Part shown: positions 1-64,000 of the stretch, piece by piece
How positions within the stretch are numbered: position 1 is the first letter of the stretch
How the letters are laid out: each line of letters begins with the position of its first letter
From: Escherichia phage vB_EcoM_P8
Sequence record: PV390659.2
DNA: 64,000 nucleotides
Reading direction: 5' to 3' (one strand)
Position numbers and translations under genes: made by a program
Notes under the pieces: generated by a model
Seen by the model: only the letters and a program-made list of their open reading frames with translations
What the model was told of the DNA's origin: nothing
The model's database searches: none

Positions 1-972
1 CCTAAATTCACACAAGTAAATAATAGTTCAACTTTTAAATTACGGTTTAGATGCCCTGTTTGTGGAGATTCAAAAACCGACCAAAATAAAGCTCGTGGAT
101 GGTATTATGGCGATAATAATGAAGGAAATATTCATTGCTATAACTGTAACTATCATGCACCAATCGGAATATATTTAAAGGAGTTTGAACCTGATTTATA
201 TCGTGAGTATATCTTTGAAATAAGAAAAGAAAAAGGTAAAAGTCGTCCAGTAGAAAAACCTAAAGAACTTCCTAAACAACCCGAGAAGAAAATAATTAAA
301 TCTCTTCCGTCATGCATTAGATTAGATAAACTGACGGAAGACCATCCAATTATAAAATACGTAAAAGCTCGTTGTATTCCAAAGGATAAATGGAAATATC
401 TTTGGTTTACAACCGAATGGCCTAAATTAGTTAATAGTATAGCACCAGGAACATATAAAAAGGAAATACCTGAGCCTCGTCTTGTTATTCCAATTTATAA
501 TGCTAATGGAAAAGCTGAGTCTTTTCAAGGACGTGCATTAAAGAAAGATGCTCCTCAAAAATATATCACCATCAAAGCTTATCCTGAGGCAACAAAAATC
601 TATGGTGTTGAACGAGTTAAAGATGGTGATGTATATGTTCTAGAAGGACCTATAGATTCACTTTTTATTGAAAATGGTATAGCTATTACAGGCGGTCAAT
701 TAGACCTAGAAATTGTTCCATTTAAAGATAGACGAGTATGGGTTTTGGATAATGAACCTCGTCATCCTGATACTATTAAACGAATGACTAAATTAGTTGA
801 CGCAGGAGAAAGGGTTATGTTTTGGGATAAATCTCCCTGGAAATCAAAAGATGTTAATGATATGATTAGAAAGGAAGGTGCAACCCCTGAACAAATTATG
901 GAATATATGAAAAATAATATTGCCCAAGGGTTGATGGCTAAAATGCGGCTATCTAAATATGCTAAGATTTAA
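1..972 (+). CDS. 61: DNA primase gp61 (5' end lies outside window)
   Basis: Frame-1 ORF open from base 1; translation PKFTQVNNSSTFKLRFRCPVCGDSKTDQNKARGWYY... with CxxC zinc-ribbon matches T4 gp61 as recalled. Confidence 0.9.
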   Translation, partial: PKFTQVNNSSTFKLRFRCPVCGDSKTDQNKARGWYYGDNNEGNIHCYNCNYHAPIGIYLKEFEPDLYREYIFEIRKEKGKSRPVEKPKELPKQPEKKIIKSLPSCIRLDKLTEDHPIIKYVKARCIPKDKWKYLWFTTEWPKLVNSIAPGTYKKEIPEPRLVIPIYNANGKAESFQGRALKKDAPQKYITIKAYPEATKIYGVERVKDGDVYVLEGPIDSLFIENGIAITGGQLDLEIVPFKDRRVWVLDNEPRHPDTIKRMTKLVDAGERVMFWDKSPWKSKDVNDMIRKEGATPEQIMEYMKNNIAQGLMAKMRLSKYAKI

Positions 973-1169
973 ATTAATCCAACTAAAGCAAATGCTAAAT
1001 CTACGAATGTATCGAGAGTAATTACTGGAATACTAACGCCATGAGCAATAGCAATTGGCGATAAAATAAAGTTCCATAGTAAAATTCCTATCATAGCAGA
1101 AATAGTAAAAGCTATACGTTTTTTATTACCTTTTATGGCATTAACAAGTGCCATTAATTTTTGTACCAT
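969..1169 (-). CDS. hypothetical small membrane protein (2 predicted TM helices), antisense to flanking genes
   Basis: 66-codon ORF; AAGGAGG 6 nt upstream of ATG on minus strand; hydrophobic; overlaps gene 61 stop by 4 nt. Confidence 0.45.
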   Translation of the reverse strand: MVQKLMALVNAIKGNKKRIAFTISAMIGILLWNFILSPIAIAHGVSIPVITLDTFVDLAFALVGLI

Positions 1170-1218
1170 GCGTCGTCCTCCTTTAAATTAAATATTTATC
1201 GCAAATTTTACAAAATTT

Positions 1219-1250
1219 GTTTACTTTCTCAGCTTGCTGTGGTATTATAA
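1219..1250 (+). promoter_or_regulatory. T4-type early promoter (GTTTAC -35, TATTAT -10) with stem-loop
   Basis: GTTTAC at 1219, 18-nt spacer, -10 inside CTCAGC/GCTGAG inverted repeat. Confidence 0.5.
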
Positions 1251-1273
1251 AATAAACTGCTGAGGATAATATA

Positions 1274-2613
<1,340 letters not shown>

Positions 2614-2673
2614 CTGCTTATATATTCAAATGATATAATTATTTAACTTATTAATGAATTGAAAGGAAAAATA

Positions 2674-3192
2674 ATGGCATACTTTAATGAATGTTCACAG
2701 CTGATCGAAGGCGCTGATAAAGCTCAAAATGAATACTGGGATATTCTCGGTGATGAAAAAGACCCGCTGCAGGTTATGCTTGATATGCAGAAATCTCTGC
2801 AGGTTCGTTTAGCTAAAGATAAACCTGAATATAACCGTCATCCTGATGATTTGGCTACTGCAGGTGAAGTTGTTGATTGGCTGCGTAATCAGAAAGATTA
2901 TATTGACGATGAATTCCGTGAACTTCTAACTTCTCTTGGCGGTATGAGCAATGGCGAAAAAGATGCATCTGCTGTATGGAAGCCTTGGAAGTCACAGCAT
3001 GGTGAACGCCGTGAAACTCTAATTACTGATTTGTCTCCACAAGACCAGTTGGAAATTAAATTCGAAATGATTGATATTCTTCATTTCGTTCTGAACATGT
3101 TCCAAGGTCTCGGCCTTACTGCTGAAGAAATCTTTAAACTTTATTATCTGAAGAATGCTGAAAACTTCGCTCGTCAAGACCGAGGTTATTAA
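2674..3192 (+). CDS. 56: dCTP pyrophosphatase gp56
   Basis: MAYFNECSQLIEGADKAQNEYWDILGDEKDPLQV... matches T4 gp56; ATG at 2674 with SD, upstream track start is TTG. Confidence 0.9.
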   Translation: MAYFNECSQLIEGADKAQNEYWDILGDEKDPLQVMLDMQKSLQVRLAKDKPEYNRHPDDLATAGEVVDWLRNQKDYIDDEFRELLTSLGGMSNGEKDASAVWKPWKSQHGERRETLITDLSPQDQLEIKFEMIDILHFVLNMFQGLGLTAEEIFKLYYLKNAENFARQDRGY

Positions 3193-3236
3193 TAGCTCGT
3201 TTATTTAAACGACGACTTAAAAGCCGCGAGAATTAT

Positions 3237-3244
3237 TATAAATA
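3237..3244 (+). promoter_or_regulatory. late promoter (TATAAATA) for soc
   Basis: Exact TATAAATA about 30 nt upstream of soc ATG. Confidence 0.7.
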
Positions 3245-3274
3245 ATCATGTAATTTAAATAAAAGGAGAATTAC

Positions 3275-3520
3275 ATGGCTAGTACTCGCGGTTATGTTAA
3301 TATCAAAACGTTTGAGCAGAAATTAGATGGAAATAAGAAAATTGAAGGAAAGGAAATTTCTGTAGCTTTCCCTCTTTATTCTGACGTTCACAAAATTTCT
3401 GGCGCTCATTACCAGACATTCCCTTCAGAAAAAGCAGCATATACTACTGTATATGAAGAAAATCAACGTACTGAATGGATTGCCGCAAACGAAGATTTGT
3501 GGAAAGTAACTGGTGGTTAA
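3275..3520 (+). CDS. soc: small outer capsid protein Soc
   Basis: 80 aa MASTRGYVNIKTFEQKLDGNKKIEGKEISVAFPLYSDVHK... matches T4 Soc; late promoter TATAAATA upstream. Confidence 0.95.
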   Translation: MASTRGYVNIKTFEQKLDGNKKIEGKEISVAFPLYSDVHKISGAHYQTFPSEKAAYTTVYEENQRTEWIAANEDLWKVTGG

Positions 3521-3528
3521 TAATTCAA

Positions 3529-3552
3529 GGACTCCTTCGGGAGTCCTTTTTT
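3529..3552 (+). terminator. rho-independent terminator after soc
   Basis: GGACTCC-TTCG-GGAGTCC followed by TTTTTT. Confidence 0.75.
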
Positions 3553-3562
3553 CATTTTACTG

Positions 3563-3592
3563 GTTTACTTTCCAAAATGAGTATGGTATAAT
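3563..3592 (+). promoter_or_regulatory. T4-type early promoter
   Basis: GTTTAC, 18-nt spacer, TATAAT. Confidence 0.55.
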
Positions 3593-3618
3593 AAAATTAT
3601 CTTATAGAGGAGAGCACT

Positions 3619-3831
3619 ATGTTAAATCGCTGGATTAAACCAAATGAAGACCTTCAGAAGGTTCTTGATAAAGCTATCTCTGATAAATGGGGTATGAAAA
3701 GCTGGGATTGTGATATCGTCACGCATTCATTCATGATGCATGCAGATGGTTCAGTCGAGTTCAATGCTGAAATGCGATACACTGACTGGGGTGGATTTCA
3801 AAGAGTCGAATTTCAAAGAGGCTTTTTGTAA
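3619..3831 (+). CDS. hypothetical protein (soc.1 position)
   Basis: 70 aa ORF with SD AGAGGAGAG; downstream of early promoter. Confidence 0.6.
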   Translation: MLNRWIKPNEDLQKVLDKAISDKWGMKSWDCDIVTHSFMMHADGSVEFNAEMRYTDWGGFQRVEFQRGFL

Positions 3832-4172
3832 TGTTTATCTTCAATTGGTTTAAAAGTTTCTTTACGGATTTTTTCTCTACGACTCCTGGAGAAGGTGTAG
3901 TTCCTATTTCAAATGACTACCTTCCTTTAACTGTAGTTGAATATGTTTATATGGGAGATGGAACAGTAGAAGCAGTTACTATGACTTATGAAGAAGCCCA
4001 GGAATATTATAAAAATCCCTGGCGCTGGTCAACACCTACTACATCATCTAATACACAGAATATACAGTCTAATTCTGATTCATATGATACTAATGTTCCT
4101 GTTCATGTATGGACGGGTGATTCATGTGGAAGTTCTTGTGATTCTAGTTGTTCATCTACATCTTGTGATTGA
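3831..4172 (+). CDS. hypothetical protein, Ser/Cys-rich C-terminus (soc.2 position)
   Basis: 113 aa; TAATG overlap with upstream ORF. Confidence 0.55.
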
Positions 4173-4180
4173 GGAAAATT

Positions 4181-4666
4181 ATGGAAGCGATTTTGTTTGA
4201 AATGTATATTAGCAGTAATAGTTTGTCGTTTGCTAAAGATATTCCAATTACAGTAGCAGTAATGATTGATAAGGGTTATTGTGACCCAATGTATCTAGTA
4301 GAAAATTTCGTTTCAATGCCAGTTCCAGAAGATGCTGAAATAAAGCTTAAAAAGATTGGTATTATTGAAACTGTACCAAATATTCCGTTTAGAGCAATTG
4401 AAGCATTTACTAAATCCGAATACATTAATGTTAGTGCAGAACAATATAATGATAAACCTTTATCTTTCTATTCGTATGATTCATTATATAGTTGGAAAAT
4501 AGATAAAGGAAATAAATTTATAATTGCGAGTGAAGATGCTTTATCATACTTTATTTCTTCTGTATGGAATAGTTTACATCCAAATTTGCTAAAAATTCAT
4601 GAATTTGATGATGCTCCTACTGTTGTTTTAGGTAAAACAAATGAAAGTTCTGAAGAAAATGTTTGA
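4181..4666 (+). CDS. mrh: hypothetical protein, 161 aa (mrh position and length)
   Basis: ATG with GAGGA SD; length matches T4 Mrh as recalled; assignment is positional. Confidence 0.45.
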
Positions 4667-4844
4667 ATGGTTCAATAGACCAAACTCAATGTACATTGAT
4701 GATGGTTGGGTTGAACAGGCAAATAAAGAAATGCAGAACGAATCAGAAGAATGGATGAAATCAATGATTAGTGCCGAGAAAGAAAAGAAATTAGAACGCT
4801 CAGCGCTTAAATTGATGAGAGACATCTATGGGGATAAATCGTGA
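4641..4844 (+). CDS. hypothetical protein
   Basis: 67 aa ORF overlapping previous gene end. Confidence 0.45.
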
Positions 4845-4852
4845 ACAGAGAT

Positions 4853-5005
4853 ATGACGCTAGAAGAGGCCAAGGCTAAAGCAAATGAAGCATTGGATTTG
4901 CTTCTTAAAATCGGTAGTAAAATGATGGAAGAAAATGAAAAATATATCCAGGAAAACAAAATTCCTGACGGTCCATTAGTAGGCAAGAGGAAATCGAATG
5001 ATTGA
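4853..5005 (+). CDS. hypothetical small protein
   Basis: 50-codon ORF filling gap; GTGA/ATGA coupling at both ends. Confidence 0.3.
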
Positions 5006-5468
5006 AGTAGCAAAACATTATTCAATAGAATTTATGTCTAAAGAAGGTAAATCAGTAAATACACTTGATAAAAAATGCTCATTAATTATTCCTTTAGCAG
5101 AAAATCCAGATATTTTAATTAAAGATATAAAAGAAAGAAAATATCCAGAAAATGTTATTCTAATTATAAAGCATACTGAAGATATTTTGCAGAATACTGA
5201 TTCACCATTTTCTTCTTCTGAAGCTTTAACTATTAAAGGCTATAAAAGAGCTCATGAATATGGTCTTTTTGACCTGTTTGAAGACGATAAAGTTAAATTA
5301 GCGAGTCAACCTTCTAAAAGTAAAACATTCATTATTGAAGATATTAAAGATATAAATGCATTTGTTAAGATGGTCTGGGCTCATTTTGATGTTGGACTAC
5401 GCTGGAGAATGTCCGAAGAAGAAAGAAAGATTATTGAAGCTAATCGTTATTTTGGTTTTTACCGCTAG
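4998..5468 (+). CDS. hypothetical protein
   Basis: 156 aa ORF, co-directional, tight packing. Confidence 0.55.
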
Positions 5469-5476
5469 GAATTAAT

Positions 5477-5659
5477 ATGGATTTATTTGAGATGTTAGAA
5501 GATAATCATTCTACGAATATCCAGAATGATTCTAGTGATTATAAGAAAGAGTACCGTATAGTATTACAGAATTATGGAATTGAAGCCCCAGATGCTCTTC
5601 TAGAAGAACTAGCTTCATACCATCTTGACCCTCCGCCCTGGGCTCCCTGGGCAAAATAA
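5477..5659 (+). CDS. hypothetical small acidic protein
   Basis: 60 aa ORF. Confidence 0.4.
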   Translation: MDLFEMLEDNHSTNIQNDSSDYKKEYRIVLQNYGIEAPDALLEELASYHLDPPPWAPWAK

Positions 5660-5670
5660 TTCAAAAAGTT

Positions 5671-5700
5671 GTTTACTTTCCTTCCTAACAATGATATGAT
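5671..5700 (+). promoter_or_regulatory. T4-type early promoter upstream of modB
   Basis: GTTTAC, 18-nt spacer, TATGAT. Confidence 0.5.
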
Positions 5701-5726
5701 AGTTTCTGAAGTATATGGAGGCTATC

Positions 5727-6350
5727 ATGATTATTAATCTCGCAGATGTTGAACAGTTATCTATAAAAGCTGAAAGTGTCGATTTTCAATATGATATGTA
5801 TAAAAAGGTCTGTGAAAAATTTACTGACTTTGAACAGTCAGTTCTTTGGCAGTGTATGGAAGCCAAAAAGAATGAAGCTCTTCATCGGCAGTTGAATAAA
5901 ATCGTTAAAAAGCATTTAACTAAATCGCCGTATCAGCTATATCGTGGTATATCAAAATCGACAAAAGAACTCATTAAAGATTTACAAGTTGGAGAAGTGT
6001 TTTCAACGAACAGAGTAGATTCATTTACTACTAGTTTGCATACAGCGTGTTCTTTTTCTTATGCTGAATATTTCACTGAAATAGTACTTCGCTTAAAAAC
6101 TGATAAAGCTTTTAATTACTCTGACCATATCAGCGATATTATACTTTCTTCTCCTAATACTGAGTTTAAGTATACATATGAAGATACTGATGGATTAGAT
6201 TCAGAACGTACTGATAACTTAATGATGATTGTGCGTGAACAAGAATGGATGATTCCAATTGGAAAGTATAAAATAACTTCTATTTCAAAAGAAAAATTAC
6301 ACGATTCATTTGGAACATTTAAAGTGTATGATATTGAGGTAGTTGAATGA
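5727..6350 (+). CDS. modB: ADP-ribosyltransferase ModB
   Basis: 207 aa from ATG 5727 (GGAGG SD); R-S-ExE ART motifs (YRG, STTS, EQEWMIP); first of tandem pair as in T4. Confidence 0.75.
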   Translation: MIINLADVEQLSIKAESVDFQYDMYKKVCEKFTDFEQSVLWQCMEAKKNEALHRQLNKIVKKHLTKSPYQLYRGISKSTKELIKDLQVGEVFSTNRVDSFTTSLHTACSFSYAEYFTEIVLRLKTDKAFNYSDHISDIILSSPNTEFKYTYEDTDGLDSERTDNLMMIVREQEWMIPIGKYKITSISKEKLHDSFGTFKVYDIEVVE

Positions 6351-6949
6351 AATATTCAGCAATGCAATTAAAAGATTTTAAAATCAAATCAATGGATGCA
6401 TCGGTGCGTGCTTCTATTCGTGAAGAATTACTTTCTGAAGGATTTAATTTATCCGAAATTGAACTTTTAATTCATTGTATTACTAATAAGCCAGACGATC
6501 ATTCTTGGTTAAATGAAATAATCAAATCTCGTTTGGTTCCAAACGATAAACCTCTTTGGAGAGGTGTTCCAGTTGAGACTAAACAGGTGTTAAATCAAGG
6601 AATTGATATTATTACATTTGATAAAGTAGTATCAGCTTCATATGATAAAAATATAGCTCTGCATTTTGCTTCTGGATTAGAATACAACACGCAAGTTATT
6701 TTTGAATTCAAAGCTCCTATGGTATTTAATTTTCAGGAGTATGCTATAAAAGCTCTACGTTGTAAAGAATACAGTCCAAGTTTTAAGTTTCCGGATAGTC
6801 ATCGCTATCGTAATATGGAATTAGTTTCAGATGAACAAGAAGTAATGATACCAGCTGGAAGTGTATTTAGAATTGCAGATAGATATGAGTATAAAAAGTA
6901 TTCAACATACACTATCTATACTCTTGATTTTGAAGGATTTAATCTATAA
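6347..6949 (+). CDS. modA: ADP-ribosyltransferase ModA
   Basis: 200 aa; motifs LWRGV, SASY, EQEVMIP; ATGA overlap with modB. Confidence 0.75.
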   Translation: MKYSAMQLKDFKIKSMDASVRASIREELLSEGFNLSEIELLIHCITNKPDDHSWLNEIIKSRLVPNDKPLWRGVPVETKQVLNQGIDIITFDKVVSASYDKNIALHFASGLEYNTQVIFEFKAPMVFNFQEYAIKALRCKEYSPSFKFPDSHRYRNMELVSDEQEVMIPAGSVFRIADRYEYKKYSTYTIYTLDFEGFNL

Positions 6950-7065
6950 TGGAAGGACTTAGATTCATTATACCATGAAAGTTTTAAAGCATTTTTCATA
7001 AAGTTGTTTACAAGCTGAAGTAAAAATGTTATAGTATAAGTAGTTAACCCGTCCGTGAGAAAAAT

Positions 7066-7812
7066 ATGAAACTGTCTAAAAATCAAATTCGTAAAATTAC
7101 ACGTCGTTTAGAGCATACTCAGGCATCTGCCAAAAGACGTTCTAAAGATTTTAACTTAGACTTCAATTACATTAAGAACATTTTAGATCAGAAAGTTTGT
7201 GCTTACTCGGGAGAACCTTTTGATAATCGTATTGAAGGAGAGAAATTATCATTAGAACGTTTTGATAATAACGTTGGATACATTAAAGGGAATGTTATTG
7301 CAGTAAAGAAAAAGTACAATACATTTCGTTCTGATTATACTTTAGAAGAGTTGATTGAAAAGCGTGATTTATTTGCTTTGCGAATTGGTCGTTCATCTGC
7401 GAAAAAAGTTCATAAACTAAATTTAGATGAAAAGAAATGGGCTAAAATCAAAAAGACTTATAATCAAATTAAAGCTATACAGAAAAAACGTGAAAACCGA
7501 ATTGAGCACATTTCTCAGCTTTCTAAATCAAAACAAACTTCTGACGTTAAGCTAACGATTATAGCACTCAAAGCTCGTATTGATGGTTCACGTATAGCAG
7601 AAGGCGCTGAAGTTGTTAAACTGAACGTTCTTCTTAAAGGCTCGGATTGGAAAACTGTGAAAAAGTTGTCAGAAGCAGAAATGCAATATGATATGTGTGA
7701 TAAAATTATTCAAGGTGTAGAGCGGTATCAAAACTTGTCTTTTATTGATAAACTTAAACTGAAAAGAGGATACCCGCTAAATTGTTCAATTTTTAAACTT
7801 ATCCGAGGATAA
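7066..7812 (+). CDS. hypothetical basic protein (srd position)
   Basis: 248 aa; lies between modA and dda.1 where T4 carries srd; no motif confirmation. Confidence 0.5.
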   Translation: MKLSKNQIRKITRRLEHTQASAKRRSKDFNLDFNYIKNILDQKVCAYSGEPFDNRIEGEKLSLERFDNNVGYIKGNVIAVKKKYNTFRSDYTLEELIEKRDLFALRIGRSSAKKVHKLNLDEKKWAKIKKTYNQIKAIQKKRENRIEHISQLSKSKQTSDVKLTIIALKARIDGSRIAEGAEVVKLNVLLKGSDWKTVKKLSEAEMQYDMCDKIIQGVERYQNLSFIDKLKLKRGYPLNCSIFKLIRG

Positions 7813-7813
7813 T

Positions 7814-8125
7814 ATGTTTTATGTATATGCGATAGTGTATAGAGATAAAGATGGATTTGCGGTGCCTGTTCCTCTTGATGAACATCGTCCTGCTGTATTT
7901 TTTGAAAGGGAGATTGCTGATAAAGTATTTACTACTCTTAAAGAGCAGTATCGACTAGCTTTAGGTATGGGAATTCCGAGATTAGTTGAGACTCCACGCA
8001 AGTTTTGGTTTAATAAAATAGAAGTTAAACATGTTAAGCCTGATGTAGACACGCAAAGATTATATCGGCGAATTTTAGATACTGGGCGTATTGTTAGTAT
8101 ACCAATTGCAGGGAATTTACGATGA
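7814..8125 (+). CDS. hypothetical protein (dda.1 position)
   Basis: 103 aa, ATGA-coupled to dda. Confidence 0.55.
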   Translation: MFYVYAIVYRDKDGFAVPVPLDEHRPAVFFEREIADKVFTTLKEQYRLALGMGIPRLVETPRKFWFNKIEVKHVKPDVDTQRLYRRILDTGRIVSIPIAGNLR

Positions 8126-9441
8126 CATTTGATGATTTGACAGAAGGCCAGAAAAATGCCTTTAACATCGTTATGAGGGCTATTAAAGAAAAGAAACATC
8201 ATGTAACTATTAATGGACCTGCTGGTACCGGTAAGACTACTCTTACTAAGTTCATCATTGAAGCTTTAATATCTACAGGCGAAACTGGAATTATTTTAGC
8301 AGCTCCTACACATGCAGCTAAAAAGATTCTTTCAAAACTGTCAGGGAAAGAAGCGAGTACTATTCACAGTATTCTTAAAATTAACCCAGTAACATACGAA
8401 GAAAACGTTCTTTTTGAACAAAAAGAAATACCTGATTTAGCTAAATGCAGGGTATTAATCTGCGATGAAGTGTCAATGTATGATAGAAAGCTATTTAAAA
8501 TTTTGCTTTCAACTATCCCGCCGTGGTGTACTATAATTGGAATAGGCGATAATAAGCAAATTAGACCTGTTGACCCAGGAGAAAACACTGCTTATATCAG
8601 TCCATTCTTTACGCACAAAGATTTTTATCAATGTGAACTCACTGAAGTTAAACGCAGTAATGCTCCTATTATTGATGTAGCTACTGATGTTCGTAACGGT
8701 AAGTGGATTTATGATAAAATTATTGACGGACATGGAGTACGTGGATTTACCGGTGATACCGCTTTACGCGATTTTATGGTAAATTATTTTTCAATCGTAA
8801 AATCACTAGATGATTTGTTTGAAAATCGTGTAATGGCATTTACGAATAAATCTGTTGATAAGTTAAATAACATTATTCGCAAAAAGATTTTTGAAACTGA
8901 TAAAGATTTTATCGTTGGTGAAATTATTGTAATGCAGGAACCATTAATTAAAACATATAAAATTGATGGAAAGCCTGTGTCAGAAATTATTTTTAATAAC
9001 GGACAATTAGTTCGTATTATAGAAGCGGAGTATACATCGACGTTTGTTAAAGCTCGTGGTGTTTCTGGAGAATATCTAATTCGTCATTGGGATTTAACAG
9101 TAGAAACTTACGGCGATGATGAATATTATCGTGAAAAGATTAAAATAATTTCATCTGATGAAGAGCTGTATAAGTTTAACTTATTTTTAGGTAAAACGGC
9201 AGAAACTTATAAAAATTGGAATAAAGGTGGAAAAGCTCCGTGGAGTGATTTTTGGGATGCTAAATCGCAGTTTAGTAAAGTGAAAGCACTTCCTGCATCA
9301 ACATTCCATAAAGCTCAGGGCATGTCTGTAGACCGTGCTTTTATCTATACGCCTTGTATCCATTATACAGATGCTGAACTAGCTCAGCAGCTTCTTTATG
9401 TTGGTGTCACTCGTGGTCGTTATGATGTGTTTTACGTATGA
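8122..9441 (+). CDS. dda: Dda DNA helicase (SF1B)
   Basis: 439 aa; Walker A GPAGTGKT; matches T4 Dda. Confidence 0.95.
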   Translation: MTFDDLTEGQKNAFNIVMRAIKEKKHHVTINGPAGTGKTTLTKFIIEALISTGETGIILAAPTHAAKKILSKLSGKEASTIHSILKINPVTYEENVLFEQKEIPDLAKCRVLICDEVSMYDRKLFKILLSTIPPWCTIIGIGDNKQIRPVDPGENTAYISPFFTHKDFYQCELTEVKRSNAPIIDVATDVRNGKWIYDKIIDGHGVRGFTGDTALRDFMVNYFSIVKSLDDLFENRVMAFTNKSVDKLNNIIRKKIFETDKDFIVGEIIVMQEPLIKTYKIDGKPVSEIIFNNGQLVRIIEAEYTSTFVKARGVSGEYLIRHWDLTVETYGDDEYYREKIKIISSDEELYKFNLFLGKTAETYKNWNKGGKAPWSDFWDAKSQFSKVKALPASTFHKAQGMSVDRAFIYTPCIHYTDAELAQQLLYVGVTRGRYDVFYV

Positions 9442-9462
9442 TTAAATTCGAGGAAGCTATTC

Positions 9463-9708
9463 GTGGAAATAACTAAAGACCAGTTTTATCTACTTCAAGA
9501 TAAAGTGAGCGAAATTTATGAAATAGCTTATAGTAAAAATCGCAAAAACGTGAAAATTGAATCGGGAAAGTTAATGCTTCAATTGGAAGAAATTGAACGA
9601 GATTTGATTGCATTAGAATTCTTTTGCGGTGAAGTGAAAACTGTTACAATCAGTGATTATGTTTTAGGTGAAATTAGCCATCTTTATAAGGCGGTTATTA
9701 ATGATTGA
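9463..9708 (+). CDS. hypothetical protein
   Basis: 81 aa, GTG start with GAGGA SD. Confidence 0.4.
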   Translation: MEITKDQFYLLQDKVSEIYEIAYSKNRKNVKIESGKLMLQLEEIERDLIALEFFCGEVKTVTISDYVLGEISHLYKAVIND

Positions 9709-9943
9709 ATTAAGTTTGCATCAGTTTAAATCTCTTATGGCAAATGTTAAAGCTGTCATTCAAGAAAATTCAGGACCTGATAATGTTACTATTCGCGAAA
9801 AAGCTTTAAAGATAGTATACAGTCTTGAAGAGATACAAAAAGATATTGAATCTATGGCAAAATTTATTGATGAGCCCATTAATAAAGTTTATATCCAAGA
9901 TTATACTGTAGGTCAAATTCGTGATTTAGCGAGGAAAATTTAA
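9701..9943 (+). CDS. hypothetical protein
   Basis: 80 aa from ATG 9701 (ATGATTGA overlap). Confidence 0.45.
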   Translation: MIELSLHQFKSLMANVKAVIQENSGPDNVTIREKALKIVYSLEEIQKDIESMAKFIDEPINKVYIQDYTVGQIRDLARKI

Positions 9944-10626
9944 TGTTTGATTTTATTATAGATTTTGAAACAATGGGAAGCGGTGAAAAGGCAGCTGTTA
10001 TTGATTTGGCTGTTATTGCCTTTGACCCTAATCCAGAAGTAGTTGAAACATTCGATGAATTAGTTTCACGCGGCATTAAAATCAAGTTTGATTTAAAAAG
10101 CCAAAAAGGACATCGTCTTTTTACTAAAAGCACTATCGAATGGTGGAAAAATCAGTCTCCTGAAGCTCGAAAAAATATTGCGCCATCAGATGAAGATGTA
10201 AGCACTATCGATGGTATTGTAAAATTTAATGATTACATCAATGCGCATAATATCGATCCTTGGAAATCTCAGGGTTGGTGCCGTGGAATGTCGTTTGATT
10301 TTCCAATTTTAGTCGATCTCATTCGCGATATTCAACGTCTTAACGGCGTTTCCGAGAATGAGCTTGACACGTTTAAGTTAGAACCATGTAAATTCTGGAA
10401 TCAGCGTGATATTCGTACCAGAATTGAAGCACTTCTTCTTGTTCGTGATATGACCACATGTCCTCTTCCAAAGGGAACTTTAGATGGATTCGTTGCACAT
10501 GATTCTATTCATGACTGTGCGAAAGACATCCTGATGATGAAGTATGCTTTGCGATATGCTATGGGTCTTGAAGATGCTCCGTCAGAGGAAGAGTGCGATC
10601 CTCTGTCTCTTCCAACAAAACGATAA
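9943..10626 (+). CDS. dexA: exonuclease A DexA (DnaQ-like 3'-5' exonuclease)
   Basis: 227 aa; MFDFIIDFETMG (DxE exo motif); matches T4 DexA. Confidence 0.85.
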   Translation: MFDFIIDFETMGSGEKAAVIDLAVIAFDPNPEVVETFDELVSRGIKIKFDLKSQKGHRLFTKSTIEWWKNQSPEARKNIAPSDEDVSTIDGIVKFNDYINAHNIDPWKSQGWCRGMSFDFPILVDLIRDIQRLNGVSENELDTFKLEPCKFWNQRDIRTRIEALLLVRDMTTCPLPKGTLDGFVAHDSIHDCAKDILMMKYALRYAMGLEDAPSEEECDPLSLPTKR

Positions 10627-10632
10627 AAAGTT

Positions 10633-10662
10633 GTTTACTTCCTCGGTTAGTTGTGGTATTAT
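10633..10662 (+). promoter_or_regulatory. T4-type early promoter
   Basis: GTTTAC, 18-nt spacer, TATTAT; leader closely resembles the one at 1219-1270. Confidence 0.55.
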
Positions 10663-10689
10663 AACATCATAGCTACTGAGGATAATAAA

Positions 10690-11190
10690 ATGAAAATTTA
10701 TCGTGTTGAATCATCTTTTAGTATTCTTAATTATGAAGATGCTATAACAATACGTCGAAATCTTTGTGTTCAAATAACGCCGTACAGGAGTATAATAGAT
10801 TCATGGAGCGAAGAGTGGTTATTACACGTAGGTTATGATAGACCTAATTTTATGCATCATAGCGATAATAATAAAAGAATTCCTTTACCACACGAAGATA
10901 AACTATTAGTTAAAAACGCTAATATAGTAATTAATACTAAGTTCAAGAAAGATTATGTTGGAGTAGAATATCATATTCCAGGATGGTTTATAGCTCTTTA
11001 TCATTTTGCTTTCGCTAGTGAATATGATATGATGAGATGGTTCACACGAGAAGAACGTGAAGAATTATCTTCTAAAGGATTTTATCTTGCTGTATATGAA
11101 GTTCCTGAAGATGAAGTTATCATTGGCGGGCACCAAGTAATGTTCCGCAAATCGCATGCTGAACTCGTAGATTTTATTGAAATGAGATAA
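10690..11190 (+). CDS. hypothetical protein
   Basis: ATG 10690 with SD GAGGATAAT after early promoter; upstream track start is TTG. Confidence 0.55.
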   Translation: MKIYRVESSFSILNYEDAITIRRNLCVQITPYRSIIDSWSEEWLLHVGYDRPNFMHHSDNNKRIPLPHEDKLLVKNANIVINTKFKKDYVGVEYHIPGWFIALYHFAFASEYDMMRWFTREEREELSSKGFYLAVYEVPEDEVIIGGHQVMFRKSHAELVDFIEMR

Positions 11191-11192
11191 AT

Positions 11193-11735
11193 ATGAAATT
11201 TAATTATAATCCTGAATACACACCAAACCCGGTAGCTAAACTGATTGATTTTGATGTTGTAAGCACTTATGTATGCCCTGTTAAACCACTGGAAATTAAG
11301 GAACCTACTATGACTACCGCTATTGAAATCGGCAAAACCTACAAATTGGTTGAACCTGAAATTAAAACTAAGGCCTTGATTTCTGGTTATAAAACTCTGA
11401 CTGATGTTTTTGGCGAAGGCGAATTTATTGTTGAAGAATTTGCCAAAAGTGGCTGGTTTGCCAAATCTTACGTCATTCACGGTCGTCGTTTAGACAATAA
11501 CAAAATAGAGAAAATCCTGGTTTATGAAGCAGAGTTCATCCTGTTCCAAGAAGTTGAAGAACAAGACCCTACCGACCTTTTAACTCGTGCTGTAGCTATC
11601 AAGACCCCATTTATTTCGGTCTATGGTTGGGTAACAGACCAATGGATTGAAGATGGCGTTGAACTTCTGAATGTTGTGCATGCAGGCGATTTTAGTGTAG
11701 TACCTCGTAGTGCGGTGGTAGCTATTTTAAATTAA
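11193..11735 (+). CDS. hypothetical protein, paralog A of tandem pair
   Basis: 180 aa; C-terminal TDQWIEDGVELLNVVHAG shared with next gene. Confidence 0.6.
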   Translation: MKFNYNPEYTPNPVAKLIDFDVVSTYVCPVKPLEIKEPTMTTAIEIGKTYKLVEPEIKTKALISGYKTLTDVFGEGEFIVEEFAKSGWFAKSYVIHGRRLDNNKIEKILVYEAEFILFQEVEEQDPTDLLTRAVAIKTPFISVYGWVTDQWIEDGVELLNVVHAGDFSVVPRSAVVAILN

Positions 11736-11737
11736 TA

Positions 11738-11767
11738 GTTTACAAACTCTTGGGATCAGAGTATAAT
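11738..11767 (+). promoter_or_regulatory. T4-type early promoter
   Basis: GTTTAC, 18-nt spacer, TATAAT. Confidence 0.55.
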
Positions 11768-11811
11768 GGTCCCGTGGAGTATAAAATCTTTTTAACAAGT
11801 GAGAGATAACT

Positions 11812-12309
11812 ATGATTATTAATATTGGTGAAATTGCTCGTGTATCTGATAAATCCCGTTCTAAAGCAGCAGGAAAATTGGTCGAAATTGTAAGCATTCA
11901 GCTTAAACATGGCGTTAAAGATGAAGATTCTGAAGTAAAAGTGCGTATCATTCCTAAAGATGGAAAGTCTAAACCTCAGTTTGGCTATGTTCGTGCGAAA
12001 TTTCTTGAGTCTGCTTTTTTGAAAGCTGTTCCTGCTAAAGGAATTGAAACGATTGATACTTCGCATGTAGGCGTAGACTTTAAGTGGAAACTCGGTCAAG
12101 CTATTAAGTTCGTCGCTCCTTATGAATTTGAATTTACCGAAGACGAAGAAGGGGTTGTTCAAAAACGTCGTACTCGCGCTATGTGTGCATACATTACCGA
12201 TCAATGGGTAGAAGATGGCGTTAAGTTGTACAACGCGGTATTTTTAGGAACATACAAAGCCATTCCTGAAAGTTGGATTAAACACTATAGCAAAGCCCGC
12301 TGTGCATAA
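11812..12309 (+). CDS. hypothetical protein, paralog B of tandem pair
   Basis: 165 aa; C-terminal ITDQWVEDGVKLYNAVFLG. Confidence 0.6.
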   Translation: MIINIGEIARVSDKSRSKAAGKLVEIVSIQLKHGVKDEDSEVKVRIIPKDGKSKPQFGYVRAKFLESAFLKAVPAKGIETIDTSHVGVDFKWKLGQAIKFVAPYEFEFTEDEEGVVQKRRTRAMCAYITDQWVEDGVKLYNAVFLGTYKAIPESWIKHYSKARCA

Positions 12310-12406
12310 AGTTTAAAATTTTTTCATAAAACTATATACATCAGTAGTTGATTATGGTACTATATCAATATCAACTACTGATACAGAAAATAACTTGGAG
12401 AATAAA

Positions 12407-12676
12407 ATGGAAAACTTAATTATCATCGAACAATCTTTCAACGATTATGGTATGGCTTATGGTTATCGTGCGATAATGGAAGATTCTCGTGGATGTGTTA
12501 TCGATATTGCTGAATGTAAAGATTTACTGCAGCTTTTGAAGATTGTTCGCAAAAATTGGGATTGTGAAAACATTAAAGTTCGTGTTGTAACGGAAGAAGA
12601 AACTGTTTTTCATGATGTAAAATTTGCCAAAGGTGCTGCTACTCTTCTGAAACGCATCACTCCAATGTTCAATTAA
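12407..12676 (+). CDS. hypothetical protein
   Basis: 89 aa from ATG 12407 with GGAG SD. Confidence 0.5.
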   Translation: MENLIIIEQSFNDYGMAYGYRAIMEDSRGCVIDIAECKDLLQLLKIVRKNWDCENIKVRVVTEEETVFHDVKFAKGAATLLKRITPMFN

Positions 12677-12689
12677 CGAGGAAATTGTA

Positions 12690-12905
12690 ATGAAACGTAA
12701 AATTGTTCAGAACTGCACTAATGACGAATTTGAAGATGTGTTATTCGATCCAGATTTGGTAGTAGTTCAAAAGGAACACACTGCTAAGTTTACTCACTTG
12801 ACTTCGGTTTATGTGTATGAAAAGGTTGGGGATAAACAACCAATTTACGGTGTATTTCGTGAAATCACTGAAGACGGTACGACTTACTGGAAGGAAATTT
12901 ATTAA
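12690..12905 (+). CDS. hypothetical protein
   Basis: 71 aa ORF. Confidence 0.5.
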
Positions 12906-13330
12906 TGGCTATTAAATTTGAAGTTAATAAATGGTATCAATTTAAAAATAAACAAGCTCAAGAAAAATTTATTAAATATCATACTGAAAACGGAATTTAT
13001 GCACGACGTTTAGGTATGGAACCTTTTAAAGTTATAGATATTGACTATCTTGGTCGTCCTACTAAAATTGTGACATCTACTGGAATATTGGCATTATCCT
13101 CCGGTAAAGATATTTTGGATGAAGATTTTATTTGGCTTTCTACTAGCGAAGCTGAATTCTTTGATGAAGTTGAAAATCCATACCAGGCAGCTGAAGAGCA
13201 AGAGCAGGAAGAGAAAGAGCAAGAACAAATAGAAGATTTCACAGAATTTCCTGTCATGAAAGTTACTATTGAAAATAATGAACAGGCATGGTCCTTGTAT
13301 CAGATGTTGAAAGCACACTTTAAGGAATAA
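12905..13330 (+). CDS. hypothetical acidic protein
   Basis: 141 aa, TAATG-coupled. Confidence 0.55.
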
Positions 13331-13332
13331 TT

Positions 13333-13509
13333 ATGCCAATGTATGATTATAAATGCCAATCCGAAGATTGCGGGCATGAATATGAAAAAATTAAAAAGAT
13401 TTCTGAACGAGAAAATGATGTTTGCCCTAAATGTCATCGTTTGTCTACTCGTCGGCCTTCTGCTCCTAAGCATGTGAATGGTGGATTTTACGACTTACTT
13501 AAAGGGTAA
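13333..13509 (+). CDS. small zinc-ribbon protein (CxxC...CxxC)
   Basis: 58 aa ORF absent from track (<60 aa); AAGGA SD; MPMYDYKCQSEDCGHEYE...CPKCH. Confidence 0.5.
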   Translation: MPMYDYKCQSEDCGHEYEKIKKISERENDVCPKCHRLSTRRPSAPKHVNGGFYDLLKG

Positions 13510-13511
13510 TT

Positions 13512-13883
13512 ATGTTTAAAATCGGTAAGAAATATCGTGTTCGCGAAGGCAAAGAAAAGAAATATCTACTTTCTTCTATTTATAGGAATAGTTCTATTAA
13601 TACTGTAATATCTACAAGCGAATTTATCGTTGAAGATATGAAAGGTCATAATGTTACAATGATTAGTACAGCATCTGGAAATGATGGAAAAATTCTTCAT
13701 AGTTTTCAGAGTAATGTTCTAATTTATGATGAAGAATTTGACTTCTTCGAAGAAGTTACAGAAGATTTTGATTTTGAATGCACTATCACTATGAAATCTG
13801 GCGACCCTCTTTCTTTTACAGTTAAAGATGAAAGAAGTCGCTTGAGAATTATTAGTCTTCTTCAAGCCATTAAATTTGAGTGA
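13512..13883 (+). CDS. hypothetical protein
   Basis: 123 aa ORF. Confidence 0.55.
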   Translation: MFKIGKKYRVREGKEKKYLLSSIYRNSSINTVISTSEFIVEDMKGHNVTMISTASGNDGKILHSFQSNVLIYDEEFDFFEEVTEDFDFECTITMKSGDPLSFTVKDERSRLRIISLLQAIKFE

Positions 13884-14148
13884 AATTATGAAATATGTTA
13901 ATCGTTCTATCGCGGCATTAGTATTAGCAGTATCTTTAGTAGGATGTACTGATGCTGATAATGCAACCAAAGTTTTGTCTTCAAGTGGGTTTACTAATAT
14001 TGAAATCACTGGATACAATTGGTTTGGTTGCTCTGAAAATGATTTCCAACACACTGGATTTCGTGCTATTGGACCTACTGGGCAGAAAGTAGAAGGAACC
14101 GTGTGTTCTGGTCTATTCTTCAAGGATTCGACTATCCGTTTTAAATAA
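13876..14148 (+). CDS. putative lipoprotein
   Basis: Signal peptide plus lipobox LVGC at residues 21-24; 90 aa; hairpin terminator follows. Confidence 0.55.
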   Translation: MSEIMKYVNRSIAALVLAVSLVGCTDADNATKVLSSSGFTNIEITGYNWFGCSENDFQHTGFRAIGPTGQKVEGTVCSGLFFKDSTIRFK

Positions 14149-14170
14149 AAGGCCTTCGGGCCTTTAGCTT
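14148..14170 (+). terminator. terminator-like hairpin
   Basis: AAAGGCC-TTCG-GGCCTTT; weak U-tract. Confidence 0.4.
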
Positions 14171-14217
14171 TATGATTACCGGAGTATAATATTCCCAAAA
14201 CCAAACGAGGATAAGTG

Positions 14218-16035
14218 ATGATTAAGAATGAAATTAAAATTCTGAGCGATATTGAACATATCAAAAAGCGTAGCGGCATGTACATTGGTTCTTCTGCTAA
14301 TGAAATGCATGAGCGCTTTCTGTTTGGTAAATGGGAAAGTGTTCAGTATGTACCTGGTCTTGTTAAGCTTATTGATGAAATTATCGATAACTCGGTAGAT
14401 GAAGGTATTCGTACTAAGTTTAAATTCGCAAATAAAATTAATGTTACTATCAAAAACAATCAAGTAACAGTTGAAGATAACGGTCGTGGTATTCCACAGG
14501 CGATGGTTAAAACACCTACTGGTGAAGAAATTCCTGGTCCAGTTGCTGCATGGACTATTCCAAAAGCAGGTGGTAACTTTGGTGATGATAAAGAACGCGT
14601 CACTGGCGGTATGAACGGTGTTGGTTCTAGTTTAACTAACATTTTTTCTGTGATGTTTGTCGGTGAAACTGGCGACGGTCAAAATAATATTGTGGTTCGT
14701 TGTTCAAATGGCATGGAAAATAAATCATGGGAAACTATTCCTGGAAAATGGAAAGGAACTCGCGTTACTTTCATTCCTGATTTTATGTCATTTGAAACTA
14801 ATGAGCTATCTCAAGTTTATCTTGACATTACACTAGATCGTCTCCAGACACTTGCAGTAGTTTATCCTGATATTCAATTTACCTTTAATGGTAAAAAGGT
14901 TCAGGGTAATTTTAAGAAATATGCACGCCAATATGATGAACATGCTATCGTTCAAGAACAAGAAAACTGTTCTATTGCGGTTGGTCGTTCACCCGATGGT
15001 TTTCGTCAATTAACATACGTCAATAACATTCATACTAAGAATGGTGGCCATCACATTGACTGTGTTATGGATGATATTTGTGAAGACCTTATTCCACAAA
15101 TCAAACGTAAATTTAAAATTGACGTAACTAAAGCACGTGTTAAAGAATGTTTGACTATCGTTATGTTTGTTCGTGATATGAAAAACATGCGATTTGATTC
15201 TCAAACTAAAGAGCGTCTGACTTCTCCATTTGGTGAAATCCGTAGTCATATTCAGCTTGATGCTAAAAAGATTTCACGTGCTATTTTAAATAATGAAGCA
15301 ATTTTAATGCCAATCATTGAAGCTGCCTTGGCTCGTAAATTGGCGGCAGAAAAAGCAGCAGAAACTAAAGCAGCTAAAAAGGCTTCTAAAGCTAAGGTTC
15401 ATAAACATATTAAAGCGAATCTTTGTGGTAAAGATGCTGACACTACTCTTTTCTTGACTGAGGGTGATTCCGCTATCGGATATCTTATTGATGTTCGTGA
15501 TAAAGAACTTCATGGTGGTTATCCATTACGTGGTAAAGTTCTCAACAGTTGGGGTATGTCATATGCTGATATGCTTAAAAACAAAGAACTGTTTGATATT
15601 TGCGCAATCACTGGATTAGTTCTTGGTGAAAAAGCCGAAAACTTGAATTATCATAATATTGCTATTATGACTGACGCTGACCACGATGGTCTAGGAAGCA
15701 TTTATCCTTCTCTGCTCGGATTTTTCAGTAATTGGCCAGAACTGTTTGAACAAGGAAGAATTCGCTTTGTCAAAACTCCTGTAATCATCGCTCAGGTCGG
15801 TAAAAAACAAGAATGGTTTTATACAGTCGCTGAATATGAGAGTGCTAAAGATGCTCTACCTAAACATAGCATCCGTTATATTAAGGGACTTGGCTCTTTG
15901 GAAAAATCTGAATATCGTGAGATGATTCAAAACCCAGTATATGATGTTGTTAAACTTCCTGAGAACTGGAAAGAGCTTTTTGAAATGCTTATGGGAGATA
16001 ATGCTGATCTTCGTAAAGAATGGATGAGCCAGTAG
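14218..16035 (+). CDS. 39: DNA topoisomerase II large subunit, uninterrupted 39+60 fusion type
   Basis: 605 aa; GHKL ATPase N-terminus MIKNEIKILSDIEH..., Toprim C-terminus ...IAIMTDADHDG...; single ORF. Confidence 0.9.
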   Translation: MIKNEIKILSDIEHIKKRSGMYIGSSANEMHERFLFGKWESVQYVPGLVKLIDEIIDNSVDEGIRTKFKFANKINVTIKNNQVTVEDNGRGIPQAMVKTPTGEEIPGPVAAWTIPKAGGNFGDDKERVTGGMNGVGSSLTNIFSVMFVGETGDGQNNIVVRCSNGMENKSWETIPGKWKGTRVTFIPDFMSFETNELSQVYLDITLDRLQTLAVVYPDIQFTFNGKKVQGNFKKYARQYDEHAIVQEQENCSIAVGRSPDGFRQLTYVNNIHTKNGGHHIDCVMDDICEDLIPQIKRKFKIDVTKARVKECLTIVMFVRDMKNMRFDSQTKERLTSPFGEIRSHIQLDAKKISRAILNNEAILMPIIEAALARKLAAEKAAETKAAKKASKAKVHKHIKANLCGKDADTTLFLTEGDSAIGYLIDVRDKELHGGYPLRGKVLNSWGMSYADMLKNKELFDICAITGLVLGEKAENLNYHNIAIMTDADHDGLGSIYPSLLGFFSNWPELFEQGRIRFVKTPVIIAQVGKKQEWFYTVAEYESAKDALPKHSIRYIKGLGSLEKSEYREMIQNPVYDVVKLPENWKELFEMLMGDNADLRKEWMSQ

Positions 16036-16064
16036 TTTACTTTACCACAAGGATGTGGTATAAT
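16035..16064 (+). promoter_or_regulatory. T4-type early promoter upstream of rIIA.1/rIIA
   Basis: GTTTAC, 18-nt spacer, TATAAT. Confidence 0.55.
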
Positions 16065-16089
16065 TAATTGGGCAAATGAGGACATTGAA

Positions 16090-16293
16090 ATGAAATCATA
16101 CAGAGTAAATTTAGAACTTTTTGATAAAGCAGTTCATCGAGAATATAGAATCATTCAACGCTTTTTCGATATGGGAGAAGCCGAAGAGTTTAAAAACCGC
16201 TTTAAGGATATTAGAGATAAAATTCAATCCGACACCGCAACTAAAGATGAACTACTAGAAGTTGCTGAAGTTATTAAACGCAATATGAATTAA
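16090..16293 (+). CDS. hypothetical protein (rIIA.1 position)
   Basis: 67 aa after early promoter. Confidence 0.5.
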
Positions 16294-16303
16294 TGAGGAA
16301 ATT

Positions 16304-18481
16304 ATGATTATCACCACTGAAAAAGAAACAATTCTTGGCAATGGTTCTAAATCAAAAGCATTTAGCATCACAGCATCTCCTAAAGTATTTAAAATTCTGT
16401 CATCTGATTTGTATACAAACAAGATTCGCGCAGTAGTCCGTGAATTGATTACCAACATGATTGATGCCCATGCTCTTAATGGAAATCCTGAAAAATTTAT
16501 CATTCAAGTTCCAGGACGATTAGATCCGCGATTTGTTTGCCGAGATTTTGGTCCAGGTATGAGCGATTTTGATATTCAGGGTGATGATAATTCTCCTGGG
16601 TTGTATAATTCATACTTTAGTTCATCTAAGGCTGAATCTAATGATTTCATTGGTGGATTTGGTTTAGGTTCTAAATCTCCGTTTAGTTATACTGATACAT
16701 TTAGTATTACTTCATATCATAAAGGTGAAATTCGTGGTTATGTAGCTTACATGGATGGTGACGGTCCGCAGATTAAACCTACATTCGTAAAAGAAATGGG
16801 TCCAGACGATAAAACTGGCATTGAAATCGTAGTTCCGGTTGAAGAAAAAGACTTTAGAAACTTTGCTTATGAAGTTTCTTATATCATGCGACCATTCAAA
16901 GATTTGGCTATTATTAATGGTCTTGACCGCGAAATTGATTATTTTCCGGATTTTGATGACTATTACGGTGTAAATCCAGAAAGATACTGGCCAGATCGTG
17001 GTGGATTGTACGCTATCTATGGTGGTATTGTTTATCCTATTGATGGTGTTATTAGAGACCGTAACTGGTTAAGCATTCGCAATGAAGTGAATTATATTAA
17101 GTTTCCAATGGGTTCACTTGATATTGCTCCATCGCGTGAGGCTCTTTCGCTGGATGATCGTACTCGTAAAAATATTATTGAGCGTGTTAAAGAGCTCAGT
17201 GAGCAGGCATTTAATGAAGATGTAAAACGATTTAAAGAATCTACATCTCCTCGTCATACATACCGTGAATTGATGAAGATGGGGTATTCTGCTCGAGATT
17301 ATATGATTAGTAATTCAGTCAAATTTACGACTAAAAATCTGTCATATAAAAAGATGCAGAGCATGTTTGAACCTGACAGTAAGTTATGCAATGCAGGGGT
17401 TGTGTATGAAGTAAATCTTGACCCTCGACTGAAACGCATTAAGCAAAGTCATGAAACTTCAGCCGTTGCATCAAGCTATCGTCTGTTTGGTATTAATACG
17501 ACAAAAATTAATATTGTTATTGATAATACTAAAAATCGTGTTAATATTGTCCGTGGATTAGCACGCGCGTTAGATGATAGTGAATTTAATAACGCATTAA
17601 ATATTCATCACAATGAGCGGCTTCTGTTTATTAATCCAGAAGTAGAATCGCAGATTGATTTGCTTCCTGATATTATGGCAATGTTTGAAAGTGATGAAGT
17701 TAACATTCATTATTTGTCAGAAATCGAAGCTTTAGTTAAAAGTTATATTCCAAAGGCAGTAAAAAGTACAGCTCCTCGTCCTAAAACTGCTACTGCATTT
17801 AAGTTTGAAATTAAAGACGGGCGCTGGGAAAAAGAGGAATTGTTTACACTTACGTCAGAAGCAGATGAAATTACTGGTTATGTAGCATACATGCATCGTT
17901 CTGATATTTTCTCTATGGATGGTACTACATCGCTTTGTCATCCATCTACGAATATTTTGATTCGTATGGCTAATCTTATTGGCATTAATGAATTTTATGT
18001 TATTCGTCCACTTTTACAGAAAAAGGTAAAAGAACTTGGTCAGTGTCAATGTATTTTTGAAACTTTGCGTGATTTATATGTAGATGCTTTTGATGATGTA
18101 GATTATGATAAGTATGTAGGTTATTCAAGTTCAGCTAAACGATATATTGATAAAATTATCAAGTATCCTGAGTTAGATTTTATGATGAAGTACTTCAGTG
18201 TAGATGAAGTTTCCGAAGAATATACACGACTCGCTAATATGGTTAGTTCATTACAGGGTGTATATTTCAACGGTGGAAAAGATACCATCGGTCATGACAT
18301 CTGGACGGTAACTAATCTTTTTGATGTATTATCAAATAATGCTTCAAAAAACAGTGATAAAATGGTTGCTGAGTTTACCAAGAAATTCCGTATTGTTTCC
18401 GACTTCATCGGTTATCGCAATTCTTTAAGTGATGATGAAGTTTCCCAAATCGCTAAAACTATGAAGGCCCTTGCGGCCTAA
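16304..18481 (+). CDS. rIIA: rIIA protein
   Basis: 725 aa, same length as T4 rIIA; N-terminal ATPase-like region. Confidence 0.9.
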
Positions 18482-18492
18482 TAAGGAAAATT

Positions 18493-19431
18493 ATGTACAA
18501 TATTAAATGCCTGACCAAAAACGAACAAGCTGAAATTGTTAAATTGTATTCAAGTGGTAATTATACCCAACAGGAATTGGCTGATTGGCAAGGTGTATCG
18601 GTTGACACAATCCGTCGTGTTTTGAAAAATGCTGAAGAAGCTGAGCGCTCCAAAGTTACCATTAGCGGTGACATTACAGTTACAGTTAAGAGCGATGCAG
18701 CTATTGCTCCAGTTGCTAAATCTGACATTATTTGGAATGCATCTAAAAAATTCATTTCAATTACTGTTGACGGTGTAACTTATAACGCAACTCCTAATAC
18801 TCATTCAAACTTCCAAGAAATTCTTAATCTGCTTGTTGCAGATAAATTGGAAGAAGCAGCGCAAAAAATTAACGTTCGTCGCGCTGTTGAAAAATATATT
18901 TCCGGTGATGTTCGAATTGAAGGTGGAAGCTTGTTCTATCAAAATATTGAATTGCGATCTGGTTTAGTTGATCGTATTCTTGATTCGATGGAAAAAGGCG
19001 AAAACTTTGAATTTTATTTTCCGTTCTTGGAAAATCTGCTGGAAAACCCAAGCCAAAAAGCAGTATCTCGACTCTTTGATTTTTTGGTAGCAAACGATAT
19101 TGAAATTACAGAAGACGGTTACTTCTATGCTTGGAAAGTAGTTCGCAGTAATTACTTTGACTGTCATTCAAATACTTTTGATAACAGTCCTGGCGAAGTA
19201 GTTAAAATGCCACGTACTCGTGTGAATGACGATGATACACAAACTTGTTCTCGTGGTCTGCATGTGTGTTCTAAATCTTATATTCGTCACTTTGGCAGTT
19301 CAACCAGCCGAGTTGTAAAAGTTAAAGTACATCCTCGCGATGTAGTATCAATTCCGATTGATTACAACGATGCTAAAATGCGTACCTGCCAATACGAAGT
19401 AGTTGAAGACGTTACTGAACAATTTAAATAA
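18493..19431 (+). CDS. rIIB: rIIB protein
   Basis: 312 aa, same length and position as T4 rIIB. Confidence 0.9.
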   Translation: MYNIKCLTKNEQAEIVKLYSSGNYTQQELADWQGVSVDTIRRVLKNAEEAERSKVTISGDITVTVKSDAAIAPVAKSDIIWNASKKFISITVDGVTYNATPNTHSNFQEILNLLVADKLEEAAQKINVRRAVEKYISGDVRIEGGSLFYQNIELRSGLVDRILDSMEKGENFEFYFPFLENLLENPSQKAVSRLFDFLVANDIEITEDGYFYAWKVVRSNYFDCHSNTFDNSPGEVVKMPRTRVNDDDTQTCSRGLHVCSKSYIRHFGSSTSRVVKVKVHPRDVVSIPIDYNDAKMRTCQYEVVEDVTEQFK

Positions 19432-19459
19432 GGGCTTCGGCCCTTAACTAAGGAAAATT

Positions 19460-19654
19460 ATGTTAGGTTATCAAGCACGAGTAAAAGAAGAATACGATCA
19501 ATTAATGCTCAAAATTAATGCACTGAGCAAATTTTTAGAAAGCACAAAGTTTCTAACGATTAATGAAGTTGAACAAGAATTACTGCTTTCACAGTTCATC
19601 TCAATGAAATCTTACGCAGATTGTTTAGAAAAAAGAATTGCACAATTCAAATAA
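19460..19654 (+). CDS. hypothetical protein
   Basis: 64 aa between two hairpins. Confidence 0.45.
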   Translation: MLGYQARVKEEYDQLMLKINALSKFLESTKFLTINEVEQELLLSQFISMKSYADCLEKRIAQFK

Positions 19655-19657
19655 AAT

Positions 19658-19680
19658 AAGGTGCTTCGGCCCTTTTGTTT
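19658..19680 (+). terminator. terminator-like hairpin
   Basis: GGTGC-TTCG-GCCC followed by TTTTGTTTT. Confidence 0.4.
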
Positions 19681-19692
19681 TAAGGAAAAAAT

Positions 19693-20022
19693 ATGATTTA
19701 TTGTATGAATATCGGTGATTCCGACATAAAAGAGATTAAACTGCACGGAAATCATCACGCTAATATTGTGTACTGCAATAAATTTGAGTTTGGTCACGAA
19801 AAACTTGGGTTTCTTTACTGTAATGATGTTATAGTCATGGATAAAAAGGAACTCGATGATCTCGACCATGAGTCTTTAGATGAAAATGATCGAATTTATT
19901 ATGGCACTCTTAAAATATATAACGCTTATCTCAGCGGTAAAAAGGAAAGTCTAAATGCAGAAAACGAATCCGGGTTTACAGAGACTATTTCAGATTCCGA
20001 CATTTACCCTATCGAACAATGA
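19693..20022 (+). CDS. hypothetical protein
   Basis: 109 aa; overlaps next ORF by 68 nt. Confidence 0.45.
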   Translation: MIYCMNIGDSDIKEIKLHGNHHANIVYCNKFEFGHEKLGFLYCNDVIVMDKKELDDLDHESLDENDRIYYGTLKIYNAYLSGKKESLNAENESGFTETISDSDIYPIEQ

Positions 20023-20512
20023 TTTGACTAGTGAAATGAAGGTCAAAATTGCTGATACAGCAAGATACTCTTTAAAACAAAATCCAAATCAGGATAAAGC
20101 AGAAGTTATCGAAAGATGCCGTATCGCGGTGTACGCAGAGTTTTTTGTAGCAGATTGGTTAAGCGGGTATGTTAACAAAGGCCAAGAGGATGTTAATGAC
20201 CCGTATACATACGCATGGGATGTATTGGCGCATCCAAGATATTGCGGGCTTCGTGTAGAAGTTAAGACACACCAAACTGACTCACGTTGGATTTCGGTAA
20301 CAACCGGATGCAGCGGAGAGTATCCATACGGTTCTGGAATAAATCTAGGGCCCATTCTGAATCATCAAGTCGCTGACTGTATAATTATATTCAACGCTAA
20401 AGAAATTCATCCAGGTGTCATCCAGTACACTCCGAAGTTCATCGGTGATAGAGAAGACCTTCGTAAGGTTGTAAGAAAAAGCAACTACAACGGATGGTAT
20501 CTTTCCATTTAA
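19955..20512 (+). CDS. denB: endonuclease IV DenB
   Basis: 185 aa equals T4 DenB length; position after rIIB; start uncertain (possible downstream ATG 20035). Confidence 0.65.
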   Translation: MQKTNPGLQRLFQIPTFTLSNNDLTSEMKVKIADTARYSLKQNPNQDKAEVIERCRIAVYAEFFVADWLSGYVNKGQEDVNDPYTYAWDVLAHPRYCGLRVEVKTHQTDSRWISVTTGCSGEYPYGSGINLGPILNHQVADCIIIFNAKEIHPGVIQYTPKFIGDREDLRKVVRKSNYNGWYLSI

Positions 20513-20528
20513 AAATTTTCACAAAACG

Positions 20529-20558
20529 GTTTACATACCACAAGGACTGTGGTACTAT
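20529..20558 (+). promoter_or_regulatory. T4-type early promoter (repeated cassette)
   Basis: GTTTAC, 18-nt spacer, TACTAT; cassette CACAAAACGGTTTACA...GGTACTATACAACTATC recurs at 24171 and 40845. Confidence 0.55.
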
Positions 20559-20585
20559 ACAACTATCAGCTACGGAGGAGTAAAA

Positions 20586-20849
20586 ATGAAATTTAAATTT
20601 TATTACGCTAAACATAAAATAACTGATGAGTTTGTGTCAGTTGAATATTCTAGCGATGATGAAGGTATGATTTATACTCGCTTAGGGTTATCGCGCTGGG
20701 AGTCTGATACGCCTTATTTTTCAACTCCCGAAGAAATTACACGTTTAGTTAATGGTCATATGAATGACCACTGGGATGTAATTCTTTCAGATAGTCTTAA
20801 AGCAGCTATTAATAGTAATGAAATGAAAATCGCTGAGATTGAACTATGA
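20586..20849 (+). CDS. hypothetical protein
   Basis: 87 aa after early promoter. Confidence 0.5.
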   Translation: MKFKFYYAKHKITDEFVSVEYSSDDEGMIYTRLGLSRWESDTPYFSTPEEITRLVNGHMNDHWDVILSDSLKAAINSNEMKIAEIEL

Positions 20850-20932
20850 GTTCATTATGGTGGTGTTTTGTTTGGTTAATTAGTATTCCATTAATTTGTT
20901 TAACATTTACTTTTGTGATGAGGTTATTATGA
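20846..20932 (+). CDS. tiny hydrophobic peptide
   Basis: 28 codons, ATGA-coupled, one TM-like segment. Confidence 0.3.
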   Translation: MSSLWWCFVWLISIPLICLTFTFVMRLL

Positions 20933-21027
20933 AAATTTTGAATTCTGTACTTATTGCTTGTGCGTGGTGGGTTGCACAAGTTTCGGCAGTAGTGATTGGT
21001 ATTCACATTTATTACGAATATTTTTAA
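20929..21027 (+). CDS. tiny hydrophobic peptide
   Basis: 32 codons, ATGA-coupled. Confidence 0.3.
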   Translation: MKILNSVLIACAWWVAQVSAVVIGIHIYYEYF

Positions 21028-21034
21028 AAAAGTT

Positions 21035-21064
21035 GTTTACAAGACTGTTCCTCTGTGGTATTAT
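21035..21064 (+). promoter_or_regulatory. T4-type early promoter within stem-loop
   Basis: GTTTAC, 18-nt spacer, TATTAT; flanked by CTGTTCCTC/GAGGAACAG 9-bp inverted repeat. Confidence 0.55.
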
Positions 21065-21092
21065 TACCCTATCAACTACGGAGGAACAGAAA

Positions 21093-21206
21093 ATGAAAAA
21101 GATTGTTAAAGCTATATGGAATGTAGTTATAATACTAGTAGTTTTGAGTATATTCCCAATCGTTTTAATGATTGATGTATTAAACGCTTACTTTGGATTT
21201 ATGTGA
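21093..21206 (+). CDS. small membrane peptide
   Basis: 37 aa; GGAGGAACAG SD after promoter; longer track ORF uses upstream non-ATG start. Confidence 0.4.
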   Translation: MKKIVKAIWNVVIILVVLSIFPIVLMIDVLNAYFGFM

Positions 21207-21213
21207 GGAAAAT

Positions 21214-21411
21214 ATGAAGCGTAAACGTAGTGCTTTTACATTTATGGAATGGTTTTTCGATAATATTTTTCCAGCTTTATTCATTTTCATGCTGATTTTC
21301 GCCTTGGGTTCAGTTGTGGTTGGAATCTATTTGATGGCGGTTGTCGGAATGGACATTCATCAAAATGGCTTAAAATCTGTGGTTGAAACAATTTGGAATG
21401 GTGTAAAATGA
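21214..21411 (+). CDS. small membrane protein
   Basis: 65 aa from ATG with GAGGAAAAT SD; 2 TM-like segments. Confidence 0.45.
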   Translation: MKRKRSAFTFMEWFFDNIFPALFIFMLIFALGSVVVGIYLMAVVGMDIHQNGLKSVVETIWNGVK

Positions 21412-21518
21412 TGAATTTGCTGAGTGGTTGGTTTTATATTCTTATGTTTTACATTGGTGCAAATTTCCCATACTGGATGGGATGGTCAACAACTGCGTTT
21501 GGATTTTATACTCCTTGA
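21408..21518 (+). CDS. tiny hydrophobic peptide
   Basis: 36 codons, ATGA-coupled. Confidence 0.3.
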   Translation: MMNLLSGWFYILMFYIGANFPYWMGWSTTAFGFYTP

Positions 21519-21526
21519 GGTGAATT

Positions 21527-21742
21527 ATGAAAATTTTTAAAGATGTAAAGGTCGGTGAAATTTTCTGTTTAGATAATGGTGATCAGTTAATTCGTATTTC
21601 ACCTCTTAAAAGCACTAGCGAGAAAATGACAGTTAACGCTACTTTAGCAAATAACAGTAATGAACGTTTCTGTATTGAAAATGATACTGAAACTTATACC
21701 GTAGAAGAGTTCTGGGAATTGAGCGTCGACTGCGACGATTAA
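21527..21742 (+). CDS. hypothetical protein
   Basis: 71 aa. Confidence 0.5.
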   Translation: MKIFKDVKVGEIFCLDNGDQLIRISPLKSTSEKMTVNATLANNSNERFCIENDTETYTVEEFWELSVDCDD

Positions 21743-21801
21743 TTTATCGGCCGTGTGTATTCATGCGGCCTTGGAGTAGAAAATAATTAGAGGAAAATAA
21801 C

Positions 21802-22257
21802 ATGAAATATATGACTGTTACTGATTTGAATAATGCAGGCGCAACTGTTATTGGTACAATCAAGGGCGGTGAATGGGTTTTTGGAACTCCACATAAAGAC
21901 ATTTTGTCTAACCCTGGATTTTACTTTTTAGTAAGCAAATTTGGTGGTCCATTTGATAGTCCGTGTGTATCTGCGCGATTTTATGTAGGTAATCAGCGTT
22001 CTAAGCAAGGATTCAGTGCAGTTCTAAGTCATATTCGCCAGCGTCGATCTCAGCTTGCGCGTACTATTGCAAATAACAATGTTCCATACACGGTATTTTA
22101 TCTACCTGCTTCTAAGATGAAACCTCTGACGACGGGATTTGGAAAAGGTCAGTTAGCTTTAGCGTTTACTCGTAATCATCATTCTGAGTATCAAACGCTT
22201 GAAGAAATGAATCGTCTGTTGGCTGATAACTTTAAATTTGTTTTGCAGGCATACTAA
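21802..22257 (+). CDS. ndd: nucleoid disruption protein Ndd
   Basis: 151 aa [23 protein letters not shown]... matches T4 Ndd as recalled. Confidence 0.8.
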
Positions 22258-22337
22258 TGAGTAATTTCCATAACGAACATGTAATGCAGTTCTATCGTAA
22301 CAATCTTAAAACTAAAGGCGTCTTCGGACGCCAGTGA
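22257..22337 (+). CDS. stp: Stp peptide (anti-restriction; activator of PrrC anticodon nuclease in T4)
   Basis: 26 aa [26 protein letters not shown] identical to recalled T4 Stp; TAATG-coupled to ndd. Confidence 0.85.
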
Positions 22338-22344
22338 GGAAAAT

Positions 22345-22503
22345 ATGAATATTGCAAAACTATTAGGAGTTATTTCATTTATTTGTTGGATAGTAGCATG
22401 TGTTTTAACTATCTGTATCGATGCTAGCAGTGTGTTTTCACAAGCTTTAGCTCAGGGTATGTGTGCATATTTAACATTTGTGTTGTTATCTACCAATGAT
22501 TAA
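22345..22503 (+). CDS. ac: small membrane protein Ac (acridine sensitivity)
   Basis: 52 aa hydrophobic, position between stp and 52. Confidence 0.6.
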   Translation: MNIAKLLGVISFICWIVACVLTICIDASSVFSQALAQGMCAYLTFVLLSTND

Positions 22504-22637
22504 GAAAATCTTGGGCTATTCATTAGCCCTTGCTACTTTATTGGTAGCACTATATTATGGAGTAATGTTCGGATTAATTCAAGTCGTGCTTTTCATTTCT
22601 GATGTTATTATGGCACTACATTCACTAGTATGGTAAA
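22497..22637 (+). CDS. small membrane peptide (52.1 position)
   Basis: 46 codons, overlaps ac end. Confidence 0.35.
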
Positions 22638-22640
22638 TTT

Positions 22641-23969
22641 ATGCAACTGAATAATCGCGATTTAAAAAGTATCATTGATAATGAAGCATTGGCTTATGCT
22701 ATGTACACGGTTGAAAATCGTGCTATTCCAAATATGATTGATGGATTTAAGCCAGTTCAACGGTTTGTTATTGCTCGAGCCCTTGATTTAGCACGAGGAA
22801 ATAAAGATAAGTTTCACAAACTTGCTTCTATTGCAGGTGGTGTAGCTGACCTCGGATATCATCATGGTGAAAACTCTGCACAAGATGCGGGGGCTTTGAT
22901 GGCTAACACTTGGAATAATAACTTTCCTTTGTTAGATGGTCAAGGAAACTTTGGTTCTCGTACCGTTCAAAAAGCAGCGGCAAGTCGTTATATTTTTGCT
23001 CGTGTAAGTAAAAATTTCTATAGCGTATATAAAGATACTGAATATGCTCCGGTACATCAAGATAAAGAACACATTCCGCCTGCTTTCTATTTGCCTATTA
23101 TTCCTACTGTTCTTCTTAATGGTGTTTCCGGTATTGCAACTGGTTATGCAACTTACATTCTTCCTCATAGTGTTTCTTCTGTCAAGAAAGCTGTACTACA
23201 AGCTCTTCAAGGAAAGAAAGTAACTAAACCGAAGGTAGAATTCCCAGAATTTCGTGGTGAAGTCGTTGAAATTGACGGTCAATATGAAATTCGTGGAACG
23301 TACAAGTTTACTTCACGAACTCAAATGCATATCACTGAGATTCCGTATAAGTATGATCGTGAAACTTATGTGAGTAAAATCTTAGACCCGCTTGAAGATA
23401 AAGGCTTCATTACGTGGGATGATGCTTGTGGTGAGCATGGTTTTGGCTTTAAAATTAAATTCCGCAAAGAATACTCTTTGAGCAATAACGAAGAAGAACG
23501 CCATGCAAAAATTATGAAAGACTTTGGGTTGATTGAGCGTCGTTCCCAAAATATTACAGTCATCAACGAGAAAGGAAAGCTACAAGTTTACGATAACGTA
23601 GTTGATTTAATCAAAGACTTCGTTGAAGTTCGTAAAACTTATGTCCAAAAACGAATTGATAACAAAATCAAAGAAACTGAATCAGCATTTCGTTTAGCCT
23701 TTGCCAAGGCACATTTCATTAAGAAAGTAATTTCAGGTGAAATTGTTGTGCAAGGTAAAACTCGCAAAGAACTGACCGAAGAACTTTCTAAAATTGATAT
23801 GTATTCTTCTTATGTTGATAAACTAGTTGGAATGAATATTTTTCATATGACTTCCGACGAAGCAAAGAAACTTGCTGAAGAAGCTAAAGCTAAAAAAGAA
23901 GAAAACGAATATTGGAAAACTACTGATGTAGTTACAGAATACACCAAAGATTTAGAGGAAATCAAATGA
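22641..23969 (+). CDS. 52: DNA topoisomerase II medium subunit gp52 (GyrA-like)
   Basis: 442 aa; MQLNNRDLKSIIDNEALAYAMYTVENRAIP... matches T4 gp52. Confidence 0.95.
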   Translation: MQLNNRDLKSIIDNEALAYAMYTVENRAIPNMIDGFKPVQRFVIARALDLARGNKDKFHKLASIAGGVADLGYHHGENSAQDAGALMANTWNNNFPLLDGQGNFGSRTVQKAAASRYIFARVSKNFYSVYKDTEYAPVHQDKEHIPPAFYLPIIPTVLLNGVSGIATGYATYILPHSVSSVKKAVLQALQGKKVTKPKVEFPEFRGEVVEIDGQYEIRGTYKFTSRTQMHITEIPYKYDRETYVSKILDPLEDKGFITWDDACGEHGFGFKIKFRKEYSLSNNEEERHAKIMKDFGLIERRSQNITVINEKGKLQVYDNVVDLIKDFVEVRKTYVQKRIDNKIKETESAFRLAFAKAHFIKKVISGEIVVQGKTRKELTEELSKIDMYSSYVDKLVGMNIFHMTSDEAKKLAEEAKAKKEENEYWKTTDVVTEYTKDLEEIK

Positions 23970-24115
23970 GTCCATTCATAGGTATTACAAGCGCGGCATT
24001 AGTATCTGGTAGCATTTTACTGGCGGGTTTAGGTGTTGTTCCAGCCGTAGCAGGAGGTCTTCTTGCGTTCGGCATTCAACGTGTTATCATGACAGTTATC
24101 ACAGTCATGCAGTAA
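23966..24115 (+). CDS. small membrane peptide
   Basis: 49 aa, ATGA-coupled to 52, followed by terminator. Confidence 0.4.
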   Translation: MSPFIGITSAALVSGSILLAGLGVVPAVAGGLLAFGIQRVIMTVITVMQ

Positions 24116-24120
24116 TTTTA

Positions 24121-24150
24121 GGGAGAGCCTCGGCTCTCCCTTTTTATTTT
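24121..24150 (+). terminator. rho-independent terminator after gene 52 block
   Basis: GGGAGAGCC/GGCTCTCCC stem followed by TTTTTATTTT. Confidence 0.7.
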
Positions 24151-24170
24151 AAAATTTTTTTCACAAAACG

Positions 24171-24200
24171 GTTTACAACCAAAGCATACTGTGGTACTAT
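24171..24200 (+). promoter_or_regulatory. T4-type early promoter upstream of motA
   Basis: GTTTAC, 18-nt spacer, TACTAT. Confidence 0.55.
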
Positions 24201-24241
24201 ACAACTATCAACTACTGATACAGAATTACGGAGATTAGAAA

Positions 24242-24877
24242 ATGTCTAAAGTAACTTACATCATCAAAGCTTCTAACGATGTTCTGAATGAAAAAACTGC
24301 TGCGATTTTAATTACCATTGCTAAGAAAGATTTCATTACAGCTGCAGAAGTTCGTGAGGTGCATCCAGATTTAGGTAATGCAGTAGTTAATAGTAATATT
24401 GGGGTATTGATTAAAAAAGGCCTGGTAGAGAAATCGGGTGATGGATTAATCATTACTGGTGAAGCTCAGGATATTATTTCAAATGCAGCAACTTTATACG
24501 CACAGGAAAATGCTCCGGAACTGCTGAAAAAACGAGCAACTCGTAAAGCTCGCGAGATTACTTCTGATATGGAAGAAGATAAAGACTTCATGCTAAAACT
24601 TTTAGATGAAAATGGATTTGTTCTTAAAAAGGTTGAAACTTATCGTAGTAACTATCTTGCTATTTTAGAAAAACGCACCCACGGAATTCGTAATTTTGAA
24701 ATTAATAACAATGGAAATATGCGAATTTTTGGATACAAAATGATGGAACATCATATTCAGAAATTTACTGACATTGGTATGTCATGTAAAATCGCTAAAA
24801 ACGGTAATGTGTATCTTGACATTAAACGCTCAGCAGAAAACATTGAAGCTGTAATCGCCGTAGCATCTGAACTGTGA
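24242..24877 (+). CDS. motA: middle transcription activator MotA
   Basis: 211 aa MSKVTYIIKASNDVLNEKTAAILITIAKKDFITAAE... matches T4 MotA. Confidence 0.9.
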   Translation: MSKVTYIIKASNDVLNEKTAAILITIAKKDFITAAEVREVHPDLGNAVVNSNIGVLIKKGLVEKSGDGLIITGEAQDIISNAATLYAQENAPELLKKRATRKAREITSDMEEDKDFMLKLLDENGFVLKKVETYRSNYLAILEKRTHGIRNFEINNNGNMRIFGYKMMEHHIQKFTDIGMSCKIAKNGNVYLDIKRSAENIEAVIAVASEL

Positions 24878-24887
24878 GGAATAAATA

Positions 24888-25217
24888 ATGAACAAGTTAG
24901 AAATTATCAATGAACTTCGTCGTTGTGCAGAACCCACTCAAGAGGGGTGGGATATTTGGTACCATGGAGCTTATCTTGGAACCATCGTAAAGATTAAGAC
25001 TGGCAAATACATGATTATTCGTGAAAGTAAAGATGCTCCAGTAGGTATTCGCAATAATTTCATGGCAGCGATAAGTTCCTTTACAGATTCAGCTTACGAA
25101 ATTTACCTTGCTGATTATAAAGAATTCCAGGAATCTCAACCAGTTATTCGCTCAATTGGTGTTAACAAAGCTCAACAGAAAACTTTGTGGCAGCGTATTA
25201 AAGGATGGTTTAAATGA
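24888..25217 (+). CDS. hypothetical protein
   Basis: 109 aa. Confidence 0.5.
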
Positions 25218-25675
25218 ATCCATTTATTAATCGTTTAAAAATGCTGAATGTTCCTTTATATCGTGAAACTCCAGAAAGTCTTGTTCAAAAATTTAAAGCG
25301 CATGGTTATAAATGCACAGAAGAAGATATTCTGAAAGAAGTTCCTGAAATCTGTTGGCAGACTGCGTACTGGGATGAAAACCAAAAGTATCAACGACGAA
25401 TTGTCTGTGCAGCTAATCGTTTTAAATTAAAAGATGGACGAACTCTTGTTATTCCAGGTGCTCGTCATTATTCTAAAGATATGGCAGAAGTTTTAGATGT
25501 AGTTAAACCTCAATTAGTTACTCAGCAAGTTTGTGATGATGACCAAGGGTTTATTGACCAATATAGTAATTATTGGACACGTGAAGAAGCAATGATTATT
25601 GCAACTTATGCTGGACAAGTGCGTATTGAACGTGGTGGTAGTGAAAAAGAACTTTACTCTGAGGACCTTTACTAA
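25214..25675 (+). CDS. hypothetical protein
   Basis: 153 aa, ATGA-coupled. Confidence 0.55.
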
Positions 25676-25971
25676 TGAATATTAAAAAGTTTCAAATTGA
25701 TGGAATTATGAATCAAATCCAGGCATTGGAATATGCCAATAAAATGATGTCAACTAATTGGGGAATTTATGCCAATGAACCGGGATTTAAGTTCTGTAAT
25801 ATGGAATTCACTAAAAAGCTCGTAGGAAAAGATTATGTATGTCCATTTAGTTCTCCAGTAAATGGAATGTTAAAACCTGCTTTACGCGATCTTTATATTG
25901 CGATGAACGAAGAAATGATAAAAGAACTAAAACGTCAACTGAAGGTGATTCAATTTGGCCAGGGAAATTAA
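25675..25971 (+). CDS. hypothetical protein
   Basis: 98 aa. Confidence 0.5.
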   Translation: MNIKKFQIDGIMNQIQALEYANKMMSTNWGIYANEPGFKFCNMEFTKKLVGKDYVCPFSSPVNGMLKPALRDLYIAMNEEMIKELKRQLKVIQFGQGN

Positions 25972-26173
25972 TTCAAAATCCGATTATTTTAACTCTCTCA
26001 ATGATAAAGATAAAAATCTAATACGGCATTTTATTGTTGAGATGGGATATACTGACACACGTGATTTAAGAGAACATATATTTGAATGTGGTGTAGCTAA
26101 AAAGTTTTCATTCACATGCAAATGTTTAAGAGAGGTAATTCAGCACTATGAACAATTTAGTCGCAAAACATAA
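25955..26173 (+). CDS. hypothetical protein
   Basis: 72 aa. Confidence 0.45.
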   Translation: MAREINSKSDYFNSLNDKDKNLIRHFIVEMGYTDTRDLREHIFECGVAKKFSFTCKCLREVIQHYEQFSRKT

Positions 26174-26256
26174 TTTTAATAAAGCTTCTGTCCATAAAGA
26201 TAAGAAGAAAGCGTTTAAAGAATCTAATCGCAAACAGAAACATAAGGGGAAGGTCT

Positions 26257-26535
26257 ATGATTATTGATTCTCAATCTGTGGTTCAATATACAATCAAAAT
26301 TGATATTCTAGAAAAGCTATATAAGCTTCTACCAAATTTATACCACTCAATTGTTAATGAATTAGTTGAAGAATTACATCTCGAGAATAATGATTTCTTG
26401 GTTGGAACTTATAAAGACCTCTCAAAAGCAGGATATTTTTACGTAATTCCAGCTCCAGGAAAAAGTATTGATGATGTATTAAAAACTATAATGATTTATG
26501 TCCATGATTACGAAATTGAAGATTATTTTGAATGA
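26257..26535 (+). CDS. arn: anti-restriction nuclease protein Arn
   Basis: 92 aa equals T4 Arn length; position upstream of asiA. Confidence 0.65.
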   Translation: MIIDSQSVVQYTIKIDILEKLYKLLPNLYHSIVNELVEELHLENNDFLVGTYKDLSKAGYFYVIPAPGKSIDDVLKTIMIYVHDYEIEDYFE

Positions 26536-26684
26536 GTCATAATCTTGAAATGGTAATCGAGCATAATGTAGCTCAGGAACGTAAGTCGTTCAAGGAATTC
26601 GTAGAAAAAATTTTTGAAGAAAATAACACAGACCAGTTTACAAATCAAGTGTCTGATGATATTATAATAAAGTCAACTAATTGA
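26532..26684 (+). CDS. hypothetical small protein
   Basis: 50 codons, ATGA-coupled. Confidence 0.35.
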   Translation: MSHNLEMVIEHNVAQERKSFKEFVEKIFEENNTDQFTNQVSDDIIIKSTN

Positions 26685-26696
26685 GTGGTATAGTTA

Positions 26697-26969
26697 ATGA
26701 ATAAAAACATTGATACAGTTCGTGAAATTATTACTGTTGCGTCTATTTTGATTAAATTTTCCAGAGAAGATATTGTTGAGAATCGTGCTAATTTTATCGC
26801 ATTTCTGAATGAGATTGGAGTAACGCATGAAGGTAGAAAGTTAAATCAGAATTCATTCCGTAAAATTGTTTCTGAATTAACCCAAGAAGATAAGAAAACC
26901 CTCATCGACGAATTCAACGAGGGTTTTGAGGGTGTATATCGATATCTAGAGATGTATACGAACAAATAA
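26697..26969 (+). CDS. asiA: anti-sigma70 factor AsiA
   Basis: 90 aa MNKNIDTVREIITVASILIKFSREDIVENRANFIAFLNEIGVTHEG... matches T4 AsiA. Confidence 0.9.
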   Translation: MNKNIDTVREIITVASILIKFSREDIVENRANFIAFLNEIGVTHEGRKLNQNSFRKIVSELTQEDKKTLIDEFNEGFEGVYRYLEMYTNK

Positions 26970-27626
26970 TTATTTAGCCCTTCCTAATATTCTGGCCGCC
27001 TGAGAACATATTGATTCAAGGCGGTCATTACTTATATGATCATTTCTATACCAGTACATGGTTATTGTTCCAGCATAGATATTATCCAAGTTAAAATATG
27101 GACAACTGTACATGTAATTTATTTCGGGAGTAGGCTTTTTAGTTGGTAAAAAAGCAAATTTTGAGTTGGAATAATAATGACGTCCATTTAAATGAACTGC
27201 ATATTCATCCATAGTTTTATCAACAGGATATCCTCCAAGTGATTTTTCGCTTATTGTTGAAGGTAATTTTCCTTCATATGCTATAATATCAACAAAATAG
27301 TTTAAGTTTTTAGGGCGGAAAGAATACACCGCACTAAAGTCTGCCTCAGATGATATGTGAACTATCTGGAGTTGTTCCAGGGCGACAGATTCAAAGCGTG
27401 CATTTCTTTCCTTTTCAATAATTTCACTGTATGTTTCATACTTTGATTGCTTATAGTACTCAAAGAAACTATCTCCCCTATACCAAACAATCGCCATTAT
27501 AAACAAAAGAATTACGACAGCTACCCGGGAAGCAAGAACTTTCCCGGTAGCGTTATCTTTGAACAAGCGATCTAGAACACCCAACAGAATATCAGAGGGC
27601 GAAAATGATATTCTAGGTGCTGCCAT
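26970..27626 (-). CDS. t: holin T
   Basis: 218 aa; MAAPRISFSPSDILLGVLDRLFKDNATGKVLASRVAVVILLF... matches T4 holin. Confidence 0.9.
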   Translation of the reverse strand: MAAPRISFSPSDILLGVLDRLFKDNATGKVLASRVAVVILLFIMAIVWYRGDSFFEYYKQSKYETYSEIIEKERNARFESVALEQLQIVHISSEADFSAVYSFRPKNLNYFVDIIAYEGKLPSTISEKSLGGYPVDKTMDEYAVHLNGRHYYSNSKFAFLPTKKPTPEINYMYSCPYFNLDNIYAGTITMYWYRNDHISNDRLESICSQAARILGRAK

Positions 27627-27656
27627 AGACCCTCCTTTTAAGGATATTTATTCAAA

Positions 27657-28433
27657 TTATACTCTTGGACCATATATTGCTCCAACGTTTTGCCACGTTG
27701 GCGTAGACCCTATGACGGCATAACCAGCAGCTCCGCCATCGTATTCATATCCTTGACCACGAATATTACATCTACCTCCTGCGGAGCCAACTTCACCACC
27801 AGACCCGCCGCTATAGATACCGTTCACAGACCCTGCGCCAGGCGCAGAAATAGTACCGGCAGTTGCTCCTGATTGCATATCAATAGATCCGCCCGGCGCG
27901 CCAAACGGACGACCGCCACCACCGCCAAATGTCAATCTCATTTGTGAAAAAGGAGAATAATATCCGCCACCGCCGCCGCCACCGCCGCCAGCAATAGCTC
28001 CGCCATTATTAATTCTTAGTCTCCCACCAATATCATTTTGAATACAATGACCTCCAGCTGAGCCAGGACTATTGCTACCGCCATTCCCGCCACGGCCATA
28101 CATCGTTACACCGTGTATATTCAGTTGAACATATTCATTTGGTGTATCTCCGTACATGAAGAATAAAGGAACATCTTTAGAATATGATACTAAATCTCCG
28201 GTGATATTAAACACTATAGGTGCACTACCTGCCTCAAAACATCTATCTCGGAACCATTGACCATTGAAGTTATGGTCTGCTCCAAGCGTGTGAATTATTT
28301 CAACAGATCGACCTATCATATTACTCATCCAAAACGGAATGCCCATTCTTAATCGTTGGGCCGCGCCACCCATCCAATTTTGTCCTGTATTAACTACTGC
28401 AGACGATCCTACCCACGGTCCTGTTACTGCCAT
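27657..28433 (-). CDS. 38: long tail fiber tip adhesin gp38, T2-type with glycine-rich motifs
   Basis: About 258 aa from ATG 28433; conserved N-terminus; GGGGGGGGG and GGSGG runs separating variable segments. Confidence 0.85.
27780..28100 (-). repeat. glycine-rich (GGN)n coding repeats inside gene 38
   Basis: Runs of GCC/ACC/GCG triplets on plus strand encoding poly-Gly motifs that separate variable segments. Confidence 0.7.
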
Positions 28434-28444
28434 ATAAACCCCCA

Positions 28445-28460
28445 AGGGGCCGAAGCCCCT
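28445..28460 (-). terminator. intergenic hairpin between genes 37 and 38
   Basis: AGGGGC-CGAA-GCCCCT; no clean U-tract on minus strand. Confidence 0.3.
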
Positions 28461-28464
28461 CTTA

Positions 28465-31400
28465 TTATTTTAACAATGATTTAACTAATGCTTTAAGTTC
28501 TTCGATTTCTGATTTAAGTTCTGCAATTTCTGCAGTATGCTCATTGATTGCAGCTGTATTTAAACCAATTACACCGTTATAGTTCAAACGAAGTAAAGCT
28601 TCACCATCAGGGTCACCTTCAACTAATTCAGGTAAAATAGCTTGAACTTCTTGAGCTATCAAACCGGCGTTAGGTTCCCATTTCTGATTTCCTTCTTCAT
28701 CTAGGCCTCGCTTCTGCATATAAGTGTAACCGTTAATTTTAGAAAGCTTCTCAGAAGCATTTTCAAATTTAACAAGGTCTTTTTTAACACGAATATCAGA
28801 ACGGACATAAACATCGCGGACAAATGTGGAATAGGCATCGCTTTGTTGGACTAAATGACCAAAAGAAATAATAGCTCTTCCTTGTTCAGTCCACAAAGCA
28901 CCAGTGGTATCCCAAAGACCTTCATGGAGATGGTAAGCGGACGACCATGAAGCAATATGCATTCCATTTGCAACCATGTTAATACGACCGTCACCGCCAT
29001 GAACTAACCCAGTGTCATTATCACCAATAACAACACATGCGCCTGTCCATGCAGGGTCACCTCCACCAGCTGATATTCTTACTCCAGCTTTAACCATGTC
29101 AGGAACGTACATGTTTCCATTATGGTGGAATTCGAAGATAGCTTGCGGATCGCTAGCATTTTCCTGGTTACCAACACGGATAATAGCCTGAGCCCATTGG
29201 TTAGTGATACGGCGCATACCGAAATCAACACCAGATACGTATCCTTCATTCGTAATAACAGATTTTCCTTTAATAATAGGATAATAGCAGTCATTGCCGA
29301 CGTAGCCAAAATCTACAAATATCGGCGCTTCTTGTCGCCATTGGTTTGCCCAATCGCCAGCTTGGTGCGCAGTCCACTGTGTACCGTTTATATGAAGGCG
29401 GTCTCTATTAAAATTAAATGTTCCTTGACCTTGAGGAGAAAGCGATATTTCGCCGTTATTTGTTATGTATACACCGCCTTGTGTAATGTAACTGTAAAAA
29501 CCTAGACCATTATCGCCGCCGCCTTTGCCTATATACCAGTTACCTGTACCACCTACATCACTACGGATGTGCGATGAAGCACCCACGCCTGCAGTTAAAA
29601 CAAGAGCATCATTGCCTGCCGATAAAGTCAATTTACCGGTCATCGTGTCGCCTTCTTTCGAAACACGAGTCGCAATAGCATCGCGAATATTTGTAGTATC
29701 ACCGGCAGAAGTAAACGGTTTCCAAATATCAGACCAGATATTACCATTTCGAGCAATAGTAGCTTCACCACCACCGACCTGAACGTTATCCGGGAAGTTA
29801 ACAGTACCGTCTTGATTAAAACGAGACGTATGGCCTTGTGATCCATCTTCTTTGATATGGTGTAAAACAAATGTACCCGAATTAATTTCAGTACCTAAAG
29901 ACCAAACCGCTTTACTGTTTAAAAACTTCTGTTTAACAATAGGATAATATTTGTTTATAGCATCATCATCATCAATTTCCTGGAAAATAGGAGCTGCTTG
30001 AACATACTGAATATCATAACCACCAGCGCCTGCACCGTGACCAGTAAATTTAATATAGCCGTTTGCTGCGAACGTATTGTAACTTGATTGTAAATCTGGA
30101 ATAGTAACTTTACCAGTATCTAAAGCCATACTAAACGGGCGAAGTGGACCGATATCGCCATGTTTACCTTCACCGTAAGCAGTTGGAATAATATGAAGAC
30201 TGCCTTCTGAACGTCTAAAAATGGCTCCATAATCTGCATTCCAAATGCGAAGCGCATTCACTGCTCCAGATGAAATTTCGCCTGTTGTGTGAACTCCTCT
30301 ATTTCCAGCAGTAACACCGGATGATTCAAATGAACCATTGACGTTCATTTCTACTTCACCGGTAGTAAGTCTTTGAATATAACTCATCCAGCTAGTTGCG
30401 TCAGAAATTTCCATGACATTTTTACGATTACCTACACTAGGATTAGTAAACGTATTACCCCATACAGAAATTGTCATATTATCAACTGAACTGCTACCAG
30501 TTGTGTTACCTCTAAACATCAGCGTAGAAGCATTATTACGACCATCAATATTAACAGAACCACCAATAACGTCAATATTACCGGGAGTAACTAACAAACC
30601 GCCGTGAGTATTAATGTTTGTAGTACCTTTACCACGGAAATAGTGATGATAATTACCACCTTGATAATAACCTAAAAGAGTCTGACCGTCGCCATACGCG
30701 TTATTATCATGATAAGTAACAACAGTGGCTAATGCATAGTTTTCTGTCGGTGGCGTTGTCATAAGAATCCCATCCGGAGAATAACCCATAACCATTTTTC
30801 TAAGGCTTTGTGTTTCCGCAGGACCGTAAATGAAAGTTCTTGTTCCGTTGTTTACTGTATGAAAATATCCGTCCTGATGCCATTTAAATCCGGTATCATT
30901 ATCACCAAGAGCAATTGAAGCAGTCCCTAATTCAGAATATCCTTTAGAGCCGCCCGGAAGACCTATAGAAATAGAATGGCCTGCTTTCAATCCACCGGAC
31001 CAGGTAAACGACCAAAGATAGGCATCTAACCCGTCACCGGCGTACCAGGTTATCCCGTCGTTATCTTTAACTTCATGGAATATACCAGATCCTACGGCAT
31101 TTCGCATAACACGGAGGTGGTTAATAGCCGTTTCGCTTTCTGCCAACGGAGTGTTATTTGCTAATGAATAGATATCATAATCGCCTGTCTTCTTCCCATT
31201 TGTAATAACTTTATCGGTCAGAATTTGTGGAGACGAAATAGATTTCCATGCTGATACTTCAGGTGAAGTAAATAGGCCACTGCCTGAAAATGCATAGGTG
31301 CTTTCATCACCAGCGGCGTAGTCTTGAACGCGGATATTAACTACTTGCGTAGTTAATCCATCATTAGCCGGGGCATAAATGATTCCACGTTCGCGGCTAT

Positions 31401-31779
31401 TGCCATCGAAAAAACGAACATGCGATGTACCTGAACTTTTTGTAATAAGTTCTCCACCCTCAGTCATAATCTGCCCGGCGGCAATAATATCGCGAGTTAC
31501 TCGAGCAATACCAGTTAAATTGAAATCACCGGTTTGAGTGAAGGTACCATTTAAAGTATAATCACCAGTTTGATTATAGTTTCCTATATGAATAACATTC
31601 CCGTCAATGCTACCGCCTTTAGCAAAACCAAGATCAATGATATTTCCTTGGTCATCTTTAGTAAAAAGTACGCGGTCTTTTAAGTTTATAGCCAATTCAC
31701 CTTCGGCTAATACTGAAGCGGCAGGACGTGCTCCTGCAGTTTTGCTTCTTTTAAATTGTATTTGTTTTAAAGTAGCCAT
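28465..31779 (-). CDS. 37: long tail fiber distal subunit gp37 with C-terminal intramolecular-chaperone-like domain
   Basis: 1104 aa; N-terminus [23 protein letters not shown]...; C-terminus has S-D-x-R-x-K and GLIAQEVQ plus coiled coil. Confidence 0.9.
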
Positions 31780-31787
31780 AAGTCCTC

Positions 31788-32444
31788 TTAATAATAGCCG
31801 AAATCTTGAACAGAATCCTTAATAACAATTTGATCAAATCGTGGAACATGTGAGGGTTGAGATGCAGGATTCTGTGAAAAAAGGTTTGGCGCAGTTAAAT
31901 TTCCTGTCATAGTATCTCCAGAGCGTAATACCCTAGAGTTTGCGTTTGCTGTAACAATATTTATTGCTCCATCAACATAATCTTTCCGTGTAAGGTCATA
32001 ATTATTTACTGGAGATAATGAAGCTGCGCGTATTTGTGATGCTTCAATTACACCCTTTGAGCTAATATCTCCATTTCGCGTGTTAATTACTACAGTTCTA
32101 CCTGCTGTTCCTTGTGATGATTTAAAACCAATACCATACCACGAAACAATATCCATATTTGTAGTATCATACGTGGCATTATCACCAGGACCAGCAAAAA
32201 TACCATTGTCACCTGACCCTGCACCAGGAACAGTCATTCCTTTATTAAAAATTACTTTATTTAAATACGTACCACCATTAGCTTTAGAAACGAAATCGTT
32301 ATCAGTAGCTTGTGGTTTATTATATTCTGAATATATTTTAAATGATTTATAGAGTACATCGTCACCGGCTGGATTCAATGGAAAATTTCCTTGATGCCAA
32401 ATGACAGAGCCTCCAGTTGTTGAACCTACTTTTAAATCAGCCAT
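31788..32444 (-). CDS. 36: long tail fiber distal connector gp36
   Basis: 218 aa; position and size; late promoter upstream. Confidence 0.85.
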   Translation of the reverse strand: MADLKVGSTTGGSVIWHQGNFPLNPAGDDVLYKSFKIYSEYNKPQATDNDFVSKANGGTYLNKVIFNKGMTVPGAGSGDNGIFAGPGDNATYDTTNMDIVSWYGIGFKSSQGTAGRTVVINTRNGDISSKGVIEASQIRAASLSPVNNYDLTRKDYVDGAINIVTANANSRVLRSGDTMTGNLTAPNLFSQNPASQPSHVPRFDQIVIKDSVQDFGYY

Positions 32445-32467
32445 TGTATGCCCCTTTATTTTAATAG

Positions 32468-32475
32468 TATTTATA
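32468..32475 (-). promoter_or_regulatory. late promoter (TATAAATA) for gene 36
   Basis: TATAAATA on minus strand between terminator and gene 36 start. Confidence 0.6.
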
Positions 32476-32501
32476 AAGAAAAAGGGAACCCGAAGGCTCC
32501 C
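32476..32501 (-). terminator. rho-independent terminator between genes 35 and 36
   Basis: On minus strand GGGAGCC-TTCG-GGTTCCC (one G-U pair) followed by UUUUUCUUU. Confidence 0.55.
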
Positions 32502-32506
32502 TCAAT

Positions 32507-33622
32507 TTAAACTTCTCTAAATTCTTGCCCAAACACTTTACCAGTTTTAGACGATGCTTGCGTAGGAAGTACCATTATATCCGGAGGTGAAGCAGATTCA
32601 CAGACATAATTAACTCGAATACCATTGACGCCAAATTCAGCAGGTTTTGAAATTCCGCCATTTCTTGATACTTCAGAAAAGCTTAAATTTCTCATGCCGC
32701 CTTGACCAGCTTGAGCAGTTCTTTGTGCATATATTGTAAATCCTACTGCGTTTTCTGGAATAACTACATAATCTTCCTTTAATTCCCATGACCCAGCTTG
32801 TCCAGTAAACTCAGCATGTGTTGAAGAAATATATCCATTCGATTCATCATAAAAACGGATAGATATATTTGTAGTTCCAAGCGCAAGTAAATCGGCATCA
32901 GCATATAACTGTGCTTTAAGATAAAGAACATCGCCAGGAATTAAATTATAATCAGATAATTTACTTATCGCGGATGAAGTTGGTAAACGTGCAATTTCGT
33001 TATTAGTTCCACCAACCGCTGACATAAATTGCTCAACGCTTTCATATGTTCTTTTAGGAAATCCTGTAGCTCCAACGTCTTCTAAACTATCAAATACAAC
33101 ATCTAAAATAGTTTGATAATCATCTGTGCTTTTTCTATTGCTTAATTTAACATGTTCTAATGCAATAGCTCTTTTAGAAGAAGTGTAAAAAGCAGCATAT
33201 GATACGTCAAATCTTGACAATATAGAATCAGATGGAAAAGCAGACGTTCCTGTGGCTCTTAGCCAAGATACTACCTCAGGAGGAAAATTAACCTTTCCAC
33301 TAGTTAATATAGCAACAAGTCTATTATTCGTCAAAGAGTTCATGAAACCAACAAAAGCAGCTGATGTAGTATCATTTGAAGTCGAAAAAGCATATGACTT
33401 ACTATCAACTAATGCTCCTGTAGAAGGGTCAAAAACTCTTAAATGAAGACCTGTATTAAATGTTTGGCTTCCGATAGGATTATCCTGAAATTTGACATAT
33501 GGTCCTGCTGTAGAAAGCGGGCAAGAACCCGCTATGCTTATTTTATATCTTACTGAATTGCTTTCCGATAAAAATGGCGTTTGGACATATCCTTGTCCAA
33601 ACTCTGCCATAAATTTTTCCAT
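32507..33622 (-). CDS. 35: long tail fiber hinge gp35
   Basis: 371 aa; position and size. Confidence 0.85.
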   Translation of the reverse strand: MEKFMAEFGQGYVQTPFLSESNSVRYKISIAGSCPLSTAGPYVKFQDNPIGSQTFNTGLHLRVFDPSTGALVDSKSYAFSTSNDTTSAAFVGFMNSLTNNRLVAILTSGKVNFPPEVVSWLRATGTSAFPSDSILSRFDVSYAAFYTSSKRAIALEHVKLSNRKSTDDYQTILDVVFDSLEDVGATGFPKRTYESVEQFMSAVGGTNNEIARLPTSSAISKLSDYNLIPGDVLYLKAQLYADADLLALGTTNISIRFYDESNGYISSTHAEFTGQAGSWELKEDYVVIPENAVGFTIYAQRTAQAGQGGMRNLSFSEVSRNGGISKPAEFGVNGIRVNYVCESASPPDIMVLPTQASSKTGKVFGQEFREV

Positions 33623-33630
33623 AATACCTC

Positions 33631-36600
33631 TTATTCAACCCATTCAAATTTAACCGTTTTATTCACTGGGTCAGGAATAATACGAACATTACCAATTCGT
33701 AAGAAATCACGAATAGTAAGATTCCCCATTATAGCATTATCAGATGGTAAAGCACCAATATCAGATGGCTGAGGAGGGTTACCCCCATCAAATACCTGAA
33801 CAAAACTTGACCAAGAGTTTTTAGTTTTCTGCCATGTACGCGTCCAGCGAGTGGTGCGCGCTTCTGGGGTCGTTGGATAAGTAATCCAATCTTGGTAAAG
33901 CGAATCGAGTGTGTTACCAAACTGAGTCAACGTACCAGGAGATTTAACCTCTTCGCCGCGTTCTAAGTATGGAAGACCAGTCACTTCATTAGTTTTTTCA
34001 ACCATCTTAAAATAACCCGGGAATTGGTTATAAGTGGCTGAATCATTAATATCGATTGACCAGAATCCTACAGTATCAGATGTTGGCGCACGAGTATATA
34101 AATCAGAGGTTTTAGTACCCTGAGAACGAATTCTCGAGTTGACAGTTAAACCACCTGAAGTTATAGTAGCACCTTTGGCAATGATTAAGCTTTCACCAAT
34201 TGTAACCTGACCAGATTGATTATTAATAGCTAAAGGACGTAATCCATTAAATCCACCAGTCTGATCGCCAGATGCAGTAAGCATAAAATAGGTGTTAGCA
34301 GCATCATTGCGAATAAAGAATCCATAATCACCGTTTATTGCTCTAAAAGCATTCGACGATTTACTGATAAATTCGCCATTAGCAGTAACTGAACTACCGA
34401 ATGTTGCAACGCCATTCGCATTCAATGTTCCTGAAGCATTCACATTTATCGGTGTTACTGTACCATTAATGCTAAATGCTATATTACCATCTTTATTGCG
34501 TTGAGAATAAAAGTGATAAGATGTGTCATCACTAACTTCAAATACAGTAGAACGTGTTGTATCTGACCCGCCACCAAACTGATTTCCCCAAACTGTGATA
34601 TTCATCGTCTGTGCTGGGTTAGTTCCAGTTTGAGGTCCTTTCTCAAAAATCAGACGAGTTGCTGTTCCAGTATTAGAAATAGTTAATGTGCTATTTGCCG
34701 AAACTGATCCACCAAACGTAGCAGTACTAGATGATACAAGAGGGGCACTCAGATTCGTTTGTTGGGTTAAGGTTAGTGAACCATTAACCGTTTGTGCAAT
34801 ATCCCTACGAATGAACTGAGATGAATCTAGACCATCCAGTAAATTACTATCTACGGCTTTTGCTTTTAACGGCAAATAATTTGCTAATACACGGTTTAAT
34901 TCATATGGCGATACTGCATAGCTATTTTTCTCGTACAATTCTAATGACTGCGTTGAACCAACTGTATCATTACCAACGAATGTAATTGAACCAGATGAAG
35001 TTTTAACAAAACCTCTTACCAGAGTAGTAGCTGCCCAAGTAGGTTCACTCTGCACAATCCATTTTAAATTTTTTGGAGATACAGCAGTATTTGCTGACGT
35101 TCCAGCTACAGTTTCAGACTGAGTTGCAACTTTAATAACGCCTTCCTGTGCTTCAGTAGATTTAGTACCTAAAAGCTTTTTAGGAGTTATTAAAACATTA
35201 TCTAATGTTCCTGCAGCAGCTTCAACTTGTGTAGCTACACGAAGTGTACCACGCTGAGTCTCATTTGCTTCAAGAATATTAAGGGTATAATGGTCCCAGA
35301 GAGTTCCTGATTCAACTAATCCAGATAGAGCAACAACAGAAGTACGATCAGTACTATTAAATCTGGTTTTAATTTTTAATGGTGTAGAGATACGAGTATC
35401 GTCGACGCCTGCGTCGAATTCAACTTGCGTAGCAATTTCAGCTATACCACTTAAACTTTCAGTTGCTTTACGGTCATTTAAAGTTTTAGGAGTGACTGCA
35501 CGGGTATAATCAGTTCCTGTATTAACTTCACTTTGCGTAGCAATTTCAATTAAACCAATTCTTCCATCAGTTGATGTCTTTTTATGTAACGTTTCTGGCG
35601 TTACAACCGCATTTGCCCATCCTTCTTGGCTTTGTCCAGCAATTACTTCACTTTCGACTGCTAGAATTACTGCACCTTGTTGCGTTGGAGTAGCTTTATA
35701 CTGATCCAAAGCTTTAGGCGAAACAACTAAATTATTAGTGTTTTTATTATAAACGTTTGTACCATTTAATTCACGACTAGAAGCTGGAGTAGCTCCTGCA
35801 GTAGATACAAAGGTTACAATACCAGATAATGACTCAGAACCTTGTCGAGCTTGAAGCTTTTTAGGAGTGATGATTGTAGTATCATCAGTACCTGTGTTAG
35901 TTTCTTGCTGCGTCGCAATTTCAGCAACACCTCTACGAGTTTCTGTGGCAGTTCTTTCATTCAGCTTTTTAGGAGTGACGATAATATCATCAGCAAAAGA
36001 GAATGTAGTATCCTGGTTCACTTGGGCAGTAGTTGCTATTCTTGCGATACCTCTACGAGTTTCTGTAGCAGTACGGTTAGCTAATGTTTCTGGTGTAATT
36101 GCTAATTCTTTTTGTGGAGAATTTTCTAAATCGACGTTAGCTTGAGCTTGTGTAGCTAAAGCAATTACGCCTAATCTTGCTCTAGTAGAATCATTTAAAG
36201 AATCAACTCTTTCAACTGTTGGCACGTTTTGCTGCACCACCCAGTATTTTTCATCAGAATCTTCTATATAAGCAAGCTGTAAAACTGGAACATAATTGGT
36301 TTCGCCGTTAAAAACTAATTCTTGAACAGTCACCCATTCAGCTTCAGGTGGATATTCTGAACGTTTTGGGAATTGCAGCAATTGAACTGAAGAAGCAATT
36401 TTATCTTCACCGGCAGCTTTGATTTTAACTGTTTGTCCTTTTCTCATATAATTCATGGAAATTTTAACAGTATCACCAATGGAAATATCGGTTGGAAGCT
36501 GAAGTTCAATTGTTTGGGTTGTTCCGTTATTCGCTCCAAATACCATAACTTCTTCATTTGGACGAATACTAGAATTAGTTGTTATAATACGTAAACGTGC

Positions 36601-37500
36601 TTTACTATCCCCGTCAAACAATCTCCACAATTTTTCATTATCATCATACAACAAGAAACCATCAATCGATGTACGGCCTTCAATGGAATGAGTTCCAACT
36701 TCTTGCACTGAAGTTGTTTCATCGTATGTAGTAACAATTGTATGATAAAGTGGATTTAGTTTATCTAAATCGACGAAATTAATAATATCGCCATGATTAG
36801 CAAATCTCGGAAGTTTAATATTAATCGCCGCGGCTGAAGTAAATCTGCGCACGATAAAATCGTTAGATTGCGCTTGATAAAGACTTGCCGGCGTCACAAC
36901 CACAGCTTCTCTGCTATAATCAGCAACATACATTTGCCACAGACGATTACTAAAAATTAAAACTATCTGCGATTTTGGATGAGTCATTAGTACTGAACGT
37001 ACTTGTTCGCCTCTGAAGTTTACAATACTTTGCACTGGAGCTACAATTAAAACTTGGTTAACACCAGGTTTTCCTCCAATGTCTTGGAGAACGATAGTAT
37101 CTCCATCAATTGGGGAAGATGGTAAAGTAAATGTAATGTCATTACCAGCTGCAGTATCAACTGAAATTGATTCGCCTGACTTTAATTGATAAGGTCCTGA
37201 TGAAACAGTTGTCCAATTAGCATCAGTACGTAATGCTCTCCAACGCACGCTATTAAAAGCTCCTGCTGGTTTTGGAATATCATTTATAGCAGCCCAAAAG
37301 CGGTTATCATAAATGATTACAAAATCTTTTAAATATCCACGAGTTGGATCGTATTGTTGAACTGTGTTTTCTTGAATTAAGTAATCAACGTTAACACCGT
37401 CAGTTCCTACGGTACGATCAGCTAAAGCTACGTTGATTATTTTATCGCCACCTGCGTCCAGACCGTCTTCTGCTCTGAACTTTCTTTTAATCTCGGCCAT
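33631..37500 (-). CDS. 34: long tail fiber proximal subunit gp34
   Basis: 1289 aa equals T4 gp34 length; MAEIKRKFRAEDGLDAGGDKIINVALADRT...; internal TPKKL..ATE..G.AEIAT repeats. Confidence 0.95.
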   Translation of the reverse strand: MAEIKRKFRAEDGLDAGGDKIINVALADRTVGTDGVNVDYLIQENTVQQYDPTRGYLKDFVIIYDNRFWAAINDIPKPAGAFNSVRWRALRTDANWTTVSSGPYQLKSGESISVDTAAGNDITFTLPSSPIDGDTIVLQDIGGKPGVNQVLIVAPVQSIVNFRGEQVRSVLMTHPKSQIVLIFSNRLWQMYVADYSREAVVVTPASLYQAQSNDFIVRRFTSAAAINIKLPRFANHGDIINFVDLDKLNPLYHTIVTTYDETTSVQEVGTHSIEGRTSIDGFLLYDDNEKLWRLFDGDSKARLRIITTNSSIRPNEEVMVFGANNGTTQTIELQLPTDISIGDTVKISMNYMRKGQTVKIKAAGEDKIASSVQLLQFPKRSEYPPEAEWVTVQELVFNGETNYVPVLQLAYIEDSDEKYWVVQQNVPTVERVDSLNDSTRARLGVIALATQAQANVDLENSPQKELAITPETLANRTATETRRGIARIATTAQVNQDTTFSFADDIIVTPKKLNERTATETRRGVAEIATQQETNTGTDDTTIITPKKLQARQGSESLSGIVTFVSTAGATPASSRELNGTNVYNKNTNNLVVSPKALDQYKATPTQQGAVILAVESEVIAGQSQEGWANAVVTPETLHKKTSTDGRIGLIEIATQSEVNTGTDYTRAVTPKTLNDRKATESLSGIAEIATQVEFDAGVDDTRISTPLKIKTRFNSTDRTSVVALSGLVESGTLWDHYTLNILEANETQRGTLRVATQVEAAAGTLDNVLITPKKLLGTKSTEAQEGVIKVATQSETVAGTSANTAVSPKNLKWIVQSEPTWAATTLVRGFVKTSSGSITFVGNDTVGSTQSLELYEKNSYAVSPYELNRVLANYLPLKAKAVDSNLLDGLDSSQFIRRDIAQTVNGSLTLTQQTNLSAPLVSSSTATFGGSVSANSTLTISNTGTATRLIFEKGPQTGTNPAQTMNITVWGNQFGGGSDTTRSTVFEVSDDTSYHFYSQRNKDGNIAFSINGTVTPINVNASGTLNANGVATFGSSVTANGEFISKSSNAFRAINGDYGFFIRNDAANTYFMLTASGDQTGGFNGLRPLAINNQSGQVTIGESLIIAKGATITSGGLTVNSRIRSQGTKTSDLYTRAPTSDTVGFWSIDINDSATYNQFPGYFKMVEKTNEVTGLPYLERGEEVKSPGTLTQFGNTLDSLYQDWITYPTTPEARTTRWTRTWQKTKNSWSSFVQVFDGGNPPQPSDIGALPSDNAIMGNLTIRDFLRIGNVRIIPDPVNKTVKFEWVE

Positions 37501-37533
37501 TCTCCCGGCTCCTATTGTGTTTTCAATAATAAG

Positions 37534-37541
37534 TATTTATA
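37534..37541 (-). promoter_or_regulatory. late promoter (TATAAATA) for gene 34
   Basis: TATAAATA on minus strand about 35 nt upstream of gene 34 start; divergent from rnh early promoter. Confidence 0.65.
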
Positions 37542-37544
37542 CTT

Positions 37545-37574
37545 GTTTACTTTAAGATTCGGATGGTATATAAT
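37545..37574 (+). promoter_or_regulatory. T4-type early promoter upstream of rnh
   Basis: GTTTAC, 18-nt spacer, TATAAT. Confidence 0.55.
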
Positions 37575-37603
37575 AGAAATCTCACTAATTGAACGAGGTT
37601 CAT

Positions 37604-38521
37604 ATGGATTTAGAAATGATGCTGGATGAAGATTACAAAGAAGGAATCTGCTTAATTGACTTTAGTCAAATTGCGCTTTCAACTGCTTTAGTAAACTTCC
37701 CAGATAAAGAAAAAATTAATTTATCAATGGTTCGTCATTTGATATTGAACTCAATTAAGTTTAATGTCAAAAAAGCAAAAACTCTTGGATACACTAAAAT
37801 TGTGTTGTGTATTGATAATGCGAAATCTGGATATTGGCGTCGTGATTTTGCTTATTATTATAAGAAAAACCGTGGAAAAGCACGAGAAGAATCTACTTGG
37901 GATTGGGAAGGTTATTTTGAATCCAGTCATAAAGTTATAGATGAATTGAAAGCTTATATGCCATACATTGTTATGGATATTGATAAGTATGAAGCAGATG
38001 ACCACATTGCTGTTCTTGTTAAAAAGTTCTCTTTAGAAGGACATAAAATTTTAATCATTTCATCGGATGGTGACTTTACTCAACTTCATAAGTATCCAAA
38101 TGTTAAGCAATGGTCACCGATGCATAAGAAATGGGTTAAAATTAAAAGCGGTTCTGCTGAAATTGACTGCATGACTAAAATCCTTAAAGGTGATAAAAAG
38201 GATAACGTCGCTTCAGTTAAAGTACGATCTGACTTTTGGTTTACCAGAGTTGAAGGCGAACGAACTCCTTCAATGAAAACATCTATTGTTGAAGCTATTG
38301 CTAATGACCGTGAGCAAGCTAAGGTGCTTCTCACTGAATCTGAATATAATCGATATAAAGAAAATTTAGTTCTAATTGATTTTGATTATATTCCTGATAA
38401 TATTGCTTCAAACATTGTGAATTACTATAATTCATATAAATTACCACCGCGTGGCAAAATTTATTCATATTTTGTAAAAGCGGGTCTTTCTAAATTAACT
38501 AATAGCATTAATGAATTTTGA
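37604..38521 (+). CDS. rnh: RNase H (5'-3' exonuclease / flap endonuclease)
   Basis: 305 aa from ATG 37604; MDLEMMLDEDYKEGICLIDFSQIA... matches T4 Rnh. Confidence 0.9.
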   Translation: MDLEMMLDEDYKEGICLIDFSQIALSTALVNFPDKEKINLSMVRHLILNSIKFNVKKAKTLGYTKIVLCIDNAKSGYWRRDFAYYYKKNRGKAREESTWDWEGYFESSHKVIDELKAYMPYIVMDIDKYEADDHIAVLVKKFSLEGHKILIISSDGDFTQLHKYPNVKQWSPMHKKWVKIKSGSAEIDCMTKILKGDKKDNVASVKVRSDFWFTRVEGERTPSMKTSIVEAIANDREQAKVLLTESEYNRYKENLVLIDFDYIPDNIASNIVNYYNSYKLPPRGKIYSYFVKAGLSKLTNSINEF

Positions 38522-38529
38522 GGTGAATA

Positions 38530-38799
38530 ATGGCTAAAAAAGAAATGGTTGAATTTGATGAAGCTATCCATGGCGAAGACTTGGCTAAATTTATTAAAGA
38601 AGCATCTGATCATAAACTGAAAATTTCTGGTTATAATGAATTGATTAAAGATATTCGAATTCGTGCCAAAGATGAACTTGGCGTTGATGGTAAGATGTTT
38701 AATCGTCTATTAGCTTTGTATCATAAAGATAACCGTGATGTGTTTGAAGCTGAAACCGAAGAGGTAGTTGAACTTTATGACACAGTTTTCTCTAAATGA
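38530..38799 (+). CDS. dsbA: dsDNA-binding protein DsbA
   Basis: 89 aa; matches T4 DsbA length and position. Confidence 0.8.
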   Translation: MAKKEMVEFDEAIHGEDLAKFIKEASDHKLKISGYNELIKDIRIRAKDELGVDGKMFNRLLALYHKDNRDVFEAETEEVVELYDTVFSK

Positions 38800-39115
38800 T
38801 ATTCGTCCGGTCGATGAGACCGGTCTTTCAGAAAAAGAACTTTCAATTAAGAAAGAAAAGGATGAAATAGCAAAGCTTCTTGACCGCCAAGAAAATGGAT
38901 TTATTATTGAAAAAATGGTAGAAGAGTTTGGAATGAGTTATCTTGAAGCTACAACAGCATTCTTGGAAGAAAATTCTATTCCTGAAACTCAATTTGCTAA
39001 ATTTATTCCTTCGGGTATAATTGAAAAAATTCAGTCAGAAGCTATTGACGAAAATCTTTTACGTCCTTCTGTTGTTCGTTGTGAAAAAACTAATACATTA
39101 GATTTTCTACTATGA
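38777..39115 (+). CDS. 33: late transcription co-activator gp33
   Basis: 112 aa MTQFSLNDIRPVDETGLSEKELSIKKEKDEIAKLL... matches T4 gp33. Confidence 0.85.
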   Translation: MTQFSLNDIRPVDETGLSEKELSIKKEKDEIAKLLDRQENGFIIEKMVEEFGMSYLEATTAFLEENSIPETQFAKFIPSGIIEKIQSEAIDENLLRPSVVRCEKTNTLDFLL

Positions 39116-39765
39116 TTAAACTCCGCATGCCTGCTGGTGGTGAAAGATACATTGATGGTAAATCAGTTTATAAATTATACTTAATGATAAAACAACATAT
39201 GAATGGAAAGTATGATGTAATTAAGTATAATTGGTGCATGCGGGTGTCTGATGCCGCTTATCAAAAGCGAAGGGATAAGTATTTTTTCCAGAAGTTATCA
39301 GAAAAATATAAATTAAAGGAACTTGCTTTAATCTTTATAAGCAATCTTGTTGCTAACCAAGATGCTTGGATTGGTGACATCTCTGACGCTGATGCACTTG
39401 TGTTTTATCGTGAATATATCGGACGCTTAAAGCAAATTAAATTTAAGTTTGAAGAAGATATTCGCAACATTTATTATTTTAGTAAAAAAGTTGAAGTTTC
39501 TGCTTTTAAAGAAATCTTTGAGTATAATCCAAAAGTTCAATCAAGTTATATTTTTAAACTACTTCAATCGAATATAATTTCGTTTGAGACGTTTATCTTG
39601 CTTGATTCGTTTTTAAATATAATCGATAAACATGATGAACAGACTGATAATTTAGTCTGGAATAATTATTCTATAAAGTTAAAGGCTTATAGAAAAATTT
39701 TAAATATTGATTCGCAGAAAGCTAAAAGTGTTTTCATTGAAACTGTGAAATCCTGCAAGTATTAA
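39112..39765 (+). CDS. 59: helicase loader gp59
   Basis: 217 aa MIKLRMPAGGERYIDGKSVYKLYL... matches T4 gp59. Confidence 0.9.
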   Translation: MIKLRMPAGGERYIDGKSVYKLYLMIKQHMNGKYDVIKYNWCMRVSDAAYQKRRDKYFFQKLSEKYKLKELALIFISNLVANQDAWIGDISDADALVFYREYIGRLKQIKFKFEEDIRNIYYFSKKVEVSAFKEIFEYNPKVQSSYIFKLLQSNIISFETFILLDSFLNIIDKHDEQTDNLVWNNYSIKLKAYRKILNIDSQKAKSVFIETVKSCKY

Positions 39766-39773
39766 TTGCTTAT

Positions 39774-39781
39774 TATAAATA
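39774..39781 (+). promoter_or_regulatory. candidate late promoter upstream of gene 32
   Basis: TATAAATA about 85 nt upstream of gene 32 ATG. Confidence 0.4.
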
Positions 39782-39798
39782 GATTATAATTATCTCAC

Positions 39799-39864
39799 TG
39801 ACCAGCTATGAGGTCATACATCGTCATAGCACCAACTGTTAATTAAATTAAAAAGGAAATAAAA
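39799..39864 (+). promoter_or_regulatory. gene 32 translational operator: H-type pseudoknot plus AU-rich leader
   Basis: GACC(39800-03)/GGTC(39812-15) and GCTATGA(39805-11)/TCATAGC(39824-30) interleaved stems, then AT-rich run to ATG 39865. Confidence 0.7.
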
Positions 39865-40773
39865 ATGTTTAAACGTAAATCTACTGCTGAACTCGCTGCA
39901 CAAATGGCTAAACTGGCTGGAAATAAAGGTGGTTTTTCTTCTGAAGATAAAGGCGAGTGGAAACTGAAACTCGATAATGCGGGTAACGGTCAAGCAGTAA
40001 TTCGTTTTCTTCCGTCTAAAAATGATGAACAAGCACCATTCGCAATTCTTGTAAATCACGGTTTCAAGAAAAATGGTAAATGGTATATTGAAAACTGTTC
40101 ATCTACCCACGGTGATTACGATTCTTGCCCAGTATGTCAGTACATCAGTAAAAATGATTTGTACAACACTGACAATAAAGAGTATGGTCTTGTTAAACGT
40201 AAAACTTCTTACTGGGCTAACATTCTTGTTGTAAAAGACCCAGCTGCTCCAGAAAATGAAGGTAAAGTATTTAAATATCGTTTCGGTAAGAAAATCTGGG
40301 ATAAAATCAACGCAATGATTGCAGTTGATGTTGAAATGGGTGAAACCCCAGTTGATGTAACTTGTCCGTGGGAAGGTGCTAACTTTGTACTGAAAGTTAA
40401 ACAAGTTTCTGGTTTTAGTAACTACGACGAATCTAAATTCCTGAATCAATCTGCGATTCCAAACATTGATGATGAATCTTTCCAGAAAGAACTGTTCGAA
40501 CAAATGGTTGACCTTTCTGAAATGACTTCTAAAGATAAATTCAAATCGTTTGAAGAACTGAGCACTAAGTTCAGTCAAGTTATGGGAACTGCTGCTATGG
40601 GTGGTGCCGCTGCAACTGCCGCTAAGAAAGCTGATAAAGTTGCTGATGATTTGGATGCATTCAATGTTGATGACTTCAAAACAAAAACTGAAGATGATTT
40701 TATGAGCTCAAGCTCTGGCAGTTCATCTAGTGCTGATGACACGGACCTGGATGACCTTTTGAATGACCTTTAA
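39865..40773 (+). CDS. 32: single-stranded DNA-binding protein gp32
   Basis: [17 protein letters not shown]...; acidic Ser-rich C-terminus; upstream pseudoknot operator. Confidence 0.95.
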
Positions 40774-40795
40774 TAGATTATATTACTAATTAATT

Positions 40796-40819
40796 GGGGA
40801 CCCTAGAGGTCCCCTTTTT
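40796..40819 (+). terminator. rho-independent terminator after gene 32
   Basis: GGGGACC-CTAGA-GGTCCCC followed by TTTTT. Confidence 0.75.
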
Positions 40820-40844
40820 ATTTCAAAATTTTTTTCACAAAACT

Positions 40845-40874
40845 GTTTACATCTCTGTTCTTCCATGGTACTAT
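40845..40874 (+). promoter_or_regulatory. T4-type early promoter
   Basis: GTTTAC, 18-nt spacer, TACTAT. Confidence 0.55.
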
Positions 40875-40917
40875 ACAACTATCGGCAATACTGCTGACGA
40901 TTAAAGAGGAAAATAAT

Positions 40918-41145
40918 ATGGCTAAAGTTGATATTGACATCGTTGATTTTGAATATATTGAAGAAATTATTCGTAATCGTTATCCTGAACTTAGTATCAC
41001 AAGCGTACAAGATTCTAAGTTTTGGAGTATTCAAATCGTTATTGAAGGTCCTCTTGAAAACCTCACCCGCTTTATGGCTAATGAATACTGTGATGGTATG
41101 GATTCTGAAGACGCAGAATTTTACATGGGACTGATTGAACAATAA
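40918..41145 (+). CDS. hypothetical acidic protein (not a GIY-YIG segG)
   Basis: 75 aa with AGAGGAAAAT SD after early promoter. Confidence 0.5.
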
Positions 41146-41180
41146 CTATCAAGCCCCCTATCAAAATGAGGAAAATCAAA

Positions 41181-41567
41181 ATGGAAATTGGCAAAAAATA
41201 TGAGTTAAATCCACATCGTATTAAATCTTTCATTGATATTAGTTCATCAAATGCTAATATGGTCGGCATCATTCAAGAAAATGGTGGTTGGTTTGAAGTT
41301 AAATCAATATCAAGTTTAGATGGCTTTGATTATGTAACTGAAATCATTTGTGCTAATGGCGAAATCTATAATGATGATGGTATGGGTGATGATTATTTTG
41401 AACTTAGTGAAGAAGAGTTTTACTGTTTCCGCGAGTATAAAGAACCAACTTCTGAAGAAGATGAAGTCGAAGATAAGATTTCTGGCGTAACAAAAATTCA
41501 CTGCATTGTAGACGAAAACAATGTAGATGAAATCATTGAACTTTTGCGAAAAACTTTCAAAAAGTAG
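41181..41567 (+). CDS. hypothetical acidic protein
   Basis: 128 aa from ATG 41181 (GAGGA SD); alternative start 41166. Confidence 0.5.
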   Translation: MEIGKKYELNPHRIKSFIDISSSNANMVGIIQENGGWFEVKSISSLDGFDYVTEIICANGEIYNDDGMGDDYFELSEEEFYCFREYKEPTSEEDEVEDKISGVTKIHCIVDENNVDEIIELLRKTFKK

Positions 41568-41596
41568 TTTACAGAAGGGTAGTAGTGTGATACTAT
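41567..41596 (+). promoter_or_regulatory. T4-type early promoter
   Basis: GTTTAC, 18-nt spacer, TACTAT. Confidence 0.5.
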
Positions 41597-41621
41597 TACC
41601 CTATCAACTAAGGAGAATAAA

Positions 41622-41864
41622 ATGAGATTACAACGTCAGAGCATTAAAGATTCAGAAGTTAGAGGTAAATGGTATTTTAATATCATCGGTAAAGATTCTG
41701 AACTTGTTGAAAAAGCTGAACGTCTTTTGCGTGATATGGGATGGGAAGATGAATGTGATGGATGCCCTCTTTATGAGGATGGAGAAAGCGCAGGATTCTG
41801 GATTTACCATTCTGACGTTGAACAGTTTAAAGCTGATTGGAAAATTGTGAAAAAGTCTGTTTGA
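41622..41864 (+). CDS. hypothetical protein
   Basis: 80 aa with TAAGGAGAAT SD after promoter. Confidence 0.5.
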   Translation: MRLQRQSIKDSEVRGKWYFNIIGKDSELVEKAERLLRDMGWEDECDGCPLYEDGESAGFWIYHSDVEQFKADWKIVKKSV

Positions 41865-41874
41865 GGAAAATATT

Positions 41875-42210
41875 ATGTCTGACATTCACGTAACTGGAAT
41901 TTCACAAGTAAACATTCGCTGCCAATTTAAAACTGTACCTGGGGTGACTCATATTACTTTATCACATGACCCATATTCTCGTGGAACACAGTTAACTGGT
42001 GTAATTAAGTTTTTCGGTGGAATTGGCGGAAACGAATTTACTATAGGCGATGACGAAATTGTTGGTTGTAAATTAAAAGTTCAGAAGGGAGTGTTAGAAC
42101 TTTTTAGTGATGAAGTTTTTGATGAAATCTCACGAGCAGTTAATAAAGGAATGTTAACGTTAATTAAAATGATTAAAGCCAGTGGATATGTTCCCGATCC
42201 TTTATATTAG
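41875..42210 (+). CDS. hypothetical protein
   Basis: 111 aa. Confidence 0.5.
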   Translation: MSDIHVTGISQVNIRCQFKTVPGVTHITLSHDPYSRGTQLTGVIKFFGGIGGNEFTIGDDEIVGCKLKVQKGVLELFSDEVFDEISRAVNKGMLTLIKMIKASGYVPDPLY

Positions 42211-42218
42211 GAGATAAT

Positions 42219-43247
<1,029 letters not shown>

Positions 43248-43248
<1 letters not shown>

Positions 43249-44108
43249 TGAAACAATACCAATTTTTAATTAAAGATATCCTGGAAAATGGTTACGAAAC
43301 CGATGACCGAACAGGCACAGGAACAATTGCTTTGTTTGGTACTAAATTACGCTGGGATTTAACTAAAGGTTTTCCTGCGGTAACAACTAAAAAATTAGCA
43401 TGGAAAGCCTGTATTGCTGAGCTAATATGGTTTTTATCGGGAAGCACAAATGTCAATGATTTGCGATTAATTCAACATGATTCATTAATTCAAGGCAAAA
43501 CAGTCTGGGATGAAAATTACGAAAATCAAGCAAAAGATTTAGGATACCATAGCGGTGAACTTGGTCCAATTTATGGAAAACAGTGGCGCGATTTTGGTGG
43601 CGTAGATCAAATTATAGAAGTTGTTGAACGTATTAAAAAACTGCCAAATGATAGACGTCAAATTGTTTCAGCATGGAATCCGGCAGAACTTAAGCAAATG
43701 GCATTACCGCCTTGTCATATGTTCTATCAGTTTAATGTGCGTAATGGCTATTTGGATCTGCAGTGGTATCAACGTTCGGTAGATGTTTTCCTCGGTCTTC
43801 CATTTAATATTGCATCATATGCTACGTTAGTTCATATTGTAGCTAAGATGTGTAATCTTATTCCAGGAGATTTGATATTTTCTGGTGGTAATACTCATAT
43901 CTATATGAATCACGTAGAACAATGTAAAGAAATTTTGCGTCGTGAACCTATGGATTTATGCGAATTACAATTAAAATTTCCAGATGAATTTGATGAATGG
44001 GACACAGAATCGCAGGTATTTTGGTTGAGTCAATTCGCAAAGCCGCATAATTTTGTTCTTAACAACTATGTATCTCACCCTCCTATTAAAGGAAAAATGG
44101 CGGTGTAA
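43248..44108 (+). CDS. td: thymidylate synthase, intron-less
   Basis: 286 aa from MKQYQ; uninterrupted through the active-site region PPCH. Confidence 0.9.
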
Positions 44109-44131
44109 TTTTAATTTAATTGAGAGGATAT

Positions 44132-44395
44132 ATGATTTTACGATTTAAGGATACTTCTGGTGTCGTTCTTTTTACACTTCCTAACCCAAGTGAGTTAGAA
44201 GTTCCAGGACCAAATCAGCCTATTATCATTTATGGCAAAAAATATTATACTCATAAAATGACCCGTGAGTATTTTGATAATAAAATTTCCACAGTTAAAA
44301 CTTCTTCTGACTGTTATTATGATATTACTGTTTTAACGGAAAAACAATATGACGAATTATTACCGCGCGGGCCGTCTATGCCAGGTAGTGAATAA
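44132..44395 (+). CDS. hypothetical protein
   Basis: 87 aa from ATG with GAGAGGA SD; overlaps next ORF in a different frame. Confidence 0.45.
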
Positions 44396-44675
44396 ATATA
44401 AATCCGACTTTGATGTTAATATTCACCGTGGTACATTTTGGGGAAATTACGTCGGTAAAGATGCTGGCAGCCGGGAGGCTGCCATTGAATTATTCAAAAA
44501 AGATTTTATACGTCGAATTAAATCCGGAGAAATAACTAAAGCACATTTAGAGCCTTTACGTGGAATGAGGCTAGGATGCACATGTAAACCAAAGCCGTGT
44601 CATGGTGATATAATAGCTCATATAGTTAACCGATTGTTTAAAGACGATTTTCAAGTTGAGGACTTATGCAATTAA
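44349..44675 (+). CDS. hypothetical Cys/His-motif protein (DUF4326-like, tentative)
   Basis: 108 aa; [21 protein letters not shown]...[11 protein letters not shown]; start uncertain; stop overlaps nrdA start. Confidence 0.5.
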
Positions 44676-46930
44676 TTAATGTTATCAAAAGTAGTGGTGT
44701 TTCTCAGAGCTTTGACCCGCAAAAAATTATTAAAGTTTTATCTTGGGCAGCTGAAGGAACATCTGTAGATCCTTATGAATTATATGAAAATATTAAATCA
44801 TATCTCCGTGATGGAATGACAACTGATGACATTCAGACTATTGTCATTAAGGCTGCTGCGAATTCTATTTCAGTTGAAGAGCCTGATTATCAATATGTAG
44901 CTGCACGCTGTTTAATGTTCGCTCTTCGTAAGCATGTTTACGGGCAATATGAGCCCCGTTCATTTATTGATCACATTTCTTACTGTGTAAATGAAGGTAA
45001 ATACGACCCTGAATTGTTATCAAAATATTCTGCAGAAGAAATTACATTTTTAGAATCAAAAATTAAGCACGAGCGGGATATGGAATTTACTTATTCCGGG
45101 GCGATGCAATTAAAAGAAAAATATCTAGTTAAAGATAAAACCACTGGTCAAATTTATGAAACTCCGCAGTTTGCATTTATGACTATTGGAATGGCATTGC
45201 ATCAAGATGAACCTGTTGATAGATTAAAACATGTTATTCGTTTTTATGAAGCAGTATCTACTCGACAGATTTCATTACCAACTCCTATTATGGCTGGTTG
45301 CCGTACTCCAACTCGGCAGTTTAGTTCATGCGTTGTTATTGAGGCAGGTGATTCGCTGAAGTCTATCAATAAGGCTTCCGCTTCAATTGTTGAATATATC
45401 TCCAAACGAGCTGGAATCGGCATTAACGTTGGTATGATTCGTGCCGAAGGTTCTAAGATTGGCACAGGTGAAGTGCGTCATACTGGTGTTATTCCTTTTT
45501 GGAAACATTTTCAGACTGCTGTTAAATCATGTTCACAGGGCGGAATTCGTGGCGGCGCTGCTACTGCTTATTATCCTATTTGGCATTTGGAAGTTGAAAA
45601 TCTTCTCGTTTTGAAAAATAACAAAGGCGTAGAAGAAAACCGTATCCGTCATATGGATTATGGTGTTCAGCTGAATGACCTAATGATGGAACGATTCGGA
45701 AAGAACGATTACATTACTTTGTTTAGTCCGCATGAAATGGGTGGCGAACTTTATTATTCTTATTTTAAAGACCAAGACCGCTTCCGTGAATTGTACGAAG
45801 CTGCAGAAAAAGACCCTAATATTCGTAAAAAGCGTATTAAAGCTCGTGAACTATTTGAATTGCTCATGACTGAACGTTCAGGAACAGCAAGGATTTATGT
45901 ACAGTTCATTGATAATACGAATAACTATACTCCATTTATTCGTGAAAAGGCACCTATTCGCCAGAGTAACTTGTGTTGTGAAATTGCTATTCCAACAAAT
46001 GATGTGAATAGTCCTGATGCCGAAATTGGATTGTGTACGTTATCTGCATTTGTGTTAGATAACTTCGATTGGCAAGACCAAGATAAAATTAATGAATTAG
46101 CAGAAGTTCAAGTTCGTGCTCTTGATAATCTTTTGGATTACCAAGGATATCCAGTTCCTGAAGCAGAAAAAGCTAAAAAGCGTCGAAATCTTGGTGTAGG
46201 TGTTACTAACTATGCAGCTTGGCTGGCAAGTAATTTTGCTTCTTATGAAGATGCTAACGATTTAACACATGAACTATTTGAGAGATTACAGTATGGACTC
46301 ATTAAAGCATCCATTAAACTCGCCAAAGAAAAAGGACCTTGCGAATATTATTCAGACACTCGTTGGTCTCGAGGCGAATTACCTATCGACTGGTACAATA
46401 AAAAGATTGACCAAATCGCAGCTCCAAAATACGTTTGTGACTGGTCGTCGCTGCGGGAAGACCTTAAGCTCTTTGGCATCCGTAATAGCACATTATCAGC
46501 ACTTATGCCATGTGAGTCATCTTCCCAAGTTTCTAACAGTACAAACGGTATCGAGCCTCCACGTGGACCAGTCTCTGTTAAAGAGTCAAAAGAGGGTTCC
46601 TTTAATCAAGTCGTGCCCAATATTGAGCATAACATAGACTTATATGATTATACGTGGAAATTAGCTAAGAAAGGTAATAAACCTTATCTTACACAGGTAG
46701 CTATTATGCTTAAATGGGTGTGTCAATCAGCTTCAGCGAATACATATTATGACCCGCAGATTTTTCCAAAAGGAAAGGTTCCAATGTCTGTGATGATTGA
46801 TGACCTTTTGTACTTTTGGTATTTTGGCGGAAAAAATTTCTATTATCATAATACCCGCGATGGTTCTGGTACTGATGATTATGAAATAGAAACTCCAAAA
46901 GCTGAAGATTGTTCATCCTGTAAATTATGA
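44666..46930 (+). CDS. nrdA: ribonucleotide reductase large subunit NrdA
   Basis: 754 aa equals T4 NrdA length; ATP-cone N-terminus, catalytic Cys motifs. Confidence 0.95.
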   Translation: MQLINVIKSSGVSQSFDPQKIIKVLSWAAEGTSVDPYELYENIKSYLRDGMTTDDIQTIVIKAAANSISVEEPDYQYVAARCLMFALRKHVYGQYEPRSFIDHISYCVNEGKYDPELLSKYSAEEITFLESKIKHERDMEFTYSGAMQLKEKYLVKDKTTGQIYETPQFAFMTIGMALHQDEPVDRLKHVIRFYEAVSTRQISLPTPIMAGCRTPTRQFSSCVVIEAGDSLKSINKASASIVEYISKRAGIGINVGMIRAEGSKIGTGEVRHTGVIPFWKHFQTAVKSCSQGGIRGGAATAYYPIWHLEVENLLVLKNNKGVEENRIRHMDYGVQLNDLMMERFGKNDYITLFSPHEMGGELYYSYFKDQDRFRELYEAAEKDPNIRKKRIKARELFELLMTERSGTARIYVQFIDNTNNYTPFIREKAPIRQSNLCCEIAIPTNDVNSPDAEIGLCTLSAFVLDNFDWQDQDKINELAEVQVRALDNLLDYQGYPVPEAEKAKKRRNLGVGVTNYAAWLASNFASYEDANDLTHELFERLQYGLIKASIKLAKEKGPCEYYSDTRWSRGELPIDWYNKKIDQIAAPKYVCDWSSLREDLKLFGIRNSTLSALMPCESSSQVSNSTNGIEPPRGPVSVKESKEGSFNQVVPNIEHNIDLYDYTWKLAKKGNKPYLTQVAIMLKWVCQSASANTYYDPQIFPKGKVPMSVMIDDLLYFWYFGGKNFYYHNTRDGSGTDDYEIETPKAEDCSSCKL

Positions 46931-46981
46931 TATAATTTGACTCACGGACGAGTCACTATCTATTAACTAAGCGGAAAATTT

Positions 46982-48160
46982 ATGAGCACAGTTTTTAATA
47001 CAAATCCAGTTGATGTTTTAAAAGAACCTATGTTCTTCGGTTCAGGTCTTGGTATTGCGCGTTATGATATTCAACGTCATAAAGTTTTTGAAGATTTAAC
47101 CGAAAAGCAGTTGTCATTTTTCTGGCGTCCTGAAGAAGTAAACTTGATGATGGATGCTGCACAATTTAACAAGCTTCCTCAGTATCAGCAAGATATTTTT
47201 ACTAATAACCTGAAGTATCAATCACTTTTGGATAGCATTCAGGGTCGTGCACCGTCTGCTGTACTTATGTCGTTAATTTCAGACCCAAGTCTTGATACAT
47301 GGGTTGCTACATGGACTTTTAGTGAAACTATTCACAGTCGTTCATATACTCATATCATGCGAAATCTTTATACTGATCCATCAAAGGTATTTGATGAGAT
47401 TGTATTAGATGAAGATATTATGAAACGTGCTGAGTCCATTGGTCGTTATTACGATGATGTTCTCAATAAGACCCGTGAATGGGAAAATGCTAAAGAATTT
47501 GTAGAACTAGCTAAAGAATCTCCTGATGCTGATTTTCGTTTAAATCGAGCTATTAAACAAGAAGCCGAAGCTAAACGAGCACTAATGAAATCTCTTTATC
47601 TTTGCCTTCATGTAATCAACGCATTGGAAGCTATTCGTTTTTACGTATCTTTCGCATGTACCTTTAACTTCCATAAAAACATGGAAATCATGGAAGGTAA
47701 TGCTAAGATTATGAAGTTTATTGCGCGTGATGAGCAACTTCATCTTAAAGGCACTCAATATATTATTCGTCAACTTCAACTTGGCACTGACGGTGATGAA
47801 TGGGTTAAAATTGCTCAAGAGTGTGAACAAGAAGCAGTTGATATTTTCATGGAAGTTAACCGTCAAGAAAAAGACTGGGCAGTTCATTTATTTAAAGATG
47901 GCGATGTTCCTGGATTAAATACAAATAGCATGTGGAGCTTTATTGATTACTTAACTGTATCTCGTATGAAACAGTGCGGTCTTCCATGCCCAATTACCGA
48001 TGCTCCGGTTAAACATCCATATCCTTGGATTCGTGAATACCTTAATTCTGATAATGTTCAATCCGCGCCGCAAGAAGTAGAACTGTCATCTTACCTTGTT
48101 GCACAGATTGATAATGATGTTGATGATAAAGTTATGATGAGTTTTAAAAAATATTTTTAA
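46982..48160 (+). CDS. nrdB: ribonucleotide reductase small subunit NrdB, intron-less
   Basis: 392 aa continuous ORF; directly follows nrdA with 51 nt gap. Confidence 0.95.
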   Translation: MSTVFNTNPVDVLKEPMFFGSGLGIARYDIQRHKVFEDLTEKQLSFFWRPEEVNLMMDAAQFNKLPQYQQDIFTNNLKYQSLLDSIQGRAPSAVLMSLISDPSLDTWVATWTFSETIHSRSYTHIMRNLYTDPSKVFDEIVLDEDIMKRAESIGRYYDDVLNKTREWENAKEFVELAKESPDADFRLNRAIKQEAEAKRALMKSLYLCLHVINALEAIRFYVSFACTFNFHKNMEIMEGNAKIMKFIARDEQLHLKGTQYIIRQLQLGTDGDEWVKIAQECEQEAVDIFMEVNRQEKDWAVHLFKDGDVPGLNTNSMWSFIDYLTVSRMKQCGLPCPITDAPVKHPYPWIREYLNSDNVQSAPQEVELSSYLVAQIDNDVDDKVMMSFKKYF

Positions 48161-48164
48161 GGAG

Positions 48165-48186
48165 TGGGCCGCAAGGCCCATTTTAT
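48165..48186 (+). terminator. terminator-like hairpin after nrdB
   Basis: TGGGCC-GCAA-GGCCCA followed by TTTTATT. Confidence 0.55.
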
Positions 48187-48187
48187 T

Positions 48188-49775
<1,588 letters not shown>

Positions 49776-49836
49776 GCTGTTTACAAGTCCCTCGTGATGT
49801 GTTACAGTAGTCTTACTGACATAACATGAGGACTTT

Positions 49837-50343
49837 ATGATGGATTTGCAGCTTATTACTACTGAGATGGTCGTTGAAGCATACGGTGATACTACAGATG
49901 GGATTTCTGTATTTAAAGGAAATCGTCGAGTTGGATATATCACCGATCTTAAGAAAGATTTAGCTAAGCAAGTCAAGCGGAAAACGACCATTAAAGAATA
50001 TCGAAATCGTCGTCTTGAGCAAGCCCGTGATATGCTTCCTGACGCAGTTGAGGAGATGAAAGTCTTTTTAGAAAATCAGCTTGCGAAATATGATTGTGAT
50101 GTGTTCATTAATCAGACTCAACCTAATGTTCATATTAACAACTGTAAATGCTATATCATCGTTAATCCTTTGACGGGAAAACATCGTCTTGGAATTAGTA
50201 ATCCAAATCGTAGCGCATCAGATATGGCAGAAGATGTTGAGGCATGCTTTAAAATTTCTAAATCTCCTGCTGAACATCATATTTTAATTAACGGTCTTTC
50301 TCAAGACGATATTATAGAGGTTATTAAAACTTTATGCAATTAA
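49837..50343 (+). CDS. alc: Alc (host transcription unfolding/termination) protein
   Basis: 167 aa equals T4 Alc length; position between 63 and pseT block. Confidence 0.65.
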   Translation: MMDLQLITTEMVVEAYGDTTDGISVFKGNRRVGYITDLKKDLAKQVKRKTTIKEYRNRRLEQARDMLPDAVEEMKVFLENQLAKYDCDVFINQTQPNVHINNCKCYIIVNPLTGKHRLGISNPNRSASDMAEDVEACFKISKSPAEHHILINGLSQDDIIEVIKTLCN

Positions 50344-50687
50344 GTAATACGACAGCAGGCTTGCTATTAATTGTAATTGCATTGGGCGGAACTTCTTTAA
50401 TTTTAAAAAATAAAATTGAAAGATTAGAAACGTCTGTTGTAGAAATTACAAAAACGGCCAATGAAAACGCTTTAGCATTAAATAATTTGCGAATTCAGTA
50501 TAATTATATTGATGCGATGAATAATAAAAATCGTGAGGCAATTGCTGCTATTGAGCGTGAAAATGAAAAACTGTGCAAAGACGCAAAGAAGGCGGATGTG
50601 GTGGCTCATAAGCCAGGATTGGTTGAAAAACAAATCAACAACTCCTTCAACAAGTTCGCAGAAGACATCCAGGACCTTTCTAAATGA
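50334..50687 (+). CDS. i-spanin-like protein (N-terminal TM plus coiled coil)
   Basis: 117 aa; hydrophobic N-terminus, helical charged remainder; pseT.3 position. Confidence 0.6.
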   Translation: MQLSNTTAGLLLIVIALGGTSLILKNKIERLETSVVEITKTANENALALNNLRIQYNYIDAMNNKNREAIAAIERENEKLCKDAKKADVVAHKPGLVEKQINNSFNKFAEDIQDLSK

Positions 50688-50983
50688 TTAAACTATCAGC
50701 AGTAATATTATCTATTGGTCTTCTAGTTGGTTGTTCGACAAAGCCTCTAGAAGTAAAGAAAGAAACAGTTCATCCTAATTGGCCTGTACAAATAAAGTCA
50801 TATGATGAAGCTAAACTATCTTGGCAAGTTAAAGTTATTGATGGTAAAGCTTGGGTCGGTATGCCATTCGAAGATTCCCAGGAATTTCGTATTTGGCTTA
50901 ATGATGTAAAACGATATGTGCATGATCAGAAAACTATGATATGTTATTATCGCCAAGAGTTAAAAGAGGATAAATGCAAATGA
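50684..50983 (+). CDS. o-spanin-like outer-membrane lipoprotein
   Basis: 99 aa; lipobox LVGCS; ATGA-coupled; pseT.2 position. Confidence 0.6.
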   Translation: MIKLSAVILSIGLLVGCSTKPLEVKKETVHPNWPVQIKSYDEAKLSWQVKVIDGKAWVGMPFEDSQEFRIWLNDVKRYVHDQKTMICYYRQELKEDKCK

Positions 50984-51206
50984 TTTCATGGCATCAATTT
51001 GAACATCTCAAAGGATTGATTTATGAATCCGAGATGGCTGCAATGATTTATGGACGCCAGATTCAGCGGTTAGAATCTTTACCTCCAACTAATGATGTTT
51101 TATTAGCTCAATCTCGGGCTAATCTTAAAAATGAATACCAAAATAAGTGGGGTAAAGCATCTAAAGACCTGCATGATTATATTCAATCATTAGTTGAGAA
51201 AAATAA

Positions 51207-51210
<4 letters not shown>
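50974..51210 (+). CDS. hypothetical protein
   Basis: 78 aa. Confidence 0.45.
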
Positions 51211-52413
<1,203 letters not shown>

Positions 52414-52414
<1 letters not shown>

Positions 52415-52611
52415 TGGCGTGGCATCATGAAACTTGGTCTATTGTTATTGTAAATAGCGGTTTAGTTGGTACTAGTAATGGGCAATTTTGTGTATTCACT
52501 AGTGAAATCAGAGCTTGGGAGGAATGTCTTAAATTAAGAGAAAAGAATCCTGATGTTGAACTAACAGTAAAGAAAACTAAACTGCCTTTACCATGGAAAA
52601 CTTATGAATAA
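52414..52611 (+). CDS. hypothetical protein
   Basis: 65 aa, TAATG-coupled to pseT. Confidence 0.4.
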
Positions 52612-52804
52612 CATAGAAAAGATTTATCGACTTTGTGATAAAATTGAAAAAGAAAAGAAATATCTATTTTGTTTATGGCCTATTGTTGATGGAAGAGTAG
52701 ACTTAGATATTCTTGATTATGAAACAGAAGACATAGTAGATGGTTCAACTTTTGATAATGCGTTGGATGTTATTAATTGGCTTGAAGAAAATTATGTGAG
52801 GTGA
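52604..52804 (+). CDS. hypothetical protein
   Basis: 66 aa. Confidence 0.45.
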   Translation: MNNIEKIYRLCDKIEKEKKYLFCLWPIVDGRVDLDILDYETEDIVDGSTFDNALDVINWLEENYVR

Positions 52805-52806
52805 AT

Positions 52807-53082
52807 ATGTTTCCGACTTATTCTAAAATCGTAGAAGTAGTGTTTAGTCAAATTATCGCTAATAATATGTTTGAAAAGCTTGATAACGCAGCCGAGCTTC
52901 GAATTCATGCTCAAGTGACTCATGTATTGAACACTTTGCTTCCAGACCAGGTGGATTCTATTGCAATTACGCTGTATCCGGGTTCCGCGCATATCATTGT
53001 CGTATTTGGTCTTGATGCTGAGCTAGTCATCAAAGGTGATATTCGCTTTGAATCACAGACATCAGAATTCAAGGCAATTTAA
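52807..53082 (+). CDS. hypothetical protein
   Basis: 91 aa from ATG 52807 with GAGG SD. Confidence 0.5.
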   Translation: MFPTYSKIVEVVFSQIIANNMFEKLDNAAELRIHAQVTHVLNTLLPDQVDSIAITLYPGSAHIIVVFGLDAELVIKGDIRFESQTSEFKAI

Positions 53083-53084
53083 TA

Positions 53085-53128
53085 GTTTACTTTTTGGTAG
53101 AGTTGTGATATTATAGCTCTACCAAAAA
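53085..53128 (+). promoter_or_regulatory. early promoter embedded in 12-bp perfect stem-loop (PeSL-like)
   Basis: GTTTAC at 53085; TTTTTGGTAGAG(53091-102)/CTCTACCAAAAA(53117-128) enclosing -10 TATTAT. Confidence 0.6.
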
Positions 53129-53145
53129 CAAATGAGGAAATTGAA

Positions 53146-53382
53146 ATGCTAAGTGAAAAACCAATTACTGTTAAAGAATTTCAAGAAAAAGTTAAACTAT
53201 TTGCTCAGGAATTGGTAAATAAGGTTTCTGAACGATTTCCTGAAACATCGGTTCGTGTTATTACCGAAACTCCTCGTTCAGTATTAGTAATTGTGAATCC
53301 AGGTGATGGTGACCAAATAACACATCTTAAACTGGATTTTGATGGATTAGTTGAAGCACAAAGGGTGTATGGCGTACTATGA
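53146..53382 (+). CDS. hypothetical protein
   Basis: 78 aa after early promoter. Confidence 0.5.
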   Translation: MLSEKPITVKEFQEKVKLFAQELVNKVSERFPETSVRVITETPRSVLVIVNPGDGDQITHLKLDFDGLVEAQRVYGVL

Positions 53383-53717
53383 TGAATTTAACTGATATAA
53401 TTGATAATTGTCTTGAAAATGATACTGGCGATCATAGAGCGCTTGATTCTGAAACAGCACAGTTCATTAGAATAACTTTAATGAATGATACTCTAGTGAA
53501 TAGCATTCATCCTTCTGTGTATGATGCTATTATTGTGACGAAGTATCCAGTTGAGCTTCACAAAAAGATGGCTGGTGCAATTTTCATTGATAAGAAAAAC
53601 CGCTTTAAAGATGGGCAGAATATAATTAGTTCTGTTATTAAAAGTATAACTAAACTTCGTCACGAAATTTATCGTGTTGAAACTGCTAAATCTGCTTATC
53701 TGGTGATTATGAAATGA
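53379..53717 (+). CDS. hypothetical protein
   Basis: 112 aa. Confidence 0.5.
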   Translation: MMNLTDIIDNCLENDTGDHRALDSETAQFIRITLMNDTLVNSIHPSVYDAIIVTKYPVELHKKMAGAIFIDKKNRFKDGQNIISSVIKSITKLRHEIYRVETAKSAYLVIMK

Positions 53718-54295
53718 AAGCGAGTACAGTACTTCAAATTGCATATTTAGTATCACAAGAATCAAAATGTTGCTCCTGGAAGGTAGGAGCAGTAATTGAA
53801 AAGAATGGACGTATTATTTCTACCGGATATAATGGTTCACCTGCCGGGGGTGTGAATTGCTGCGATTATGCTGCTGAGCAAGGTTGGTTGCTGAATAAGC
53901 CTAAACATACTATCATTCAAGGTCATAAGCCTGAATGTGTATCATTTGGTTCAACTGATCGTTTTGTCTTGGCGAAAGAACATCGCAGCGCTCACTCTGA
54001 ATGGTCGTCTAAAAATGAAATTCATGCTGAACAAAATGCGATTTTGTTTGCTGCACGAAATGGTTCTTCAATTGAAGGTGCTACTATGTATGTAACACTT
54101 TCTCCTTGCCCAGATTGTGCAAAAGCAATAGCTCAATCTGGAATTAAAAAGCTAGTTTATTGCGAAACATACGATAAAAATAAACCTGGCTGGGATGATA
54201 TTCTGCGAAATGCAGGTATTGAAGTGTTTAATGTTCCTAAGAAAAACTTGAATAAGTTAAACTGGGAAAATATCAACGAATTCTGTGGTGAATAA
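53714..54295 (+). CDS. cd: dCMP deaminase
   Basis: 193 aa; HAEQNAI...PCPDCA zinc-binding deaminase motifs. Confidence 0.9.
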   Translation: MKASTVLQIAYLVSQESKCCSWKVGAVIEKNGRIISTGYNGSPAGGVNCCDYAAEQGWLLNKPKHTIIQGHKPECVSFGSTDRFVLAKEHRSAHSEWSSKNEIHAEQNAILFAARNGSSIEGATMYVTLSPCPDCAKAIAQSGIKKLVYCETYDKNKPGWDDILRNAGIEVFNVPKKNLNKLNWENINEFCGE

Positions 54296-54531
54296 TGAAA
54301 TTTCGTTTGGTACAGCTCACAGCAATTAGTTCTTATTCTAACGAGAACATTTCATTTGCTGTAGAGTATAAGAAATATTTTTTCTCTAAATGGAAGCAGT
54401 ATTATAAGTCAGAATGGGTTTGTATTGATAGACCTTATAGTTGGAAATCTGATTTAGAAAAATGCCAAAAGTTGCTTTCCACTCTTAAAGAACGTGGAAC
54501 AACCCATATTAAAACTGTGATAGGCAAATAA
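54295..54531 (+). CDS. hypothetical protein
   Basis: 78 aa. Confidence 0.5.
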   Translation: MKFRLVQLTAISSYSNENISFAVEYKKYFFSKWKQYYKSEWVCIDRPYSWKSDLEKCQKLLSTLKERGTTHIKTVIGK

Positions 54532-54840
54532 ATGAAACTGACGACTGAACAAAAAGTAGCAATTCGTGAAATTTTGAAAACTAAATTGTCCATGGGTATT
54601 TCAAACGTGGTTTTTGAAAAGTCTGATGGTACTATTCGTACTATGAAAGGTACTCGTGATGCAGACTTTATGCCAACCATGCAAACCGGTAAATTGACTG
54701 AATCTACTCGGAAAGAATCTACTGATATGATTCCAGTATTTGATGTTGAACTCGGTGCATGGCGAGGTTTTTCTATTGACAAATTGATTTCCGTTAATGG
54801 CATGAAAGTTGAGCATTTGCTTCAATTTATTGGTAAATAA
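54532..54840 (+). CDS. hypothetical protein
   Basis: 102 aa. Confidence 0.5.
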   Translation: MKLTTEQKVAIREILKTKLSMGISNVVFEKSDGTIRTMKGTRDADFMPTMQTGKLTESTRKESTDMIPVFDVELGAWRGFSIDKLISVNGMKVEHLLQFIGK

Positions 54841-54896
54841 ATGCTTTAAGAATTATTTGTTATTATTAATTCATCTGTTAACAAAAAGGAAAAACG

Positions 54897-55232
54897 ATGT
54901 CTGAAGTACAACAGCTACCAATTCGTGCTGTCGGTGAATATGTTATTTTAGTTTCTGAACCTGCACAAGCCGGTGATGAAGAAGTTACAGAATCAGGACT
55001 TATTATCGGTAAACGTGTCCAAGGTGAAGTTCCTGAACTGTGTGTAGTTCACTCTGTTGGTCCTGATGTTCCTGAAGGTTTCTGCGAAGTTGGTGATTTG
55101 ACTTCTCTTCCAGTTGGTCAAATTCGAAACGTTCCGCATCCTTTTGTAGCTCTGGGTCTTAAGCAGCCAAAAGAAATTAAACAAAAATTCGTTACTTGTC
55201 ACTATAAAGCTATTCCGTGTCTTTATAAGTGA
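54897..55232 (+). CDS. 31: co-chaperonin gp31 (GroES analogue)
   Basis: 111 aa [40 protein letters not shown]... matches T4 gp31. Confidence 0.9.
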
Positions 55233-55240
55233 TATAAATA
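55233..55240 (+). promoter_or_regulatory. candidate late promoter upstream of rIII
   Basis: TATAAATA about 140 nt upstream of rIII. Confidence 0.35.
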
Positions 55241-55379
55241 ATAATATGAATTGGGTGTCGGAATAATAAGTTAACCGAACAATTCTATGTGGTAGTCTAC
55301 AACTGAGAGATCTGTCGAAAGAAGATGAAATTCAGAAGAACGTGACTACCGAGTTTTAATCTCTAACGAGAATTTTTAA

Positions 55380-55628
55380 ATGATTAAACAATTACAACAC
55401 GCTCTTGAACTGCAACGAAACGCATGGAATAATGGTCACGAAAACTATGGCGCATCTATTGATGTTGAAGCCGAAGCCCTTGAAATCCTGCGTTATTTCA
55501 AACATCTGAATCCTGCTCAAACTGCATTAGCTGCTGAGCTCCAGGAAAAAGATGAACTTAAATATGCTAAGCCTCTGGCTTCTGCTGCACGAAAAGCAGT
55601 TCGTCACTTTGTGGTAACACTGAAGTAA
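55380..55628 (+). CDS. rIII: rIII lysis-inhibition accessory protein
   Basis: 82 aa; size and position. Confidence 0.8.
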   Translation: MIKQLQHALELQRNAWNNGHENYGASIDVEAEALEILRYFKHLNPAQTALAAELQEKDELKYAKPLASAARKAVRHFVVTLK

Positions 55629-56026
55629 TTTATTGGAGATTCACTGCCCTAGTGTGAGCTAAAATCGAGGAGCCGTCGAACTGTCTGATTAATGATTTGC
55701 GAATAATTATAGTTTTAAGACCCCGACAGTTTTACGGTGTACCTCTTGAATGTTATTCTTATAGCGGCAAGTGCATGCTACCCCGAGGTGATGGCCAATC
55801 GGGAGTACGCCTCAAGGCCTATATATCCATCAGTATATATCTTATCCTCGAGAAATCGAACCCGGAACCTTTAAGCTAACGGTGTGCAACAGATAAGAGC
55901 TATAAGGTATGATGACGGGTTTATGGTTATCCTGGTCGTTAAATATTCAAAAACCTATGTTCCCCTTGAGGGCTTGCGCAGGCAATGCCAATAAGTCCTG
56001 CATTTTCATTTAAAAGAGAATTTATA
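55629..56026. other. 398-bp non-coding, relatively GC-rich region with multiple inverted repeats
   Basis: No ORF with RBS on either strand; e.g. TCTTATC(55840-46)/GATAAGA(55893-99), CCGTCGAACTGTC/GACAGTTTTACGG near 55672-55737. Confidence 0.5.
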
Positions 56027-56203
56027 ATGGCAAAACAAGCTAAAGCAAAGAAAGCAGTTGAAAAGAAAGTTGGTGATTCTAAACGCGCTGGTTACAAGCG
56101 TGGGTCGAACTCTCGTATCAATCAAACTGTTGAGAAGATCATGCGCCGAGCACGTGCGGTTCTTCGAGATGATGCTTCTCGTTTTGGTAAGCAGAAAGCA
56201 TAA
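56027..56203 (+). CDS. hypothetical small basic protein (30.9 position)
   Basis: 58 aa MAKQAKAKKAVEKKVGDSKRAGYKRGSN...; terminator follows. Confidence 0.5.
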   Translation: MAKQAKAKKAVEKKVGDSKRAGYKRGSNSRINQTVEKIMRRARAVLRDDASRFGKQKA

Positions 56204-56208
56204 GTTGA

Positions 56209-56232
56209 GGACTCCTTCGGGAGTCCTTTTTT
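56209..56232 (+). terminator. rho-independent terminator, same hairpin sequence as the soc terminator
   Basis: GGACTCC-TTCG-GGAGTCC followed by TTTTTT. Confidence 0.75.
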
Positions 56233-56256
56233 ATTTTCCAAAGATTACACAAAGTT

Positions 56257-56286
56257 GTTTACAGTATAGTTCCTTTGTGATAGTAT
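56257..56286 (+). promoter_or_regulatory. T4-type early promoter with stem-loop
   Basis: GTTTAC, 18-nt spacer, TAGTAT; TCCTTTGT/ACAAAGGA inverted repeat. Confidence 0.5.
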
Positions 56287-56313
56287 TATCTCATACAAAC
56301 AAAGGAGAATAAA

Positions 56314-56646
56314 ATGAAAACGATTAATCTGAACGCTACAGTTAAAACTAAATGCTTCAACGGTAAATATGATGAAACTATGTGGTTCTTAATGGCAGTT
56401 GAAGGTGATATTATTGAAGTAGAAACAACAGAAGGTATGGGAACAGATTTCACCTTTACAATTCAAGTTCATAATTTCTTTACTGGTTGGATTTATGAAT
56501 TGAATACAGTAATCGTTGGAAAAATTGAACAAAATGAATTAGGTGAATGGTATTATGTTACAGCTCGCCAACGTGCCGAACGCTTAATTGAGAAGATGAA
56601 AAAAGTTGGTAAACTTGACATGCAGCACTGGAAAGTAGTAAAATAA
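56314..56646 (+). CDS. hypothetical protein
   Basis: 110 aa after early promoter with hairpin. Confidence 0.5.
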   Translation: MKTINLNATVKTKCFNGKYDETMWFLMAVEGDIIEVETTEGMGTDFTFTIQVHNFFTGWIYELNTVIVGKIEQNELGEWYYVTARQRAERLIEKMKKVGKLDMQHWKVVK

Positions 56647-56648
56647 TT

Positions 56649-56690
56649 GTTTACTTTGGTACAGGATATGATATTATATACCTGTACCGC
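56649..56690 (+). promoter_or_regulatory. T4-type early promoter with stem-loop
   Basis: GTTTAC at 56649; GGTACAGG/CCTGTACC around -10. Confidence 0.5.
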
Positions 56691-56714
56691 AATTAAACAT
56701 CTCGGAGAATAAAA

Positions 56715-57080
56715 ATGAATTACATCAACTTTGAACGTAAATATGTTTCTAACGGTATTGCAGGTTCTATTGATACTATCTGCCTTTGGAAACATCAAAA
56801 TGGATCAGTATGCGAAATTGAACAGTATATGACTCCTAACTACGTTTATATGCGATTTGAAAATGGCATCACGGTTTCAATCACGAAAGAAGGTTCTTCT
56901 TTTAAAATCGCATTGGATGATGATTTTCGTCAACGCGATTTAGGGACTCATCCTTGCTGGAATGGCGTTAATCGCAAGCTTCTGGTTAAAACTTGGATTC
57001 GTCATATTCTGAGTAACAGAGCTAAACCTGAGCATCTTGAAGCAATCTTTGATGTAGTTCTTAACGAATTTGATATTTAA
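56715..57080 (+). CDS. hypothetical protein
   Basis: 121 aa after early promoter with hairpin. Confidence 0.5.
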   Translation: MNYINFERKYVSNGIAGSIDTICLWKHQNGSVCEIEQYMTPNYVYMRFENGITVSITKEGSSFKIALDDDFRQRDLGTHPCWNGVNRKLLVKTWIRHILSNRAKPEHLEAIFDVVLNEFDI

Positions 57081-57121
57081 AATAAAATGAGGGGCTTCGG
57101 CCCCTTACTGAGGAAAATACT

Positions 57122-57409
57122 ATGTTTATGACTACTTATTTTGATACCCGCAAAAATTTCTGTGAAGTGGTTTTCTCTAAGGCACCTAAAGACCTTCCTG
57201 CTCATTTGCAGCCTACTAGTGAATCGATTAAAAACTATGTTAATGTAGTCTGCCCTTTAGAGTTCCGTACTGTAAATGGCCGCGATACTTTAGCTATCAC
57301 TAAACTTAATCGTGAAATTGACATTGACCCTTCAATTGCGCGTGAAATTAACATTTCTGATATTGGCGGCGGTAATGTTAAATCGCATGGTTTTCAGATG
57401 AGGTTCTAA
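57122..57409 (+). CDS. hypothetical protein
   Basis: 95 aa. Confidence 0.5.
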   Translation: MFMTTYFDTRKNFCEVVFSKAPKDLPAHLQPTSESIKNYVNVVCPLEFRTVNGRDTLAITKLNREIDIDPSIAREINISDIGGGNVKSHGFQMRF

Positions 57410-57606
57410 TGAAATTCTTTTTAGGTCAAACTGTTGAATTAAAGGGAGTTGGTATACCTGGATTAATTTCTAAGGTTCTACCTCCATTTAAATGGAGTGG
57501 TATTCAAATAAAAGAGGCTTATATTGTTTCCTGGGTAGATGGAAATGAAGACCTTCGTATGGGTGATGAATTATCTCCTATTTACGGATTAAAGGAATTA
57601 GTATGA
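57409..57606 (+). CDS. hypothetical protein
   Basis: 65 aa. Confidence 0.4.
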   Translation: MKFFLGQTVELKGVGIPGLISKVLPPFKWSGIQIKEAYIVSWVDGNEDLRMGDELSPIYGLKELV

Positions 57607-57809
57607 ATATAATTAATAAGATTTTTGGAATTCAGTACATTAAGGTCACATATAAAGTAACGTATAAAGGTCCGTATACCGATGAATATGAAGAGCCGCA
57701 AGTTCAGTCTATTATATTAGAAAAGGACCCTAACTGGCCAGTTGAATTTCGTCTTCCTTGCTATGGTCATTGGGCTGATGTTGAAATTATAAGTATTGAA
57801 AATGTCTGA
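57603..57809 (+). CDS. hypothetical protein
   Basis: 68 aa. Confidence 0.4.
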   Translation: MNIINKIFGIQYIKVTYKVTYKGPYTDEYEEPQVQSIILEKDPNWPVEFRLPCYGHWADVEIISIENV

Positions 57810-58260
57810 GTTAGAGATAAGAAGCAATTTTAGATGGCCATCATGCGCATTAAGTAATTTCGCCCAATGGCCTTTCGTTATGGATGGTATTCAATTTGGA
57901 GGTCTCGAAGGATTCCTCCAAGGATGCAAGGTGAAAAATGTTGAACAACAGCGTCGTATATTTGGGTTATCCGGGCTTGCCGCCCAACAAGCTGGAAGGT
58001 CTTATGCTAGAGCTCAGGACCGTGGCACGTTGTTCTGGCTTGGAACTCCGTTTTCAAGATATTCCGAAGCATGGAAAGAATTATACACAAATGCATATTT
58101 TGAAGCAGCGATCCAAAACAGGGGCTTTCGCGATGCATTACAAGCCTCGAAAGGAAAAGTTTTGAAGCACAGCATGGCTAGTGGTCTAACAAAAGATGAT
58201 ACAATACTAACCGAAGCTGAATTTATTGATGTGTTAAATCTATTAAGAGACTCTCTATGA
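57796..58260 (+). CDS. conserved hypothetical protein (30.3 position; possibly NADAR/YbiA-like)
   Basis: 154 aa; domain assignment is recollection only. Confidence 0.5.
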   Translation: MKMSELEIRSNFRWPSCALSNFAQWPFVMDGIQFGGLEGFLQGCKVKNVEQQRRIFGLSGLAAQQAGRSYARAQDRGTLFWLGTPFSRYSEAWKELYTNAYFEAAIQNRGFRDALQASKGKVLKHSMASGLTKDDTILTEAEFIDVLNLLRDSL

Positions 58261-59120
58261 AGCCTACTATTTTGACTGATATTGATGGAGTATGTTTAAG
58301 CTGGCAATCAGGCCTTCCTTATTTTGCTCAGAAATATAATCTTCCGTTAGAACATATTTTAAAAATGATCCAAGATGAGAAATTTATTTCTCCGGGTAAA
58401 CTCTTTAATTGTGATGAAGAACTTGGTGTCAAGTTAATTGAAAAATACAATCGTTCAGATTTTATTCGTTACTTGTCTCCGTATAAAGATGCTCTGTGTG
58501 TAATTAACAAATTAAAAGAAGATTATAATTTTGTAGCTGTTACAGCATTGGGTGATTCTATTGACGCTCTGTTGAATCGTCAATTTAATTTGAATGCTCT
58601 TTTTCCTGGTGCCTTCTCAGAAGTAATGATGTGTGGTCATGATTCTTCAAAAGAAGAGTTGTTCAAAAAGGCAAAAGAGAAATATAACGTAATTTGTTAC
58701 ATTGACGATCTCGCTCACCATTGCGATCATGCGAGTGAAATATTAAATGTTCCTGTTTATTGGATGGCGCGAGGAGAGCGTGACAATATTCCAAAAACTG
58801 CGCAGCGAGTTTATACATGGAATGATGTAGAAAATAAGCTTTTTTCGCCGAAGGAAAATAAAGAAAGTTTTGATAGTGAAAAAGCTATAAAAGATGTAAT
58901 TGAGAAGATGGTTAAAAACGATTCTTTTCGTTGGAACACTACCTGGAGAACTCCTGGATTTAATCCGTATAACCCATATTATACACATCCATATAATCCA
59001 TATTATACACACCCGTATCATATGAATCCATTCCATACGTGGAGTTATACTAAGCCTGGTGATGCAGGGTATTTTAATAGATTTACTAGTGGTGATAATA
59101 TTTTCCAAGGAGCATTCTAA
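58257..59120 (+). CDS. HAD-superfamily hydrolase-like protein with Pro/Tyr-rich C-terminal repeat
   Basis: 287 aa; N-terminal DIDGV (HAD motif I); C-terminal NPYYTHPY x2. Confidence 0.55.
   Translation: MKPTILTDIDGVCLSWQSGLPYFAQKYNLPLEHILKMIQDEKFISPGKLFNCDEELGVKLIEKYNRSDFIRYLSPYKDALCVINKLKEDYNFVAVTALGDSIDALLNRQFNLNALFPGAFSEVMMCGHDSSKEELFKKAKEKYNVICYIDDLAHHCDHASEILNVPVYWMARGERDNIPKTAQRVYTWNDVENKLFSPKENKESFDSEKAIKDVIEKMVKNDSFRWNTTWRTPGFNPYNPYYTHPYNPYYTHPYHMNPFHTWSYTKPGDAGYFNRFTSGDNIFQGAF
58965..59020 (+). repeat. 24-nt tandem duplication in coding sequence (NPYYTHPY x2)
   Basis: CCATATTATACACATCC at 58974 and CCATATTATACACACCC at 58998. Confidence 0.6.
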
Positions 59121-59389
59121 TGTTTGTCGTTCACACTATTTATGAAAATGAAGGTAATACTACACGTGATTACGGTCACGTAAATCAATTTTTTAGATGC
59201 AATCCAGAATTCCGAGCTCAAAAAGACGAACGAATTTTTAAAAAATGTGTAGAGCAAGGTTTCATTTACGTCAAGCACTGGATGCAAGGAAATAAAGTTA
59301 GAACTACATATCATAAGTCTTTGCCTGAGCTTAATGATGAATTGATTTATAATAGAGCTGTAAACCAAACTTTGAAGGATGAGCAATGA
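59120..59389 (+). CDS. hypothetical protein (30.1 position)
   Basis: 89 aa. Confidence 0.5.
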   Translation: MFVVHTIYENEGNTTRDYGHVNQFFRCNPEFRAQKDERIFKKCVEQGFIYVKHWMQGNKVRTTYHKSLPELNDELIYNRAVNQTLKDEQ

Positions 59390-60849
59390 TTCTTAAAATT
59401 CTGAATGAAATAGCATCTATTGGATCAACTAAGCAGAAGCAAGCAATTCTTGAAAAGAATAAAGATAATGAATTGCTTAAACGGGTATATCGTCTGACTT
59501 ATTCTCGTGGGTTACAGTATTATATCAAGAAATGGCCTAAACCTGGTATTGCTACCCAGAGTTTTGGAATGCTGACTATTACCGATATGCTTGACTTCAT
59601 TGAATTCACGTTAGCTACTCGGAAATTGACCGGAAATGCTGCAATTGAGGAATTGACTGGATATATCACCGATGGTAAAAAGGATGATGTTGAAGTTTTG
59701 CGTCGAGTGATGATGCGAGACCTTGAATGCGGTGCTTCAGTATCTATTGCAAACAAAGTTTGGCCAGGTTTAATTCCTGAACAACCTCAAATGCTGGCAA
59801 GTTCTTATGATGAAAAGGGCATTAGTAAGAATATCAAGTTTCCAGCTTTTGCACAGTTAAAAGCAGATGGAGCTCGGTGTTTTGCTGAAGTCCGAGGTGA
59901 TGAATTAGATGATGTTCGTCTTTTATCACGAGCTGGTAATGAATATCTAGGATTAGATCTTCTTAAGGAAGAGTTAATCAAAATGACTGCTGAAGCCCGC
60001 CAGATTCATCCAGAAGGTGTGTTAATTGATGGCGAATTGGTATACCATGAGCAAGTTAAAAAGGAACCAGAAGGCCTAGATTTTCTTTTTGATGCTTATC
60101 CTGAAATTAGTAAAGCTAAAGAATTCGCCGAAGTAGCGGAATCTCGTACTGCTTCTAATGGAATCGCCAATAAATCCTTAAAAGGAACCATTTCTGAAAA
60201 AGAAGCTCAATGCATGAAGTTTCAGGTCTGGGATTATGTCCCGTTGATAGAAATATACGGTCTTCCGGCGTTTCGTTTAAAATATGATGTACGTTTTTCT
60301 AAACTAGAACAAATGACATCAGGATATGATAAAGTAATTTTAATTGAAAACCAGGTAGTAAATAACCTAGATGAAGCTAAGGTAATTTATAAAAAGTATA
60401 TTGACCAAGGTCTTGAAGGTATTATTCTCAAAAATACCGATGGATTGTGGGAAAATGCTCGTTCAAAAAATCTCTATAAATTTAAAGAAGTAATTGATGT
60501 TGATTTAAAAATTGTAGGAATTTATCCTCACCGTAAAGACCCTACTAAAGCAGGTGGATTTATTCTTGAATCAGAGTGTGGAAAAATTAAAGTAAATGCT
60601 GGTTCAGGCTTAAAAGATAAAGCCGGTGTAAAATCACATGAACTTGACCGTACTCGCATTATGGAAAACCAAAATTATTATATTGGAAAAATTCTAGAGT
60701 GCGAATGCAACGGTTGGCTAAAATCTGATGGCCGCACTGATTACGTTAAATTATTTCTTCCGATTGCGATTCGTTTACGTGAAGATAAAACTAAAGCTAA
60801 TACATTCGAGGATGTATTTGGTGATTTTCATGAGGTAACTGGTCTATGA
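59386..60849 (+). CDS. 30: ATP-dependent DNA ligase
   Basis: 487 aa equals T4 ligase length; MILKILNEIASIGSTKQKQAILEKNKDNELLKRVYRLTY...; adenylation motif KADGAR (AQLKADGARCF). Confidence 0.95.
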   Translation: MILKILNEIASIGSTKQKQAILEKNKDNELLKRVYRLTYSRGLQYYIKKWPKPGIATQSFGMLTITDMLDFIEFTLATRKLTGNAAIEELTGYITDGKKDDVEVLRRVMMRDLECGASVSIANKVWPGLIPEQPQMLASSYDEKGISKNIKFPAFAQLKADGARCFAEVRGDELDDVRLLSRAGNEYLGLDLLKEELIKMTAEARQIHPEGVLIDGELVYHEQVKKEPEGLDFLFDAYPEISKAKEFAEVAESRTASNGIANKSLKGTISEKEAQCMKFQVWDYVPLIEIYGLPAFRLKYDVRFSKLEQMTSGYDKVILIENQVVNNLDEAKVIYKKYIDQGLEGIILKNTDGLWENARSKNLYKFKEVIDVDLKIVGIYPHRKDPTKAGGFILESECGKIKVNAGSGLKDKAGVKSHELDRTRIMENQNYYIGKILECECNGWLKSDGRTDYVKLFLPIAIRLREDKTKANTFEDVFGDFHEVTGL

Positions 60850-61034
60850 AAGCTTACTTAGAAACAATTGTCGTTGCTCAAAAAGAAGGTGGAGATGTTT
60901 CTACTTCTGTATCACAAATTATGATTGAATTTATAGATGCATATGCTTATAATAAATTCACAGAAACATTTGATGCCTATGAAAAAGGTCCAAAGTTTGA
61001 AATATACCGTACTCTCTTACCAATAGATTATTAA
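60846..61034 (+). CDS. hypothetical protein
   Basis: 62 aa, ATGA-coupled to ligase. Confidence 0.45.
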   Translation: MKAYLETIVVAQKEGGDVSTSVSQIMIEFIDAYAYNKFTETFDAYEKGPKFEIYRTLLPIDY

Positions 61035-61057
61035 AGGCCTTCGGGCCTTTAATTTTA
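61033..61057 (+). terminator. terminator-like hairpin after ligase block
   Basis: AAAGGCC-TTCG-GGCCTTT followed by AATTTTAT. Confidence 0.45.
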
Positions 61058-61063
61058 TAAATA
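61056..61063 (+). promoter_or_regulatory. late promoter (TATAAATA) for alt
   Basis: Exact TATAAATA about 25 nt upstream of alt ATG. Confidence 0.6.
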
Positions 61064-61086
61064 GAATAAACACTAGAGAGGCTATG

Positions 61087-63180
61087 ATGGAACTTATTAC
61101 AGAATTATTTGACGAAGATACTACTCTTCCAATTACAAACTTAAATCCAAAGAAGAAAATACCGCAAATTTTTTCAGTTCATGTTGATGACGCAATTGAA
61201 CAACCAGGCTTTCGTTTATGTACCTATACATCTGGAGGTGATACTAATCGCGATTTAAAAATGGGCGATAAAATGATGCATATTGTTCCTTTTACATTAA
61301 CTGCTAAAGGTTCAATTGCTAAATTAAAAGGTCTCGGTCCAAGCCCAATTAATTACATTAATTCAGTTTTTACTGTTGCAATGCAGACGATGCGTCAGTA
61401 TAAAATTGATGCCTGCATGCTCCGTATTCTTAAGTCTAAAACTGCTGGTCAAGCTCGACAAATTCAAGTTATTGCTGATAGACTTATCCGTAGTCGTTCG
61501 GGTGGCAGATACGTCCTTCTTAAAGAACTCTGGGATTACGATAAAAAGTATGCATATATTCTTATACATCGCAAAAATGTATCACTAGAAGACATTCCAG
61601 GAGTTCCGGAAATTAGTACCGAGCTCTTTACTAAAGTTGAATCGAAAGTCGGCGATGTTTATATCAATAAAGATACTGGAGCTCAAGTAACTAAAAATGA
61701 GGCAATTGCAGCATCTATTGCACAAGAAAATGATAAACGTTCTGACCAAGCTGTTATTGTTAAAGTTAAAATTTCCCGTAGAGCAATTGCGCAAAGTCAA
61801 TCATTAGAATCTTCTAGATTTGAAAGCGAATTATTCCAGAAGTATGAATCTACTGCAGCTAATTTCAATAAACCTGCTACAGCTCCTTTAATTCCCGAAG
61901 CAGAAGAAATGAAGCTTGGAATTAATTCATTAGCTTCTAAAACTAAGGCAGCAAAAATTATTGCCGAAGGAACCGCAGATGAACTTCATTATGACTATAA
62001 ATTCTTTTCAAAAAGTGAGGTTAATGAAGTTTCTGAAAAAATTAAAGATGTAATTCTTAATGCGATTAAAAATGAACCGACTACTTCAATAAAATGTTTA
62101 GAGAAATACGCAGCAGCTGTTAATCAATTATTTGAAGAATATAAAGATAATTGGCTTGATAAACATAATAAAACCCGTAAAGGACAGCCAGATGAAGTCT
62201 GGGAAGAAATGACTAAAAATTCCTGGAACGCAGCAAAAACTAAATTCCTCAAAAGAATGATTTACAGCTTTTCTGGAATTGGTGCAGGTCCAATGATTGA
62301 TATTACTATTGCCCGTGATGGTTCTAAATATACTCCATCACAAAAGCGCGGCATTAGAGAGTATTGTGGTTCAGGATATACTGACATCAATAATCTTCTT
62401 TTGGGTCGTTACAATCCAGAACGATATGATGTAATGAGTGAAAAAGAAATTGAATCTGCTATAAATAACTTAGATTCAGCTTTTGAAAACGGTGACCGTA
62501 TACCAGAAGGCATTACAGTTTATCGTGCTCAAAGCATGACTGCTCCTATATACGAAGCACTAGTTAAAAATAAAGTGTTCTATTTCAGAAATTTTGTATC
62601 TACTTCTTTAACTCCTATCATTTTTGGACGTTTTGGAATTACACATGCTGGTATTGGTCTTTTAGAACCAGAAGCTCGTAACGAATTGACAGTTGATAAA
62701 AATGAAGAAGGAATAACTATTAATCCAAACGAAATAAGAGCGTATAAAGAAAATCCTGAATACGTTAAAGTTCAAATAGGATGGGCAATTGATGGAGCTC
62801 ATAAAGTTAATGTTGTATATCCAGGAAGTCTCGGAATAGCAACAGAAGCTGAAGTAATTCTACCACGCGGATTGATGGTCAAAGTTAATAAAATAACTGA
62901 TGCTTCTAATAATGATGGAACAACATCTAATAATACAAAACTCATTCAAGCTGAAGTTATGACTACGGAAGAACTCACCGAATCAGTCATTTATGACGGT
63001 GACCGTCTAATGGAAACTGGTGAAGTAGTTGCAATGACAGGTGATATTGAAATAGAAGACAGAGTTGACTTTGCATCATTTGTTTCATCAAATGTTAAAC
63101 AAAAAGTAGAATCATCTCTTGGAATTATTGCATCTTGCATAGATATTGCAAACATGCCTTACAAGTTCGTTCAAGGATAA
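61087..63180 (+). CDS. alt: ADP-ribosyltransferase Alt (virion-packaged)
   Basis: 697 aa from MELITELFDEDTTLPITNLNPKKKIPQIF...; late promoter TATAAATA upstream. Confidence 0.85.
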   Translation: MELITELFDEDTTLPITNLNPKKKIPQIFSVHVDDAIEQPGFRLCTYTSGGDTNRDLKMGDKMMHIVPFTLTAKGSIAKLKGLGPSPINYINSVFTVAMQTMRQYKIDACMLRILKSKTAGQARQIQVIADRLIRSRSGGRYVLLKELWDYDKKYAYILIHRKNVSLEDIPGVPEISTELFTKVESKVGDVYINKDTGAQVTKNEAIAASIAQENDKRSDQAVIVKVKISRRAIAQSQSLESSRFESELFQKYESTAANFNKPATAPLIPEAEEMKLGINSLASKTKAAKIIAEGTADELHYDYKFFSKSEVNEVSEKIKDVILNAIKNEPTTSIKCLEKYAAAVNQLFEEYKDNWLDKHNKTRKGQPDEVWEEMTKNSWNAAKTKFLKRMIYSFSGIGAGPMIDITIARDGSKYTPSQKRGIREYCGSGYTDINNLLLGRYNPERYDVMSEKEIESAINNLDSAFENGDRIPEGITVYRAQSMTAPIYEALVKNKVFYFRNFVSTSLTPIIFGRFGITHAGIGLLEPEARNELTVDKNEEGITINPNEIRAYKENPEYVKVQIGWAIDGAHKVNVVYPGSLGIATEAEVILPRGLMVKVNKITDASNNDGTTSNNTKLIQAEVMTTEELTESVIYDGDRLMETGEVVAMTGDIEIEDRVDFASFVSSNVKQKVESSLGIIASCIDIANMPYKFVQG

Positions 63181-63183
63181 ATC

Positions 63184-64000
63184 ATGGAACTTATTACAGA
63201 ATTATTTGACGGCGCTTCGGCGCCGGTTGTTAACTTAAATCCCAAGCATAAAATACCTCAAATTTTTGCTATTCAAGCCGGTGAAGAAAGCGTGCTTCCT
63301 GGATTTAGATTTTGTACATACACCTCTGGCGGTGATACAAATAAAAACGTTAAGCCAGGCGATAAAATGATGCATATCGTAATGATAGGTGTCAATGAAA
63401 AGCTATCATTAGTTAAACTTAAAAACTTAGGTGGAAATCCAATTGGTGTCATTAATGCGGTTTTTGATACTGCTCTTCAAACAATGAAACAGTATAAAAT
63501 TGACGCATGCCTGTTCCGCGTACTAAAGAGTAAAACAAACGGTGCAGCTCGTCAAATGCAAGTTATTGCCGACCGTTTAGTACGTACCAAAGGAGCAGGT
63601 CGATATGTTCTTTTAAAGGAAATCTGGGACTATGATAAAAAGTATGCATATATTATGGTTTACCGTAAAAATGCTAATTTAGAAGACATTCCAGGTGTAC
63701 CTCCTATTTCAACTGAGTTATTCACAAAAGTTGAATCAAAGGTTGGTGATGTTTATGTAGACGTTAAAACAGGTAATGCTGTTCATAAAGCTGTCGCTGT
63801 TGCTGCTTCTATTGCCTTAGAAAATGATAAGCGCACGGATCAAGCTGTTATTCAGAAAACTAAAATTAGTCGTCGATTAGCAGCACAAGCTCAATACTCT
63901 ACTGTCGATGCTTCACTTCAGGGTGATAGCTTCGCTGCTAAGAAATATCAAGAGTTTGAATCTAAAGTTCCGGTATATAAAGCAGAAGGACCAATGAACT
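63184..64000 (+). CDS. Alt paralog (3' end lies outside window)
   Basis: Open to window end; MELITELFDGASAPVVNLNPKHKIPQIF... paralogous to alt N-terminus. Confidence 0.75.
   Translation, partial: MELITELFDGASAPVVNLNPKHKIPQIFAIQAGEESVLPGFRFCTYTSGGDTNKNVKPGDKMMHIVMIGVNEKLSLVKLKNLGGNPIGVINAVFDTALQTMKQYKIDACLFRVLKSKTNGAARQMQVIADRLVRTKGAGRYVLLKEIWDYDKKYAYIMVYRKNANLEDIPGVPPISTELFTKVESKVGDVYVDVKTGNAVHKAVAVAASIALENDKRTDQAVIQKTKISRRLAAQAQYSTVDASLQGDSFAAKKYQEFESKVPVYKAEGPMN

Follow-up and report, generated by a model that had tools for sequence, protein, structure and literature searches.

Eight small hydrophobic genes of Escherichia phage vB_EcoM_P8 are orthologues of the T4 ndd.x, ac, 52.1 and motA.1 genes

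Bacteriophage T4 and its close relatives carry an annotated set of genes for small membrane peptides between denB and motA, and the T4 transcripts of all these genes have been classed as early by RNA-seq (PMC9697503 Table S2). In the hyperplastic regions of T4-like phages, small early genes lie between repeated early-promoter cassettes, whose full PeSL form is a terminator stem-loop followed by an early promoter (Arbiol 2010, PMC2839356; Comeau 2014, PMC4122927). Gene turnover at this locus has already been published, with phage PST swapping ndd.4 and ndd.5 for other ORFs (PMC4122927, Fig. 6A). A T4 deletion of 165,257-168,510 is viable (PMC9712115), and viable T4 deletions cover seven of the eight genes considered here, with motA.1 lying outside. 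The sa-delta-9 deletion is also viable, but gives half the yield and abolishes phospholipid stimulation, and the T4-induced rise in phosphatidylglycerol synthesis requires the 52.1-to-denB block (PMC6071114). Among the eight, a phenotype has been published for Ac only. Ac renders infected or expressing cells sensitive to acridine, and resistance follows from its loss, as established by genetics in T4 and T2 (bioRxiv 10.1101/2025.06.30.662393).

The corresponding locus was analysed in the window, a stretch of 64,000 nucleotides of the vB_EcoM_P8 record PV390659.2, which on sequence comparison is assigned to Tequatrovirus. The initial annotation had described eight or more ORFs of 28-65 codons here, mostly below a 60-aa cutoff, and had compared their arrangement to that of ndd.x and ac in T4. 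There were exactly eight same-strand ORFs, seven of them shorter than 60 aa, and alignment identified them as those very genes, with a DNA identity to the T4 counterpart of 93.4-98.6% per ORF. They are true protein-coding genes, orthologous in order to ndd.6, ndd.5, ndd.4, ndd.3 plus ndd.2a, ndd.2, ac, 52.1 and motA.1 (Table 1). All eight lay at the positions given earlier, except that the end at 22637 was one base beyond the stop codon of 52.1. The interval from denB to motA was collinear with T4, base for base, at about 92% column identity with gaps included. Compared with phage vB_EcoM_BMB16, 3901 of 3901 bases aligned at 100.0% (rounded), and a direct comparison found one mismatch in 6.9 kb. 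Annotation and pairwise alignment showed that synteny with both phages holds for the denB-motA interval, the gene order, the strand and the flanking ndd, stp and gene 52. In T4 (NC_000866 T4p263, T4p265-266 and T4p270-275) the position, order, strand and stop/start junctions are all as in the window.

Table 1. Positions in the window of the small genes and of candidate regulatory elements around them
Feature	Position	Strand	Description
T4-type early promoter-like site	20530..20558	+	Consensus scan: TTTACA, 17 nt spacer, TG-extended TACTAT; heads orf87-ndd.6-ndd.5
orf87	20586..20849	+	87-aa soluble protein, phrog_2390, RB69ORF270c-like; absent from T4
ndd.6 orthologue	20846..20932	+	28 aa; one TM-like segment, residues 7-25; phrog_8851, E 3e-17
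ndd.5 orthologue	20929..21027	+	32 aa; one TM-like segment; GAGG ribosome-binding site; phrog_5011, E 4e-26
Second T4-type early promoter-like site	21036..21064	+	Consensus scan: TTTACA, 17 nt spacer, TG-extended TATTAT; heads ndd.4 to ndd.1
ndd.4 orthologue	21093..21206	+	37 aa; one strong TM segment (KD 3.05); GGAGG ribosome-binding site; phrog_3098
ndd.3/ndd.2a single gene	21214..21411	+	65 aa; Pfam DUF7248; phrog_2401
ndd.2 orthologue	21408..21518	+	36 aa; aromatic-rich, hydrophobic; below TM threshold; phrog_4135
ndd.1 orthologue	21527..21742	+	71 aa, soluble; ends first run; outside the eight
Stable RNA hairpin, ndd.1-ndd gap	21749..21770	+	-16 kcal/mol, z -3.1; no U-run after it
ac	22345..22503	+	52 aa; phrog_2501; acridine sensitivity gene
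52.1 orthologue	22496..22636	+	46 aa; two hydrophobic segments; DUF7396; phrog_3595
motA.1 orthologue	23966..24115	+	49 aa; Gly/Ala-rich hydrophobic peptide; phrog_3487
Intrinsic terminator-like site	24120..24141	+	9-bp GC-rich stem, then U-run; -18.6 kcal/mol, z -4.7; ends gene 52-motA.1 unit
motA early promoter (consensus match)	24172-24200	+	3' of the terminator-like site

Some differences from T4 concern its reference annotation. The T4 reference splits ndd.3 (26 aa) from ndd.2a (40 aa), whereas the window holds one intact 65-aa gene. Comparison of the sequences indicates that the T4 pair is a single 65-aa gene, split by a G that is missing after ATGAA in the reference but present in T4 strain 147; 493 of 494 phage records matched the gene in one frame (tblastn). 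The upstream ATG of the 42-aa ndd.4 of T4 is absent from the window and was found only in two T4 strains, with at least 9 of 10 other sequences checked reading TAC, so that the true T4 start probably lies five codons downstream of the annotated one. Upstream of ndd.6 the window carries a complete 87-aa gene, of which T4 keeps 8 codons only.

All eight ORFs matched PHROG families over their full length, and the E values of the Pfam and PHROG matches ranged from 1e-17 to 1e-31. PHROG labels like "outer membrane protein" and "periplasmic protein" are old T4 predictions carried over. Two ORFs also matched Pfam domains of unknown function: the ndd.2a-like DUF7248 in ndd.3/2a (E 1.4e-20; 73.4 bits, gathering threshold 27; residues 5-63 on model positions 3-57 of 58) and the gp52.1-like DUF7396 in 52.1 (E 3.5e-23; 81.9 bits, gathering threshold 27; residues 1-46 on model positions 1-46 of 46). 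A search of the region for Rfam RNAs found none.

No in-frame stops were found in the 7-10 Tequatrovirus genomes aligned at full length per gene. With the eight ORFs pooled, codon positions 1/2/3 had 26/9/68 variable sites; the ORFs had pN/pS values of 0.00-0.32. The pattern was clear in ndd.3/2a (2/1/18; pN/pS 0.06), in ndd.5 (2/1/9; 0.09) and in ac, which had no non-synonymous and seven synonymous changes among 8 genomes; 329 of 462 records showed 99% or more identity in the Ac protein, at a DNA identity of about 96-97%. The coding signal was weaker in ndd.4, 52.1 and ndd.6 because they have few substitutions (9-11 each) and, in ndd.4 and 52.1, mostly first-position changes. For ndd.6, pN/pS was 0.17 with no stops among 10 genomes. 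A middle promoter predicted within 52.1 in the annotation of phage fPS-2 could add constraint at the DNA level. Six of the peptides were searched by tblastn and were found in 462-812 phage records each, among them ndd.4 in 595, ndd.2 in 518, motA.1 in 492, all from enterobacterial T4-type phages, and 52.1 in 812, including phages of Klebsiella, Enterobacter and Kosakonia.

Each ORF had also been said to contain a TM-like segment. With a 19-residue Kyte-Doolittle (KD) window and a threshold of 1.6, this held for seven of the eight peptides, whose best window scored 2.2-3.05 (52.1 had two such windows), but not for ndd.2, which stayed under 1.6 at a GRAVY of 0.62. The ndd.3/2a product begins with an N-terminal KRKR, followed by one TM segment and a C-terminal tail of about 25 aa. 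The hydrophobicity of the products, with clusters of Lys/Arg at the N-terminus, would place them in the inner membrane of the host, each spanning it once or folding as a hairpin. No Pfam match to type I toxin or holin-like families of small membrane toxins was obtained at an E value of 1 or below. Hydrophobicity alone is insufficient to identify such genes, and it is the tiling, the ribosome-binding sites and the conservation that mark the eight as real.

The promoters in the window are consensus matches. A promoter-leader motif of about 60 nt occurred in four copies in the window, including both promoter sites of the ndd run. The arrangement of small early genes between such repeats resembles that described for PeSL cassettes, but the full form was seen in the window only at the copy before motA (24120-24200); at 20530 and 21036 there is a promoter and leader without the stem-loop. 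Given these matches and the early class measured in T4, host RNA polymerase would transcribe the genes from about 20530 and 21036, together with read-through from upstream, in the first minutes of infection, and transcription would stop at the 24120 terminator. The eight genes would then belong to an early, dispensable region from denB to motA that may gain and lose such genes by recombination between the repeated promoter cassettes, as published for the locus.

The earlier description of ORFs chained by overlaps was borne out: they are joined by ATGA or ATGATTAA overlaps, or separated by short gaps containing GAGG. ATGA overlaps are present at orf87/ndd.6, ndd.6/ndd.5, ndd.3-2a/ndd.2 and gene 52/motA.1, and an 8-nt ATGATTAA overlap joins ac to 52.1, which lacks a ribosome-binding site of its own and starts within the last codons of ac. 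The ndd.4/ndd.3-2a and stp/ac junctions are the same, TGAGGAAAATATGAA. GAGG sites precede five of the eight starts, and no good site was found at ndd.6, ndd.2 or 52.1. Ribosomes would presumably initiate at the GAGG sites and reinitiate at the ATGA or ATGATTAA stop/start overlaps of the other three; by such reinitiation, the members of each run would be made together.

The number, length and sequence of these peptides had been expected to vary between phages, and this proved correct between genera but not within Tequatrovirus, where each of the peptides searched was found in about 460-600 genomes, mostly at 90% protein identity or more. This near-invariance means that the window carries the standard set and not a phage-specific one. 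Outside the genus, RB69 retains only ndd.6 (an unannotated homologue with 15 of 28 residues identical), ac and 52.1, and adds an unrelated 36-aa hydrophobic ORF. SP18 retains ndd.4, ndd.2a and 52.1, the last with 41 of 46 residues identical, compared with 70% identity for gp52. Its ac and motA.1 slots hold unrelated hydrophobic ORFs, that in the motA.1 slot being 32 aa long and likewise ATGA-coupled. The replacing ORFs scored KD 1.56 in RB69, just below the threshold of 1.6, and 2.68 and 2.80 in SP18.

Taken together, the eight are very probably genuine Tequatrovirus early genes for membrane peptides with accessory roles in host takeover, in a region subject to cassette turnover. The peptides would act on membrane targets, and for Ac a target has been suggested. 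The window Ac is T4 Ac with one extra Thr, the genes differing by one 3-bp indel, a Thr codon three codons before the stop, and by two substitutions. A version of Ac with this Thr insertion, such as that of phage PP01, reportedly retains the phenotype, and Gly38, whose change to Arg in Ac alone confers resistance (bioRxiv 10.1101/2025.06.30.662393), is kept in the window. Ac has been proposed to block AcrAB-TolC efflux (bioRxiv 10.1101/2025.06.30.662393; PMC13250531), a model drawn from the phenotypes of Ac-expressing cells and from a structure prediction. In size and in its single hydrophobic helix Ac resembles E. coli AcrZ (49 aa), which binds AcrB of the same pump; the effect of AcrZ, however, is to modulate the pump, not to block it as proposed for Ac. 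The two showed no detectable sequence similarity, in what is a weak test.

A narrower function for the peptides is conceivable, though we consider it unlikely: they could be condition-specific weapons for superinfection exclusion or anti-defence, or small membrane toxins acting on the host by depolarisation or permeabilisation, and matter only on natural hosts or against particular defences. That they are early, non-essential and conserved in about 500 Tequatrovirus genomes would fit, as would their neighbours stp, denB and rIIB, each of which interacts with host defence or exclusion systems. Many cloned T4 immediate-early small genes are lethal to the host (PMC6071114), and Ac-expressing cells lose viability under acriflavine or ampicillin (bioRxiv 10.1101/2025.06.30.662393). 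However, the main text of the HIDEN-SEQ study of conditional essentiality names none of the peptides, and the Pfam and PHROG searches revealed no similarity to known families beyond the DUFs.

It is considerably less probable that only the translation of these short frames is under selection, serving to keep ribosomes on the early mRNA and to feed them into ndd.1, ndd or gene 52, with peptides that have no function. The four ATGA overlaps, the 8-nt overlap and the three starts without a good ribosome-binding site could be read in this way, and the orf87 remnant in T4, a mini-ORF of the last 8 codons (MKIAEIEL), is still ATGA-coupled to ndd.6. In T4 shotgun proteomics by LC-MS/MS none of the eight peptides was detected, whereas the neighbours Ndd and Ndd.1 were, Ndd.1 early (PMC9697503), but this absence is weak evidence, since the method is expected to overlook hydrophobic peptides so short and so poor in tryptic sites. 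Knockdown of each gene had no fitness effect either, all eight being scored "Not Fit" and gene 52 "Fit" by CRISPRi-ART (PMC11879866). The same result speaks against a relay, because translation of the ORFs was knocked down without fitness loss although the essential gene 52 lies downstream, so that coupling is not essential for gene 52. Moreover, the low pN/pS values and the 68 of 103 variable sites at third positions indicate purifying selection on the amino acids, and a single change, Gly38Arg, makes Ac confer resistance. A pure relay would not need the replacements in RB69 and SP18 to be hydrophobic again; judged from these sequences, there is selection for the type of peptide beyond mere translation.

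That the ORFs are chance open frames, hydrophobic in appearance because the DNA between the real genes is rich in T and in A+T, is scarcely credible and already refuted by the conservation pattern, with frames intact in the full-length-aligned Tequatrovirus genomes, tblastn matches that stay in one frame in about 460-800 records, codon-position bias, curated Pfam and PHROG families, and the genetics of ac. Small hydrophobic ATG-ORFs are nevertheless common in the AT-rich window, with 36 on the plus and 30 on the minus strand, mostly out of frame within large genes and most of them certainly spurious. In 2000 dinucleotide shuffles of 20846-21518 (673 nt), the mean was 2.2 for ORFs of 25 aa or longer and 0.75 for hydrophobic ones, with 35% coverage. 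The plus strand of this region has five such ORFs, four of them hydrophobic, covering 89%; this coverage was reached in 0 of the 2000 shuffles, and four or more hydrophobic ORFs in 0.15%. The minus strand of the same region has one ORF, which is not hydrophobic.

The interval 20400-24300 matched phage vB_EcoM_BMB16 over its full length at 100.0% identity (as rounded), and from its sequence the window phage is assigned to Tequatrovirus. A direct comparison with BMB16 over 6.9 kb showed one mismatch, at position 21314, where a C to T difference changes Ala34 to Val in the 65-aa protein encoded between ndd.4 and ndd.2. Val34 is the common allele, found in T4 strain 147, ESh28 and VIPECOOM01, and the window is therefore a very close relative of BMB16 and not BMB16 itself. 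In 485 phage records, each taken singly, at least 80% of the interval was covered. The gene order was collinear with T4 (NC_000866), running denB, ndd.6, ndd.5, ndd.4, ndd.3, ndd.2a, ndd.2, ndd.1, ndd, stp, ac, 52.1, 52, motA.1, motA, and thus the eight tiny hydrophobic ORFs are the T4 'ndd.x', ac, 52.1 and motA.1 genes. The initial annotation had compared their arrangement to the T4 ndd.x and ac set; with this collinearity and a DNA identity of 93-99% to the T4 counterparts, it is the same set and not an analogy. The observation was correct and its interpretation essentially so. The feature is a known, annotated portion of T4 biology: T4 annotations have carried the eight genes since the 1990s. 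They already have PHROG and Pfam entries and figure in recent genome-wide T4 screens, so the discovery value is small.

Coordinates of the eight ORFs and of the promoter cassette copies in the window
Feature	Position	Strand	Description
ndd.6	20846-20932	+	28 aa, ATG start
ndd.5	20929-21027	+	32 aa, ATG start
ndd.4	21093-21206	+	37 aa, ATG start
ndd.3/2a	21214-21411	+	65 aa, ATG start
ndd.2	21408-21518	+	36 aa, ATG start
ac	22345-22503	+	52 aa, ATG start
52.1	22496-22636	+	46 aa, ATG start
motA.1	23966-24115	+	49 aa, ATG start
Cassette copies, GTTTACA ... TGTGGTAYTAT ... CTATCAACTACGGAGGA	20520-20590, 21026-21097, 24162-24246, 41558-41630		~60-nt repeat

A TM-like segment had been described for every ORF. 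This held for seven of the eight, with 19-residue hydropathy windows of 2.2-3.05, but not for ndd.2, which is aromatic and hydrophobic yet falls under the usual threshold. The chaining of the ORFs by overlaps was borne out by four ATGA junctions and, between ac and 52.1, an overlap of 8 nt. Five starts were preceded by a GAGG-type ribosome-binding site, and the remaining three overlap the preceding gene. The same 15-nt stop/RBS/start junction, TGAGGAAAATATGAA, with an identical 7-nt spacer, was found at 21204-21218 (ndd.4/ndd.3-2a) and 22335-22349 (stp/ac), against a chance expectation of under 0.1 such matches, and may represent a common translational coupling module or a recombination scar.

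Hydrophobicity alone is no evidence of a gene here, because 36 ATG-initiated ORFs (25-70 aa) with a TM-like hydropathy stretch occur on the + strand of the whole window and 30 on its - strand. Most of them lie out of frame within large genes, as does 23044-23223 in gene 52. In this genome hydrophobic mini-ORFs arise as a by-product of composition, and those without synteny or conservation should not be counted as genes. The run 20846-21518 was compared with 2000 dinucleotide-preserving shuffles. Its + strand contained five ORFs ≥25 aa, of which four were hydrophobic, and the five together covered 89% of the sequence; the shuffles averaged 2.2 such ORFs, 0.75 of them hydrophobic, with 35% coverage. 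The observed coverage was reached in none of the 2000 shuffles and four hydrophobic ORFs in 0.15% of them.

Conservation ruled out that the eight frames are chance ORFs. Among the Tequatrovirus genomes aligned full-length without gaps (7-10 sequences per gene), no stops were found in any of the eight frames, and variable sites pooled over the ORFs fell on codon positions 1, 2 and 3 in the proportion 26/9/68. Site-wise pN/pS ranged from 0.00 (ac) to 0.32 (ndd.4), and 329 of 462 records had an Ac protein with ≥99% identity, against a difference of 3-4% in the ac DNA. When six of the peptides (all except ndd.5 and ndd.6) were queried by tblastn against 50,697 phage genomes, nearly all matches were full-length in a single frame, with 812 records for 52.1, 595 for ndd.4, 518 for ndd.2, 494 for the 65-aa protein, 492 for motA.1 and 462 for ac. 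All eight peptides belong to PHROG families, and Pfam recognized two of them, the 65-aa protein (DUF7248) and 52.1 (DUF7396); the other six had no Pfam match even at E ≤1. The coding signal was weakest in ndd.6, ndd.4 and 52.1 because of few substitutions; however, an unannotated homologue of ndd.6 is recognisable in RB69, and the 52.1 protein is 74-89% identical in two other genera.

The number, length and sequence of the peptides had been singled out as what varies between phages. This was the case between genera, where the set turns over, but within Tequatrovirus it is near-invariant. RB69 lacks motA.1 but carries ndd.6, ac (27% identical) and 52.1 along with a different ORF of 36 aa. In SP18, ndd.4, the DUF7248 protein (37% identical), stp and 52.1 are present, and unrelated peptides occupy the ac and motA.1 positions, namely a 45-aa ORF in the ac slot and a 32-aa ORF that is ATGA-coupled to gene 52. 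All these replacement ORFs are hydrophobic, the 36-aa ORF of RB69 lying just under the hydropathy threshold of 1.6. Plasticity of this kind is known from the 'hyperplastic regions' of T4-like phages, and in phage PST ndd.4/.5 were exchanged for other ORFs by recombination at promoter cassettes (PMC4122927, Fig. 6A). Among the peptides, 52.1 has the broadest conservation, and its 812 records include Klebsiella, Enterobacter and Kosakonia phages. The SP18 copy (comparison locus L006, 4606-4746) was 89% identical to window 22496-22636 in protein and 87% in DNA, compared with 70% and 69% for the adjacent gp52, an excess that suggests a recent exchange or an extra constraint at the DNA level. Between denB and ndd.6 we also observed a soluble 87-aa gene, orf87 (20586-20849; phrog_2390, RB69ORF270c-like), which is present in the window, RB69 and SP18 and absent from T4, IME340, ECP52 and others. 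In T4 only its last eight codons (MKIAEIEL) survive, as a mini-ORF that has a GGAG site of its own and is still ATGA-coupled to ndd.6.

Matches to TG-extended T4-type early promoters were found at 20530-20558, 21036-21064 and 24172-24200. These three sites and one at ~41.6 kb share a ~60-nt promoter-plus-leader motif ending in CTATCAACTACGGAGGA, and the four copies are likely substrates for the exchange described as shuffling mediated by PeSL (promoter-early stem-loop) cassettes. A terminator stem-loop precedes only the motA copy; it is a strong hairpin with a U-run after motA.1 (24120-24141, -18.6 kcal/mol, z -4.7), over which Rfam at E ≤1 gave only a SorY match that was judged meaningless. 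The promoters and the terminator are predicted at the consensus level. A stable 9-bp hairpin without a U-run after ndd.1 (21749-21770, -16 kcal/mol) and a GGCGUC-UUCG-GACGCC tetraloop hairpin within the 3′ end of stp (22317-22332) probably act in RNA stability or processing and not as terminators. In T4 RNA-seq all these genes were classed as early (PMC9697503, Table S2). A strict MotA-box pattern (TGCTTNA, 10-14 nt, TANNNT) had no match in 19800-24400. The 3′ half of 52.1 in the window contains GTGCTTTTCA followed 12 nt later by TATTAT, and the annotation of phage fPS-2 places a predicted middle promoter in the 3′ half of its 52.1; a middle promoter inside 52.1 is a lead, since it comes from a 6-of-7 match by eye and this annotation only.

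Under laboratory conditions the eight genes are dispensable. A re-created GT7-like deletion (T4 165,257-168,510), which removed 12 genes wholly and 52.1 and rIIB in part, was viable (PMC9712115), and the sa-delta-9 deletion, from 52.1 to denB, gave half the normal yield (PMC6071114). By CRISPRi-ART, motA.1, 52.1, ac, stp, ndd and ndd.1 to ndd.6 were 'Not Fit' and gene 52 was 'Fit' (PMC11879866). LC-MS/MS of T4 detected Ndd and Ndd.1 and none of the small hydrophobic products (PMC9697503), a negative result of little weight, since peptides of this type easily escape detection. Membrane proteins and peptides <50 aa were left out by design from a T4 structural-genomics paper, the main text of the HIDEN-SEQ study does not mention these genes, and the searched literature yielded no ribosome-profiling study of T4 infection.

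Two phenotypes map to the region, acridine sensitisation and stimulation of phosphatidylglycerol synthesis. The only one of the eight genes with a phenotype of its own is ac: infection with wild-type ac is acridine-sensitive, loss of ac or G38R gives resistance, and Ac expressed in E. coli sensitised cells to acriflavine and ampicillin (bioRxiv 10.1101/2025.06.30.662393). The authors proposed that Ac blocks the AcrAB-TolC pump (repeated in PMC13250531). Ac gave no alignment at all with E. coli AcrZ, in itself a weak test, leaving Ac as an AcrZ mimic without sequence support. The sa-delta-9 interval was required for the T4-induced stimulation of phosphatidylglycerol synthesis, and the 3.4-kb deletion linked to this effect covers seven of the eight peptide genes (PMC6071114).

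What role about eight conserved, early, dispensable membrane peptides play in a T4-type phage is the question behind the set. Very probably they are genuine small peptides of the inner membrane, expressed early and linked in translation, that serve as accessory host-takeover factors. The present analysis showed their orthology, their hydrophobic character, selection on the coding sequences and signals compatible with early expression; that the transcripts are early and the genes dispensable, and the phenotypes of ac and of lipid synthesis, was shown by others. Ribosomes would reinitiate at the stop/start overlaps, and the peptides would insert in the membrane with the N terminus inside, as suggested by N-terminal Lys/Arg clusters in ndd.4, the 65-aa protein and 52.1; there they would act on membrane targets. 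A more specific version, to which we give a small chance, is a toolkit of 'microprotein' inhibitors, each acting on a specific host inner-membrane machine, with Ac/AcrAB-TolC as the first case and one of the other peptides as the T4 factor that shifts host phospholipid synthesis towards phosphatidylglycerol; as a guess, the DUF7248 protein and the widely conserved 52.1 are the first candidates for the latter. A pure 'ribosome relay', in which translation itself matters and not the peptides, is unlikely, since the amino-acid sequences are conserved under amino-acid-level selection, the unrelated replacement ORFs in RB69 and SP18 are again hydrophobic, and knockdown of these ORFs leaves the essential downstream gene 52 unharmed (PMC11879866).

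The practical value of the analysis lies in annotation hygiene. T4 'ndd.3' (26 aa) and 'ndd.2a' (40 aa) are one 65-aa gene. The T4 reference (~166,432-166,628, NC_000866) lacks a G after ATGAA and reads ATGAACGTAAACG, whereas the window has ATGAAGCGTAAACG, as do T4 strain 147 and nine other genomes, that is, all others checked. The DUF7248 match spans residues 5-63, the 65-aa protein matched in one frame in 493 of 494 records, and 'ndd.3' is a PHROG singleton; the missing G reflects a sequencing error or else a frameshift specific to the stock. The T4 ndd.4 start is probably annotated five codons too early, because the upstream ATG of the 42-aa version (window 21078-21095) shares bases with the GGAGG site preceding the conserved 37-aa start; this ATG was found only in the two T4 strains and is TAC in at least nine of ten others checked. 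These small genes are annotated inconsistently across phages: many deposited genomes, including the closest relative BMB16, omit ndd.6, stp and 52.1. The RB69 annotation lacks the ndd.6 homologue and the 36-aa hydrophobic ORF (comparison locus L005, 2096-2289), and that of SP18 lacks stp, the 45-aa ORF at the ac position, 52.1 and the 32-aa ORF after gene 52 (L006, 4356-4746 and 6079-6177). Finally, motA.1 is tagged 'transcriptional regulator' in many records, a widespread mislabelling without domain support, as Pfam gave no match and PHROG lists it as 'unknown function'.

Follow-up and report, generated by a model that had tools for sequence, protein, structure and literature searches.

In T2 and T6, gp37 is reported to undergo C-terminal proteolytic cleavage, after which it is capped by gp38 (Trojet 2011, citing Drexler 1986). 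The tip of the S16 fibre (PDB code: 6F45) is formed by a trimeric gp37 beta-helix with a reportedly autocleaving C-terminal chaperone, and by one gp38 with a polyglycine-II sandwich (Dunne et al. 2018). Autocleavage of the last 113 residues of S16 gp37 is reported to expose the docking surface for gp38, and three conserved Trp of gp38 plug into hydrophobic pockets on gp37. S16 targets Salmonella OmpC, PP01 gp38 (PDB code: 9V85) binds OmpC of O157, and T2 gp38 uses FadL. T6, RB27, and the RB3-RB7 group are Tsx users, and a Tsx-specific subgroup of T6-like gp38 has been defined (Trojet 2011). FL23 and FL44 no longer infected a mutant with tsx deleted (Lutz 2025). An exchange of gp38 from the second hypervariable segment (HVS2) onward is enough to switch porin specificity; PST, which is three amino acids off T6, gained OmpA, and Q206L in RB68 led to a switch from OmpF to OmpW. 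The biology of such modules is established (Trojet 2011; Dunne 2018).

The whole stretch of 64,000 nucleotides analysed here (the window), from Escherichia phage vB_EcoM_P8 (PV390659.2), very probably includes a Tequatrovirus module of T2/T6-type architecture for the distal long tail fibre and its adhesin, the receptor of which is most likely Tsx. The gene order, the family membership of the two proteins, the conservation of their motifs, the fold, and the near-identity of the adhesin to those of reportedly Tsx-dependent phages are direct observations. The open reading frames of g37 and g38 lie on the minus strand where the earlier note had placed them, in the gene order g34-g35-g36-g37-g38-t, so that g38 directly follows g37 and precedes the holin gene t (Table 1). 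Escherichia phage vB_EcoM_BMB16 (PV102577.1, Tequatrovirus) is 100% identical to the window; the same DNA is already in GenBank, and the module is not new.

Table 1. Features of the fibre and adhesin module, in positions of the window.
Feature	Position	Strand	Basis
T4-type late promoter box TATAAATA	32468..32475	-	exact match
Gene 36, small distal fibre subunit, joins gp37 to hinge	31788..32444	-	Pfam Phage_T4_gp36, E 4e-29
Gene 37, distal long-tail-fibre subunit precursor, 1104 aa, 119 kDa	28465..31779	-	ORF, PHROG 1699
Predicted mature gp37, aa 1-993, 106.7 kDa	28801..31779	-	cleavage position inferred from S16 alignment
Peptidase_S74-type intramolecular chaperone domain, aa 994-1104, 111 aa, 12.3 kDa	28468..28800	-	PF13884
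SDIRVK motif S994...K999, putative Ser-Lys dyad	28783..28800	-	sequence position
C-terminal heptad-repeat helix of gp37 chaperone domain	28468..28533	-	a/d hydrophobic spacing
GGGGC-UUCG-GCCCC hairpin in g37-g38 spacer	28445..28460	-	sequence, folding
Gene 38, receptor-recognising adhesin, 258 aa, 26.1 kDa	27657..28433	-	Pfam Gp38_N + GP38
gp38 N-terminal attachment domain, aa 1-40, Trp7/Trp20/Trp35	28314..28433	-	Pfam Gp38_N
gp38 specificity domain, aa 111-258	27660..28103	-	Gly-run map and adhesin alignment
HVS1	about 28005-28076	-	
HVS2	27927-27962	-	
HVS3	27810-27899	-	
HVS4	27738-27773	-	

T4-type late boxes work as late promoters, and the box TATAAATA, which precedes g36 by 24 nt, is likely the start of a g36-g37-g38 transcript. 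The spacer between g37 and g38 is 31 nt long and includes a hairpin, then a GGGGG Shine-Dalgarno-like run, and then the ATG of g38; the hairpin has a seven-pair stem and a UUCG loop in both the minimum-free-energy and the centroid folds. In the mechanical list of open reading frames g38 begins four codons earlier, at a TTG (28445). The ATG at 28433 is preferred since the GGGGG run lies 5 nt upstream of it, it is used in GenBank, and the homologues all begin with MAV. A scan for sigma-70 promoters and terminators gave counts near shuffle expectation, and from the promoter and terminator scans nothing was retained but the exact late-promoter boxes and two hairpins with UUCG loops. No RNA family was found by Rfam between 26500 and 38000, and no tRNA in the whole window.

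PHROG 1699 ('long tail fiber protein distal subunit') covers the full length of gp37 (E 0). The identity of gp37 is 88% to FL23 gp37 and 33-36% to T6 and T2 gp37 (36% for T2 gp37, which has 1341 aa), and one patch has 93% DNA identity to PP01 g37. The module layout and the S74 domain of gp37 are the same in T2, and T6 gp37 carries this domain as well, whereas in T4 gp37 its place is taken by Collar and fibre repeats. In the window, Peptidase_S74 (PF13884) matches residues 994-1053 of the 1104 (E 1.1e-12, 48.5 bits, cut-off 22), and position 1 of the profile falls on residue 994. Residues 912-1104 align with the S16 gp37 construct (E 1.7e-43), published cleavage site included, and the chaperone domain aligns with the C-terminus of S16 gp37 (6F45_A, E 2e-33). 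A profile of four gp37 C-termini matches the ICA domain of MYRF (PDB code: 7DC3, E 2.5e-9) and the neck appendage chaperone of GA-1 (PDB code: 3GUD, E 0.0076). The C-terminal position, the S-D-x-R-x-K start, the (I/V)AQ...LPE core, and the terminal helix are shared with both; however, the sequence similarity is distant, and the passenger of the gp37 domain is a T-even fibre shaft, not a tailspike or a transcription factor. About 15 different tail-fibre PHROGs also match the domain at their very C-terminal end. Therefore, judged by its sequence, the gp37 C-terminus is an S74-type intramolecular chaperone with a Ser/Lys motif, of the auto-cleaving type that had been proposed for it. It had been given about 110 aa with a boundary at 28797; the domain has 111 aa and starts one codon before, at 28800. 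Both motifs named earlier are present, S-D-x-R-x-K as SDIRVK at residues 994-999 and GLIAQEVQ at residues 1039-1046 (28642-28665). The coiled coil is also present as a heptad helix with hydrophobic a/d spacing, in which a 21-nt tandem duplication (28489-28530) corresponds to one heptad. Since a single-sequence AlphaFold model of residues 914-1104 has a mean pLDDT of 39.9 and is confident in the last helix alone (73-88), the chaperone fold is taken from sequence and profile evidence.

In S74-type domains the Ser and Lys are said to be catalytic, as attributed to Schulz and colleagues in 2010. DVYVR^SDIRVK of gp37 aligns with DLNVS^SDRRIKK of S16, the reported autocleavage site; thus R993|S994 is the predicted scissile bond, with release of the domain predicted after trimerisation, and the DVYVR end of mature gp37 is the predicted docking face for gp38. 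It is very unlikely that the S74 domain is instead kept in the mature fibre as part of the tip, being inactive or slowly cleaved, with gp38 bound elsewhere or transiently. The residues before the cleavage site do differ between the window and S16, the last of them being Arg in gp37 and Ser in S16. However, the Ser/Lys dyad and its surrounding motif are intact, with V990, Y991, and R993 as well as S994, D995, R997, and K999 invariant in the four types compared (window, FL23, T6, and T2), and the cleavage reported for T2 and T6 before capping, like the autocleavage reported for S16, argues for removal of the domain.

Two Pfam families were found in gp38, GP38 (PF05268; E 2.4e-71, 240.5 bits, cut-off 25) and Gp38_N (PF21721; E 1.5e-21, 76.6 bits, cut-off 25). 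Since both of these and Peptidase_S74 exceed their curated cut-offs, the observation on gp37 and gp38 is not due to chance. PHROG 2056 ('tail fiber protein; host specificity') also matches gp38 (E 2e-110), and its PDB sequence matches are 9V85 of PP01 (E 4.5e-81) and 6F45_D of S16 (E 6.7e-52). The AlphaFold model of gp38 has a mean pLDDT of 86.6. When it was searched against the PDB with Foldseek, 9V85 (E 6.5e-27, TM 0.87, rmsd 2.3 A; 67% identity) was the best structural match, followed by 6F45_D (E 5e-21; 44% identity in the structural alignment), and no other fold was matched. Thus, the modelled fold of gp38 is a beta-helix with a polyglycine-II sandwich, and the architecture predicted for the window is that of the S16 tip. 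Gly makes up 24% of gp38 overall and 33% of residues 111-258, with runs such as G9 (residues 149-157) and G5 (residues 170-174). The earlier description of gp38 as an adhesin of about 258 aa with poly-Gly motifs is borne out by these Pfam, PHROG, PDB, and fold matches, and on sequence grounds gp38 belongs to the T2/T6-type adhesin family. W7, W20, and W35 are invariant with respect to T6 and T2, and W7 and W20 are invariant across 50 homologues.

In a T4-type module, gp38 would be merely an assembly chaperone that is not in virions, and the tip of gp37 would bind the receptor. It is only the gene name and position that favour such a reading, along with the T6 GenBank record, in which gp38 is labelled 'assembly catalyst'. 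However, gp38 has no similarity to T4 gp38 (BLASTP E 1.8), in agreement with the contrast drawn in the earlier note, and it has an adhesin fold according to AlphaFold and Foldseek. The N-terminal 640 aa of gp37 have 35% identity to T4 gp37, but no alignment extends beyond residue ~640, and the Collar and fibre-repeat tip of T4 gp37 (PF07484, PF03335) is absent. With gp38 unrelated and the gp37 tip domains missing, a T4-type module is ruled out at the level of sequence, and its probability is close to nil.

Variable segments were mapped by aligning gp38 with adhesins of known receptor, T2 and T6 among them. [quoted passage not shown] The adhesins of T6, RB27, and FL23 share with gp38 of the window the Pfam families, five glycine-rich motifs, and four hypervariable segments, the sequences of which are nearly the same. 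The specificity domain has 93.2% identity to T6 and 94.6% to FL23, and RB27 differs from it by two substitutions, while T2 has about 48% identity (about 46% over the full length of gp38). The full set of four T6-type segments is present: HVS2 aligns with the T6 form (YYSPFPQMRLTF) and does not differ from the HVS2 of FL23, which depends on Tsx, and HVS3 and HVS4 are nearly identical to T6, with a handful of substitutions in HVS2-4 relative to T6, RB27, and FL23. In PP01, HVS2-4 are unrelated in sequence to these T6-type loops, and the S16 loops differ as well. Therefore, by alignment the specificity domain is T6-type, and of the 'T2-type' label given earlier the architecture stands but the specificity does not. 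Since the loops are of the T6/RB27 type, the receptor is most likely the E. coli outer-membrane nucleoside channel Tsx, which was missing from the receptors listed in the earlier note (OmpA, OmpC, OmpF, and FadL). The proposal that host range would be set by the variable loops of gp38 is supported by homology.

About nine positions of the specificity domain differ from T6, and the residues that are private or rare with respect to T6 are S163, D185, A192, A197, A200, S208, S211, Y229, and T244. Since very few exchanges in gp38 can be enough to alter or broaden specificity, and the window differs from both T6 (about nine) and RB27 (two), an altered host range is possible. It is unlikely, though, that the same architecture serves a different or additional receptor rather than Tsx alone; LPS, OmpA, or an outer-membrane protein of Yersinia would be the candidates, by comparison with PST or the type-1 OmpA adhesins. 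Besides the private residues, the phylogenetic proximity of type-1 OmpA adhesins to the Tsx group speaks for it, as does the 73% identity of FL18 (OmpA) over the specificity domain. However, the T6 residues are kept at the positions that define PST (T6 Q167, M168, and G208), HVS2-HVS4 of the OmpA type in FL18, Ac3, and M1 are clearly different from those of the window, HVS2 is shared with FL23, which depends on Tsx, and RB27, two residues away, counts among the Tsx users.

The N-terminal half of gp38 is not T6-type: residues 1-110 are of the FL08/CE1 sequence type, also carried by SH7, with 74% identity to T6 and, close to the N-terminus, a 2-aa deletion. It is conceivable, if improbable, that gp38 is a natural chimera of an FL08/CE1-type attachment half and a T6-type specificity half, in which the few private substitutions in HVS2-4, e.g. 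S163, S211, and Y229 when compared with T6 or RB27, might allow OmpA or a host other than E. coli to be recognised in addition to Tsx, as the three substitutions of PST do.

The preferred reading, with Tsx as the receptor, can be potentially described as follows. Late expression of g36, g37, and g38 would give gp37 as a precursor of 1104 aa, the last 111 residues of which, as an S74-type chaperone, may nucleate trimerisation of the beta-helical fibre. The chaperone would then remove itself through a Ser994/Lys999-mediated cut of the R993|S994 bond, which would expose a flat trimeric tip with DVYVR at its end. One gp38 may dock on this tip via its N-terminal domain (Trp7, Trp20, and Trp35), and its polyglycine-II sandwich would display the hypervariable loops that bind the receptor in the outer membrane of the host. 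In this scheme we infer the cleavage of gp37, the stoichiometry of capping, and the identity of the receptor by homology with the described systems.

The biology of the module reportedly goes back to the work of Drexler in 1986 and Riede in 1987. The module was described correctly in the earlier note but is ordinary, its biology having been known since 1986-87, and it adds little that is new. The practical value is in annotation, since the GenBank record labels gp38 as 'hypothetical protein' and gp37 as 'tail fiber'. The sequence also yields specific predictions, namely that Tsx is the primary receptor and that gp37 is cleaved at R993|S994 to a mature length of 993 aa; such predictions help to choose or engineer T-even phages for host-range work.

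Open reading frames of 60-127 aa on the plus strand inside g37 appear to be mechanical, being antisense to a strongly supported gene. As candidates for gp57A, the general fibre chaperone, two small open reading frames at 54295-54840 of the window were considered but not counted in the module. A WYL_2 domain is present in one of them, and for the other the sole match is a PHROG of unknown function. Their neighbours are the open reading frame of a 'head assembly chaperone protein' on one side and the dCMP deaminase gene on the other, and both small frames are labelled 'tail fiber protein' in the GenBank record.

g37 and g38, which encode the precursor of the distal long-tail-fibre subunit and the adhesin, respectively, lie inside the canonical T-even long-tail-fibre block, and the gp36, T holin, gp38, and gp37 domains were confirmed by Pfam. 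The 4.1-kb module is 100% identical to that of Escherichia phage vB_EcoM_BMB16 (PV102577.1, Tequatrovirus), where g37 is labelled 'tail fiber' and g38 'hypothetical protein', and about 88-92% identical to that of more than 100 other T-even phages. It belongs to thoroughly characterised families, its exact sequence is already public, and it is already known. An upstream TTG in the ORF list was rejected as the g38 start in favour of the ATG at 28433, since a GGGGG ribosome-binding run precedes the latter, every homologue opens with MAV, and PV102577.1 uses the ATG.

Features of the fibre block and of two other loci in the window
Feature	Position	Strand	Product or remark
g34	33631-37500	minus	
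g35	32507-33622	minus	hinge protein
g36	31788-32444	minus	
g37	28465-31779	minus	1104 aa
g38	27657-28433	minus	258 aa
t	26970-27626	minus	holin
Late-promoter box	37534-37541	minus	just upstream of g34
Late-promoter box	32468-32475	minus	just upstream of g36
UUCG hairpin	32482-32503	minus	after g35
UUCG hairpin	28445-28460	minus	g37-g38 spacer
Two small ORFs	54295-54840	plus	78 and 102 aa; PV102577.1 16174-16719
Dihydrofolate reductase gene	42464-43045		PV102577.1 27969-28550

The gp38 sequence comprises Pfam domains Gp38_N (aa 1-40) and GP38 (aa 45-258, E 2.4e-71), and matches the PHROG 'tail fiber protein; host specificity'. It also matches the gp38 receptor-binding domain of PP01 (PDB code: 9V85, identity confirmed; E 4.5e-81) and gp38 of Salmonella phage S16 (6F45_D, E 6.7e-52), whereas BLASTP against T4 gp38 gave E 1.8. 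An AlphaFold model based on 50 homologues (mean pLDDT 86.6) matched only these two folds in the PDB, superposing on 9V85 with TM 0.87 and rmsd 2.3 Å and on 6F45_D with E 5e-21. Trp7, Trp20, and Trp35 are present. Glycine makes up 24% of the protein and 33% of aa 111-258, and occurs in runs of nine (G9) and five (G5). Judged by these matches, gp38 is an adhesin and not a T4-type chaperone, and the earlier note was correct on this point as well as on the poly-glycine motifs in a protein of about 258 aa. Glycine (GGN) codons account for the whole of the rise in local GC content to about 50-52% at 27657-28103, against roughly 35% in the genome background, with 56% GC at codon positions 1 and 2 of g38 and 30% at position 3; the rise does not indicate a foreign origin.

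Identity to the window was compared over aa 111-258, the specificity domain with the four hypervariable segments (HVS1-HVS4), and receptors were taken from papers where reported. The closest sequences are from Tsx users: RB27 with two substitutions (S211G and Y229S), FL23 with 94.6%, and T6 with 93.2% identity. Ac3 (78%), FL18 (OmpA, 73%), M1 (69%), the OmpA users FL08 and AV119 (53%), KIT03 (53%), and T2 (FadL, 48%) follow. Tsx is used by T6, RB3, RB5, RB6, RB7, RB14, and RB27, and nearly all Tsx binders have one set of hypervariable segments in common (Trojet et al.); tsx dependence of FL23 and FL44 has also been shown (Lutz et al. 2025). Exchange of gp38 from HVS2 onward suffices to switch porin specificity (2026 preprint). 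Few substitutions can change specificity: PST is three residues from T6, and a single one, Q206L, switched the receptor of RB68. At the three PST positions, the gp38 of the window has the T6 residues. By its sequence the adhesin is T6-type, and Tsx is very probably its receptor. The module and its interpretation in the earlier note stand with one refinement: instead of the receptors that it listed (OmpA, OmpC, OmpF, and FadL), the T6-type specificity domain indicates Tsx.

Over aa 1-110, gp38 is only 74% identical to T6, but its identity reaches 94-96% with FL08 and CE1 and 99% with cluster P0001; cluster P0002 joins a T6-type N-terminus to a specificity domain 99.3% identical to that of the window. 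Therefore, Tsx-type loops are carried on two attachment-domain types, FL08/CE1-type in the window and T6-type in P0002. This agrees with the modular model of Trojet and with the PP01 paper, in which a match was required between the cognate gp37 and the first ~113 aa of gp38. g37 itself is a patchwork with two patches that diverge sharply from the nearest relatives GEP001, RB27, and FL23 (51-85% identity in 150-nt bins); the best matches are RPN226 (99%) and PP01 (93%) for 30645-31245, and NBEco003 (94%) for 29295-29745. On sequence comparison this is recombinational mosaicism in the fibre shaft, typical of T-even fibre genes and not remarkable. A 28-nt direct repeat (82% identical; 29006-29033 and 30887-30914) encodes G-D-N-D-T-G at gp37 aa ~292 and ~917, and conserved motifs such as this could be recombination points for the exchange of fibre segments.

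The C-terminus of gp37 is predicted to be a self-cleaving intramolecular chaperone. Pfam Peptidase_S74 matches aa 994-1053 (48.5 bits, cut-off 22) and begins exactly at Ser994. Residues 912-1104 match the S16 gp37 construct (6F45, E 1.7e-43), as do the last 116 residues alone (E 2e-33), with DLNVS|SDRRIKK of S16 aligned with DVYVR|SDIRVKK. A passage of PMC7917993, citing Dunne 2018, reports that autocleavage of the last 113 residues of S16 gp37 exposes the gp38 docking surface. In an alignment of gp37 from the window, FL23, T6, and T2, which are elsewhere only 33-36% identical, V990, Y991, R993, S994, D995, R997, K999, and the G-x-x-AQ...LPE core are among the invariant residues. A profile of these four C-termini has matches in 7DC3, the autoprocessing chaperone domain of MYRF (E 2.5e-9), and in 3GUD, the neck-appendage chaperone of GA-1 (E 0.0076). 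Matches to the S74 domain lie at the very C-terminal end of many tail-fibre PHROGs that otherwise differ, as would be expected for a portable module. The last 22 residues have hydrophobic a/d spacing and contain a 21-nt tandem duplication of exactly one heptad (28489-28530, copies 86% identical), encoding successive heptads EIAELKS and EIEELKA of the terminal helix. Both the chaperone-type domain and the coiled coil first noted in gp37 are borne out. Cleavage is predicted to leave a 993-aa mature gp37 (106.7 kDa) and to release a fragment of 111 aa (12.3 kDa). C-terminal processing of gp37 followed by gp38 capping is described for T2 and T6 (Trojet et al. 2011, whose references include Drexler et al. 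1986).

T6 and T2 gp37 share Peptidase_S74 with the window, whereas T4 gp37 has a Collar domain and fibre repeats in its place and aligns with gp37 of the window over the first ~640 residues only. The gp37 of the window also has a Gp34_trimer domain at aa 450-551 (30127-30432), which aligns with solved structures of the C-terminal part of gp34 (4UXE, 5NXF; E ~1e-11); on this similarity, there is internal homology between the proximal and distal fibre subunits.

Both g36 and g34 are preceded by a late-promoter box that matches the T4 sequence exactly (TATAAATA). The 31 nt between g37 and g38 contain the hairpin GGGGC-UUCG-GCCCC, which immediately precedes the ribosome-binding site of g38; a similar hairpin after g35 has a T-run and the late promoter of g36 downstream of it. 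Both hairpins have a UUCG tetraloop closed by C-G and, like such elements known in T4, probably stabilise the RNA or act as terminators. An Rfam scan of 26500-38000 found no family, and a tRNA scan of the window found none.

Residues 58-125 of gp35 match Pfam ILEI (interleukin-like EMT inducer; E 1.5e-7, 32.2 bits, cut-off 27), a family whose name one would not expect for the hinge of a phage fibre. The two small ORFs, labelled 'tail fiber protein' in GenBank, are flanked by a 'head assembly chaperone protein' ORF and a dCMP deaminase gene; a WYL_2 domain is present in one, the only match of the other is to a PHROG of unknown function, and the fibre label looks unsupported. The dihydrofolate reductase gene carries a resistance-gene style GenBank note, 'DfrA52', and appears to be an ordinary T-even frd.

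Follow-up and report, generated by a model that had tools for sequence, protein, structure and literature searches.

Endonucleases of phage T4 bring about the exclusion or conversion of the markers that phage T2 carries at genes 32, 56, td and nrdB (PMC2988022, PMC2330249, PMC2790892). For genes 32 and 56 the enzymes are SegG and SegF, which cause marker exclusion of the T2 genes and whose own genes home into T2 (PMC2988022, PMC2330249). Co-conversion by I-TevI in T4 × T2 crosses has also been referred to and, for nrdB, MobE-dependent nicks were mapped at nt 122-126 of the T2 gene; the I-TevIII enzyme of T4 is defective, so that the nrdB intron is mobile only in trans, via MobE (PMC2790892).

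The stretch of DNA analysed here, hereafter the window, comprises 64,000 nt of Escherichia phage vB_EcoM_P8 (PV390659.2) and shares 100% identity with vB_EcoM_BMB16, likewise an Escherichia phage (PV102577.1, Tequatrovirus). Its frd-td-nrdA-nrdB-denA region very probably represents the ordinary T2-type layout of the T-even nucleotide-metabolism cluster, in which all the sites filled in T4 are empty (Table 1). Such an empty-site state is long known and common, T2 itself being an example, and is thus already known biology. It corresponds to the recipient configuration in intron-less homing and localized marker exclusion (SegF, SegG and MobE trans-homing), as can be told from the sequence.

Table 1. 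Features of the vB_EcoM_P8 window considered in the text
Feature	Position	Strand	Remarks
Predicted PD-(D/E)XK restriction-endonuclease-fold ORF	1274..1834	+	186 aa; stop overlaps dam ATG
dam (D12-class N6-adenine methyltransferase)	1834..2613	+	Pfam MethyltransfD12, E 1e-50
Gene 56 (dCTPase), mosaic allele	2674..3192	+	SegF target gene in T2; Pfam dUTPase_2
56-soc spacer, empty segF site	3193..3274		82 nt; T4 has the 675-nt segF there
soc	3275..3520		82 nt after gene 56
Gene 39, single ORF	14215..16035	+	606 aa; Pfam DNA_gyraseB, HATPase_c and TOPRIM_C along one ORF
Gene 59	39112..39765		Ends 99 nt before gene 32
59-32 spacer, empty segG site	39766..39864		99 nt; T4 has the 633-nt segG there
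Gene 32 (ssDNA-binding protein)	39865..40773	+	SegG target gene in T2; Pfam gp32, E 1.8e-66
frd.3, gene following 32	40918..41145	+	Pfam Phage_FRD3, E 9.5e-40
ORF between frd and td	43042..43248	+	68 aa; overlaps ATGA, TAATG
td (thymidylate synthase), uninterrupted	43248..44108	+	286 aa; ATG 43248, stop 44108; ORF list
I-TevI homing site homologue	43770..43807	+	38 bp; aligned to T4 exon junction and T2
nrdA.2 (DUF5496) and nrdA.1 (DUF4326)	44132..44675	+	As in T4; Pfam E 6e-60 and 1.3e-21
nrdA	44666..46930	+	754 aa; ORF list, GenBank annotation; 93% nucleotide identity to T4
nrdA-nrdB spacer, empty mobE/nrdB.1 site	46931..46981		51 nt; T4 has ~700 nt there
nrdB, uninterrupted	46982..48160	+	392 aa; ORF list; Pfam Ribonuc_red_sm, E 1.7e-36
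Position homologous to MobE-dependent nicks	47103..47107		nt 122-126 of T2 nrdB
Empty nrdB intron site, between …TTTCGCAT and GTACC…	47657..47658		598-nt T4 intron maps exactly here
denA (endonuclease II), directly after nrdB	48188..48598	+	Pfam GIY-YIG, 28.5 bits (cut-off 22.6)

Six sites filled in T4 and empty in this phage

The genome of T4 (NC_000866) shares with the window its gene order and, for the common genes, 85-97% nucleotide identity, but harbours six extra selfish elements in the same span. Comparison by blastn showed that all six are absent from the window, with clean breakpoints that are exact for every element and with flanks 85-97% identical to T4. About 1017 nt, corresponding to the td intron with I-TevI, are missing between 43796 and 43797, and the 598 nt of the nrdB intron with I-TevIII between 47657 and 47658, both junctions being resolved to the base; the two introns map to zero-length gaps, and td and nrdB are continuous ORFs, as had been stated from the sequence alone. 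About 624 nt carrying segG are lacking at 39766-39802 and about 697 nt carrying segF at 3155-3237. The sixth element was overlooked by the preliminary description: about 1118 nt of T4, with mobA, 60.1 and the gene-60 bypass, are missing at 15635-15700, and the gene 39 locus is accordingly without mobA, 60.1 and a split gene 60. The genes are intact and collinear both with the spliced products of T4 and with the genes of T2. The Td translation, for instance, is collinear with spliced T4 Td, whose length is likewise 286 aa, and its residues 2-286 are covered by the Pfam Thymidylat_synt match (E 5.7e-94); NrdB differs from its T4 counterpart by 4 aa.

The layout of T2 (AP018813) is identical: td is 861 nt and nrdB 1179 nt long, the latter length being that of nrdB here, the spacers are of 51 and 99 nt, gene 39 is fused likewise, and segF, segG, mobE and mobA are lacking. 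The 59-32 spacer, which contains no ORF, is 100% identical to that of T2, and the 51-nt spacer between nrdA and nrdB, the length of which had been correctly reported, matches its T2 equivalent at 49 of 51 positions. Both phages also have a T2-type gp38 adhesin. The resemblance is nevertheless not uniform. The identity to T2 drops to 87% in td, where the divergent cassette is the C-terminal third of the gene, and to 91% in nrdB, with a divergent cassette at nt 481-600; gene 56 is followed by soc in this phage and by other small ORFs in T2. The slot between frd and td is empty of any ORF in T4 and occupied in T2 by a 115-aa ORF unrelated to the 68-aa ORF found here, for which phrog_9550 is the sole match and Pfam, NCBIfam and PADLOC gave none.

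Searches for the endonucleases themselves led to the same picture. With 14 homing-endonuclease or associated proteins of T4 as tblastn queries, no match was obtained in the window, the best hit (E 0.02) lying inside alt; this applies to the GIY-YIG enzymes I-TevI, I-TevII, SegA, SegB, SegF and SegG as well as to the HNH enzymes MobA to MobE and I-TevIII. A Pfam scan found no GIY-YIG or HNH domain in any ORF lacking a T4 equivalent, nor in antisense or alternative-frame ORFs at 39.8-47.9 kb. Blastn breakpoints, tblastn and Pfam agree on the absence of mobE, segG and segF equivalents that had been proposed, and neither a GIY-YIG or HNH ORF nor a split td or nrdB frame turned up in the intervals concerned; the 82 nt separating 56 from soc are likewise devoid of an ORF, in keeping with the proposed absence of an inserted endonuclease. 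An Rfam scan at gathering thresholds detected no group I intron in the window, but it equally missed the real td and nrdB introns of T4. As for gene 32, the statement that the gene after it is not a GIY-YIG protein is correct, frd.3 being there, but it bears on the wrong interval: segG of T4 is situated upstream of 32 with respect to transcription, in the interval separating 32 from 59, and a GIY-YIG ORF is found neither there nor after 32.

The sole GIY-YIG match in the window is denA. This gene is not an inserted homing endonuclease: EndoII is conserved at the same position in T4 and T2, with 96% nucleotide identity to T4. Outside the window, the genome has a Mob-type HNH gene of its own between 46 and 47 (PV102577, 86404-87150; E 4.5e-16 to MobD).

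That introns or endonuclease genes are really there and were collapsed in the assembly, or escaped annotation, is so improbable as to be negligible. Hundreds of independent genomes, T2 included, share the contiguous arrangement, the best 27 matches each align in one piece over the full 5.4 kb, the reading frames are intact and the domain matches full-length.

More attention should be paid to the word 'stripped', by which the region was initially characterized relative to T4. The six T4 elements are indeed absent, but the word implies loss. One could imagine that the lineage once had the introns and the endonuclease genes and lost them precisely, for instance by recombining with spliced cDNA or with relatives that have no introns; models for the life cycle of homing endonucleases do predict invasion, decay and loss, and indels of the T4 type do arise by deletion elsewhere in the window, an example being the 541 bp that T4 lacks upstream of dam. 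We nevertheless regard this scenario as very unlikely. Remnants were found at none of the six sites, the spacers match those of T2 exactly or almost so, and the exon flanks of both intron insertion sites are not T4-like, whereas co-conversion would leave T4-like flanks. Moreover, the empty state is the majority one among relatives. Across td-nrdB, an identity of 80% or more is reached by about 568 phage records. In the entire phage collection, other genera included, the td intron is found near full length in 197 records (260 with any match), the nrdB intron in 191 (118 full, many of them from other genera), the mobE region in 143 (20 full), segG in 142 and segF in 50. Each T4 element is thus in a minority of the sequenced relatives.

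Exposure of the target genes to T4 endonucleases

From the empty sites it had been proposed that these loci would be targets of marker exclusion in a mixed infection with T4. The proposal is plausible, but unevenly so across the loci. Given that the sites are empty and that the adjoining DNA is 85-97% identical to T4, co-infection with T4 could lead to cutting or nicking of td by I-TevI, of nrdB by MobE and, probably, of gene 32 by SegG. T4 would then serve as the template for repair of the breaks, and the T4 elements, together with flanking T4 sequence, would be copied into the progeny of this phage; such homing with co-conversion would amount to a localized exclusion of markers, of the kind documented in T4 × T2 crosses. 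Since I-TevIII of T4 is defective, the nrdB intron would depend on MobE and move only in trans. Differences between phages in glucosyl-HMC modification could modulate cleavage in vivo.

The alignments to the td, nrdB, 32-segG and 56-segF regions of T4, all of which display a clean absence of the T4 elements, also allow the recognition sites to be compared. The case is favourable for MobE: nt 85-164 of nrdB, around the nick positions, are identical to T2, and each of the 18 differences between T2 and T4 in this stretch is represented by the T2 base. For SegG the expectation seems reasonable; it is drawn from overall similarity, gene 32 being T2-like (97.5% identity to T2 and 96.1% to T4; of the 40 positions that distinguish these two, 27 have the T2 allele) and the spacer upstream of it being that of T2.

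The I-TevI site may likewise be a reasonable target, since it is as close to T4 as that of T2 is. It matches T4 at 32 of 38 positions and T2 at 34, four positions thus differing from T2, and T2 and T4 also match each other at 32. All the differences are synonymous. Of the six from T4, two lie in the DNA spacer and two upstream of the insertion site, in the primary binding region. The CAACG cleavage motif is present at 43770-43774 (-27 to -23), and the 22-nt spacing that separates it from the insertion site in T4 is kept. T2 is reportedly an efficient recipient for I-TevI homing, as Quirk et al. are said to have found in 1989.

It could be objected that the empty sites are resistant alleles, i.e. 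that synonymous drift has made td, 32 or 56 poor substrates, so that at some of the loci, or at all of them, marker exclusion would be slight or absent. Four of the six synonymous differences from T4 in the I-TevI site are not common to T2, and many combinations of CNNNG motif and spacer are poor contexts for I-TevI cleavage (PMC5009752). However, I-TevI is described as sequence-tolerant, and the C1 and G5 of CAACG, the critical bases for this enzyme (PMC5009752), are intact along with the spacing. In addition, the T2 site is equally diverged from T4, yet T2 is said to be an efficient recipient, and the MobE region is base for base that of T2. Resistance is therefore, in our view, unlikely.

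Gene 56 also speaks for the objection, its identity being only 75.8% with T4 and 73.4% with T2, and 24 of its positions matching neither. The target gene of the SegF system is here a different allele and, given identities of 73-76% to both phages, no prediction is made for SegF. Susceptibility to marker exclusion, as initially proposed for the whole set, would hold for nrdB and td and probably for 32, and is not extended to 56.

A restriction-endonuclease-fold ORF upstream of dam

The word 'stripped' is an overstatement on another account, for the window does contain a putative nuclease gene. Sequences present in the window and lacking in T4 are the ORF immediately upstream of dam, a pair made of DUF7247 and an 81-aa ORF, the 68-aa ORF of the frd-td interval, and an ORF of 100 aa that precedes pseT. 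An AF2 model of the first of these (pLDDT 78.6, pTM 0.77) has a PD-(D/E)XK fold with a D...(D/E)xK motif, and E23, D72 and E85-x-K87 are invariant in the family. Pfam matches are below the cut-offs (DpnII, 16.7 bits against 23; BanI, 16.2 against 28), although DpnII recurs below threshold in 5 of the 7 family members (best E 8.3e-5), and PADLOC gives REase_II at E 7e-5; no match was found in NCBIfam or among PDB sequences, and no curated family threshold was passed.

The ORF lies directly upstream of a D12 methyltransferase, with which it overlaps, in every context examined: this phage, T2, where the same ORF (181/186 aa) precedes dam, four metagenomic lineages, the closest at 63% identity and the most distant being remote homologues that only a profile search detected (P0011, P0014), and Klebsiella phage Shinkou, where the pair is in a different neighbourhood, adjoining ndd. 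T4 retains only the last 88 nt of the ORF, the 541 bp having been lost between ATC[G/A]CAAA repeats. The invariant residues and the overlapping Dam methyltransferase are alike in type IIP PD-(D/E)XK restriction enzymes (MunI; the DpnII family) that have a D12 Dam-type methyltransferase as partner. However, 186 aa is little for a type II enzyme, and the putative nuclease is encoded by a lytic phage with glucosyl-HMC DNA. This pairing with Dam is the only lead of the window that may be considered novel, and only mildly so.

T2-type gene order and empty element sites

As the preliminary description had stated, td and nrdB are each a single open reading frame with no split; their products match Pfam Thymidylat_synt over residues 2-286 and Ribonuc_red_sm over the full length, respectively, and nrdB follows the nrdA stop (46930) after 51 nt. 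Blastn of the whole window to T4 (NC_000866) gave a collinear alignment with sharp breakpoints where T4 has extra DNA (see table), and over the td and nrdB junctions the joined T4 exons correspond base for base to the uninterrupted frames. One of the six breakpoints, in gene 39 (topoisomerase large subunit), had been missed before. In T4 this gene is split into 39 and 60, with mobA, 60.1 and a 50-nt translational bypass; this stretch is absent from the present phage and from T2, and gene 39 is therefore unsplit.

Coordinates of features in the window (last row: in PV102577.1). T4 element sites were located by blastn; record counts for these elements refer to the whole phage collection, some other genera included.
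Feature	Position	Strand	Description	Records, any match	Records, near-full-length
Promoter-like element	1220-1248		TTTACT-17-TATTAT
ORF upstream of dam	1274-1834		186 aa
dam	1834-2613		D12 Dam methyltransferase
segF site	3155-3237		~697 nt extra in T4	50	50
Gene 39	14215-16035	+	606 aa
mobA, 60.1, gene-60 bypass site	15635-15700		~1118 nt extra in T4
Gene 38	27657-28445	-	Pfam GP38, E 2.5e-71
segG site	39766-39802		~624 nt extra in T4	142	142
DUF7247 protein	within 41875-42464	+	111 aa, Pfam E 9e-44
81-aa protein	within 41875-42464	+	phrog_3183
68-aa ORF	43042-43248	+	phrog_9550
td	43248-44108		286 aa, ATG to stop
I-TevI site homologue	43770-43807		38 bp
td intron site (I-TevI)	43796/43797		~1017 nt extra in T4	260	197
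td variable cassette	~43940-44060		last third of td
mobE + nrdB.1 site	46926-46982		~700 nt extra in T4	143	20
nrdA-nrdB spacer	46931-46981		hairpin
nrdB	46982-48160		392 aa
nrdB variable cassette	47462-47581		nrdB nt 481-600
nrdB intron site (defective I-TevIII)	47657/47658		598 nt extra in T4	191	118, many in other genera
denA	48188-48598		endonuclease II
100-aa ORF	51207-51509	+	predicted coiled-coil
SegF chance match	61528-61863		inside alt
Mob-type HNH homing-endonuclease-like gene	86404-87150 (PV102577.1)	-	248 aa, tblastn to T4 MobD

The 5.4 kb around td-nrdB matches Escherichia phage vB_EcoM_BMB16 (PV102577.1, genus Tequatrovirus; BMB16 below) at 100% identity; of the other T-even-type phages listed, the best-matching ones reach 94-97.5%. 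The window, which corresponds to the reverse complement of 7014-71013 in the record, carries 61, the 186-aa ORF, dam, 56 and soc; then 39, rIIA, rIIB, denB, 52, motA and t; 38-34 on the minus strand; and rnh, dsbA, 33, 59, 32, frd.3, frd.2, frd.1, two extra small ORFs, frd, the 68-aa ORF, td, nrdA.2, nrdA.1, nrdA, nrdB, denA and rnlA, on to 30 and alt.

The architecture of T2 (AP018813) is exactly the same, with a td of 861 nt, an nrdB of 1179 nt, a 51-nt nrdA-nrdB spacer (49/51 identical), a 99-nt 59-32 spacer (100% identical) and a fused gene 39. A further T2-like trait is gp38, a T2-type tail-fibre adhesin rather than the T4-type assembly chaperone. The td-nrdB stretch is found at ≥80% identity in about 568 phage records, and each T4 element in far fewer. 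T4 is the outlier, with 15 homing-endonuclease-type genes (PMC2988022), and BMB16 represents the common empty-site state. The picture of a window 'stripped' of endonuclease genes is thus wrong: none of the six sites holds a remnant of a T4 element and the exon sequence beside the insertion sites is not T4-like, so that there is no sign of former occupancy, and the sites were more likely never filled than emptied. The absence of introns and endonucleases from td, nrdB, 32 and 56 is the textbook T2 state that underlies the homing and marker-exclusion literature. What is seen at td-nrdB is this ordinary, long-known state in a genome already deposited in GenBank, and it changes nothing.

The nrdA-nrdB spacer holds a hairpin, TGACTC-ACGGAC-GAGTCA, with no T-run. 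At the same place, T4 uses a terminator within mobE to balance nrdA and nrdB transcripts.

Homing endonucleases and small ORFs

Tblastn of the window with 14 T4 homing-endonuclease or associated proteins (I-TevI/II/III, SegA/B/F/G, MobA-E, 60.1, NrdB.1) found nothing; the best match (SegF, E 0.02) falls inside the alt ADP-ribosyltransferase gene and is attributed to chance. By Pfam, no GIY-YIG or HNH domain was detected in any ORF of the segments without T4 homology, nor in antisense and alternative-frame ORFs at 39.8-47.9 kb. The sole GIY-YIG match is denA (28.5 bits, threshold 22.6), which occupies this position in T4 and in T2 as well and is not an inserted element. The 56-soc interval is indeed free of an inserted endonuclease, the T4 segF stretch being missing. 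The statement that the gene after 32 is not a GIY-YIG protein is correct, this gene being frd.3, but it concerned the wrong side, since T4 segG lies between 59 and 32, upstream of 32; no endonuclease is present on either side. When the window was scanned with Rfam for group I introns, no match resulted, but this carries no weight, because at the gathering threshold the scan also missed the real, ORF-containing td and nrdB introns of T4; negative Rfam results for introns of this kind are not to be trusted.

Outside the window, BMB16 has a Mob-type HNH gene between 46 and 47 (tblastn E 4.5e-16 to MobD), a locus where T4 has no homing endonuclease gene, so that at least one such gene is carried by BMB16; elsewhere in the genome no further T4-type homing-endonuclease homologue was detected.

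Several small ORFs set BMB16 apart from T4. The 68-aa ORF lies between frd and td, overlaps both neighbours (ATGA and TAATG) and matches phrog_9550 only; T4 has no ORF in this slot and T2 has an unrelated one of 115 aa, which makes the frd-td junction a small-ORF swap site. Two ORFs of the frd.1-frd interval are missing from T4. The 100-aa ORF, which directly precedes pseT and in T4 gene order would fall between it and pseT.1, has weak sub-threshold matches only (GapR-like, LmuA). As degenerate homing endonucleases, the 68-aa, the 100-aa and other BMB16-specific ORFs were rejected, with no support from Pfam, PADLOC, NCBIfam or tblastn. Within the otherwise conserved nrdB and td, two hypervariable short cassettes, neither more than a few hundred bases away from where the introns insert, differ in sequence in each of BMB16, T2 and T4: only 27-42 of 60 nt are identical in nrdB nt 481-600, and td residues ~232-268 are completely unlike T4.

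Expected marker exclusion by T4

Exclusion by T4 had been predicted for these loci, and the prediction stands to different degrees. SegG and SegF exclude genes 32 and 56 of T2, homing of seg genes into T2 is frequent, and MobE nicks T2 nrdB at nt 122-126, so that T2 progeny acquire mobE along with an nrdB intron that is otherwise immobile (PMC2988022, PMC2330249, PMC2790892). Over nrdB nt 85-164 BMB16 is the same as T2, sharing its base at each of the 18 T2/T4 differences, and susceptibility of its nrdB to MobE is well supported by this identity. In td, the homologue of the I-TevI site keeps CAACG, whose C1 and G5 are the critical bases (PMC5009752), at 22 nt from the insertion site as in T4; 6 of 38 positions differ from T4, all changes being synonymous (32/38 identical to T4 and 34/38 to T2, with T2 and T4 themselves at 32/38). 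Cleavage by I-TevI is likely. Gene 32 is 97.5% identical to T2 and, of the 40 sites polymorphic between T2 and T4, agrees with T2 at 27; this likeness makes susceptibility to SegG probable. Gene 56 is a mosaic allele, 73-76% identical to T2 or T4, which gives no basis for predicting an effect of SegF. When Tequatrovirus phages are mixed, as in therapeutic cocktails, replacement of the BMB16 alleles near td, nrdB and 32 by those of a T4-type partner is therefore to be expected, a point of modest practical value.

A nuclease-fold ORF coupled to dam

The sole lead worth another look is the 186-aa ORF that occupies the 61-dam interval. It abuts or overlaps the start of the D12 Dam methyltransferase gene in every context examined. 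These were BMB16, T2, four metagenomic lineages (the closest at 63% identity, the remotest reachable by profile search only) and Klebsiella phage Shinkou, where the pair lies beside ndd and not beside primase; in BMB16 the arrangement points to translational coupling. Phage records with the ORF number 163 (155 at ≥95% identity), always annotated as hypothetical, and among 1.84 billion representative proteins an exhaustive profile search returned only 11 relatives. E23, D72 and E85-x-K87 are invariant in the family, which is of the PD-(D/E)XK type, and the AlphaFold model (pLDDT 78.6, pTM 0.77) has an alpha-beta-beta-beta-alpha-beta nuclease core. The window would thus not be free of endonuclease genes; together with the Mob-type HNH gene, BMB16 would have accessory nuclease genes of its own. 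Matches to Pfam DpnII in five of seven family members (best E 8.3e-5) and to PADLOC REase_II (E 7e-5) are sub-threshold, no curated family threshold being reached, and a PDB sequence search with the family profile gave no match, leaving the fold comparison alone as informative. With these scores and so short a protein, the restriction-modification reading given below stays a hypothesis.

T4 lacks the first 473 nt of the ORF and the promoter-like element upstream, and keeps the last 88 nt; its junction lies between two ATC[G/A]CAAA repeats, which marks it as a deletion that arose in the T4 lineage. The gene pair has the look of a two-gene restriction-modification-like cassette. We would propose, as a tentative reading that we regard as rather doubtful, that the ORF is the nuclease half of such a phage-borne cassette, possibly DpnII-related and GATC-directed, and T4 Dam its relic: a microhomology-mediated 541-bp deletion would have taken most of the nuclease gene along with the promoter, leaving T4 with an 'orphan' Dam. 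If this were true, T4 would lack a weapon or selfish module that BMB16 and T2-type phages possess, and exclusion in a T4 x BMB16 co-infection would not necessarily be one-sided. No description of the gene pair was found in the searchable literature, which is weak evidence of novelty. Confirmation would give a function-linked partner to the T-even Dam, whose biological role stays unclear, and add a restriction-like nuclease to the genes of phage-phage or phage-host conflict.

GATC is by far the most depleted 4-bp palindrome: its observed/expected ratio (Markov) is 0.29 for the window, 0.32 for T4 and 0.37 for the BMB16 sequence outside the window. As a sign of GATC specificity of the ORF this depletion is non-discriminating, because T4, without the ORF, shows it too; GATC avoidance in enterobacteriophages was described long ago.

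What the first reader, a model, noticed from the sequence alone, without database searches (positions are those of the whole stretch)
44132..44675. Insert between td and nrdA: two overlapping ORFs in different frames, the second with a [11 protein letters not shown] motif
An 87-codon ORF (frame 2) and a 108-codon ORF (frame 3) overlap by 47 nt. The second has an N-terminal [21 protein letters not shown] and a C-terminal [11 protein letters not shown] pattern that I associate, tentatively, with DUF4326-type proteins, and its stop overlaps the nrdA start. The arrangement is compatible with two coupled genes, a +1 frameshift product, or a sequencing indel in one gene. I do not recall T4 having this cassette at this position.
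Basis: partly seen in the sequence, partly recalled or inferred. Interest (0 to 1): 0.6.

Follow-up and report, generated by a model that had tools for sequence, protein, structure and literature searches.

The report
T4 genes nrdA.2 and nrdA.1
The two overlapping reading frames between td and nrdA are the long-annotated phage T4 genes nrdA.2 and nrdA.1, present in hundreds of T4-like genomes, so this is an ordinary known cassette whose only open question is what the small DUF4326 protein NrdA.1 does.

Summary
An 87-codon ORF (44132-44395) and a 108-codon ORF (44349-44675) overlap by 47 nt, and the second overlaps the nrdA start by 10 nt.

The claim that T4 lacks this cassette is wrong. T4 (NC_000866) annotates nrdA.2 and nrdA.1 at the same place, with the same lengths and the same two overlaps. 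The DNA alignment averages 98% column identity, and the proteins are 95% and 96% identical. 488 phage records carry the stretch over at least 80% of its length.

ORF1 is a full-length Pfam DUF5496 protein.

They are two genes, not a frameshift product or an indel artefact:
- Mosigvirus carries the same two genes joined TAATG.
- A T4 proteome and transcriptome study classes each as its own protein.
- DUF4326 proteins occur widely on their own.

The 47-nt overlap is specific to Tequatrovirus. It looks like a small junction indel that removed the old stop and start. It is the most variable part of the cassette.

The parts
44122..44128 (+). Shine-Dalgarno-like GAGAGGA, ending 3 nt before the nrdA.2 start codon
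   Evidence: Read directly from the sequence. The motif is also present in T4 in the alignment.
44132..44395 (+). nrdA.2: 87-aa protein of unknown function, Pfam DUF5496, orthologue of T4 NP_049847
   Evidence: ORF list. Pfam DUF5496 positions 1-87 of 87, E 6e-60. 95% identical to T4 NrdA.2. phrog_2458. The family is tiny: 9 clusters among 1.84 billion representatives, and only five hits of 76-87 aa look like true relatives.
44349..44395 (+). 47-nt region coding in two frames: the last 15 codons plus stop of nrdA.2 and the first 15 codons of nrdA.1. This junction form is specific to Tequatrovirus.
   Evidence: Coordinates; T4 has the same overlap. It is the most variable part of the cassette: 8 of 47 variable nt, against 18 of 217 and 6 of 280 in the flanks, over 7 genomes. 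In NrdA.2, 9 of 15 tail residues vary against 9 of 72 elsewhere (Fisher p 2e-4). Mosigvirus has TAATG here instead.
44349..44675 (+). nrdA.1: 108-aa DUF4326 protein, orthologue of T4 NP_049846
   Evidence: ORF list. 96% identical to T4 NrdA.1. Pfam DUF4326. phrog_464. 2114 homologues by profile search. AlphaFold2 model with pLDDT 91.9 and pTM 0.85.
44382..44618 (+). DUF4326 domain (NrdA.1 residues 12-90)
   Evidence: Pfam envelope 12-90. Model elements: strand 12-15, helices 42-59 and 64-70, strand 74-77, helix 85-96.
44577..44609 (+). Signature loop C77-T-C79-K-P81-K-P-C84-H85-G86-D87, lying between strand 74-77 and helix 85-96
   Evidence: C77, C79, P81, C84, H85 and G86 are invariant in the 74-sequence alignment. 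They stay invariant when distant members from Ackermannviridae, Schitoviridae, Otagovirus and a SLOG fusion are added. R27 and N33 are also invariant.
44658..44662 (+). GAGGA Shine-Dalgarno of nrdA, embedded in NrdA.1 codons V-E-D
   Evidence: Read from the sequence. The C-terminal '...EDL' of NrdA.1 homologues is conserved. That this conservation reflects the embedded nrdA ribosome-binding site is inference.
44666..46930 (+). nrdA (ribonucleotide reductase large subunit); its first 10 nt overlap the end of nrdA.1
   Evidence: ORF list. Same arrangement in T4 and Mosigvirus.

Best explanation
The segment holds two separate, independently translated early genes of a T4-type phage (Tequatrovirus). 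They are nrdA.2, a DUF5496 protein of 87 aa, and nrdA.1, a DUF4326 protein of 108 aa. They sit in the conserved frd-td-nrdA-nrdB nucleotide-metabolism gene block.

Shown:
- Identity with the T4 genes.
- Two-gene organisation.
- ATG 44349 is the only in-frame start that keeps the conserved N-terminal strand of NrdA.1.
- Wide conservation of the cassette.

Inferred: the 47-nt overlap is a derived accident of the Tequatrovirus lineage. Relative to Mosigvirus, about 9 nt holding the old nrdA.2 stop and nrdA.1 start (GTAATGAAAATG) are missing, and 2 nt are added. nrdA.2 therefore reads on to the next stop. nrdA.1 uses an upstream ATG that exists only here (TAT-G, against TAC-G in Mosigvirus). The two resulting protein tails are weakly constrained.

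Inferred, about 0.35 likely: NrdA.1 is a small cysteine-dependent hydrolase or phosphatase-like enzyme. Its invariant C-x-C-x-P-x-x-C-H-G-D loop, together with R27 and N33, would bind and process a phosphorylated ribose or ADP-ribose-derived small molecule. This is the Aravind laboratory's proposal for DUF4326.

NrdA.2 is a lineage-restricted accessory protein with no inferable activity.

The confidence of 0.9 refers to the identity and the two-gene organisation, not to the biochemical function.
For: Identity with T4:
- T4 has the same two genes, lengths and overlaps.
- Proteins are 96% and 95% identical; the DNA alignment averages 98% column identity.
- 512 phage records match the stretch and 488 of them cover at least 80% of it.

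Two genes rather than one:
- Pfam DUF5496 matches full length and DUF4326 matches as a separate domain.
- Mosigvirus has both genes joined by TAATG.
- Karamvirus and an Acinetobacter phage have a 4-nt ATGA junction after a different upstream small ORF. JS98 has no nrdA.2.
- T4 omics classes NrdA.2 as early RNA and middle protein, and NrdA.1 as early RNA and late protein, as separate UniProt entries (PMC9697503 supplement).

Start codon:
- The conserved core begins at C11-(R/Q)-V-V-N-K-Y.
- No other in-frame ATG, GTG or TTG lies between 44349 and Cys11.
- The ATG is kept in all variant N-termini seen: MTNY.., MPNY.., MNTY...

Junction history:
- DNA alignment A6.
- Mosigvirus NrdA.2 matches DUF5496 positions 1-77 of 87 only.
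- Distant NrdA.2 relatives are 77-79 aa and lack the tail.
- The overlap is the most variable stretch.

Function:
- The model is confident and the Cys/His/Arg/Asn residues are invariant.
- Vibrio phage Vp_R1 carries a DUF4326 domain fused to a SLOG domain, verified here (PF10686, E 3e-16).
- A viral structure match is named 'NADAR domain with protein tyrosine phosphatase' in Marseillevirus.
- Published predictions: PMC9503650 and PMC7824862.
Against: Function is not tested anywhere.
- The literal C-X5-R phosphatase motif is absent. The sequence reads C79-KPKPC-H85.
- The four clustered Cys/His could equally be a metal site.
- The Shine-Dalgarno before nrdA.1 is weak (GGA, 10 nt upstream), so how it is initiated inside nrdA.2 is unexplained.
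- The direction of the junction change is inferred from a few outgroups. Acinetobacter phages also have long NrdA.1 N-termini.
- The T4 proteomics data show that both proteins were detected. They do not by themselves exclude a minor fusion product.
Confidence: 0.9

Rival explanations
1. A single protein is made by a programmed +1 ribosomal frameshift inside 44349-44395, fusing NrdA.2 to NrdA.1.
For: The frames are offset by +1 and overlap by 47 nt. The Shine-Dalgarno before the nrdA.1 ATG is weak.
Against: - In Mosigvirus the same two genes are offset by +2 and separated by TAATG. A fusion is therefore not conserved.
- Other genera place an unrelated small ORF before nrdA.1 with an ATGA junction, or none at all.
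- I read no slippery or stop-codon-stimulated +1 motif in the overlap.
- The local RNA fold is no better than shuffles (z 0.51).
- The overlap is the least conserved part, the opposite of a recoding signal.
- T4 omics lists two proteins with different accumulation classes.
Confidence: 0.02
2. One ordinary gene was split by a sequencing indel in this assembly.
For: None beyond the overlap itself. A few public assemblies do carry frameshifted nrdA.1 variants (P0027, P0041, P0050), but the frame changes lie downstream of the overlap, inside nrdA.1.
Against: - ORF boundaries are identical, with no length change over 544 nt, in the window, T4 and five metagenome-derived genomes. 488 phage records cover at least 80% of the queried stretch.
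- Each half is a complete, separate Pfam family.
- No homologue with a fused architecture appeared among the listed NrdA.1 relatives or the 9 NrdA.2 hits.
Confidence: 0.01
3. NrdA.1 really starts downstream, for example at GTG 44388. The true overlap would then be the 8-nt GTGAATAA, and the first 13 codons would be untranslated.
For: - Residues 1-10 are variable and carry 3 of the 4 differences from T4; the fourth is at residue 12.
- The model is less confident there (mean pLDDT 68 for residues 1-10).
- Pfam DUF4326 begins at residue 12.
- Cys11 is not conserved family-wide.
Against: - Cys11 and residue 12 (R/Q) are nearly invariant across Straboviridae homologues.
- A GTG 44388 start would remove V13 and the start of strand 12-15.
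- Relatives start 3 residues before the Cys (MKxC).
- The upstream ATG is preserved in every variant despite high local variation.
- AGG lies only 3 nt before GTG 44388, too close for a Shine-Dalgarno.
Confidence: 0.05
4. NrdA.1 is an accessory or redox factor of the phage ribonucleotide reductase rather than an ADP-ribose-related enzyme. Its cysteines would serve thiol exchange or metal delivery.
For: - Its stop overlaps the nrdA start, and the nrdA ribosome-binding site lies inside it.
- Its protein accumulation class matches NrdA and NrdB in T4.
- In other Straboviridae it lies directly after nrdB.
- The protein has invariant cysteines.
Against: - Aeromonas T4-like phages keep the gene between td and denA with no nrdAB beside it.
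- Outside Straboviridae it sits next to unrelated genes: recombination nuclease in PhiSH19, DNA polymerase and dNMP kinase in Vp_R1, and hypothetical genes elsewhere.
- It occurs in archaeal and giant viruses and in fusions with SLOG.
- 'NrdA-like' product names on homologues are name transfer, not a fusion.
Confidence: 0.1
5. NrdA.1 is a non-enzymatic zinc-binding module in which C77/C79/C84/H85 act as ligands. It would bind a protein or a nucleic acid.
For: Four invariant Cys/His lie within nine residues. No convincing enzyme fold match was found.
Against: - Invariant R27, N33 and D87 and the strand-loop-helix placement of the motif look more like an active site.
- Adjacent C84-H85 rarely both ligate one metal (general knowledge).
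- Repeated fusions to ligand-binding or enzymatic nucleotide domains are reported.
Confidence: 0.15

Closest known systems
Phage T4 nrdA.2 / nrdA.1 (NC_000866 T4p236 / T4p235; NP_049847 / NP_049846; UniProt P32280 / P32279)
   Same: Same position between td and nrdA. Same lengths (87 and 108 aa). Same 47-nt and 10-nt overlaps. 95% and 96% amino-acid identity; the DNA alignment averages 98% column identity.
   Different: Four substitutions in each protein. Two of the four in NrdA.2 and all four in NrdA.1 lie in the shared 47 nt. In the surroundings, the window has an extra 68-aa ORF between frd and td, lacks the td and nrdB introns, and lacks mobE and nrdB.1.
Mosigvirus cassette (Escherichia virus vB_Eco_mar005P1: td - NrdA.2 - NrdA.1 - nrdA)
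   Same: Homologous NrdA.2 (DUF5496, E 5e-13) and NrdA.1. Same gene order. Same 10-nt nrdA.1/nrdA overlap.
   Different: The junction is TAATG (1-nt overlap) preceded by GAGGA. NrdA.2 is 84 aa without the [10 protein letters not shown] tail. NrdA.1 is 101 aa and starts MKMC. The relative frame is +2 rather than +1.
Pfam DUF4326 (PF14216) proteins of phages, archaeal viruses and giant viruses, including SLOG-DUF4326 fusions such as Vibrio phage Vp_R1 YP_010672666
   Same: Same domain and the same invariant C-x-C-x-P-x-x-C-H-G motif with R and N.
   Different: The window protein is a stand-alone single-domain form. No partner domain or partner gene suggesting a pathway is fused or consistently adjacent.
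Rhodanese / Cys-phosphatase superfamily (Cdc25, dual-specificity phosphatases, PTEN). This is the published assignment for DUF4326 (PMC9503650).
   Different: There is no C-X5-R; His85 occupies the Arg position relative to C79. The domain is far smaller (about 80 residues, two main strands). All fold scores are below significance.
NADAR / YbiA (DUF1768) ADP-ribose and N-glycoside hydrolases

Membership tests
T4 NrdA.1 orthologue group / Pfam DUF4326 (PF14216) | Score above the Pfam gathering threshold over the whole domain | tested here: met
   77.5 bits against a cut-off of 25, E 1.3e-21, profile positions 2-81 of 82.
T4 NrdA.1 orthologue group / Pfam DUF4326 (PF14216) | Invariant signature residues: I-x-R, W-G-N, and C-x-C-x-P-x-x-C-H-G-D | tested here: met
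   I25, R27, N33, C77, C79, P81, C84, H85 and G86 are present and invariant in alignment A5, which includes distant members. All but I25 are also invariant in A3.
T4 NrdA.1 orthologue group / Pfam DUF4326 (PF14216) | Orthology with T4 gene nrdA.1: near-identity and the same genomic slot immediately upstream of, and overlapping, nrdA | tested here: met
   104 of 108 residues identical. T4 annotation shows the same slot and overlaps.
T4 NrdA.2 / Pfam DUF5496 (PF17600) | Full-length match above the gathering threshold, and orthology with T4 nrdA.2 | tested here: met
   199.7 bits against a cut-off of 27, positions 1-87 of 87. 83 of 87 residues identical to T4 NrdA.2.
Rhodanese / Cys-phosphatase superfamily | Significant fold similarity to a solved rhodanese, Cdc25 or PTP/DSP domain | tested here: inconclusive
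Rhodanese / Cys-phosphatase superfamily | Active-site loop C-X5-R between a strand and a helix | tested here: not met
   The sequence reads C79-K-P-K-P-C84-H85, so the position six residues after either C77 or C79 is not Arg. The placement after strand 74-77 and before helix 85-96 does fit.
Rhodanese / Cys-phosphatase superfamily | Phosphatase or sulfurtransferase activity through a cysteine nucleophile | not testable with these tools
   Needs enzymology with C79S and C84S mutants.
NADAR (YbiA, PF08719) | Profile match, or significant fold match, to NADAR | tested here: not met
Programmed ribosomal frameshift genes (prfB-type +1, dnaX-type -1) | A conserved shift site with a stimulatory element, and relatives that encode the fused product | tested here: not met
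   I read no such motif in the overlap. The RNA fold has z 0.51. The overlap is the most variable stretch. In Mosigvirus the same two genes have a stop and a start between them.
Anti-phage-defence-related catalogues (PADLOC) and NCBIfam named families | Any profile match | tested here: not met
   No PADLOC hit at E up to 1. No NCBIfam hit at E up to 0.1.

The most novel reading that the evidence does not exclude
NrdA.1 (DUF4326) is a previously unassayed phage enzyme that removes or rearranges a phosphate on ADP-ribose-derived or ribose-phosphate molecules. It could work in T4's own NAD/ADP-ribosylation economy (the Alt, ModA and ModB transferases, and the RNA-repair genes rnlA and pseT nearby), or it could destroy host immune signals. 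On this reading, the Tequatrovirus-specific 47-nt overlap would tune its expression relative to NrdA.2 and NrdA.
Probability: 0.25. Interest if true: 0.55.

Novelty: already known. Interest (0 to 1): 0.1.

Why it matters
As a genome feature it does not matter much. It is the reference T4 arrangement, annotated for decades and repeated in hundreds of genomes.

Two small points have some value:
- The case shows how a small junction indel can turn an ordinary TAATG gene junction into a 47-nt dual-coding overlap without harming either protein.
- DUF4326 is found in more than 1,900 phage records, and also in archaeal and giant viruses. It has a confident predicted fold, no solved relative and no tested function. 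T4, the best-developed phage system, carries a minimal stand-alone copy that would be a convenient entry point for biochemistry.

Tried and rejected
- PDB sequence searches with both proteins and with the 74-sequence NrdA.1 profile gave nothing below E 0.08.
- The AlphaFold2 model of NrdA.2, built from a shallow alignment, had pLDDT 42 and was unusable. No fold search was run on it.
- The NrdA.2 profile searched against 1.84 billion representatives found only a handful of T-even relatives. It also gave two repetitive large proteins (P0136, P0140) that I regard as spurious.
- The promoter and terminator scan found no more sites than shuffled sequence in the scanned region. No MotA-box-like site lies in 43901-44720.
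- The RNA fold of the overlap was not better than shuffles.
- PADLOC and NCBIfam gave no hits.
- hhalign of NrdA.2 against the Karamvirus PG7 ORF in the same slot gave a probability of 0.3%. That slot therefore holds an unrelated ORF there.
- I considered that the 'ribonucleotide reductase NrdA-like' annotations on distant homologues meant a fusion with NrdA. They are 122-aa stand-alone proteins, so this is name transfer only.
- I considered a general functional link to ribonucleotide reductase. I rejected it as synteny limited to Straboviridae.
- A literature search for T4-specific names (td-nrdA intergenic, P32279, P32280) found nothing in the held library.

Full report
**Observation.** The window between the td stop (TAA 44106-44108) and nrdA (ATG 44666) holds two forward-strand ORFs, exactly as described. 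One runs 44132-44395 (87 codons, frame 2). The other runs 44349-44675 (108 codons, frame 3). They share 47 nt, and the second ends 10 nt inside nrdA. The quoted peptide motifs are residues 13-33 and 77-87 of the second ORF. Neither ORF is a chance frame. The first matches Pfam DUF5496 from end to end (E 6e-60). The second matches Pfam DUF4326 (E 1.3e-21). They also match phage protein families phrog_2458 and phrog_464.

**What it is.**
- The stretch 44000-44800 is 100% identical to Escherichia phage vB_EcoM_BMB16. It matches 512 phage records, almost all Tequatrovirus, and 488 of them cover at least 80% of it.
- The T4 reference (NC_000866) annotates nrdA.2 (142951-143214) and nrdA.1 (142671-142997) between td and nrdA. 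The lengths are the same, the mutual overlap is the same 47 nt, and the overlap with nrdA is the same 10 nt.
- The window proteins are 95% and 96% identical to the T4 ones. The DNA alignment averages 98% column identity, with a single 3-nt gap upstream of nrdA.2.

**One gene, a frameshift, or two genes?** The evidence points to two genes.
- In Mosigvirus (vB_Eco_mar005P1) the same two genes are present. nrdA.2 ends and nrdA.1 starts in TAATG, preceded by GAGGA.
- In Karamvirus PG7 and Acinetobacter phage AM101, nrdA.1 follows a different small ORF through an ATGA junction. The PG7 ORF is not detectably related to NrdA.2.
- Dhakavirus JS98 has nrdA.1 and no nrdA.2.
- DUF4326 proteins occur on their own in 1,949 phage records. 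A profile search returns 2,114 homologues.
- The supplement of a T4 proteome and transcriptome study classes NrdA.2 as early RNA and middle protein. It classes NrdA.1 as early RNA and late protein, the same class as NrdA and NrdB. They are listed as separate proteins (PMC9697503).
- The window, T4 and five metagenome-derived genomes keep identical ORF boundaries over 544 nt with no indel.
- I read no shift-prone motif in the overlap, and its RNA fold is no better than shuffled sequence (z 0.51).

**Start of nrdA.1.** The conserved core of the Straboviridae proteins begins at Cys11-(Arg/Gln)-Val-Val-Asn-Lys-Tyr. The model places a strand at residues 12-15. The only in-frame start codon upstream of Cys11 is ATG 44349. 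It is retained in all variant N-termini seen, MTNY.., MPNY.. and MNTY... A start at GTG 44388 would remove part of the strand. Cys11 is not conserved in distant family members, so this argument is strong but not absolute.

**Origin of the 47-nt overlap (inference).** The Tequatrovirus junction was aligned with the Mosigvirus junction.
- Tequatrovirus lacks 9 nt of the Mosigvirus stretch GTAATGAAAATG, which holds the nrdA.2 stop and the nrdA.1 start. It has 2 extra nt a little upstream.
- The relative frame of the two genes is therefore +1 instead of +2.
- nrdA.2 then reads on to the next stop, adding the tail [10 protein letters not shown]. Mosigvirus NrdA.2 and the few distant relatives (77-79 aa) lack this tail. 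Mosigvirus NrdA.2 matches only positions 1-77 of the 87-position DUF5496 model.
- nrdA.1 uses an ATG that exists only in Tequatrovirus (CAATATGAC against GAATACGAA).
- The shared 47 nt are the most variable part of the cassette rather than the most constrained. 17% of sites vary there, against 8% in the rest of nrdA.2 and 2% in the rest of nrdA.1. In NrdA.2, 9 of 15 tail residues vary against 9 of 72 elsewhere (Fisher p 2e-4).
- Both tails thus look like tolerated by-products of a junction accident, not a regulatory device.

**What NrdA.1 may do.**
- A 74-sequence alignment gave a confident AlphaFold2 model with pLDDT 91.9 and pTM 0.85. Its elements are strand 12-15, helices 42-59 and 64-70, strand 74-77, a loop, and helix 85-96.
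- The invariant residues are I25, R27, N33, and C77, C79, P81, C84, H85 and G86 in the loop between the second strand and the following helix. They remain invariant when members from Ackermannviridae, Schitoviridae, Otagovirus and a fusion protein are added.
- Against predicted viral structures, the model finds DUF4326 proteins of phages, haloarchaeal viruses, pithoviruses, pandoraviruses and marseilleviruses. Some of these are multi-domain.
[quoted passage not shown] They propose that it processes terminal phosphates on ribose in ADP-ribose or its breakdown products (PMC9503650, PMC7824862).
- I verified one such fusion. Vibrio phage Vp_R1 encodes a 212-aa protein with SLOG (PF10686, E 3e-16) followed by DUF4326 (E 1.4e-23).
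- I could not confirm superfamily membership. The fold scores are sub-threshold, and the literal C-X5-R motif is absent (C79-KPKPC-H85).
- I therefore adopt the enzyme hypothesis as the most likely mechanism at about 0.35. A metal-binding module and a reductase accessory role are the rivals.

**Genomic context.**
- The link to ribonucleotide reductase is synteny rather than a general association. In RCIP0006 and POP12 the gene lies after nrdB (td-nrdA-nrdB-DUF4326-denA-rnlA). In Aeromonas phages phiAS4 and AsFcp_4 it lies between td and denA with no nrdAB at that locus.
- Outside Straboviridae its neighbours are unrelated.
- 'NrdA-like' product names on distant homologues are name transfer.

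**Dispensability.** In the supplement of the CRISPRi-ART study (RNA-targeting dCas13d knockdown) of T4, nrdA.1 and nrdA.2 are scored 'Not Fit', that is, without a fitness effect. So are nrdA, td and frd (PMC11879866).

**NrdA.2.** The family is tiny. Only 9 clusters were hit among 1.84 billion representatives. Five of them (76-87 aa) look like true relatives, two are short fragments, and two are repetitive large proteins that I regard as spurious. The AlphaFold2 model is unreliable (pLDDT 42). No function can be inferred.

**Verdict.** The DUF4326 guess is right. The claim of an unusual insert, and the frameshift and indel alternatives, are not supported. The feature is already known, and its interest is low.

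Noticed in passing
window 43042-43248 (+): The real difference from T4 in this neighbourhood is here. A 68-aa ORF ([17 protein letters not shown]...) lies between frd and td, joined ATGA to the frd stop and TAATG to the td start. In T4, frd and td overlap directly by 4 nt. The ORF matches phrog_9550 (unknown function) and has no Pfam hit. It occurs in 136 phage records, against 512 for the nrdA.2/nrdA.1 stretch.
   Followed up: partly
window 43248-44108 (td), 46930-46982 (nrdA/nrdB gap), 46982-48160 (nrdB): td and nrdB are uninterrupted here (286 and 392 codons). Only about 50 nt separate nrdA from nrdB. T4 carries group I introns with I-TevI and I-TevIII in td and nrdB, and mobE plus nrdB.1 between nrdA and nrdB. 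This phage therefore lacks all four mobile or optional elements.
   Followed up: partly
window 44658-44668: The nrdA Shine-Dalgarno GAGGA lies inside the NrdA.1 codons for V-E-D. The C-terminal '...EDL/EDI' of NrdA.1 homologues is conserved across Straboviridae although it lies outside the DUF4326 domain. The conservation may reflect the embedded ribosome-binding site rather than protein function.
   Followed up: no
window about 44437-44500 (the TTTTGGGG and AAAAAA runs inside nrdA.1): A few public assemblies carry frameshifted nrdA.1 products. Examples are Escherichia phage HY03 (61 aa, P0050) and clusters P0027 and P0041, which begin in the 41-aa alternative frame 44410-44535. The frame changes lie inside nrdA.1, in a stretch that contains two homopolymer runs, and these clusters hold only 1-6 sequences. 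They are probably sequencing errors or sporadic pseudogenes.
   Followed up: no
loci L017 (RCIP0006), L018 (POP12), L019 (phiAS4), L020 (AsFcp_4): Within Straboviridae the DUF4326 gene keeps its place in the td...denA-rnlA interval. The nrdAB pair lies after it, before it, or not at this locus at all. This suggests that nrdAB, or the DUF4326 gene, moved independently within the block.
   Followed up: partly
locus L011 (phage JS98) 1396-1791: The annotated JS98 nrdA.1 (131 aa) starts 41 nt inside td. Comparison with its relatives suggests the true start is the internal MRVCRVVNKY methionine, which would give about 97 aa. This is a probable start-codon mis-annotation in the reference record.
   Followed up: no
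window 46705-46750 (+): The only MotA-box-like match (TATGCTTAA) in 42000-47500 lies in the 3' end of nrdA, about 275 nt upstream of nrdB. From memory, T4 has a separate nrdB promoter that this could correspond to. I did not check this further.
   Followed up: no
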